From NCBI GenBank assembly GCA_030141605.1, contig JAQGDQ010000259.1, forward strand, positions 248,001 to 312,000: DNA of 64,000 nt. The letters are read 5' to 3'. The position numbers and the translations under genes are program-made. This DNA comes from Tubiluchus corallicola. Its lineage: Eukaryota > Animalia > Priapulida. Position 1 is the stretch's first letter. Every line of letters begins with the position of its first letter. The notes under the pieces are model-generated. The model saw only the letters and a program-made list of their open reading frames with translations, was not told the DNA's origin and ran no database searches. Positions 1 to 64,000 of this stretch are shown here, in pieces.

Positions 1-446
1 TCAACCCAATTTGTTGCATTCAGCCCAATGCATAGGGTGCCGCAAAACACTACAACATGCTTATAGGCAAGGTTATAATATCCACCCACTCATCATTGAT
101 GACACTGGATGAACAGTAATAACATTGACAGTACCACAGTATTACTGGTAACTGTTCTTGTAGGAATTATTTATCATCATTATTAACAGTTAACAGCAAT
201 TTTGGTTCTAGCTAACAATGCAGTGCACTGCATGGCCTAGTGGAAATATTATACTATAAAAGTATAATAGACAGACTATGTCACTACTACTACTAGTACT
301 AGTAACGTGGACTGGTAATATTGTACATCATAACTTTTGCACACTGTCGACCAATTTACCTTAAATACTAAGACTAATAAATCTCAAAATACAATGTATA
401 CTGTAAGCAAATTAATTGCCAATGCACGTAAAACCAAAATACTAAC

Positions 447-665
447 CAACTCAGCGCCAACATCAAGCACGGCTAAACCAGACAAGAAATAAACTACGCC
501 TAAATCTCCTTCATGTTTTCGGCTTTTGGAAAATTCGTAAAGCATCTGCTTTGCTTCATTAACATTTACATTTAGTCTTCTAGCTAACCATTTGTATGTG
601 ACAATTCTATTTTGATCATTAATCCATTCGTCCAAATTTTCCATCCAAACACTCTTCTCAGCCAT
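447..665 (-). CDS. POLD3: DNA polymerase delta subunit 3 (p66/Cdc27), first coding exon; gene continues left of the window
   Basis: MAEKSVWMENLDEWINDQNRIVTYKWLARRLNVNVNEAKQMLYEF matches the CDC27/POLD3 N-terminal motif (IVTYKWLS..L.V.VN.AKQML). Phase-0 donor TTG|GTTAGT at 447/446. Confidence 0.93.
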
Positions 666-777
666 CTTTCCCGCGTGAACAGCGCATTATAAAAATTCAA
701 GTCGTGGATTCGCTAAAACTAGGATGGTTTTCATTTCAATATCATTTTCATTACATGCATCGGCTTAAGGCCTATTT

Positions 778-785
778 TCTCTCTC

Positions 786-829
<44 letters not shown>
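778..829. repeat. (CT)n microsatellite
   Basis: Near-perfect CT dinucleotide run seen directly. Confidence 0.95.
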
Positions 830-834
<5 letters not shown>

Positions 835-1054
835 CTTTTTGCGGAATAAAAAACTCATGTTTTATCACAATCTGCTAAACATTGATGATTGATGAAGGCT
901 TGCAAAAAATACTGATTGAACAAGAAAAGTGGAATCATAATTATGTTATATGCTGGTTCTCTGAAGTTCCAGAATTACTAGAACAATATCAAATTAAGGA
1001 TGTCGATGTAAGTATGATTGGAAAATTTAAATGAAAGAATTATTAAGTGTAAAC

Positions 1055-1172
<118 letters not shown>

Positions 1173-2275
1173 AGGCTGCGAGAAGTATAATTGAATCCTA
1201 GTTGGAGTAAGCTGTCTAGTAGGAAATTGTGATCGAGGCTGTTAAAAGCTTTACTTAGATCTAAAAATGCTGCTGTTATATATTTATTTTTATTTAAGTT
1301 GTAACGCCTCTTTTCAGTGGCATCAATTATTGTGTCTATTGTAGAACGTAGTTTTCTAAAACCGTATTGATGATTTGACAGTAACTTATTATTTTCAATG
1401 TAATGGTTTGTTTGGTTGTAGATAACTCTTTCAAATACTTTGGCTAGTACATGAACTACTGAAATTGGTCTGTAGTTTTATGTTGCAACTAAAAAGGAGT
1501 GTTGACAAGTTGAAAAAGTAGGTAGACAAAATGGCAAACTTGGATTCTTAAAAAGAGAGTGAGTTTGAGTGGCAATCTTAATTAGGAGTAAATTAGAGCA
1601 AGCAAATTTTAAATCTGAGATAAAATATGGTTGAAGCCAAATGTAATTTTTAAGGATTATATAAATGCAACTCGAAATGTAGTGTATGTAATAAAAAATG
1701 CAAAAAACAACAGAGCATTTATTTCTGTTAAAAAAACTCAGGATGTGGGGAGTGATATTAATGTAACAGATATTAAGGACACTTGTGTTGAAAAGGCGTA
1801 CAGAGAATTAGGTCAGATATTAGAATACAGGAAAACGATAAGTATTGGCACTTTTTGGCAAGAAGAGGTGACAAAAGGTAAGAGGTGACGGTTGATAAAC
1901 AAGATTTGCTGAACGAAACAAAGATGATCAAGTGATATGGAATGGAAACTGTGTTAAATTCTCTTGTTTCCCATTGCAGAGTGAAGAGGATGCTCGTTGA
2001 AGATATCGACGAAGAGGAGATCGTTAAAGCACCTGAAACATCATCTTTCTCTCTTTACACCAAATTCGGCTTTCAGGTCGAATGCGGAGAAATGGAACTC
2101 GGCTTTACTCAGGACCCAGTTTGGTCCTACAGTGTTTAGTGTAATTAGTCTATGTGGAAAAATAGTCTCATACAGACTATAATTTTAAAGTACATTTTTT
2201 GTGTCTTTTAAACGTATTGAATTTTAATTAGTCTGCGTCTGGAATAGAAATTAATAAAATCATTTTTGATTCACC

Positions 2276-2289
2276 CAATAGGTGGCGCT
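2276..2289 (+). promoter_or_regulatory. CTCF-like motif (CCAATAGGTGGCGC) about 95 bp upstream of the MTMR2 ATG
   Basis: AGGTGGCGC core resembles the bilaterian CTCF consensus; GC-rich word in very AT-rich context. Motif match only. Confidence 0.35.
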
Positions 2290-2381
2290 CAGCATTTTAA
2301 ACCAATATGTGCCATAGTGAAAGATTGCCTAAGGAATAATATAAAATATAAATTTGTTTTAATGTGGCATTTATTAAAAGT

Positions 2382-16136
<13,755 letters not shown>

Positions 16137-16637
16137 CTACAATCACTACAGACAGTTGTTTATTCATTTATTGTGAGTTATAGCAAGACCTCGCTTAGCA
16201 GCTGTGCTATCAGCAATGTTCATTCTAGCGATAGTGAACTTTTACCACCCTTCTTTCCACTTCAAAGAGCTGGATAATAGAAATGCTCAGATAGCTACAA
16301 TCACTACAGACAGTTGTTTATTTGTTTATTGTGAGTTGCAGCAAATCCTCTCTTAGCAGCTATGCTATTAGTGTTCGTTCTACCTATGGTGAATTTTTAC
16401 CACCCTTCTTTCCACTTATTGACAAATGATTCTTTGTAATAATGAATTTTTGCCTTGCATTAAGGACTGAAATTTTGTTTCTTGTGTTAACAATTTATAA
16501 AAATGATACTATTAACTAAATTTGAAGGTATGTTAATGCATCCTACTGATACATAAAATGGTATACATCTACATAACATCATTTATTACTTACTGTTGCA
16601 TAGAGTTCCATGCAGCTGTCTGATAAGATTCCACTAT

Positions 16638-17049
16638 CAGGGTTCCCACGGTCAGGGAAAATCCTTGAAAATATAGGCTATCCTGGAAAGTCATGGAAAA
16701 GTCAGAGAAAAGGTAATTTGCTAAAAGTCAGGGAAAATGATGAAAATAGGGCGAAAAGACAGGGAAATTGAAAAGGGTTGCAAAAATAATCGCCGTGAAC
16801 CGAAATTTTCCAAACATATTTTTCAGCGGTTTATGTTCAAATAAAATTTTGTTATTGCAGGTTCCCACTTTCGATTTCTGTTCCAAAAATAATGATTGGC
16901 CGACACATTATATATCAGTATATGCATGAATGTCCATACACAAAAATGTTTGAACATGTATACTGGTAATGCAATTTCTGCTTATCTTGGTCAGGGAACA
17001 GTTATGGAAAAGTTGGGGAAATTTATTTTAAAATTCTGTGGGAACTCTG
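16638..17049. mobile_element. Non-autonomous DNA transposon (hAT-like) with CAGGGTTCCCAC termini
   Basis: CAGGGTTCCCAC ... GTGGGAACTCTG; subterminal (T)CAGGGAAA repeats; possible 5-bp TSD ACTAT/ACTGT. Confidence 0.7.
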
Positions 17050-18421
17050 ACTGTGCAATATACAGTTTACATGTAAGATTTGTAGCTTCATTCAGCAATT
17101 TCCCTATTTATATTTGTTGCTGTTAGAATGATACTGTATTTTTCTCAGTGATTAAAATAGCTAGTGAAAAACAAGGTTGAAAATCCAAACATTAGAAATG
17201 AAAGTGCAAAGAACAGTTATTGCAATAGAACAATTTTAGATGTAAGCGAGGGTATGGTAGAAATAATCAGCAAACTTGTCACAGTGGACTGTGCACCTCA
17301 CTTGCTACATTGCTATAGCATCATTAAACGAGGGCTTGTGTGCAAGAAACTATAACATGCTTATTTGTTGTTGACAACCTAATGTGTATAATATATAATG
17401 GCAAAAATTCAGAAATTATATATACAATTTTGCATTTTACATGCAGATGTTAACGTACTCTTTTAGCAATCTTCTAGGTTTGTAGAGCATGTTTTGTTTC
17501 TGATTGTTACTGATAGTTAAATTAGCCTTAATTTATTCATTATAAAACAACTATGCCTTATAGATAACCAAATTGACCATTAACCCAGTGTATATAATTA
17601 TTGACCAGTATGTATTTGTTATTCACCTATCTGAAAATTGATGTGTGCAGCAACATACTGTTGTATTTATTTAATTTAACTTGCGATGGCTTGGAGGAAG
17701 AAATTTGTACAACACATTATGAACTTATATTTTGTGTTTCAGTTAAAAAATGGTTGAGATTAAACGTTAAAGGAAATGTCCAGTCTTAAGGGAAGTTAGG
17801 CTTATTTCTATGTTTGCCAAAAATATTAGGTGGATTTAGTAAAAAGTGTGATAAGCGCCTCATGTAAATAGCAAAATCACTTTACAGTAGCGATCATTCC
17901 ATGCTTGGGCACTCCAATTTTGAATGGCCATTCTTCCATTATGATCAGCTGAAGAAAAGCAGTGCACTGTCAATTTCTGTCAAAAGTATAATAGGTTTTT
18001 ACAAAAAAAGAGATTTAGAAAAAACTTTTACAATGCTACATGATAACAGTAAAATAAATCGAACACACTAAGTGATCTGTCTTTTCCCTTAAAAATGCTG
18101 TGTGTGGTTGCATCACGCTGTGAAGGAATAATCACCCAGTTGTTCACAAATTGTAAATAACAGCATTTGTAGATGTGAAGAGCCACCCAGTTTAGAAAAC
18201 AACAGCAGTACTGAGTATTTTATTATGTAAAGGAAAAACTTCTATAGATACAGTTTACAAAATGAAGCATCATACAGATTTTTTTTTAAAAAACGGTCTA
18301 TAATTTGTATAACGTCCAACACAATCACAACAATGACACGTATTCTGTAAAAGTTCAAATAATTTAAAGCAGTTTATTAAAGCTTTCACACGCTGAATGC
18401 GACAGTTGGAAGAAAGATATT

Positions 18422-21400
18422 CTAATCTTTTTTCTGAACAGAAAAGCGTAGGGATTTGCCACGATATGTCTCACCTGTTATTTTACCTGTCCCATCCAAT
18501 AACTCCTGAATTTCTGACAAGATATTTTTCTGCAAGAGAAAAATATTACTGAATTGTATGCACAAAGTTTTCATGGCATCTGTCATTTGGAAGGTCTAAA
18601 ACCCTGCTTGGACTATGTAGAATATACGAGACATGTCCTTTTTCTTTTCAAGGTTTTAATGAGTTGCCTGCTTGTACTCCTGTTTATACTATATGAGGAT
18701 TTGTGGACTTATTTTTCATTAAAAACACACTACCAGGGCACCCACATCCAATGAAAAATGCATGGTGAAGGCTGTGCCGTATTATCAGAATGTACAGGTC
18801 TCAAAAAATCTGTTTGGATCAGGTTTGTCCCTGGACAACTAGCAGTAACTGACTGATTGCCAACACAGTGATACCAACCAAATGAAAGCAACCTGTAAGG
18901 AGAATCATGATTGGGTGGGCATCTGCTGAACACCAGCTTTAGAAACTAGAACCTTCCCATTTCCAATTGTAGAAAAAAAAACTAGTTCAACATCCAAGTT
19001 CCGAACTAATTATCATAGCACACCTACATCAAAAATACTAAAGGGGGGACCACAACTATCTATAAGTTGATGACTTCATATAGTGATTCTCCAATATACC
19101 TTATCTATCAAAGCACTTCTTTTGGCCAGTGTTGCTAAACTATTGAAATTAGAATGTGTGCTTATAATTTTACTAACTAGAGGTTTTCCAATTTCCGAGA
19201 AATTACTACATGTACTAGTAGATGATTAAACAGCCAAAGTGACAATAATTTAAAATATAATTTGATATAAAGGAATGTGTAATAAAATATAAATATAATA
19301 TAAAGGAATGCATAACAGCTGTTTTATATAGGCAGCTACTGGAAAACAACCGAGCAAGCTAGACAATATAAACTTATACAGTATCCCAAAGCAGCAAACT
19401 TGCTGCTAGACAAAAGTCAATAAAATCTTAGCTGCATGCAAACAGTTAGTTTCACTTAAACTGGGAGAATGTACATATAAATGCATGCTGTATTGTATAA
19501 GATTAATTGAGCTCGCAATATTTATCAGGTAACACTTGCATCTGCTTAGAAAAAACAGCATATCGTGTATAAAGGTATATCATGCGACCATACTTGAATG
19601 TAGGTAGTCCGATCGACTACTGACAAAGTATATTTCAGTTCTCTAATGCAAAAAATGGTTGTCCTGGGCGTCTGCTCTCCGTAAACCAATTTTTCGAGCC
19701 CTGGTGTAGCAAAAGGATTGAGAATGTGTATACATTATGTTTATATTACAAAATTAATCTGGGTCCTGAACATGCACATCATCAGAGACAATACGAGCGG
19801 TAGTCTGCATATAAATTCAGTACACGCAGTCGTCTATGCAGCGTGACCATTTACATCAGATCCGGATCTTAAAATCCCAGGACGGGTAGAGGATTTAAGT
19901 CACTGTGGATTATGGCTGCAAGAAGAGCCATTTGATTTATGTATCAGTTTGATGATATTCTTAGAATGAGAATCATTAAAAGATGAGAAGCAAAATGCTG
20001 ACAAAGAGACAGCTGATATGTCATATACAGCCAAACCTCATTATAATTCCCCACCTTTAGAATGCCTAACTCTCATAATGCCAAGATTTTTGGCAAAACG
20101 AACTGTCTCTTTTTGCATAAACATATAAGCACCTCGTATAATGCCAAGTTCGCTTAATGCCGAGGTTTTTGCAGTCCCAAAGTGGGTGGTATAAAGAGGT
20201 TTGACTGTATTTAAGGGAAAGGAATTATGCTGTTAACATATAATAGATTATCACTAGTCAAATTGTATTCGTAACTGTAGTTAAAATTACGATTTAAAAA
20301 CAGAAACGTACCAACAAGGATTCATTTTCTTCATCTGATTTCACATGAACTTCAACATGATGTCCTTTCTCAAGCCATTTTGTTATTTTCTTTATCTGTG
20401 TCTCCATGTCATGTTTGCTTATTTTGCTAGAAAGTTGCAAAGTTTTATCTTTTTTATGGTCTTTCTTTACTTGCTGCCGTTTTAGCTGTTCTTTATGTAA
20501 CTCTTTGCCTGTCATGAGCTTGTAAATAGGATATGGCTGAGCATCAGACTGAATTAGCACTAATTTCATTGTTTCACTGTCTGCTTTTTCTCTTGCAGAC
20601 GACTTATCCATTACACCTAGCACTTTATCATCTGAATCTAATAAAGTGATTTTTCCACTGTTCACAGCAAGATGTTCAGTAACTTTGTGTGCTTTTCCTG
20701 AATATAAACTATAATTTAAGACTATGCTCTTGCGTGGAAATATCTTGAAGTGTGTCGTTGAGCTAATGGTTGAAAAGTGAGTAGGCCTGGGCTTGAAAGG
20801 AACTCTATGTATCTTTTTGGGGAGAAAACTATACATCTGCATACAGAATGCCTTTCTAAAAAATAAAAAAAAAACATTTACATGTAATTAATTTTGTAGT
20901 CATGTTTCAAACTGAATTAAAATATAGAACTCTAATACTAATATAAAACCAATGACCATGACACAAAAGTGGCAAATTTTTGTCGTAACTCCCTGTCAAC
21001 TAGACAATAAAGTCTAAAGAATGTTATGTTATATCCCTTATTTGGAGGTGGAAAAAATCAAGCTTTTAGTTTATTGAAGGACATAATGGTAAAAAGGAGT
21101 ATCACAAAGGTTTAACTTAAAATAAAACATGCAGTAAAGCAATAGAAGAATAACATAATGTTAAGCGTTGTGTAATGATTAAATAATCTGCTATTACTAC
21201 TAATACTAGTCTAATGCGCCTGCAGCTTATAAATTAGATATAATAATATTATGTTTGTGTAAAAAATATATGTTTGCATATTAGCAAGTTTAAACTAGCA
21301 GCCTAGAAGTGCAACAATTCGTTGTCACTCGCCCTGATATAAAAAGGAGTTAGGCACCGGACGGCTAGATGGATGTATCACTGAGAACAGGTTTGATTAT

Positions 21401-21497
21401 TAATGCCTCAAGCAACAAAACAATAATCCAAATGAAACGTATATTACTCTGTACACGAGGCGATGTGCTTCAAAGCGTTATAATACAAAACCTTCAT
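18422..21497 (-). CDS. MTIF3: Mitochondrial translation initiation factor IF-3, about 233 aa, 3 exons
   Basis: Exons 21448-21497, 20312-20855, 18422-18529 splice in frame. Basic presequence-like N-terminus, IF3-N (ITLLDSDDKVLGVM..A......MKLVLI....YPIYKLMTGKEL) and IF3-C (LQLSSKISKHDMETQIKKITKWLEKGHHVEV). Confidence 0.9.
20028..20207. mobile_element. MITE family A copy 2 (inverted relative to copy 1)
   Basis: TA|CAGCCAAACCTC...GAGGTTTGACTG|TA with ATAATGCCAA internal repeats. Confidence 0.75.
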
Positions 21498-21659
21498 CTT
21501 GTAAAACAGAAACCACAATAAATGTCACATTATGAAGTTACTAGAGGGAAGCGCTAAAAAGTAAAAAAACACTGATGCACACAGCTGCATTACATTCATT
21601 GCAGCCCTAGCGGGCACAAGTGCTAATGTACTTTGCTCCAGGCTCACTACATCGATAGA

Positions 21660-22432
21660 CCCATTGACAGAGGCAAACGAGGTCGCGCTATGGCGAACCA
21701 AGGGCCTAGACTAGGGTTATAAATATGGAAGTGGCATGTCTTTGCCAATCATGGCTGATAGCACTCCTGCTCCACCAGATCTCTTGAATGTTGTTTGATG
21801 TAATTGTGCAAGACATCTTGTTCAACTGTCCTGCCGAGCACATGGTTTGTACTGTGTTACAGCTTGTTACTATTGTCGCGGCAGCCTTGCCAAAACAAAG
21901 ATTGAGGAACTGATCGATGCTGTGTCTGACACTGATGACATAGATGATGACGTATAGAATATAAATGTATTTGTGCATGTTATGTGTTACGGACAACCGT
22001 AACCACAAATAAGCAATCATATACAGTTTTTTATCAGCTGGTAATACATTTGTGCCGACTTAAATGCCATCTAGTAGAGTTATTTTGACTTTAATGATGT
22101 GTTGGCGGTCATTTTGAATGACCTTGACTTTGAGTGACATTAAGACACTATTTTTCTGATCGATAAGCCATATATATGTTTATTTATATTAGCTGGTAAT
22201 GCATTTATGCCATCTGATATGCCACCTAGTTGAGTTATTTCGACTTTACTGGTGCATTGGTGGCCATTTTGAATTGAAAGCCCCATAATTTCCCCCCCCC
22301 ATGTTAATTTATGGGGAATTTTAATACATTGTGCTGTACGACTTTCTAGGTGTCTATGCAAAAATCAGCAACATAATTATTGTTTTTGTCGGGTCGAACG
22401 TCCCTTATTTTAACCAGAAAGCATTAGGGTCT
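21660..22432 (+). mobile_element. Decayed Academ-like (AcademX) DNA transposon 3' end with Cys-rich zinc-finger remnant
   Basis: Plus-strand frame reads ANEVALWRTKGLD*GYKYGSGMSLPIMADSTPAPPDLLNVV*CNCARHLVQLSCRAHGLYCVTACYYCRG..acidic tail, matching the WGW..PAP..LL..IRCNCK..CSCRK.GL.CT.AC..C.G pattern recalled for Academ-type proteins. Two in-frame stops. Confidence 0.6.
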
Positions 22433-23631
22433 CCTTGCGCCATAGCCCCATACCAAACAGTAAGGGATGTCATTAAAATACTTTCAATTACTGTTCGATA
22501 TAAACTCTTATCATAGCAGGGGCAATGTTAAATTATTTAAGTTGTCTTAAAAAAGTTTACACAACAGAGCCTCCCATTTAAGATTACCTGAATGTGTTAT
22601 TTCCAGAAATTTGAAATCTTTAACAATTTCTATGGCTGCATTATTAATAAGTAAAGGTACTTTTCCATCTGGATACTGGATACTGCAAAATCTACGATAC
22701 TGTCTATCTGAGTATCGTCATCATCTTTATTCTCTACTGTTCTTCATCAAATAATCGAAGTGGGCGCAGAGAAGGACCAAATTGACTTAAAGATTATACT
22801 TGTTGCCAGTGAGCGGAAATCCACTGGCGTCAAACTATACCACGAAAAAGCTTCTCAAAAGTGTAGCAGACGACTGTGCAGACTGCATGTTGTAATTTTT
22901 ACGATAATTTACCTGTTAAAAGTGAACAAGAATTTATTACGAAGGTACTTTGCGAAATTTGCAAGAGATTCCAGGCTAGTGTGTAATTTTTACTGTGTGG
23001 GCTAGTATAAAATAAATGATACTATTGATGGGCTAATTTTCGCTAAATTAAAAGGCAAACCTGTAGTGTTTGAGAAAATTTTCAGAAAAAGTGAAGTACG
23101 TAGTGGAACGGTCGACAAAGGTCCTTGGTGTGTTGTGTGTGTGTGTCTGGATTTTATTTTTGGTGACACAAACAAGAATGAAATCGGAAATCAATTTCGA
23201 AATATTTTTTATTTAAGCTCCCACCATTTGTTGTATATAATTTCTCCAGTATATGCTGTGTAGTTTGCTTTAGTTACACAGACAAAAACATTTCCTGATA
23301 TTGGAAATATTGTACAACACTGATGTTGGAGTTTTAAATAAATAAATATTCCGAAATAAATCTTTGTTAACAAGAGACGATGACTGTTCTTAATTATCCC
23401 GAAATTGTTCTTAATTTTATTCATCGAAAATATTTTGGTGAAACTACAGAAAACTAGTCGGGTTTGAATTTAGCAGAATACTTATGGTTAAAACTTAAAA
23501 CAGAATACAATTTAAACACCTTTTTGCAATCATATTTTGCAAAAAAAATAATGTAGTGAAGAGGAAAACACCAAGTAATAACAATATATTATTTTTCACA
23601 GATACTGCAAAAAAACAGCCTACCTAGCACG

Positions 23632-26600
23632 ATGTTCAGTAACTCTCCGCATTTATATTTTGTTGGAAAATCACAACTTTGTCGACTATGCCACATCAGT
23701 GCTGGTCCACCAGGATCACAAGAGCTACCGCAAGAAAAATTTAAGAGCCATCAGGGAATTGAGAAAACCACATATTCATCATCATATCAAGACTGTATTC
23801 TTAAATGCAGGTATGAGTTAAAACAAATCTAAGCGTAGTCATTTATATAAACAGTTACAATGGTAAATAATACCAAATAAGTGCCAAATATAATTAAGTG
23901 GGGTGAGGTAGTCTTTCTGTATTGTTTCTTTGAATCTCTATAAATTAAAGAACTACCCAGTTACTCCAGACAGTATCAGTCAACTGTACAGAATACTGTA
24001 ATTAGAATACAATTTATAACTTACTACCTTACAGTAAACTGCATGTTGAAAAGCACTAAATTTTGCTGTAGCTACATAAAGGGTACGTACGGCCGACTAA
24101 ATGAGTTTACTTCGTACACGGTCACATACGCTATCTAAAAAGAATGGGATTTTTAAACCTGCCAAATGAACAATGAATAATATTTTGATTTTGTTTACTG
24201 TTTGTTGTTTACTGTAGCTATTTTGTATTTGTTTTTGCAGAGAACTTATTTTTCTGGAATCAATGATCATTGCCACGCCTAATTATATGCATCCTGGAAA
24301 AATTGACATTGTCATGAAAGTACGAGTGACATTAGTTTTGCTCTTCATTTATAGTAATTCGGACATAGTATTGCAAACATGAGCCAGTACATTATATTGC
24401 TATTGATATAAGGAGAAGAAGACAGTGAGGAGGAGGAAGATAAAGAAGGCGACAGTTTTTATATGTAGTTCAACGTACTACTGTCACTGTAAATTTTGTC
24501 CAGTACTAAATGCAAAGTAAACTATTTTTGATCTTTTGCGGGACCACAAGTGTGCAACATGATTTATTGTAATTAAATCAAGAGTAATGTGAGAGATTAT
24601 CACTTATCTTTTAACATGAGGACTAGTGATAGACATGTTTAGATGCACGTAGAATTTTCATTGGCAGACAGTGAAAGAAACCAGTGAGTTTTCTTTGGTC
24701 AGACACACACTAGTGGACAACTTAGCTGCCCTCTTTACCCCTTGACTTAGCTGCTCTTTTTGGTTTGGCCTTTGGCTTAACTATTCTCTTCAGTCCTTAA
24801 TAGAACTCTGAAGAGTTGGCAAGCAAACTTCGGCTTGTAATATTCAAAATTGGACAGACTTTGGTGAGTGAGCAGTGAATTCAGGTTGTGCACGATTAAA
24901 AGTGCAAGAACTAAAACAAAATAATTTAAGCATATACAAAACACAGATGCAGTCAAGCATGCATAGTCAGCGGCAGCTGAATAGTTGGACAGTTGGACAG
25001 TCAGACAAGTGCATTTCATCTGGCAATGGTAGATGTAGAATTGTTGGTTGGACAGTTTTGAAAAAGTTTGTGAAGTCTGAATGCTAGGCATTTTAGGCTT
25101 GAACGCTATTATATTATTATGTAGTTTACTCGTAATAAAATTTTAGCGCAAGAATTTTTGAGCAATTTATACAAAAATATTGCGATATCCGACTTTCTGT
25201 TTCAATAATAGCAATATCAAATTTTTGTACAGTTCGAGGTGTCTTATACTTATGAAGTAGATAGAAGCAATCAAGTAAGTTCCATGAATAGGTTTAGTTG
25301 CACTTTTTTATTAAATTCCTCAAATTATTTGGGTAAATTTTCAAGTCAAGTACTTGTAATAGATCAGTAAACCTAGGCCTTGATAAGAAATTTAGCTTAT
25401 TTTATGATAAGAAAGATAGCTTATTTTATGAATTTCTTACAAGTAAATTTGTATGCACTTTAGGAGGAATACTTCAAAAGTGGGAGAATACAGACACACT
25501 TGCAACGATTAAAACTTGAGGTGAGCTTGGTTGACAATTATAGTTATTAAGCTAATTTCTGTGTCATTACCATCTTGCTAGATAAGTTCTTCATAAAAGA
25601 AAAAGCAGGAAACAGATAAGCATGAAAATAAAAACACACAAGTTCATGTTTCCATTATTTGTCCTTGCATTATTTGCATTAAACATGATGCATTAACATT
25701 GCATGAGCTTATGAATTTGTGAGTATTTTGCTTCATAATGTGGTTGTCCAGTGACCTTTTGTGTGTTACATTTTTAACTTGAGTACAGGTGGAATCACTA
25801 ATTAGCAGAGAGTCGAATTAAGGGGCAATGAGTATCATATATATGTGTAAAATCCCTTAACGCGTCACCTTTTTAAACTTCATAGCATGCATCATTTTTA
25901 ACAGTACATGAAAACATTTTGTGGCATTTACGTTAGATTATACTGATTTAACTTTGCACATTTATTTTCACATTTCTTTAGTAATTTGAAAGTTATAGTA
26001 CAGTATTGAAACTACAGTGTAGAAAATTACAATGTAAAAAGCTGTCTTCAACTTACAATTATTGTACTGCAAGTACCCAACTTTGTAGTGGAAACGTTAT
26101 ACTTTTATAGTGCAAATTTTATATAGTTTTATATTACAGTATTTGGTGCAAGTGGAGATAGTAGCACATACACATGTAATTAAGTAGTAACAGAGAGTGT
26201 GTAGATAGGGCTTAGATAGGCAAGTACAGGCATAGGAGTAGATTATATCATTCCTCCATGGGTTTATATTGTAGTACAATGTTAAAAAGAAGGCTGGCTT
26301 GTTAGAACTAGAAGCTTCCACGCTAATTTAGCCTTTTAGCCCTAAAATGAGATGTCTTCTCTCTGTCAGGAAGGCATGGTCTGGCCGAGTGTTACGGAAT
26401 GCCAATCCAGGAATTCCGGGTTCAAACCTCAGCCATGCCAGAATTCTGAGCCATTTACCACTGCTAACAGGACTAGGCCTACTGGGCCTTATTTAGCCTT
26501 AACTGAGTACCTGGTTGTGTAATGGGCAAGGAAAAGCAAGCCACACAGACTCCTTGTGTGCCGAAGTTAGATGGCTATGCAAAATAATGCTACATACATC

Positions 26601-29600
26601 TGGTATGGGGCCATTATTTCTCTGTTTTTTTTGCTTCAGTTTTTGTACCCCACAAAATTTATGTTTTAATGGCAATAATAATATTATTATTTTATAATAG
26701 GCAACTAATCCAACAATAGTAAGTGCAGCCACGTATGAGGCTTGTTTGCAGTACACTATGCAAGCCCGAATTGCACCCCAGTGGAATAATATATCTGATC
26801 TTCTTGCACAAGGTTTGCGATTATTTGTGATTTTATTGCAATAAAAACAAAACAGTAACACAACAGAAAAAGTGACTGAACGAACATGTCTAACGTACTC
26901 TAGAATTTTTTGTCTTTACATAATATTAAATCTCTGAATTAGAAATGAATGTTAAAAGTTGCATAAAATGCTTTAAGTCATACTGTTTACTTGCTTAGTT
27001 TTCAGCCTAGTAATTGTCTTCTGTAATTGCAGGTCGTGATTTCGTTTCAAAAAGAGGACATTTGAATGCTGTCAGTAAGTAATTTAATACCCTAATTATT
27101 AAGTAAGTAGGATTTAATTAAGGTAAACAAAAAAGTTATGTTGTGGTATTTCAATTTGAAGCTAGCGTATGGTGTTTAAAGCCACTACTTTTCTAGCTAG
27201 TGTGTACTATTTCAGTTAGTGTGTGCTACTTAAAGCTATTATTTTGTAACTAGTTCGTGGTGTTTACAGATACTACTTTTTGAGCTACTGTGTGCTATTT
27301 AATGCTAGTAGCTAGTGCATGATGTTTAAAGCTACTGCTTTTGCGGCTAGTAATTTTGTAGCTAGTGTATGCTGTTTAAAACTAGTACTTTGCAGGGGTG
27401 AAGTTTGTGGTGCAGGATTCTGAAGTGTATATCACAGTACATGGCTATGTTATAAGAATTCCATTTTTATCAGTAAGCGCTCTGGTTTGTTAACTTCTTT
27501 TATACTTTACTTGTACTAAGGACTAAACATACTTTTTTAAAATAGTCAGTGTTATTGTAATTGGTGCCTCTTGGAGACTGATAATATGATGAAATCAGTG
27601 CAAGAAAGGTAACTAATACAGTCAAATCTCGTGATACCGCCTACTTTGGGACTGCAAAAAAGTTGGCATTATACAAGTTTGGCATTATAAAGGGTGATGT
27701 TATAACTAGGTTAATTTGACTGTACTTATTTTGTATTTCAGTTAAATAGCATTCCTATGAGCAGATGGGGCCGTGAAAGCTTTGAGCAAGATATTGATTC
27801 GGCTACGGTAGAATACAGTTTCAAAAGTAAATGGATTCATGTATTGCCAAGGTAAAATAAGTTGGATTGTAACACAGGTTTTGGTTTACGGGAAGCAAGA
27901 ATCTTCCCGTAGCAACATTAGAATTTATTTGTCGTTCATTTTGTAATTCTTACTTGATCACTCTTAGAAATCTCAATGAGAGCAAGTTCAGATTTCAAGC
28001 TTTTTATTACAGTATGAAAAAGGGACAGGTTGTTGGCGTGTGCCGTAGAATTCCAGAAAATAGTCACTTTAGCTCTTACAGGGATCTCAAACGACACTGG
28101 AAAAACACTGTACGTAACGGTGAACATGACAGTTTTATTAATTACACGTTTAATGCAAAACTCTGAATTATACTTATATGATGATGATGATAGACTGCAG
28201 CTACTGAGTATTTGTCAATGTTGCTTCTCATTTGAAATGTGTTACTGTTATCACTGTTTGTTTTATTACTTTGCTCATGAATTGTTATAATTTTTCACCT
28301 ACTGAAGTAAATTCAAATTTGCGGAGACAAATGGCTTTTAAGGAGAATTATTACTCTTTGTACTGCCTAATATGGGACTGAAAAAAAGTTGGTGTTAAGT
28401 GAGTTTGGCATTATAACGAGGTATATTAATACATACACGTCTATGCATTGTAGATATATTGTTTTGCTAATAATTTGGTTGGCATATAAAGGGGGTGTTA
28501 TAACGAGGTTTGACTGTATTTCTACTGATCACATTCTATTAATCTAAAAGGTTAATATGTTTATTTAATCACTAGAGGTCTTTGTTTTTTTTGTTTGCAG
28601 AAATATGATAGTTTCCTTATGTTGACTTTCACGAGTTTAGAAGTGTCAGCTGATCCCACCCTGAGATATGCTGCTAAGATATGAGATAAAACTTGTGTGC
28701 CATTCCCACATCCCTGTTTGCTAACTTTTCCATTTCCCTTTATGAAAACAGACTCATGGGACCAGAAAATGCTTCCTTGAAATGTGTCAAAAAAACTTTG
28801 TACAACAATATCTTATTAAGACGTGCAGAGGAATTATTTGAAAATTTCTAAATTTGGTGCAGAACTAGATAACAGATTTAGGAATTACCAGTCTTTAAAC
28901 CACCATACTGTACACAAGTGCACACATTAAGGGACATCATACTTACAACAATTAGCCTAACAATCAATTAGTTGAAGGAAGCATTGTGGCCTAGCCAGCA
29001 TATGAACCCAAAACATTGTGCTTTCAAGGCACATGCTCTGCCAGTTGAGTCGTTTACTATTTTCACTTGTTAACAGTATGTTACGATTTATTAACTTAGA
29101 TAAATGACTGACTTTAAATCTCGTTTAATCATCTGTTTTCTAGTATGGTTACAGATTACCTGAAGAAGAGGGATCAATTTACTATGAGGTTTATTTCAAA
29201 ATGATAGAAGGGCAACTATTCACATACCCAGATTATTGTGTGCGATCCGGAGATATACAGTATGTGCCTAGATGTGATCCAGCCCCCATAATTCAAATAT
29301 TCTTACTAGATTTGCAGACAAAGTTGCCCAATGTTTGTGGACAGTCAATGTGTTATACAAGAACGCCTCAGTTCACTTCGTCACTGCTTTACGAAGCAAG
29401 CAAGGTAGCATAGTACAATTATAAGTCGTGTAAAAGCAGATTTGTTGTCACAGTTTTCTATTTCGTTCAGTTTGCTTTGCCAAGCATGGTATATACTGGT
29501 ATTTTTCTCTTACCGAGATTTGCTGAAGTATCACTTTAATCTTTGTGGTGTTTGACTACTCTCACTATAGTCTCCTTTCAAGTGTACGCTTTTTGAAAAA

Positions 29601-32460
29601 GTACACATATTAAATTGTTTTCCAGCTACCAGCAGAGCCAAACGTAACAGCTTTACAGAAAAATGCTGTCATGGTGCCATACAGACATTACTTGAATACA
29701 ACAAATGAAAAACAACATCACGTGATGTCAACTCAATTTTTGAATACAGCATTGAATCATCAGCAGCCCTTGTCAGTAAACTCTAATGTACCCATGCAGA
29801 GTCCTAAGTCAAAGCGATTTCTATTCCTGTCTCACTGTGCAGGAAATACAGCTGCAAATTCTCAGAAGAATCTTAGTCCTACTATTATACCTCCAACTCA
29901 AACAACCAGTGCTCCAAAATTCAAACCAACATTTTTTGCTAAGAAAAGAAGTTGCTCTTCCGTCACAGTGACAGAACCAAATATGGATAAAGCGACAGCA
30001 AAACATGTGCCTGTTTTCCATCAAATGCTGAAAACCACAGGAATTCCGCAGTCAAAAAATGCTGTTAGAGCGAAAAATAGCAGCCAAAAGTCACTACACA
30101 ATGGTGTACATGCTCATGTGCAGCTTCCTGCTTCGAGTTTCTTAGCATTAAATAACGTTACAGGACCACAAACCAAAACAACCCCAATGTTTGTGAAGAA
30201 AGGTGTGTCTAATTTATGCTCTGAAAATCTAGCTGCAGCACAGAAAAAAATTATCATGCCTCAGAAAGAAATAACTGCATGTTGTGAAACAGGAAAGGTG
30301 AGTTTTCATTTAAATTCATAAATATATGTAGAGGAATTGTACGTGCTTATAATTTGTTTCGGAGTAAAAAAATCAAATAATCAAACTTTCATTCTCTTTC
30401 AACCAGAAAACCAGTTCTAGCTTATATAAAAGGATACACATACGATGAATTGAAATTTTATTGATTATATAAATACATACACTTCCAAGAACGTTTCGCT
30501 ATCGATGAACAGACGCCATTAACTTTGTGGTAAAAAGAAATCTGACTATAATAATTTTTTGGCTGTGTATGTATGCTTTTGAGTGAGAAAAACGTTTTAC
30601 AATATATTGACACTGTTTGCTTATATAAAAAATGCAGAGAAATGATGAACCCAAAGCCAAGAAGCCAAGAATGAAACCAAAAGTTCGAAATGATGTTAAT
30701 ATGGAACAGCTAGCAAAAGAAGGTCAAGTAAGTATGACTTGCTAAGTAAATAAACATTTTTTTTGTAGAAATTCATATAAAAGAGAAAAAACCCATTTTT
30801 TACCTATAAGGGAAAATGAACAACTGAGTGGTCATGTGTAGTGTGTATGGCAGCGTCATGTTAAAACAGCTCCGTGTCTGATTAGTAAATGGATGAGGAA
30901 CTGATGGGCATTCAAATTCACTATAGGCATTCGAATGTTGCTAAAATCTCTCTGCTAGATCATTCACGGGAATGAGTATAATATTCCATTTTGCAGAACC
31001 TATGTTGCTAGACACTTTGTAAAATTTACTGCTCCAAATCTATGGAATAAAATATCAATTTACTGTATATCACAACACATCGAAAATTATATGGCTTTAA
31101 AAGATATGTGAAATCTCTTCTATTCAAATCCTTCTTATAATGCATTCTCTGGGTTTTTCTGTGAAGTGCGATAGTCACAGCACATCCCGCGACTGGTTAC
31201 TTTACAGTTCATATTTTCATACATTTGCATCATGTCTCTGCTGAACTCCTTTCTATTTCATTTCTCTTTTCTATCATAGTCTGTTACTTTATCTTTACTA
31301 TTCTCTGTTTTTCTATAATTCCTTCTCTTGTTAGCTAAGCAGCTATTTTCGACTTTTCATGGTGGTTTCACAAGCTTTGCTTCTTGACCACCATGCAGCA
31401 TATATTTCCTGTTGATAAACTATTATGTAGTTTAGTACTATATTAATGTAATTCTTTTACATTTATTGTATTTGGATATTTTCCCTAACACATAATAGCA
31501 TATCAATATAATTTTGTTACAATTATCGTAACTATATAATTGATTGGATTTATAATAGTTATGTGATAATGTAAATTGTAATTATGCTGAAGTGGATGAT
31601 AAATTACAAATTACAAATCCAAATTACAATTATTGTAACTATAATTGATTTGATTTATAATAGTTATAATGTGATAATGTAAATTGTTAATTATGCTGGT
31701 GTGGATGATAAAGTATCAGAGAAAATTAAGTGATAATGAGAAAAGTTCTGGTTGTGCCAAATATTCACATTAAACATTGTCCTGCTGTTGTGCTGGCTGA
31801 CGAAAAAACAGTTGCACATCAACTGCGCATTTAAGATTGCTGAAAGATTTTTACTTTCCAGTTTCAGAAATCAGCAAGTGGTTTAAGCATGTAGGGGGCA
31901 ATAAATTTGCAAGCTATATATTATATTGAACAAAAAATATTCTATGTTCCATATTTGTCAGCTGTAGTATTAACTAGGACAGTAGTACCGCAGTTAAGTG
32001 TTACTACTAACTGTAGATGCAATTTCTAAATGGCAAAATGTTTTTCACTAGTGACATTTAAAATTAGTCATTTCAGAAAATCAGTAAGATTAAGTCAAAC
32101 ATCTCCTTCCCCCTGCAAAGGCACAAATGGGATTTGCAAAAAAATGTAAATGTTTTCCATAATAAATATTTATTTTTATAAATTGTTGAATTTGATTACA
32201 TTTCTGTGGTTGTCCCAACAGTATACGGGAATTTTCGAAGTGGCGGGTTCTATAAGACTTATTCTATAGTGTTAAGCAAATTGTTCTTTGGTTTTACAAA
32301 TTTTCTCAATTTTTAGCTGAGCAAATTGAATGCTGCTACGTTGATGTCATGGTTACAACAGAAAGGAATTACATGTAAAGCAAAAGCTAAGAAACATGAA
32401 CTGGTGGAAAAAGTACAGAGGTGCATCTCAGCTGCATCAATCAGGGCTATTGAATTATAA
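23632..32460 (+). CDS. C18orf63: C18orf63 homologue (DUF4708 family) with C-terminal SAP/HeH-like domain, about 639 aa, 12 exons
   Basis: Exons in frame at GT-AG: 23632-23810, 24241-24319, 25464-25520, 26701-26812, 27033-27074, 27396-27472, 27742-27851, 28013-28109, 29144-29404, 29626-30297, 30638-30727, 32317-32460. Motifs CLQYTMQARIAPQWN, QGRDF, WIHVLPSMKKGQV, SYRDLKRHWKNTYGYRLP, VYFKMIEGQLFTYP, FLLDLQTKLPNVCG correspond to recalled human C18orf63 (RLAPAWN, QGRDF, WCYVLPSMKMGQI, RHWDALYGYKLP, IYFKMLGERTFTYP). Confidence 0.9.
26373..26580 (+). mobile_element. tRNA-derived SINE relic
   Basis: GGCATGG..TGGCCGAGTG (A box)...GGTTCAAACC (B box)..CCATGCCA acceptor-like pairing, no intact anticodon arm, followed by a non-tRNA body. 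Confidence 0.6.
27160..27390. repeat. Degenerate minisatellite (GCTAGTGTGTG.TGTTTAAAGCTACTACTTTT-like units)
   Basis: Several imperfect units fill C18orf63 intron 5 up to the acceptor. Confidence 0.7.
27619..27722. mobile_element. MITE family A copy 3 (short)
   Basis: TA|CAGTCAAATCTC...TTTGACTG|TA; shares GGGACTGCAAAAAAGTTGGCATTATA core. Confidence 0.75.
28352..28516. mobile_element. MITE family A copy 4 (left end degraded)
   Basis: GGGACTGAAAAAAAGTTGG...GTTTGGCATTATAACGAGG...TATAACGAGGTTTGACTG|TA. Confidence 0.7.
28987..29050 (-). mobile_element. Degenerate tRNA-like SINE head
   Basis: Reverse complement GACTCAACTGGCAGAGCATGTGCCTTGAAAGCACAATGTTTTGGGTTCATATGCTGGCTAGGCCA has A-box- and B-box-like segments and a stem TGTGC/GCACA, but a damaged T loop. 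Confidence 0.45.
30990..31140 (+). mobile_element. LINE ORF2 3' relic
   Basis: Reads RHFVKFTAPNLWNKIS...FKRYVKSLL, a LINE C-terminal signature. Confidence 0.45.
31505..31710. repeat. Imperfect tandem duplication (about 110 bp x2)
   Basis: GTAACTAT..AATTGATT.GATTTATAATAGTTAT..GTGATAATGTAAATTGT.AATTATGCTG..GTGGATGATAAA occurs twice. Confidence 0.8.
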
Positions 32461-33613
32461 ATGGCATATGACAAAAACATATAAACATAAGTTAATTTTA
32501 ACTTATTTAAAGTATTATATTAAATTATTAATTTTTTGTTACCATCCTTATACTTTCATTGCAGTGTGGTATGAATAAAAGCAAGCTTATTTTTATAATT
32601 GTAAAAGAATATGAAAAACCAATTTGTTGTAATTAGACACATTGCAATATAAATTAATAAAATGTAAGATTATGGCTGATAACACCGCTTTTCATAAACT
32701 CGTTGGAAGTCGTTTATGAAGGATATGTTCTGTATGTTACATCTTATGCATTTCTTATTTACAAATAGTGAAATTAATGCCGGTGTTCCTCAAGGTTCTG
32801 TAATAGCACCTACCTTGATTCTGCTGTTTATCAACTGCTTGCCGGACTATATACGTGCTTGTCATCTTTAATGTACAAGGGAAACTTATACAATTCTCTA
32901 GCCGTGATAATGCCATACTGCGTACACGGGTGTCTTTCATGTGAAAATATACTCACAGAATTTTGAGAAAACGTACTGCATCAGTTTTTGTACTATAGGG
33001 TTTGGTAACAGTAAGCTGTTATAAACATTTTAACAGTGAGCTGGACGGAAATTTTTGAACTGTAGCGAGAGTTTTGTAAAAACCAAACTGTATTATTGCA
33101 AATTAACTGTTCTAATTGGTTTGTCATTCGTTGCTCTCAGTGTGTTTTATTATTATTATTTAGTCATTATTAAGAATAGCTATTATTTTAGTACATATCT
33201 ACAACTCAAAGTGATCACACAAACATTTTCTAAGACAAAGCAATGATATTAATCAGGAAGTTGTTTTTGCAATTATTTTTTTATTTTATTCTTACTTAGA
33301 TAAATATAAAATTTATTGAACTAAAGTCACCATCTGATCTAGTTGCAAACTTTATCACAATTATACCGATAATTCAATAACAATAAAACAAAACTTGCTT
33401 CACACAGTAATGATCAATCATTAATCAAAATTGTCATAATGCCTTCAACTATTACATCATCATAGGAAAAAAGTGCACGTTCAGTACACATTCGTAATTA
33501 CTTGACTCTCTATGATGACAATAGTAATTCTATGTCTCATATGTTTGATTATTGCAGATATTGATGTATAAAATACATTTTTTGCAGAATAAATTGAATT
33601 GAATTGTATTATA

Positions 33614-36600
33614 TCAATATCTATAAAGTAAACTCATTGCCTCTGCTGCTTTAATTTTCACGTCAGCTTCCGGATCTTTTAACATCAGAATTAAGGCTGA
33701 AAAACAATGGTGCATTAATAATTGGTAACTGCTATAATCAAGCGGGCACCTTTCTTTTAGTTTTACGTAAATTGCATTATAAATGATTCACTTTTTGTTA
33801 ACAGTTGCACGAAACAATAAAAACTAAAAGCATTTTCCAAAAAAAAGTTTATTTTAACAAAGTTTAATCTATGCAAAGACTGTTCATTTCTTATCGTTTT
33901 CACTGCAGCAATGTTGGCTTCAATCAAACATGTGCACTTGAAATAGAAAGAAAAAATAAAAAGCATTGTGTGTAGATAGACTTACCACCACAGACGTGTT
34001 CTTTGGATATGGATTGCTGCCGTTCCTGTGGCAAATTGCCTAATAAAAATCCTGCAAACAGCAAGACAAAACGTTAATTAAATTTGAGATCGAGAGCAAT
34101 AAAACACATTTTTATTTGGACTTTGTTTTATCAAATACTAACTGACATGGCTGCACATTAGCAACAAATGTAAGTCCGAGATAAAAACATATTTTACAAC
34201 TAGCAAGATTAAAAGGTTATTCATTTTAAAACTTATCGAGATGCGGCAATTACACAGAACATATGATTCCTCAATTTCTATGGCATCAGATACTAGACTC
34301 AGATAACATGATCCTCAGTTAACTGTTGCTTGCTGTTACACCTTACTCAGCATAATTATTGGTATATTTTCTGAGTTGCACTGTTTTTACAGCTAAAGTC
34401 AAAAATCAATGAGAATTTTCTCTTCTAGAAATAATACTGAGAAAGACAATGTGAGAATGGAAAAGCTATAAAATAATGCTTCCTAGCAAGGAGTTGGTTT
34501 TCTATCAAACTCAACGAAATTTTCCGTTCAGTTACAATTACAAAAATGTTTTCTGATTTTAGTTCTATTTTGAAATGTTGCGTTACCCACAACAGTACAT
34601 ACCTGTAAACATGGCAGCATTGGCTCGTATTTCTGACCAAGAGCTTTTGAAAAAGGCTAAATTTCCTATGACATAGAAATTTAACTTTTCCGGAAAATCA
34701 CAGATCTATATAATGTAGTAAAATGAGGTTTTCATCAACAACATAGTAGAAGTAAACTGTAACAAGTAATAATTAAAACAGCAGTGACTATGTAAAAATT
34801 AGCCTATTATTTCTATTGTCATCAGCTTAAAACAGTTATACAGTGTAGTGATTACTTTAAATAATTTAGAAATGGTGTAGCAATAATCAACTGGCTTACA
34901 TGAAACTAAAAGCGTTAATTATACAATTTAAAATCTTTTAAGACAGGTATGGTAAAAATGAGATAAAATGAAAACTGAGCCTGGATTTGAACTAGAGAGC
35001 TTTAAGTAACGAGTTCAATATCTTCAATTTCCTTATAATTTTTAATTCGTCATAAGTATCTTGTGCTCTAGTTCCGAAAGAAATTTAATGTTGTTAATGT
35101 TTAATTAATGAAAACAGTGAGTAACTTTTAATTTACCAAAACTTTAGACAAGTCGTTCATGAATTCTCCATAATGCAAGTTTGCGTCATCGAGTAAATGC
35201 TTCTGGAACATCTCATTCAACTGTTCAGAACCGACAAGTGGACCAAGCAATTTCAATGCATACTTGCATGCCTGTTTAATAAAAAAAGTGTATTAATACT
35301 TGGTTGCAAAGTAAAAATCAAATAAAAATGGTTGTTACAATTTATTTATTTAATCAGTTAAAATTATTACACATTACACATAAATTTGCACAGACTTATA
35401 AAAATACATTCTACATATAAAACTATAAGATTACAATAAAAGCACTCAAGAAAAGGAGAGGATGGAGTAAAAACTTATACTCTTTCTCCTTTTACTTGTC
35501 ATTATTTTATCTGCAAAACTCATTTTTGACATTACTATCTACAGTTATAGATTATACTTTGCATCACACACAATTACATTGTCACCCAAATAAAGGCAAA
35601 ATTTGATAAACACTGATTTACATTTACTTTCTCTCAGGAAGGCGTCCAGTATTCAATAATAATTAATTGCAACAGTGTTTAATAATTAACAATAATGAAC
35701 ACTGTTCCACCAACTAGAGTAAAATAAGAATTTGCTTAATTAACCAAGCATTTAATTTCCAAGTGAAAAAAAGTGAAACAACCACCATTCAGGTGAATAT
35801 CAGATGCAGCATCGTGCTCAACCATCACTCACAAACTTCTGTAAATTCACTAACAAGACAACAACTAAGGCCACAGCTTCCACTGACAAATGCAAACAAT
35901 ACAACTAATATTGAAAACCTTAACCACGTCTTCTTCATTGTCATTCAAGTGTAGCAAAAGACTGACTATATTAGCATGAATCTGCTCTAGAAATGGTTCT
36001 CTGGACGGCCCGTCTGCAAACCGAGACAGATTTCCAAATAATCGGAATGCCTCCACTCTCACTTCAGGCCTCTCCTGTAAATGATAAAAATGGCAGTTTG
36101 GTGCAGAAATGAATCTTAATCACAAGAGTCTGAATGATAATGAACAAATTATAACTATAAAGAAATGACAAGATACAATGTTTCAGTCCATCAATGTGAT
36201 CCATATCAAGTGAAAGAAAAAATTCACAAAAAATCAATAAAATTTATTTTTTATTTTATAACAACCACTCATCAGTAACAAACCACAACATACAACACAG
36301 AAAAGATTGCTATATTAACAACATGAATTTGACAATCCCCCAGCAGCAGTTTCCTTTCCGACTTTTTTCTGTTTAGCACACCATAAACAGATTATCACGA
36401 AGAATAAACTTTAGTTTTAAGTTTATAAAGCAACCAGTTACTACTCATTCTGCTTCTGGTTATTGTGATTAATACCATTTTGAGCTTTCTGTTTGTTTCG
36501 GTGCTGGGAATTCTGTGTTATTGTGATTTTTATAAAATCTAAACAAATTATGTTTTAGTGATCTTTTGGGTATTTTTATTTTTTCCTCTTTTGCTGAAAA

Positions 36601-39600
36601 TAGTTCGAAATTGCAAACACAAATATAATGTTTTTTTCATTGTGAGATTTTCATATTATTAAAAATTGCTTTTAAACGATGTATGGCAATCTTAAATGCA
36701 TGTTTATTAACTGCAATTAAAACTTCCATTGTTCAGTAAATATACTAATTGATGTTAGACAATTATTTTACATTATTACTTCCAGAACCACAAATGATTA
36801 TTAAGTACCTGCAATGTGCCAAATATTAAATGTTCAGTTCCTGTATCCTCTTACCTTCTCGAAACAAGGACGTATACGTAATGCAATATTGATAAGAATG
36901 CTGCGCACATTACACTCGTCAATCCCAGAAAGCACTTTTGACAACCCAGACATAGCTGCTAGAGTTACATCATCTTCAGTATCTTCCCTATCATCCATAC
37001 CAGCCATCATGGCAGACAAAACTGTTGTAGAGTACTTATCAGTCTACAGAGGAAGCAATTACACGACTATTATTTTCTGACAACTTATGGTATGCTGAGG
37101 TGAAAAAGATGTTGTTCATAAGGTGGTAATGGTCATAAGGTAAGCGAAATGGTTTTAAGGCAATGTTTTTAGGAATAGAGAATTGGTCAGGAAAATCCCT
37201 GTAAAACATTTTTTGTATAACTATGATTAAAATCAATAATGCACAAACTTTCCACACAGTGTTCATTAGCCTCCATGATAGCAAATAATAAGTGCATAAT
37301 AGTAAGACTATGAGCGAGGTAATAAGCACGTAAGGGGTATAAGATAACCAAAGAATTGGCAATGCTAATGTGTGTTATAGTTCCCCAGTGATAAATCGTC
37401 AAATTTTAACTTGAAACTACACAACTGGTATTTGTTCTTTGGGTCAGGTCTGCTTATACAAAAAACTATCTAAGCTTACAAGACTTACATATAATTTTCC
37501 ATAAGAAAATACATCATTGAACCACCAAAAATAGCATGTGGTCAGTGCCAAAATGACCCAATGCAGTTACTGTTACGAGTGTGTTTAACTGTTAGTCTAT
37601 TTACCTGACCACTGCCAGCAGCAGCAATGTTCCCAAGACCACGAATACAGTACATCCGTACAACTTGAGATGGATCCACAAGCCTCGACATCAAACTGTT
37701 CATAAGCACTTCAATAAGTGCTTGATCTACTTTTCCGCAGTGAGCTAGTAACTAGGCAAAAACAAAATACGTTTCATTGCATTTAAAATACAGTTTATAT
37801 TACTCGTGTAATCAGCAATAAACATCTGCTAATGGTATAGGTTTTTCTAGAAAGCTGTTCTTATTAGTTCAAAATCACACAGAAAATCAATAGCTTGTTG
37901 TCGGCTAATAAATACTGCTCTTAACCGATAATGGCCACAAATTTTGGAGACACTGCAAATGCCAGTTTATCAAAATGCATAAAAGAAGATTTGTGTTGTG
38001 ATTTGTGATTCTGAATTTGACTATGCTTTCTTGCTAGTAGAATTTACAACGCACGATATATATTCGTCACTGAACTTCGGATTTTGACGATACTTCATTC
38101 ATAACCCATGTGTTTACATTATGTGTGTGTTTGCACTGTATTTAAGTATCTTGATGGCAAAAATTCTATAAAATTTTTTTCCTTACACGCATTGTATAGT
38201 TAATTTTATTCCTGCTGACAAAATTATGTTGAGGTAGTCATCGATTATGTCGAGGTAGTCATCGACTTATGACGTATGTGACTCTACGACTAGTTCAACA
38301 TTATGACTCGACATCAATTTAATTAATTAGTTATACAAAACCAAGTATGGCTTATATTTCCTTCTATTTTTTAAAAGTTAACTTTCAATCCTATCTGTTT
38401 CGATAACTTTATCGTAGGCATCGCACGCACACACAACGTCTTGTGTGTAGGGGTACAATGCTTTAATATATGAGTCCAACTCACCTTACGACCAATCTGT
38501 ACGCACATACTATGATCGTAAGTCGACGACTATCTGCATAATGGATAACGGATAGTTTCAAAGTGCACATCAACAAAGCTTGGCCTGCGTAAGACGGCTC
38601 ACTAAGTTGCCTTGCATGACAAAAATTAATAATGCCTGGCAATGCAAAACTCTCAGTTGTCCTGCCATGCAAAAATTAATAATGCTTGTCCCATAAATCA
38701 AACATTTTATGACATTTATTCGTGACAATATTCAACGAAAAGCTAAAGTCAACCAAAGTTTGCAATGAAAATTCAAATTTGAAACATAGATTTTCTTTCT
38801 TGTAAAAATGCATCTTTCTCTGATTGATCCTCTTATGCCAATTCTTCTTCTTTCTTTTCTTTATGTGCTTGTTTTTTAGCAAACAAATCTTGCGTCAATT
38901 GCACAGACTCTTTTTATCTGCTTCTTTTCAATACTATAAAACATTAACAACATCATGTTTTACTTCTGAACTTCGTTTTCTATGTGGGTTACTTTCACAA
39001 AAAATTTGAAGCCCAGAGTCAATACTGTATTTAAAAGCTTCATGTAAACATATAACACTAATCATTTCTGTTTAGCATGGCTGCAAAATACTTCTAGCAT
39101 TGCTGTTTTTCCAATAACATGCATGCAACTGAGGTGAACGCAGCTATAATTAATCCAGTAATATAACATGAGAGATTTCTATCAAAAGAATTTCATCTTT
39201 ATGCACAAGGAGGAAAACTAGAAATTAGTGAGTGGTCAACAATGAATCATCGTTGCCAACATCTGACTACAAAGTAAGGCAAATTATTAATAAAGTGATT
39301 TCTATTAATATGCCTTCTTCACAAAATGTGAGCGCAGTAAAACAAACCTTGTTGGCTGAAAAAATCGTCGTTAAATTAAACATGCATCACCAAGTGAATA
39401 AAAGGTGTCAAAAGATCCGCATCGTTAAAATGAATATCGTTAAACCAGAAGTCGTTAAGTGAGGACTTACTGTATATCAAATCCCACTACGTTTTTATAT
39501 AACTCACCTCACCCAAAAAGGCAATAGCAACAATTCGCTGTGTTTCATATACGCTGCCAAGTGACTGGTTAACAGTAGTGATGACTGAAGTGACAACTTC

Positions 39601-42600
39601 TGGGTTATGCTCTGCCAATGCCCTAGAAATTTGAGACAAAAATATGTAACATACAATTATATATCATGTAATATAAATCACATTGGTATTTGTAAAGCTA
39701 TAAATAGATGTACCTGGCAAGGTCACAAACTGAAGACGGAAGTTCGGAAACCTTTGAAAATGATTCCCAGTCTTTATACGCTATATCAGCGAGTATTGCT
39801 TCTCCTTTGGTACATCGTAGAAAACTCTGCAAGCTTTCTGTAGCTATTCTGTCAAACAATTAAATGCAAAACACTGAAATAAGTCCAAACACGTATCTAA
39901 TGCAAAACAGTGTAAGATATTGTATGAAATTAACAATTTTTTTATGCAACGTGAAACCGGATGTTGCAAAAATTCCTTATTATTCTTAAAATTTATTAAA
40001 AATCTATATCAATTATAACAGGAACCAAATGAAAATTTGGTGGTTGAGTAAACAATTCATGAAAATTTTAGTGGTCCATGTCTTTAACTACTTATTAATA
40101 GCAACATTTCTGTAAAGCTGGCTGACACTGATAATTTTGATCCCTTTGCCACTGTTTCGGTTAATGAATATGGTATGATTTCTACAAATTATTAATCATC
40201 ACATAATGCTGTATTTAATTATACTGTAAAATAAAGCAAATGGAGCTTATACACATGTCATGGTGTACTTGTGAAGAAAGCGTAAAAAACAGCAGTAAAA
40301 GTGAAATTATAGAATAAAGTAACTAACCAGGTATCTAATCCATCGTGCTGTTGTCATTACGAAGCAGGTGCTGACGTGGAAAACGCACCTGCCCATCGAC
40401 CCACTGAACCGACGAGGCGTTTCCATAGCGACTGTTTTACACATGGTGTTCAACACCACTATGCAATGGCTTCGTATGGACAATACCACCACAGTGTAGA
40501 GGGGTGGGTCGAAAATAAATTGGCATTTCGCTCCATATCATTGATTCTTGCATTATCATTATGTAAAAAGTGAAAGTAAATTACATACTTACTTACCATA
40601 GATTAAAAAGTTTAACTAAACTTACTTGTGTGGTTGTACTGCAATTGCTGAACTTCCAAATAAGGATGATAAGTGCTTTGACTTAGCCTGGCTCTTGCTG
40701 CCCTTCTTTCTCGCGATATCATCATCTTTTTCTTCTGGTTGAGGTGGCTTTGTTTCTGCCATGGCACCCACAGAAAGTAATAATGCAGCAAAAATTCTAG
40801 CATATCTGCGCATCACCATTTCGTGAACTCCTTCAGTGTTAAATACTTCTGTGAGTGCACATAAAACCTGCAACATCAAAACACAAATAACAATAACACC
40901 ACAACCAAAAAATTGGCAGTTCTTTCATTTAATACTGCAGCATGTTATTTACTGTAACAAGATTTGCAAAATTGTGATACATACTGAGATAAATGCAGAC
41001 TTTGGAATTAAGTGAAAAGACTTTATACCATTAAGTATTTCACTCATTTCAATAGACTTGTCTAATGTCTATGTTACAAATAAACTGCAAAATATTATTT
41101 AAAAATTAGAATTTTAAAATTTAAAACTTGTGAACAAAAAGTCAAATAATATTTCCACACATTACTGATTTTATTTTTGTACTACCTGTTTTTATGTCAA
41201 ACCTTGATAAAATAAAATAATATAAAAGATAATTTATAGGATATATTAGAAAAGTTTGTTTTCACATTAATATCAAGTTGTAACAGTAATGTGAGTGATG
41301 ATGAAAAGGCAGAGAAAAATACACCGCAAAGCTACAATCGAGATTAATTCATAAATATATGTATTTAGTGGTAAACTTTAAGCCGTTCGCTACAACTTAA
41401 AAAATATACAGCAACAGACCACTTGCTAGTCAGCCAATAATAAGTTGTTTTGATTTACTCAGTTTTATTAAGGTGTTCAAAGGTACTGCGACAGTACCTA
41501 CACTGTAATGATATAACAAGGAATGCTTTGAAAACAACTTACACTTAATGGCTGTAAATGGGCAACGCGGATTGGCTTTACTTTCTCTTTTTCCCGCTTC
41601 TCAATGCTGAGAGGTTTCTCTGTATAAGGTACAGCATGCTCTAAAAATTCTAGCAACCTGTCAATCATGTCCTGAGCTGTTGTCGAAGCATCACTTGCTA
41701 AAACTTGCCAACAATCGTGAATAGATCTAAGGAAGGAAAATAATAAAAAGAGTGACCGAATTAAACAAGTTTCAAGAGTACATGCGTTCACTAGCAAAAA
41801 CATCCACAAGTCAGCAATTAAGCTTTTCTAGTTATTCACATATGCTGAACACCCATTTCATGATTATCACTTTGATACCAAGATTTTTACTCTTGGTTAT
41901 TTCTTAGATAAGATAATCCATGTTGAAGTTGAGATGCAGGCTGCATACTGAAAAACATAACCTTGAGAAAATACATGTTAAAGTTTGCATTGTTTTTTTG
42001 TCATAGCAGCCGTACAAAAGCTTTGTTGTTACGGACTTTGCAAGAACACATTGAAGTTATGTTTAAATCCTGTGGACGGCTCATCCAGATGAAGATCTGA
42101 ACTTGGGAAGAGAAAAAACTGCAAGCAAAATGATTGCTATAATAAGCAACTATGGGAGTTTGGAAATACAGCATTTTTTGCAATTGCAATGGTAGTTTTT
42201 AGACACCAGAAGAGGCTAAGGGGTTATAAAATTAAATTTTTAATGCTTTTCAAACAATTTCCTGATAATTTGATGCTAGAAGATAAAAGTCCAATATTTA
42301 GTGTCTGTTTTTATAAAAGCAAAAAATTGACATTTGAGTGAATTTTTGGTGAATTCTACTTTGAAGCATCATAATATAGTTTAAGTATGTCAAAATGTGC
42401 ACGGCTTTAGTTTGCAAGCACACATATTATCCTTCATTTTTATATTTATCCTTACTTATATGGACGGGTTTAGTTTGCAAGCACACATATTATCCTTTAT
42501 TTTTATATTTATCCTTACTCATACTACTACAAATCTGCTGCATGAATTTTTCTAATTTATTATAACTAACCCTAACCTAATTATTAACTTCATTCTGTTT

Positions 42601-45600
42601 ACCGCATATTAAATAGATTTAGTAACCGAATGATGCTACTAAACCAATTGTTCCTACATCTTGAAAGGGTGGCTGATTCGAAAATTTTAATTTTTCACCA
42701 GCCTTTTTCCTTTCTGTTAGTTATTTACAGCGTTTCTGTTATTTGATATTGATATTATAAGAAAAAATCTCAATCTGAATCTTTATATCAATTTTAGTTG
42801 TCTTTAACAGATTACAACAAAAGTGTTATTCTTGAATGTAAACCTATTTTGCTGGAATCGCACAAACAAAAAAATCTTAGTGTAATTATGATGTACAACG
42901 GGTATGTGCTATTTAGCTACAAAGCAAGCAACTTTATTAATTGTACAAATCAACGTACGTGTCAAATGGAATAGGATACTTTAGCAAGCTATTGACAACC
43001 TCAAGCAAGTGGTGGTAAGCTAAGCTTCTCACACATCGCAAGGTTCCAATTCTGGTTTGTGGAAAGCTTATTTCTGACAATTTTAACTTTAGATCTTCTA
43101 AAAATGTTTCCACCTAAACAAATAAATATGCTGTTAGCAAATATACTTTTCACAGATTCTTATCCATGCGTTCCCATGACTTATCCAAAATTCCTGTCTA
43201 GCGAAAAAATTAAATATGTGTCATACATCACAGATTGATATTACATTTTCTTGAAAAAAATGGCCAAAAAACTTAAAAAGCTCTTACTGCATGTCGTGTG
43301 TAATGTTTTGCTGCATCACTTATTTAGTCCAAGAAGCTATACTAGTGCTTAAAGAACAAGATAGTAGAGTAGCTCTAAAAAAATTCACACTGGAGTTTTG
43401 AATCTCCATGTGCAATATTCTTATATATAAAACTCACTTTTGCAGTGGCACTACATAAAACTTGAAAATTTTTATAATGGTCATAAATTTGCAAGTCTAT
43501 AATGGTAGGTCAAACTACGAAACAACGGCAGGAAATTCTGTTACTACATTTACATTCCGTAAAAACGGGAAAGAACTGGGGTTGCACTTAATGGTCTTTT
43601 CTCACAATTTTTCGTAAGTGGTGAATCGTCGGTCACAGACATCAAACTAGCTTTGTCATTTGTGAAAGTTAATTAAATAACTAAGAATAACTCTCTTCTG
43701 CTAATCCGAGCCTTTAAAAAATTACGTGATGCTAAATGGCCTTCATTTTTGTAAACATTTTGAATCACAATAAAAAAATTTGTTGATTCTTTGATTTGTG
43801 TGTTTGGTCCAGCAAGTGTGTAAATGCACTCACCTTAGAAAGTTTTAAATATTTAACATTTGGTTTTTATGCATTAAAAAACTGCATTATCTTTGCTATG
43901 ACCCTGTCTTTAATTTTGTCAGCATTGCTTGTGTGATGTTCTATCTAACTAGTAATATAAAGCAGTTTAAACCAAGATGACAGATAAACTATTTTAATTA
44001 ATAAAAGATAATAATAGTAATAATATACATCAAATTTATGTAGCACCCCAAATATATAAAAATACTCAATTGTACATCACAACCAAATATTTTACAAAGC
44101 CTAAAATAAATCATACACTTACACACACTATAACTTCATAAGAAAGCCTTAAAATGTAAATTAAAAATCAATAATAAATCTAGTTAGCAAAATGCAGGCA
44201 AAATTAAAATCCAATTCAATTACCATAATCTAGATTCTAGATTAATAAGATACGTCTTGAGCAATTTTTTAAATGTAATTATATTATTGCAACTTCTAAT
44301 ATTCAGTGGAAGGCTGTTCCAAACAGTTGGAGCGGCATGGGAAAAGCCACGCATACCTAGAGTTTTTGTTTGCGCCCTGGGCACAAGTAGATTTTTATAG
44401 CCAGATCTTAAGTTTCTGGATTGTGTGAAAACACTAATCAGTCCTGCAAAATAGCACAAAGCTTGGCCAAGTTAACATTTAAATGCCAGCACAGTAATTG
44501 TGAATTTGATTCTAGATTGTACTGGAATCTAGGGCCAGTAATGTTGGAGTTATATACTCATACGATGCTTAAAAAGTTATAAACAGGGAGTGCTATCAAA
44601 GAGGCATTTCTATACCTGTGTATGTAACTCAGATCCTCGTGATTTCAAAACTGTATTCAACACAACACAAGCACCAGAGCTGCTCTTCTCTTGAGTGTCC
44701 AGTAGACCATTCAGTACCGACTGCAGAAATGATGGCAGTTGGTCAACTTGAACTTTCTTGGCCAACACCTAGAAACACGTGCAGGTAATCATTATTTTCA
44801 TCACAAGGCAAGAATTCAGCTATAGTAAACTACGTATAACTCGAACACATCGGGATCTAAGTCAAACATTAAACAACAATTTTTATGAATAATCAAAAAT
44901 AAAATGACTAGTCCACTTCTAGTGTAGTCTGGGAAGCATGGTTAATAGAATTCGGCAATAATAATATTGTGATCTACATTAAACACTTTCTGGTTGTTTA
45001 AGCCATGTTTTGTGCAGCACGCTAACCTAAGTTAAGGTAATAAGTAATACAAGAAATCTTAGTTTTTTTTAAACTAGGAGTTAAAATCGTAACGTGGTGC
45101 ATACTTTCGAGTAGGATTTCTCACTTAGAAGGCTATTCGAGACTCAAGTTTCAGATAAGGAGCTGGGTAATTTAAGTTAAACTCCTATAAACTGTACTGG
45201 GAATTCGGTTTGAGTTACGTGATAATTTGAGTTACAGATTTCAAGTTACGCAATGCTCGGTAAAGGGAAAAACAACAATTACCTTTGCTAAGTCATTAAC
45301 AGTACTGAAAAGAACACTGGCATCATCCTGCACACACCGACTCCTCAGTTCTGACAAAGCAGAGATTAATGGATCTTCAGTTTCACGTACATTTCCTGCA
45401 AAACACAATTAAGTGTACTACTTTTGATCAATTAAATTATACTTAGAAGTACTCAGAAGAGAAAATAAAAATACATAAAATAATACAAAAAATGTAGGTA
45501 AAAGATTTTGGTCAAAGAATGTAGAGTTTACCCGAAATTTACTATTCTATTAAAACACTGGTGCAAAAGAACTGCAGCCTGATACTTTAAAACAAATAGA

Positions 45601-48600
45601 AAAGGATTTCGTTTTGCAAAAATAAATTTTGCGAATAAGCTTTTCAGACATAAGAGTATGGTAAAAAGGTCTTAGAAGCATAAAAATGTGAGCAAAATGT
45701 GAAACCATAAAACTAATTGCAGCACACTGTTCCAAGTAGAATTTCACTATAACGCATTATTATTAACACAAACTTACATCAACGTGTGTCAATATTATCT
45801 GGAATGCAGTGCAACAAATAGCAAATAAAAGTTCATCATCAACTACGTTATTCAACAAATCCAACTGCAGCAATATAAAACCCCAAAACTGTCCACCATG
45901 TCAGTAATTTTCTGAAGTGCAATAGATAATGACAGAGGCCAAATCACATACCTATGTATACAATGCATTTATTTTGATACTAAAAATCGTAAAGCAATAC
46001 CTTGGTACAGGGAATTGATCTGTAAAAGATACTGAATGCAGTCAATGGCTGACTGTCGAACAGATATAGTAGGATCACTCACTCTTGGTACAAACAAGCC
46101 CAGCAGCCTACCATGCTCACCAAAAATGGTTGACTTCTAAATGATATAAGAAATGCATTAAATTACGTTACAGCAGATGGTGACTTTACAGCAATAAATA
46201 ATCCTGATTATATGGAAAAGTAAATGGAAACTTTTAAAAGTTTAAACATTAAAATAGTTCTCCAATTTCTATTAGTTGTTTACAACAAGCCGGCTGGAGA
46301 GATAGCGCTCAACGACTCAGACAGACAGACAGACAGAAATTCTAAGCTTTGCCACAGACATCTCTTGGATAATAATCCGAAGTACTTCAGGACCGATTTC
46401 CATCTTCATTACTGAAGCAATTTTGGAGAAGACAGATTTCAAAACCTAAAAGGTACCAATTTTAGAAGTTCTTTCTCTGTTGCTAGGCAATGTGGTCACC
46501 ACAGTAACCAAGTCTTTCACTGCACAACTAGAGCACAGACCCTACTAGCTGTGCAAGTTTGGCTGCAATTAAATTGACACTCTACGAAAAGTAGCGCAGA
46601 CAGACCTGCAGACAGATACAGGCTGAGAATAAGGGTCAACTAAGTTGAACCGTTGAACCACATACTGTATGAACATACCCCAACTCCAAATTCAAGCTTT
46701 TCGTGGAAAGTTGAGAGAAGAACCAAAACTGATTTAGCAGCACGATCTCTTTCATAGTATTCATTTGAACAGAGCCACTGCTCCAGATGCTAAAAAACAG
46801 AAAGTGTAAACTTTACAGCATATTTGCAAAAAAAAATAGACAAGAAAACTGCACAAAGACCACTAGAGACAATAATTTTATTGAGTTTATTGATATTATC
46901 ATTTTATTATTTAAGCAATTCATTATAAACAATAAGTTTGCACACTTGAATCACAACAAATCTGAAGATTTCGAAAGATAGCAATGCCTTGCTAAAGTGT
47001 TCATATATATGATTCTTTAAGCATGCAAGCCTTCAATAAAACTATGAAGTTTTCAGTGGCAACTTTATTTCTGCTAAAGTTAAGATTTCCAAATTATGAA
47101 ATTAGAGCAAGTTCAACACGAGACCTTCAACAACAAATCATATATCAACTAAAAAAAACGTGCACACAAGAATTTGCATGCATCAGCATCAACGTCAGCA
47201 GAGAAAAGTGTAGAAGTAGATCACAAACAACAAATAAGCTATTACTAGCTTAAAAAAGTCCGAAACAGTTGTGGTTGAAAGGTTTTAAGGAAAATTTATC
47301 GAAAATGAGTAGCAATGTTTTCAACATCACCAAAACCTATTGTTACACAAAAAATAGGATGCGGTTAAGAGAACTTATCATAGAGAATAAAAACCAACTG
47401 TACCGTTATAATGTGATTTAGATTAAAAGAGGAAACGTCCTTCAAAAGAAGTTCTTTAAAAAGCTCATTCAAGTTTGTCAATGTTCTTTGCAACAAATCT
47501 GCACGTTCAGAATCTTCAATCTGAAACATACAATTAAACTTTGTCAAACAATTAATTTCTATTAGGAAAAAAACTTACTCCGCAAGTTACTTATACATAA
47601 TTGTTTTTTATTGAATGTCTTCAAAAAGATGCTGTTAGAATTAACTGACCTTCGGCTTTAATTTTGACATCGTCATTGTTGTCGTCATCATTGTTGTTGT
47701 CATAGTCGTTGTCATCAATATCATATGCTAAGTCAACTGTAGACAATGAGCAGACAGAATTTCCAAATAAAAATAGCCTCTGTCCTTAAGATAGAGATTT
47801 AATCCAGCAGTAAAAAGCTAGATATTACTATGCCAGTGGCTTGACAGAACCACTTCTTAGCTATACAGAGCCATACCAAGGTTCCCTTTAGATTATAAGC
47901 ATTATGAGAAATCTTCAAATACGTAAATCAAGATTAAGAGTAATTTCAATAATTTTGCAAGCTGTAAGAGTAATTTAAACAATTTTGCAAGCTGTATAAA
48001 ACCGGCTTAGCTTTATGAAAAATACATATTTGAACTTGGTAGACCGTAAATTAAATTTGCATTGTACTAATACATTATAACAACATGCTAAAATCATTTC
48101 ACAGAGCATGACACAAACTAATGACAGGTATAGTTAATTTTCTTAATGAAAAACAAGATCTTTTTTATTCAATAACCTGAGCCTCCACCGGTAATGGGTA
48201 AACTGCTGCAGCAAACATTTCTATCATATCTGATGTTGCATCATCTCCCAGCTTAGGGTCCAGTTTTCTAATTTTTCTAGTCAAGAATTATTACAAGGAT
48301 AAACAAAGCTCACCTTAAATACTCGAAATTCTTTTACAAAGTGCTGTGGTAACAAAGATGAATGACACAACAAAATTAAAAAACAAGAAATTACCAAACT
48401 GGTAAAACTTTATGAAACTACCACATTTTTCAGACAATAAAAATATCACTTTAAGCTTAATAAAATTAGTCTATTGTTTAATAAAAAGCCACTCAAGTCA
48501 ATTTCGATTCAGTTCACTTCAATTTAGGTTTATTATGCAAATACTTCACTTACATTAATAGTACATTCATTCATTTTCCAAAGTCTGCTTTAAAGAACAC

Positions 48601-51600
48601 ACTATTGAAAAACACACACAAAATTACAAATCATTAGCAGCATTAGAAAACAAAGAGCAATGTAGAATCTTAAATTATTACTACTGCAAGCTATTAAGCT
48701 ATTGCTAGGGGTTCCTGATTTTACTATTTTTGCCCACGAGTGTGAATTTATCGTACAGACACACAGTAGTAAAAAATTGACACTACTATAATAATAATGA
48801 GAATATTAATGTAAACTAAAAAATGTCAGAGTTAGCAAAGGCAAAACTAGGCAATACTAATTTATCACATTTTAATTTTACGCATTACAACAACATTGTT
48901 TTAATACGTAGTTTATACTTGACTTTGATGTTAAAATAACTTTTGTGTTTTATCATTATGGTTTACATAACTTTTAACTTTTAACAGAAGTACAAGAAGA
49001 CTATAATCACATAATCACATAATTACACACACTCCAGCAGTATGTATACTTCTATCAAACATATTACTGGCAATTCCTTAGAATAATAATAGTCATTATG
49101 ACTATTATAAGGGAACACTCTTGTTATTACTATTTTTATTAATAATCTTTCACAATTCTGTACTTTTTCATCAGCATACAATCAAGTCAAGCAAAATAAG
49201 TGGCAAGGTTAGGGTCAAGAACATTTGAAGAATGTGAACAATAGTGTGAAGTGGCAGCTGAGCTGAAGTCCCAGTGGAGGTGTAAAACATTTTCGAACTT
49301 TCTAATTTGGTACAGCAAGTTCTCATTTAATGGTGCCCGTGCTTAGTGACATTTCGTTTTAACGACGCTATTTTTGACACTTTTCCACTTAACACTGAAT
49401 GTTTCGTTTTTATGATGATTTTTCTCTTGCAACATAATTTGAATACTTATACATAGCTAGCCATTATTGATTTTTGCTGCTGGAACACAACTGAATGTTT
49501 CTACATTGTTTCTTGTGGAAAGCATTGTTTCATTTAGCCATGTTTGGTTTAAGGAAGCGTTTTCCTGGAATGCATTAGAAACATTAAACGTGGACTTACT
49601 GTATTGCTTTTGTGCATTTATATGACAGAAGACCACACTTATTCACACACAAATTGCACAAATTAAAATTCATTGACCTAGCTTTTTCTTTCATGCTATC
49701 TAAACTCACATAAAATATAGTAAAGTTGAAAATCCAACAAAATTCTGCTCTCCCAGATTACCTGCACTTTGTCAAACTATATATGTTGACAATTACACCA
49801 AGAAAAAATACTCATAAATTTGCCATACATATAAACTATTGTACATCTACTAAAGCTGATAATACTAAAAGGATACACCATTGAAGTGCATGCTTTCATA
49901 GCCAGCTCTCTTGTTTCAGTTGTCAAATGCTTAGTGCTCTCATTTTTGACAAAAGCCTATTATAGTAAAATAAGTTACAACAAAACATATCAGTTTTCAA
50001 AGTGAATTTTTAGAAACTCTAAGTGTAATGCTATTTTATTAAAAAAAGTTAATAAATGAATCAATTCAGAAATGTCAAACCAACAAATGTAATTTCTTAT
50101 AATAACTGCACATTCTTTAAGAAGTTACGTCTTTCCCTCAAACTAGTCAGAGAACAGACAGACAGACAGACAAACTCAATTACCATATGAGGCTAGAAAG
50201 GAATTAAATGTTTCTATGATTTTAACTGCAGGATCTAAATATAACGTAATATCATTTAATATGACTAATTGGAAATCAATCGTCACTATACACATTACAT
50301 TTTTAATAAACAAAGTGAAATGTTTAGAAATAAGTACAGATGAACTGAAACCTTTGTTAATTCTTTTGTTCAATTAGACGAAAATCTGCAAAGGATTACT
50401 GTGCTACCACCTTCAAAGCTTTTCCACTAATGTAGACATTTCTAATATCAGAAGCTTTTAAAGTTAAAGGTTAACCGTTAATTGTTATATTGAGCTCATG
50501 AAGGTGTCCAGGCTTTTGATCTGTCGAGTTGAGAAACTCCAGTCGAAAGAGCTTCGAGAACTCATCCAATGGCAAGTCGGGCATCTTGCAATGAGATTCT
50601 TACAGTTCATGAGTTGTGAGAAAGGGCTGCATATTGTTGAAAAACTGTATTATTACTACTGAGAGAACAGTGTGATCCATATGGCGCTCTGAATTTCCGC
50701 TGAAGTTCAGTTGGTGATTGAATAAAAGTCTGCCTACTAAGACTCTACATCTTATTTCTATGTTACTGTCGTCACCATAGCAATGGAGTTCCAGTCAAAA
50801 GAGCAAAGGAAAAAATTTGATAAAACTAATAATCCGGTTCATGTAAGAGCTTGCTGAGAATGGGTAAAACTCAAGCAGAAATTGAAAAGTCAAAGTGTAT
50901 AGTGCCATATAACTTTTAAAACACCCATACATAACTGAAATGATACCATTATGTTGTTGATTAAGTTCCATCGTTGTGGCATTTCATAGGAAAATTTGAG
51001 ATGATCAGGATGAAGAGCTTTGCCTAGCAATTCCACTGACTGCATTAAGCTCATCTTTGCGTGCTCCTACGTAAAATGCTCTGTTCAGTATGCAAGTTTG
51101 CATTCTTTATAATTTCAGTAACAAAAGTAATTGTAATAATCACAAAATTATTATATAAGTACTTATAAGAATAGTAACAGAAATGATAATTTGTTACAAA
51201 TTACAAGTAGAAGAAAAGCAAAAAATTACTATGTACCCACTTGTTTACAAAAAGTAATTACCTTTGCATGTTGAAAGTGTGGAACGATTCCACGCAAAAT
51301 GTGGGTATCTAAATATGAGGTAAGCTGGTCTGGTTGAGCATAGAACGCAATGTATCCATAACACAGAATCACAGTAGCTTTATTCCGGTCAGAATCCGGA
51401 ACATCAGACGTATCTATTTTATCCTGATTAAGAAATACTTTAAAGAAATTTTTAAATATGGGTAAAATTTCAAAAAAGGCTATAGTGAACACTTTAGCAT
51501 TAACTAGTATTTTATTATAAACAGTAAATGTTTTCAGATTTTAAGGTTTTTACATTTATTAAAGATTACTAAAAGCATGTAAATGTTTATATAACATTTA

Positions 51601-54600
51601 CTAAACTAAACTGTCACATAGACTTAAAAAAATTTAGCTTGAAATACAACTTCTGAATGCCATAAATGAATTAATACTGCTATATTAATTAGCAGCCTTA
51701 ATTTGCTGTGAAACGTTACAACTCACAAAGGGATAAGTGTGTTGCTGCATGCTGCCCTCAACATAAATTATCCTCATTATCTATTACGGGCAGTCATATG
51801 CAAACTAAAAAAAAATCTGCAGCATTTATAAAATTCACCAAAAAACTGCATTTAAATGTGTAAAAGCAACAGATCTACCAGATTTTATAATGCACCAATC
51901 ACAGCAAAATACTGTCTGCTTTTTGAATAGTTAATAAAGTACCTTTATGAAACCCAGTAATCCGCTTGATCGTTTCTGAGCAGAGTCACCTTGACTCAGA
52001 TGATACAGACGAGATAATACAGTATCCAAATGTGTCGAGCCACCATAACCAAACGCTATTGCACAGCCCTAAAAACATTTAAAACACAAAGAACTACAAA
52101 CTAGCAAAAGCATTTGAGCAGAATTGAGATCAAACATAAAATATTATAATTTAATAATAATAATGTGCGGCCTGAGCCAGACCAAGATCTGTTGGGGCCC
52201 CTAGGCTAATGAAATCATGGGACCCCTCAAACGGAGCCACCCTCTAACTCCCCCACACCCGCCCTGGATATTTTTTCTGATGACATGTTTTAGCGACATC
52301 TTGAAGTAAACTTATTGCAAATTCTTTAAATAAATTAGAATAGCTATATTTTGTTTATCAGCAAAAACATTATTTAAGATACACTAATTACAAATATTTT
52401 ACTGTTTACTGCAAACCAAATTAGCATATATTGCAACATGACTGTAGTGAAAAAACTTTTTTTTTACCAAATGTTACCAAAGTTTGAGGGTCCCTAGTCG
52501 TACTAACCTACAGGATAATCCTGTCTTGTGTGAGACCACTTTACATGAGCTACTGCCTTATTTACTGTCGTTCATATATTTAAAATTTAAACACTCTCCA
52601 TGAAATCTAAATAGGTCTAAAAGATACACATTTGTTAGAATATACTTACCTCCCTTTCAACGATGCTTAAGTGTTTCGTATTTACAAACAGTGTGTCCAA
52701 CATATTGGTGATGAAAGATTTCTGTGAAGTTCTTCTTAATATGATGCCTATTGCCTTGCAGAGAAATTTCTAAAACAAAAATTAAAAAATTACAGAAAAT
52801 AAGTTTTGATTTTTGCAAAGTATTATTACCATTTTTCTACATTAAAAAAAACTGTCCCAAAATACAAGAAGACGGTAAAAAAGCATGAGAAGTCTAAAAA
52901 ATACACTACATCTTAATTGTACTAAGTGATGAATTTTACACAGACCTTTTCGTTTGGCAGGTCACTGTAAAGACCCAGGTGACTAGACATTGTTTTGCCT
53001 AGTTCAATTGTCCAATTCTCACTGTCAACATCTTCCAGTGTCTTGCAGAGAAACTGAAGAAAACCAGCAATTATGGACAAAAAATAAATGTTCAGAGACC
53101 ATCGTATCCTATAATGCAGTTACAGTGTTGTTACAAATAAATGTGACTTCAAAAAATATTTGGAATATGCAAAGTAAATAGTGTCACAACACAGAAGCAC
53201 TTTATTTGCAATATACAATACCGCAGCACTACTTTGCAATTTATATATAAGCAATACATTGCATCTCTGAATAATCAATTTAACAGTAACGTCAACACTG
53301 GAATGTTAAGTGTTTCATGGAATTAAAAGAAAACGTACCTTCAGGATCAGTTCTTCCCATGATTTTTGGCACCAGGCTTCCTCATCCTTTTCTACTGCTT
53401 CTGAAGAATATGCAAAAAAGCTATTCTAAGAAGTAGGAAAAAACATTCAAATAAAACCAATAAGATTAGCTAATGATAATATCTGCACACTTGTTTTAAC
53501 AAGAATAAAACATTAAGTGTTACATGAACAATGTCACTGACATTATTCAATAAGTTAACACTAGAAGGATCGGAAAAGTTTACTACCTAGAAGGACTGGC
53601 AAGCGTCAATTGATGCAATTTCATTTCTATAAAAAATTAAACTAATAGTTATGCATCAGATATTAACGAAATTCAATGATACATCAGAAAATTAATTGAA
53701 TCCATATAAAACTGAAGCAATTCATACAGTACAAGTATAACGACTCTTGGCAGATTTCAGAGAACTTCGAGAACATGCATTGAGTTAAGCCATGTGTTGA
53801 CCACCCTGAGAACTGACAGTCAAGAAATTTCAGTTTTACATTTCACATTTACTATTATGATGTAAGTACAAGTACATTTAGATGATTTGCAACGTACAAT
53901 ACGTATTGACATATTGTCCTTCTAGGTAGCCTATTTTTAACATGGTTAAAGTAATATTTCAGTCCTGAAATTCTGTGCAATAGTAGTTAGCACTAAAATA
54001 GGTAAAGTAGTAAAAAAGCAGGAATGTATCTTCCAGAGTTTCCAGAGATATATACAAAATAAAAAAAATGGTGTCGATTCATATGCCCAGTCCCTTTAAT
54101 GATAAACAACGAATCTGCATTATGCTACCTTCTAGATATTGAATAAGCTTGGGTATGACTGTGTCCCACAGGGCCACTAAGTTTTTATTCAAGTTTGGTG
54201 ATAATCCTTTCATTAGTCGTAAGATGTGAAGTCCATGATCTTTTGTCAACCAGGGATTAGATGAAGATACCTAACAAGAAACCAGTCATTAAACTTGACA
54301 ACATAACTAATTCAAAGTTTAACACGACATATTGAGGCCAGCCATAAAAAAATATTTCCCTCTTACCTCACAAACTCAAAGGGATAAATTTTTAAAATTT
54401 TGTGACTGTTTAAAGCTGATTCTTGGAATATTTAAAATGAGTTTAAATCAAAGTTTCTTTATTTTCCACTGGTTAGCAATAATGTTTCAAATTTTTTTAA
54501 CACGCTTTGTTTTTTAGTTTTTTGTTTCACATTACTAAATTATCGTACAATTATCGATTGTTGTATAGTTTCTTTTTTGTATGGTATGAATGTATATTCT

Positions 54601-57600
54601 GACAATTCTGATATGGTATAAGCAGCAACACTACTCGGCCATTAATACACTGATTTGACAGAAAATATGATACTTTTTAAACTCCAATACAATAATCGGC
54701 ATCATACAAAACAACAATACTGGCCGAGAATCAGCCATAGAAAAACATGGCTGTCTTGCCAAAACAACGATGTTATAATAATTATTGTGTTTTGCGGTTT
54801 AAATTAAAAATACGCTTTTATATTATATGACTGCGTTAGGTAAGTATATAAAAATAACGAATCAATATATTTATAGATGGCTTATAGCAAATGTTTCAAC
54901 ATTACATCTCCATCTGGGCAAAACAGAAATTCAGTTGACTATTCTAAAATATGATAGAAATAAAAACACACAAAGCCAATACTATAACACAAGAAATAAG
55001 ATGGAAATCGGAGCAAGAATAATTAACACTAACTAACCAAATAAAGCACGTATAATTTTCTTAGAATAAAAACTTTAAACCGTTTTAAACGAATAATAAA
55101 TATTATAAAATTCAAGAATGGAATATAAAATTAAACATTTTTCATATAGCCTAAGGAAGCAAAATTGTCAAAGTTATTAAAACTAACGTGCAATATAAAA
55201 AATTATGTTTCTATAAAATACATGATCATTCTTATTCAGTACAAAAGGGTGATCATATTTTGGGTACTAATCTAAAATAATAACTTTGCTTTTTCTTTTA
55301 CTTTCTTCTCCCAATGTCTACAAATGCCTATAATAGATGTATCGAGCATATGATGATGATATTTTCATACTTCTACATTTTGCCTACATTTATGTATTTT
55401 GTTACAATGAATATATAAAAAATAGAGTGATTAATTAAATGAAATAAAAAATTATTTAAAAAATAAAATGGGAAAAACAATTTTTCAAAAATAGAGTAAA
55501 AGAACGTAAGCAGCAAAAAGTAAGAAATAGTCAAATAATAATGATAAAACTCACCAGCAACCTAGATATTAATGCATGTGGCTTTGGTACATTCACTGAA
55601 AAACAAAATATAAAATAAAGACAACGATCATATGATACATTAATGTTCTTTTAATACGTTTCACGACTAAACCTTTAACAGTGACAAATTATGGACCCCT
55701 TACAAACTCTCTGTCACTTCTCAAAGTGTCTACAATTTCGTAAGTCACAGGTATAAGACAATAATCCAAAAGAATACCACTTTTGTCAAAGTCTATTTCA
55801 AAATCTTCAGCGTTTTCCGAGCGTTTCTTGTTAACGAGGTGATCCAAACATTTACATACGACCGGCAGCGCGGGCGTGAATTCATCAGCTACTATGTACT
55901 CCAGGAGTAATGGCCATAATACCTGCATAGAAAAAGAGAAAGATAACTACAAATGAATGAGTGATTTTATCAGTCGCACAAGTTTGCAGAAAGCGTCTAT
56001 ATAATAAAACACAAAAATGAAAGCAAACAATTAGCTGAAAAGCGTAAATGAGTGACAACTTACCAATTCCATATTATCAACAGTTGTAGCAAGTGACTGT
56101 AAGATATTACTACACACAGAACGCAGAGAATCGGTGGATACATATTCCGGATCAGTATGCGCCTTCTGCTAAAACGCAACACCACAGTCATGATCACACT
56201 GCAACACTTTTGCAATACGCTATATTTTTGCAATTTATGTATAGTAACGTTTAACAGGAATAACTTTATTAATATAATTTTCTTTCGAAAACACTTTACA
56301 TAAGTATTTCATAAAAAATGTTATCAGTTAAGATTATTTACACGTTTAGTAATAAAAAAGTGTGACAATAGAAAAAAGAATAATGGACCTAATTAATAAG
56401 CCAGTTGTTACTATTATTATTTCATTATTACATAAAATTTATATAGTGCCCAAATATATAAAAACACTCAGTTGCACTTTACAACAAAAGATTTTACAAA
56501 GCCTAAAGTAAATCATAAAACTATATGCACCACTAAGAAAAGCCCTAAAAATGTAAGTTAAAAAAATCAATATAAAATCTAGTTATCTCAATGCAGGGAA
56601 AATTAAAATCCAATTCTATTCCCATACACTAATTTAAAAAGATGTGTCTTAAACAATTTTTTAAATGTAATTATATTATCGCAGTTTTTAATATTCAGTG
56701 GAAGTATTAATATTGAATATTCAGTCCTAGGTCAACAAGTAGATTTTTATTGCTAGATCTTAAGTTTCTGGATGGCGTGTAAATGCTAATCAGTTCTGCA
56801 AGATAGCAAGGGGCAAGGGACCTTGTAAACATTTAAATACCAGCACAGCAATTTTGAATTTGATTCTTGATTGCATAAAAAGCCAAGGTAGGGCCCGTAA
56901 TGTTGGAGCTATGTGATCATACTTGCACAAATACATGATCACTCTAGCTGCAATTCTGATTTTTTTGTAGTTTGTTTATAGAATCTTTTGAAACATTAAA
57001 CAGTAAACATTAAACAGTAGTCCAGAGTCGAGCTTATAAAGGAATGAATCAGAGATATGGTAGAATTCCTGTCTAGGTGCTTGCAAATCTGCCTATTTCT
57101 TGTTAATAAGCTTTTTTACAAACATTATTGATGTTAAAACCCATTGACGTATTCTCATCAAAGATAACCCCTAAATTACATACTTGGTGTGTGCAGGTAC
57201 TATTTCAAAATTCCCAATTTGTACTTTAACATCGGAAAGTTTTTTTAGCTGTTGCATAGTACCAATCACGATAATTTCTGTTTTCTTATCATTGATTTTT
57301 AAACGATGAGCAAGCATCCATGCTCAAACATCATAGACGCACTGCTGCATAGCTTTAATAGCATTATTCTGAGTTGAGGGCCTAAAAGCCAAATAAAGTT
57401 GATGATCATCAGCAAAACCGCCAACCATAGGAAGATGTTTTTCAATAACATCATACAGAAAACTGAAATAACCTAAAAATGTGACTGGCCCCGTGCAGCT
57501 TCCCTGAGGCACTCCATATTTTAAGGTAAATGATACTGATAAAACATTGTTAATTGATATCTACTGTTTTCAGTTGGTAAGGTAGGTCTGGAACCAGCTC

Positions 57601-60600
57601 ATCAAGTTTCCAGTAATATTAAACCTCTACATTTTTATAAGTTAAAATATCAAAATCAACAGTACCCAAGGCTGCACTCAGGTCTAACAGCATTAGCAAT
57701 GTTATATGTTGTCTGTCCATGTTGTTCATTATATCAGAATGAATTTCAACTATTAATGGTTCAGTGTTGTGATATTTTTTATATGCTGAATTTGGTATAG
57801 AATACAGGTCATTGCGCTCAAGATGTTCTACATACTGGTTTAAAGCTGCTGACTCTATCACTTTTGAAAGAAAATGCAGATTGCTAATTGGTCTGCAGTT
57901 CTTATAGACCAACTCATGTTCCTTTTTCTTCAAAAGTGGTCTGATTACAGTGCATTTCCAAGTTTCTGGAAATGGACTTGTTGTCAATGATTCATTAATA
58001 AGATTTGTAATTGGTGCTATTAAATAATCAATACAGCCTTTAAGCAGTGTAGTTGTATTGGATCTTATAAACAAGATTTCGAGCTAGACTTCATTATGAT
58101 GGCTTTAACCTGAGATAACTTTTGAAACTGGTAAAAATTTTCAGTAATATGTTGCATTGAACATTCACTTTCAAAACATCAGTCATCCCTTCTGTTCTAA
58201 CTGTGTCATCAATTTCAGATATAAAGGTGTCAATTTTGTCAATAAAGTATTGCCCAAATTCTACCCCCAAGCTTTGTTCATCGTCGTTATCAGGGAAAAG
58301 GATGTTATTTTCTCCTTGGATTAGCTTTGAGATTAGACGATACAGCTTCTTTTGATCACGGCCACAATATTGCATTTGTTCTGAATAACAATGCTGCTTA
58401 GCTTCGATGCACCACTCACAGACATAAAGCATTTTCTCTTAAAGTCAGCCAAACTTTCAGCATCTTCACTTTTCTGCCAGCTGTTCCCAGCTCTTCTTCA
58501 CTGTTTTTTCCACAATTTCAGGTTATCGTTGTATCACATCAATGTTGCTTTAGGAATTATAACGTTCTGGATTTTTGTTGTGTGCAAGTCCAGAATACCT
58601 TTTTAAAGTATCGTCATATAATACGGCTAGCTCATTAGTGGATAAATTTTCACTGTCAGAATTATTTAAGCGGCTATTTCGAATGTCTTTCTTGAAATCT
58701 TCCATATTTATGCCTTTAATTTTCCTAAATATAATCTCTTTTATTTCAGCCTCAGATTTTTGCCAATGTAGTTAGTTATACCAATTATATCAAATCAGTT
58801 ATACCAATAAGAACCAAGCAATTTTGATAAAATATACAAGCAGTACACTCTTCGTAAAAATTAACAAGTAACAACGTAATCTAGAAATGACTGCAGCTAA
58901 GCATTTGATGCAATCTCTACTCATATTAAAAGTACCTGTTGGATTCCATTCAAAACCTTTTCCTCGCTGATCTCTTTGAAAAAATATTATATCCATTTTC
59001 TAACTGGTAACTACTACAGTTCAATGATCAACATATATCGTAAATTAAAACTCATTGCTGACTTAACAGTAAACATAGCTTGGGGTACCACAAAACTAAC
59101 AATCTTATGACTACTTTGTTTACAATTAACATAGTACATTATATTATAAAACGCTTGACAAACTGTTGACTGGGATGTACAATATTAGCAATATAAAGTA
59201 ATATATATATTTATAAATTAAATCGTCAGACTATGCATTAATATGTACCTTTTCAGCTGTTTGAGATGGCTGGGAACACTGTCTGATCATAAATTCAACC
59301 ATTTGATCCCCTCCTTGTTCTCTAAGATAATCGTGGTGAGCCAGGGCCACTATCACTTGAATAAACATTTTCTTTACCTAAACAATGCCATTAAAATATA
59401 CAAAATTTAGCAGCCGAAATGCTAACTTCAACTAAATATAATTAACTAGTCTACTAGTTTATTATTTTTACATGTGTCATTGAAATACAGAAAGTTAAGC
59501 AGCTGAAAAGCTAACTTAAATGAAATAAAATTAACCAGTCTGGTAGTTTATTATTTTTATGTGTGTCATTGAAATACAGAAAATTTAGTAGCCAAAAAGC
59601 CAACTTAAACTACACAAAATTAAACAGTTTGATAGTTTATTAATTTCATGTGGTCAGTCAAATAAACTGGAAATTTTGCCACCTGAAACAGAAGCTTGGT
59701 AATTTGTAAAACTGTTGCCAAAAGTTAAGTATAGCAATAATTCAAAACATACTGATAACTACCTTATTATTGGATTCTGTCATTGCCATTTTTAAACCAG
59801 ACAAAACTACCGATTTTCTTTGGCCAATTTTGCTGTCTGTAAAACAAAGACAGGTAGAATAAATATACATTTTGATGGCAACAATACATGCTATAAATAG
59901 CACATTTTCTGTCAATCAAAAAAATTAATATTAAATGGGTAAGCGAGTGAGTGTATGGATAAGAAAACAATTACTGTAATTGGTGGTCAAAAGAAAGGTT
60001 TATAACTGGCTGCTGAAAAGGTTAGTGGGGGCATAATGTGTAAGTTAATGAGCAAGTTAACATGTGCGGGACAGTTATTCTGCAGAACACAGCAAATCTG
60101 ATTATTTTTTAAGAAAAATTACTGCCATGTTACATCTAGCATCTTGCTATCATTTTCATTTGAAAGCATTTCTTATACAATTAGAAGATTAATTCTCATA
60201 TCTGTAACATTAAATTTATGATTATGCTGATGATACAGCTTAATCAATTTGACAATGCAAACTTTGCAGAAATGATAAGTAATTTATGTAGCCATTCACT
60301 TAAAAATTGATAAGAAAATGTAAATTTCAAAAAATGTACAAACTATGAAAATGATAAAAAAAACTAATAGTCTATATATCAAGTGTGTTGCGAACCTGCT
60401 GCGTTAATGAGGTGGCGAAAGACACGTAATGCACCTATTCGAGCCTTCTCGTTATTGACTTCCAACTTCTGTATAAGGTACGATAATACCTTATCACATG
60501 ATGCTCTTGCTGTAACGAAATTTTCACTTTAATGTAAGTTACATTAAACTGAGCAGAGCTGAGATAGACAACACGAGTCAAAAGCAAAAAACAAGAAAAT

Positions 60601-63261
60601 AAGACAAAGGAAGGCAAGACAGGATAAAGCAATGACAGAATAATTTTCCCGGGTTTACAATAATTTTGCATTGCAAGTACATTTAACTCAGATAAATATG
60701 TAACAAATTACACAAACATTGCATGACAAGTACATTTAACACAGATAAATATGTAACAAATTACACAAATATTGCATGACAAGTACATTTAACTCAGATA
60801 AATATGTAACAAATTACACAAACATTGCATGACAAGTACATTTAACTCAGATAAATATGTAACAAATTACACAAACATTGCATGACAAGTACATTTAACT
60901 CAGATAAATATGTAACAAATTACACAAACATTGCATGTCAAGTACATTCGACTCAAATAATTATGTAACAGGTCACACAAACAGAACAATACACATACTT
61001 AAAAAACTTTTTATGATTGTGCTTAAATACAAAAAGTATCAAGAAGCTATGCTCAAAAAGGAATGAGCTAGAAAAAATGTAATTACAGGAAGGAAGTTGC
61101 AAGACAAAAATATAGAAAAAATTTGTATGTCTTGAATATGTTTAATATGCTATGGTTTTTTTCGTGTAAAATATTAATTATAAAAACGTAATGCAGATGT
61201 GATTCGTAAAAAGAGTTTTAAGAATTTGTGAGTTTTGCAAACAAGACAAGCTACAAAATGTATTTTCCAAAACTTGGTTAGGTAAATCACTGACATTAAT
61301 ACTTAACTTTTGCATACTTTTTCTGTTGAAAAAGAGGTTTCAATACATCAAATTTTATGGTGCCAACCAGCAACAGCAATATCTACAATTGTATTCTGTA
61401 AAACAACACAGATCCCCTATTTTCACAAAAAAACCTAGTAAGCCCACTTTTGGGCAAAACTGAATTATTGGCATCAGAAAATTCTTACTACCATGCTGCA
61501 CCTTACCACCAAATAATTTAACGACTTGAAGCTTATTAAGCTAGTTATTGACAAATTAGGAAATCTAGTAAGTCCATTTTTCAGAGAAATTTTCAGACAA
61601 ACCTAGCAAGACCACAACAGCATCTCTTCAGCCAATCTCCATGCAGAATCATACAATGACGAGCCGCCATACAGGTGGACAGCTAGGTAAACTGTTCAAC
61701 TCTTTACTGGCAAAGGAGTAATATGTGACACTATAATCGCGGTAATTTATAATGCACCTGCGTATCTGAAGGGTTAAGCAGTAGTTTGGATGACAATTCT
61801 ATCTCACTTGAGCGCAACTAGCAAGTTCAGCTTTTTTTAAACCAGGCAACGAGTACAAAACATGTATTTGCCTTGCCACTTTGTTGCAACCTAGCAAGTT
61901 GCAACCAACCAATAATTTAAAGCTACTTTAAAATTCCTTTCTTTCTCCTACGAATAATAAAGCACTCTTTATTGTGCACACTCCAAATTTCAAGGTAATC
62001 CATCAAATCAGTGTTTCTCGGCAAGTGAAAATAGTTTTCCCGCTTCCTCAAAGTGGACTTACTAGGTATTTTCAGAGAAATGGGAGAAATGTTATTTAAA
62101 GTTTGATTGCTAAGCTAGTTTCTACAGTTCAGCCTTCACTGTGTATTCATTTGGAAGACAAGGATATAAAAAAATGAGAATTATTAGCAAAACTCCAAAA
62201 AATGTAAAATTAGAAGTAACTCACCAAGTACATTAAAACAGCGCAAAACTTCGTTTTGATTCTTCAACATCGCTGCATTTGTGTAATCAGGAACCTGACA
62301 CGCCTAGAAAGCAAACTATTAATAAAAGAAGATTCTCTCAAATTCTGTTAGCAATTCCTTCAAGTGAAGCAAAAATAACATAATGCCATTTGCCACAATT
62401 CAATTCAATTCAATCCAAATTGCTTTATTATCAATATTAGGACACGAATAAAAAAGTATAAGATCATACGAAATCAAAATTGTACATAGAATTTACAATT
62501 CACTTTAACAGAAATCGGATGAAATGCGTTGATACTCTCATACTGATATCTTCAGCAGTGGCGGCACGTGCGTACTGTGGAACTGCAGCACCCCCTATTT
62601 TCACTCAATATTATCGATAATATTCAATATAACAAGTCTTTCTTCTTTAGTTCTTTCTTTATACTTGTACGGAACCAGAAGACGTGAGGGTAGTACTGTT
62701 TACTTCACAGCCCAGCACGGTGTAGCCAAGCGCACCTGTGCCGAGACAACATGCTGTATGCTGCACTGCTAGCGTCTGCTGCTACGTAGAGAAAGGATTG
62801 TTGCTCACACAGTTTGTCAGACAAAAACCGTATACGGGCATATTTTTGAAATGCAGCAATTTAGGATGTTCGTAAGTAAAGATTTTTTTGGTTTAGGATT
62901 TTTGTCAAGTTTATGCATGAATTTTCGTACGTTTGTTTGTTAAAAATTACAAATACAAATTACAACATTAAAATTACATGCATTTGTTTCGTTTTACATA
63001 ATATTAAAACAATGGCTAAAAATTTTCTGATGCAGCACCCCCACTGATTTTAATTATAAGCCGCCACTGACCTGAATTGACATCACAGTTAACATCTTCA
63101 TGTCATAAGCTTACATTACCGTATAATTTAAACAGGTGTTGCCTTAAATAATAAATAATTCCACAAACCTGTGCATAGAGAATGTTTAGAAGGCTATCAA
63201 ACTGATTTTCAGGCAGCATCAGATCACTATTTGCAGCAGCATCAAGTATCATTGCAACAGC
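33614..63261 (-). CDS. MROH1: Maestro HEAT-like repeat family member 1, 3' 34 exons; 5' part lies beyond the window
   Basis: Phase-consistent exons 5'->3': 63169-63261, 62225-62303, 60396-60509, 59763-59836, 59249-59377, 56064-56168, 55778-55922, 55555-55595, 54129-54270, 53339-53400, 52946-53053, 52650-52769, 51943-52068, 51262-51423, 50947-51066, 49877-49956, 48177-48267, 47404-47520, 46679-46789, 46001-46136, 45283-45395, 44616-44768, 42959-43113, 41543-41726, 40626-40867, 39714-39848, 39508-39622, 37605-37751, 36855-37043, 35919-36074, 35137-35271, 34603-34705, 33986-34051, 33614-33696. Motifs KNQNEVLRCF, VLWPLLLEYI, LWDTVIPKL, INIALRIRPCFEKE, LLLHLND, LHYGEFMNDL, FFKSSWSEIRANAAMFTGFL, LKDPEADVKIKAAEAMSLL*. 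Confidence 0.95.
38252..38536. mobile_element. Tigger/pogo-type MITE
   Basis: AGGTAGTCATCGACTTATGACG ... TCGTAAGTCGACGACTATCTG inverted termini; left terminus partly duplicated at about 38231. Confidence 0.6.
42405..42520. repeat. 62-bp-period direct duplication
   Basis: TTTAGTTTGCAAGCACACATATTATCCTTYATTTTTATATTTATCCTTACT occurs twice. Confidence 0.85.
44010..44560 (-). mobile_element. L2/CR1-type LINE 3' fragment (same family as 56408-58770)
   Basis: ORF 44220-44459 RNLRSGYKNLLVPRAQTKTLGMRGFSHAAPTVWNSLPLNIRSCNNIITFKKLLKTYL; 3' UTR and short-repeat tail shared with the longer copy. Confidence 0.85.
44821..45250. mobile_element. Degenerate Tc1/pogo-type MITE
   Basis: TAGTAAACTACGTATAACTCGAAC at left; repeated TTTGAGTTAC at right. 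Confidence 0.45.
46283..46660 (+). mobile_element. Helentron/DINE-1-like non-autonomous insert
   Basis: (GACA)n microsatellite blocks, TGTGCAAGTTTGG core and a short terminal hairpin (GGTCAAC...GTTGAAC), the layout typical of such elements. Confidence 0.45.
48268..49876 (-). other. U12-type (minor spliceosome) GT-AG intron in MROH1
   Basis: 5' splice site GTATCCTTTT; branch site TTCTTGAC ending 12 nt before the 3' junction; no polypyrimidine tract; flanking exons join in frame (phase 2). Confidence 0.9.
49313..49601. mobile_element. Tigger-like MITE inside the U12 intron (related right end also at about 39430-39472)
   Basis: TA|CAGCAAGTTCTCATTTAATG ... CATTAAACGTGGACTTACTG|TA. Confidence 0.65.
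52168..52530. mobile_element. Degenerate hAT-like MITE
   Basis: GC-rich subterminal GGGGCCCCTAGG / GAGGGTCCCTAG motifs and ATAATCCTGTCTTG right end. Confidence 0.4.
53555..54105. mobile_element. TTAA-associated MITE (piggyBac/Kolobok-like), right end degraded
   Basis: TTAA|CACTAGAAGGA.. left end with repeated CTAGAAGGA and internal inverse TCCTTCTAGGTAG. Confidence 0.4.
56408..58770 (-). mobile_element. Decayed L2/CR1-type LINE (reverse transcriptase ORF2, frameshifted)
   Basis: Fragments ITNLINESLTTSPFPETWKCTVIRPLLKK, RPISNLHFLSKVIE, LMLLDLSAALGTVD, GVPQGSCTGP, FADDHQLY match RT subdomains; several stops and frameshifts; short-repeat tail near 56408. Confidence 0.92.
59405..59640. repeat. 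Degenerate tandem repeat, about 3 copies
   Basis: AAATTTAGCAGCC.AAA.GCTAACTT.AA...AAAATTAAC.AGTCT..TAGTTTATTATTTTTA..TGTGTCATTGAAATACAG repeated. Confidence 0.75.
60668..60983. repeat. 53-bp minisatellite, about 6 copies
   Basis: Unit GCATGACAAGTACATTTAACTCAGATAAATATGTAACAAATTACACAAACATT at 60668, 60721, 60774, 60827, 60880, 60933. Confidence 0.95.
62556..63069. mobile_element. hAT-like MITE
   Basis: TIRs CAGTGGCGGC / GCCGCCACTG; subterminal TGCAGCACCCCC near both ends; TSD not clearly preserved. Confidence 0.7.
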
Positions 63262-64000
63262 CTGCAACATTATAGATAATAAAGTCATGCTATCAACTGT
63301 TATGCAACTTAAAGGTTAACTGCCGGGTCAAAAACCTTTTGTAGCTTTTTACAGATTCATGTAGTAAAGGACTTCTTTGTCATTAAAATATAGTTTATTT
63401 GTCTTGAATCTTCGTGGTTTTATCTGAATTATTTTTTTATTTTGAATTTGTGAACATTTTGTGCCATGATGAGTGCTAGAAAAATGCTCGACTATTTCCG
63501 TATGTAATTAGGACAATGTAGTGTTGCTATGCGAAAAGTAACTTAAAAATCACAAGCTTTAAATGCGCGCAGGTAGCGTGCAATTGTATGGTACCGTACT
63601 TACGTGCTGTACCGCTTTGGAACCATTGTACCGCTAAATAGGTTCAACTTTGGTGCTACTAAACTCTCATAAAAAAATGTAAATTTCGTGTCCATGAGAA
63701 GCTATGAAAACTCTCATTTGCTATCGTTGTGATGTCACAAGGAAATCCAGAGGCATTTGGAGATCTGTTTTTTGGCAGCGATTTACTCTTTTAATGTGCA
63801 CTTCTGACGAAAATAAATGACGGTTTCTTAATCACAGACATGCTGACTACTGATTCTCAAAAAACGTCTCAAGTTAGCGTTTAAGAGTCAATGTCTTATA
63901 AATCTATAAGTGTCTACTTTCTTATAAATCTTTACCAAAAGTAAGAAAAGTGCAGTTTTGGAAGCAGATCTCAGAAGGAACACTAGCAACCTCTACATGG

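Follow-up and report, generated by a model that had tools for sequence, protein, structure and literature searches.

What kind of protein does the C18orf63 (DUF4708) gene of the priapulid Tubiluchus corallicola encode, and what would such a protein bind? An initial annotation of the window, by which we mean the whole stretch of 64,000 nucleotides that was analyzed, read it as a truncated Argonaute (N-L1-PAZ) fused to a SAP-like domain. Here we follow that reading from the gene model through the folds of its two ends to the functions that the combined architecture would allow.

The C18orf63 gene in the window

The gene is an intact C18orf63/DUF4708 orthologue and an ordinary member of a known family (Table 1). 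It has the 12 exons that the initial annotation gave it: every predicted junction in the genomic sequence has a GT donor and an AG acceptor with consistent phases, and the spliced reading frame of 1920 nt encodes 639 amino acids and a stop, with zero internal stops. The motifs quoted in that annotation, KAKKPRMKPK included, are all present in the spliced translation. Pfam DUF4708 (PF15813) matched four of the 10 exon-bearing open reading frames tested, a set that left out exons 3 and 5; the matches stood in profile order, and three of them were above the cut-off. The window protein is 47% identical to its best homologue and 43% identical to oyster C18orf63 over residues 49 to 317, and its last 60 to 70 residues are about 50% identical to molluscan C18orf63. 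Exon 1 is plausible yet the least secure part of the model, because the family HMM match starts at residue 48 and leaves residues 1 to 47 outside, but BLAST alignments to several homologues begin at residues 2 to 6. In two sequencing runs compared with the locus, both made up of contigs, none of the 15 entries listed showed a joint at a predicted intron. A tblastn search with 242 homologues found a single C18orf63 locus within the window, and the neighboring genes are unrelated housekeeping genes.

Table 1. Features of the C18orf63 locus (positions in the window; aa, residues of the spliced protein)
Feature	Position	Strand	Remarks
C18orf63/DUF4708 gene	23632..32460	+	12 coding exons, 639 aa; ORF, homology and translation evidence
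Exon 1 (aa 1-60)	23632..23810	+	contains the first strand of the lobe and the beginning of N; least secure exon
Exons 2-4	24241-24319, 25464-25520, 26701-26812	+	
Exons 5-8	27033-27074, 27396-27472, 27742-27851, 28013-28109	+	
Exons 9-12	29144-29404, 29626-30297, 30638-30727, 32317-32460	+	
Predicted Argonaute N domain, aa ~30-129	23719..26772	+	exons 1-4; model and N-domain-only matches
Predicted L1, aa ~130-177	26773..27457	+	exons 4-6; invariant P131, W133, N134; beta-hairpin
Predicted PAZ, aa ~178-288	27458..29254	+	exons 6-9; PAZ-only matches, conservation
Predicted L2 start, aa ~289-331	29255..29383	+	exon 9; model
Basic, probably disordered linker, 224 aa	29626..30297	+	exon 10
Linker P-x-F motifs	29905..30192	+	two overlapping at aa 435/439; one each at aa 467 and aa 525
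Putative NLS-like KAKKPRMKPK	30653..30682	+	exon 11
Predicted three-helix SAP/HeH, aa ~584-631	30701..32433	+	exons 11-12; Pfam, model, family HMM

A predicted Argonaute front lobe

Structural modeling indicates that the N-terminal region of C18orf63 is very probably an Argonaute front lobe, consisting of N, L1, PAZ, and the start of L2. The fold was tested on residues 1 to 328 of the oyster homologue (P0001; 43% identical), for which AlphaFold2, given 134 sequences, returned a model with a pLDDT of 94.5 and a pTM of 0.91. In Foldseek the model matches an entire Argonaute front lobe end to end (E 1e-7). There were 126 matches in the PDB at E <= 0.001; among the 47 listed were 44 Argonaute or PIWI chains, two CDK8-module chains, and one chain without a protein name, with KmAgo first by E-value. 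When VIA compared the model with 48,161 chains, the 12 best rows were all MED13, Argonaute, PIWI, or Argonaute partner chains, KmAgo (Z 9.2) and the SiAgo partner chain (Z 8.9) coming behind the two CDK8-module chains, and the first unrelated row, at rank 13 (Z 7.2), covered the N domain only.

In a second VIA look, Argonautes with the same order of N, L1, PAZ, and L2 start aligned at Z 8.0 to 10.8: MILI (9ij4; residues 225 to 569, Z 10.8, 279 aligned), KmAgo (8xk0; 4 to 307, Z 9.9), TtAgo (11 to 310, Z 9.4), and human Ago2 (4ola; 42 to 406, Z 8.0). Each of these alignments spans most of model residues 9 to 328, whereas isolated PAZ and Dicer structures align to residues 166 to 277 only (Z 5.7 to 6.0), which argues that the region is a whole front lobe; structures matching the N domain alone cover residues 14 to 110. 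The model keeps both the wrap-around first strand and the L2 start. Counted against the assignment are the Foldseek TM by query, 0.23 to 0.44, and the low identity (6 to 12%) and large rmsd (4 to 8 A) of the lobe relative to Argonautes.

The proposed N-L1-PAZ order is borne out by these alignments and now extends into L2. Isolated PAZ structures align to the segment originally taken for PAZ, and the segment taken for L1 is the beta-hairpin between N and PAZ in the model. The absence of MID and PIWI regions, likewise noted at the outset, agrees with a protein in which only linker and SAP follow the lobe: neither a MID domain after the lobe nor a PIWI RNase H fold was found in the window protein, the 120 listed homologues, or the 65 members scanned with Pfam. 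Because both parts are missing, C18orf63 is not an Argonaute by membership. It differs from Argonautes in having no MID 5' pocket, PIWI RNase H fold, or catalytic tetrad, and its additions are a basic linker, P-x-F repeats, and SAP.

The similarity to Argonaute N, L1, and PAZ is one of structure, found on the homologue; no similarity of profiles accompanied it. Searches of PDB sequences with three family alignments gave low-complexity or chance matches only and no link to Argonaute or MED13, and searches with single exons gave chance matches only. Pfam PAZ, ArgoN, and ArgoL1 were absent from the 65 members scanned, and hhalign assigned a probability of 0.2% to the family against one archaeal long Argonaute. 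Among viral structures, Foldseek gave no match at E <= 0.001. The ESM Atlas agrees with the Argonaute reading in both features and structure: neighbors of C18orf63 carry PAZ, ArgoL1, and ArgoN, and in a cluster that the Atlas calls C18orf63-like, 25% of the members have Pfam PAZ.

MED13 and other structural relatives

The protein was at first read as a truncated Argonaute, which holds for the predicted fold of the lobe, but the closest solved structure is MED13 rather than a small-RNA Argonaute. The best VIA match was the human chain 8tqc_D (Z 13.4, rmsd 4.9, 269 aligned), which we infer to be MED13, followed by yeast 7kpv_D (Z 12.3, rmsd 5.4, 266 aligned), chain D of 7KPV being reported as yeast Med13 (PMC12477606). 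MED13 was again on top in the second run (Z 13.6/12.3) and had the highest Foldseek TM by query (0.44). Its lead over MILI, a Z gap of less than 3 at about 5 A rmsd, may reflect domain angles.

Yeast MED13 is described as built like an Argonaute, with PAZ followed by a long disordered stretch (residues 313 to 814; PMC7810384), and in human MED13 the disordered region is given as residues 350 to 1069 (bioRxiv 2024.07.01.601608). Since C18orf63 has a lobe of about residues 1 to 330 and then a linker (median, 283 aa in the family), its model resembles MED13 cut within the insert, a likeness that is suggestive only. In both, a long disordered region comes after the front lobe, and C18orf63 would have a nuclear role, as MED13 does. 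MED13, unlike C18orf63, goes on to L2, MID, and PIWI and has a self-blocked channel; C18orf63 ends in SAP or linker, is 9 to 12% identical to MED13, and has no profile match to it. The likeness bears on function because the MED13 PAZ pocket is reported to be occupied by MED13's own L2 (PMC7810384) and MED13 has been argued not to bind nucleic acid in the Argonaute manner (PMC12477606).

Two further groups match in part. The partners of short prokaryotic Argonautes (AfAgo-N, SiAga1, SPARTA/SPARDA; Z 6.2 to 8.9) resemble C18orf63 in being stand-alone front lobes without MID-PIWI, but PAZ is missing from them, their genes lie next to that of a MID-PIWI partner, and they occur in prokaryotes. Dicer proteins (Giardia 2ffl, DCL3, DCL4) share the PAZ fold at Z 5.7 to 5.9, with a match confined to PAZ (model residues 166 to 277), and C18orf63 is without their RNase III and helicase domains; no RNase III family member was found in the 120 listed homologues or the 65 Pfam-scanned members.

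Conservation of PAZ and a candidate 3'-end pocket

Of the 78 columns in the PAZ core, 17 are conserved at 80% or more (weighted); the corresponding counts are 6 of 97 for N, 7 of 48 for L1, and 3 of 43 for L2. Those in PAZ are mostly aromatic, and the conserved residues in the window protein are F238, Y241, H247, W248, Y252, Y254, Y264, F269, F277, Y279, P280, and C283; W236 is invariant in the family. The PAZ domain of human Ago2 is reported to bind dTdT overhangs, with H271, Y311, R315, H316, K335, T337, and Y338 as its 3'-overhang residues (PMC5896489). In spacing, the pair Y311/H316 is matched by H247 and Y252 of the window protein, which are likewise five apart and whose columns are both 100% aromatic. 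The last PAZ strand reads T-Y-P in the window protein, and the corresponding strand of Argonautes has T-Y-L-P, so that its register is tentative. The PAZ aromatics of C18orf63 are a plausible candidate for a 3'-end pocket.

The linker and its repeated motif

Exon 10 had been called a low-complexity exon rich in S, T, P, K, and Q. The enrichment stands (43% of its 224 residues, versus 32% in residues 1 to 340), but the segment is biased and basic rather than strictly of low complexity. The net charge of the window linker is +0.087 per residue, and a basic net charge is found in 201 of 209 linkers. We observed a new repeated linker motif, [KR]-hydrophobic-x-P-x-F: in the form [KR][ILVF]-x-P-x-F it occurs in 141 of 209 linkers, versus 4.4 in shuffles (maximum, 12), counts that are not independent because the homologues share ancestry. 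Two or three copies per linker are frequent, and the motif persists where the linker aligns poorly, including in amniotes without SAP. The motif is not of the BRCA2 PhePP type, since FxPP is not enriched (16 of 209 linkers versus 21.6 shuffled). It may loosely resemble the Ku-binding motif R-x-x-P-x-W. Complex prediction for the lobe with a motif-bearing linker segment scored 0.01. Like the NLS-like KAKKPRMKPK of the window protein, a K[KR]x[KR] stretch lies near the start of SAP in 127 of 167 SAP-bearing proteins.

A predicted C-terminal SAP/HeH domain

The C terminus models as a SAP/HeH fold, with moderate support that is weaker than that for the lobe. Exon 12 scored 28.3 bits against Pfam HeH (cut-off, 28.9; E 1.5e-6), and at E <= 0.1 the 65 members scanned gave HeH in 11, Ish1 in 10, and SAP in 3. 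The tail of a chiton homologue, on which the proposed fold was put to the test, was modeled as three helices (23 to 28, 37 to 46, and 57 to 74; pLDDT 75), as expected of a SAP/HeH module. Foldseek gave nothing for this tail at E <= 0.001, many of the rows being SAP/HeH proteins. VIA matched it to RESC-A chain 2 (Z 7.6), T4 endonuclease VII (Z 5.7), the Ku70 SAP domain (1jjr; Z 5.5, rmsd 2.0, 51 of 54 residues, 16% identity), the Rho N-terminal domain, and a number of SAP and LEM domains, none of them reaching Z 8. A histone-mRNA 3'-exonuclease was a further SAP-like match.

The pattern first noted in the tail was that of the Ku70 C terminus, and the model does overlay the Ku70 SAP; the match is moderate, however, and not specific to Ku70, which RESC-A chain 2 and T4 endonuclease VII equal or surpass, and C18orf63 is without a Ku core. 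For the Ku70 SAP, three helices behind a basic loop, carried on a disordered linker, have been described (PMC9399289), and the modeled C18orf63 tail is alike in its three helices, its preceding basic loop, and the disordered linker that leads up to it. A preference for ssDNA is reported for the SAP domains of SDE2 and RAD18 (PMC9399289). Protein binders are also among the SAP/HeH/LEM matches (MANF-BiP, SLX4-MUS81), which we count against a DNA clamp.

By the family HMM, 166 of 242 homologues have a SAP domain, many of the other 76 being fragments or isoforms. It is present in both amphibians, both cnidarians, and eight of nine echinoderms and is missing from all nine named amniotes, all four hymenopterans, and all four clams of the Mercenaria/Dreissena/Ruditapes/Mya group. 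Its absence from amniotes, hymenopterans, and some clams suggests an accessory part, seemingly lost more than once.

Expression and knockout

Reports on expression place C18orf63 in germ cells: it is listed among new meiosis genes of the human fetal ovary (PMC12055976) and among oocyte genes common to human and chicken (PMC9570461). Human C18orf63 is also reported to group with RAD51AP2 in a pre-pachytene meiotic component (PMC9792524) and to have raised expression in preleptotene and lowered expression in leptotene-zygotene (PMC12081002). All of this evidence comes from amniotes, the group without SAP, which we count against the DNA clamp proposed below. Mouse C18orf63 is presumably Gm17266. 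That gene is listed as dispensable for spermatogenesis (PMC12653000, citing Suzuki 2024); if the knockout is indeed of C18orf63, the protein has an accessory role, at least in male mice.

What the lobe would bind

We think it somewhat probable that C18orf63 binds 3' ends of nucleic acid, of whatever kind. Only tentatively do we narrow this to a guide-free, non-cutting clamp for ssDNA 3' ends on meiotic chromosomes in the germ-cell nucleus. The conserved PAZ aromatics would form the 3'-end pocket, the basic linker and SAP would add a low-specificity grip on adjacent DNA, and the [KR]-hydrophobic-x-P-x-F repeats would dock a partner protein. Without MID there would be no anchoring of a guide 5' end and without PIWI no slicing, so that such a protein would read an end and not a sequence. 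In our view DNA has a slight edge over RNA, given the SAP domain, the timing of expression, and the equal match to DNA-guided Argonautes.

The same lobe might instead be a chaperone or decoy that works alongside the PIWI pathway and, with SAP as its tether to chromatin, holds or shields RNA 3' ends (piRNAs, siRNAs, or nascent transcripts); this we consider rather unlikely. PAZ binds guide 3' ends, C18orf63 is expressed in the germ line, MILI is the best match among small-RNA Argonautes (Z 10.8), and the SAP-like matches include the RNA-associated RESC-A chain 2, Rho N-terminal domain, and histone-mRNA 3'-exonuclease; but without MID a guide would not be held stably, expression is reported to peak in preleptotene, among recombination genes, and DNA-guided prokaryotic Argonautes match about equally (Z 9.4 to 9.9).

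We also regard as unlikely a scaffold of the MED13 kind, in which nucleic acid binding has been lost and the lobe is a docking surface in a germ line transcription or chromatin complex, its aromatics being core residues or a peptide pocket. The standing of MED13 as top structural match in both VIA runs and in Foldseek TM by query, its own sequence of lobe and long disordered region, the protein contacts of its PAZ, and the repeated short motifs in the C18orf63 linker all agree with such a scaffold. Set against them are the Z gap to MILI of less than 3, the first place of KmAgo by Foldseek E-value, the lack of any sequence link to MED13 in profile searches, and the concentration of conservation in aromatics of the PAZ helix and strands, a pattern that would suit a fixed ligand, such as a nucleotide.

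The clamp for ssDNA 3' ends can be joined to the MED13 likeness in a single history, improbable when all of its parts are required: C18orf63 would be a eukaryotic Argonaute-derived lineage, sister to MED13, that was broken inside the insert, lost MID-PIWI, and gained SAP, and it would act as a guide-free reader of ssDNA 3' ends at meiotic breaks, with a repair partner held through the P-x-F motifs.

That the lobe is one half of a split Argonaute and pairs with a separate MID-PIWI-only protein, in the manner of AfAgo-N, SiAga1, and the APAZ proteins with short prokaryotic Argonautes, seems very unlikely. AfAgo is a reported precedent (PMC10954474). The model also matches 9lgw_B (Z 8.9), 8pvv_C (Z 6.2), and SPARDA/SPARHA/SPARTA chains (Z 6.2 to 6.8) and keeps the first strand and the start of L2; however, the known partners are without PAZ, which is the most conserved part of C18orf63, and L1 and L2 are less conserved. 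No MID-PIWI-only gene was found among the scanned neighbors of C18orf63, and we know of no such protein in animals. Least credible of all is that common folds (a ferredoxin-like one and an SH3-like barrel) have come together by chance, without Argonaute ancestry, for although many unrelated proteins match the N domain alone (Z 5.6 to 7.2) and there is no sequence signal to Argonautes, four parts stand in Argonaute order over 250 to 280 residues, first strand and L2 included, and the C18orf63-like Atlas cluster contains Pfam PAZ.

The news here is what the C18orf63 family is, not the individual gene. We found no assignment of C18orf63/DUF4708 to an Argonaute lobe in a literature search that largely excluded subscription papers and supplements, and no structural work on C18orf63 as judged by titles and the openings of abstracts; C18orf63 is not mentioned in the main text of a 2025 Argonaute survey. 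Automated domain databases may already label it PAZ. Stand-alone Argonaute front lobes have so far been reported in prokaryotic split systems (AfAgo; PMC10954474). If our reading is true, C18orf63 is a eukaryotic stand-alone front lobe, found from cnidarians to mammals and reported in germ cells at meiotic entry, and if the reading as a DNA-end reader sister to MED13 is true as well, the Argonaute fold is placed directly in animal meiotic recombination. An uncharacterized human fertility-candidate gene thereby gains precise tests (one pocket, named residues, and one linker motif), and closeness to MED13 would make it a soluble single-chain model for whether the MED13 Argonaute lobe binds nucleic acid.

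Distribution of the family

A search with the oyster homologue returned 139 proteins, and in all 120 of those listed PF15813 is the sole precomputed domain. C18orf63 homologues occur in molluscs, annelids, echinoderms, arthropods, a coral, and vertebrates. No homologue of 1326 to 3785 aa, the size of a longer fused form, was found among 993 candidates, which is weak evidence.

Searches for prokaryotic relatives by tblastn of genome contigs found none. The ESM Atlas offered one lead, a 580-aa Nitrososphaerota cluster near C18orf63, but the relative was not recovered: PF15813 matched none of five genomes, and then 10 of 301 at E <= 0.1, none over the cut-off and seven of the 10 containing stops. 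Open reading frames near archaeal Argonautes scored at chance level against the family. A search of a representative library with C18orf63 gave 450 matches, of which the best 150 were listed. The ten weak matches that were checked include insects, a jellyfish, and a leech.

Structural neighbors of C18orf63 and archaeal PIWI-type genes

When the predicted Argonaute-like front lobe of C18orf63 (N-L1-PAZ and the start of L2) was compared with ESM Atlas clusters, two clusters without names scored above the top named Argonaute (TM 0.54): one of 680 aa from Chlorophyta, with a TM of 0.74, and one of 580 aa from Nitrososphaerota, with a TM of 0.62. Both may be non-animal relatives; sequence searches did not retrieve the Nitrososphaerota cluster.

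The loci L047, L048, and L061 to L066 hold archaeal PIWI-type genes. L048 carries a single long PIWI-type frame of >720 aa, and several frames in the remaining set are short (~230 to 450 aa), with adjoining ORFs.

The predicted SAP-like tail, modelled on the chiton homologue, had as its top structural match residues 46 to 108 of PDB 8fn4 chain 2 (Z 7.6), a segment of the trypanosome RNA-editing RESC-A complex. The tick homologue (P0109) gave two SAP-like matches, at aa 289 to 325 and 823 to 862, a doubling that may reflect fusion in the gene model.

Genes and repeats in the window

C18orf63, which begins at 23632 on the forward strand, and the mitochondrial IF3-type gene are divergently oriented. 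The ORF lacking a Pfam match looks like an armadillo/HEAT repeat.

Features of the window
Feature	Position	Strand	Pfam
Reverse-transcriptase fragment	1046-1477	-	
POLD3/Cdc27 exon(s)	387-686	-	
Myotubularin exons	7082-15660	+	
Mitochondrial IF3-type gene	20297-20887	-	IF3_N, IF3_C
C18orf63 intron stretch 1	27612-27690		
C18orf63 intron stretch 2	28383-28520		
C18orf63 intron stretch 3	31000-31650		
ORF	33617-33787	-	no match
Maestro HEAT-repeat (MROH) gene exon(s)	51232-51540	-	
Reverse-transcriptase fragment	57622-58083	-	

The two reverse-transcriptase fragments are probably decayed LINE elements. Because numerous loose-ended contigs aligned at high depth to the three C18orf63 intron stretches, these look like dispersed repeats; stretches 1 and 2 resemble each other.
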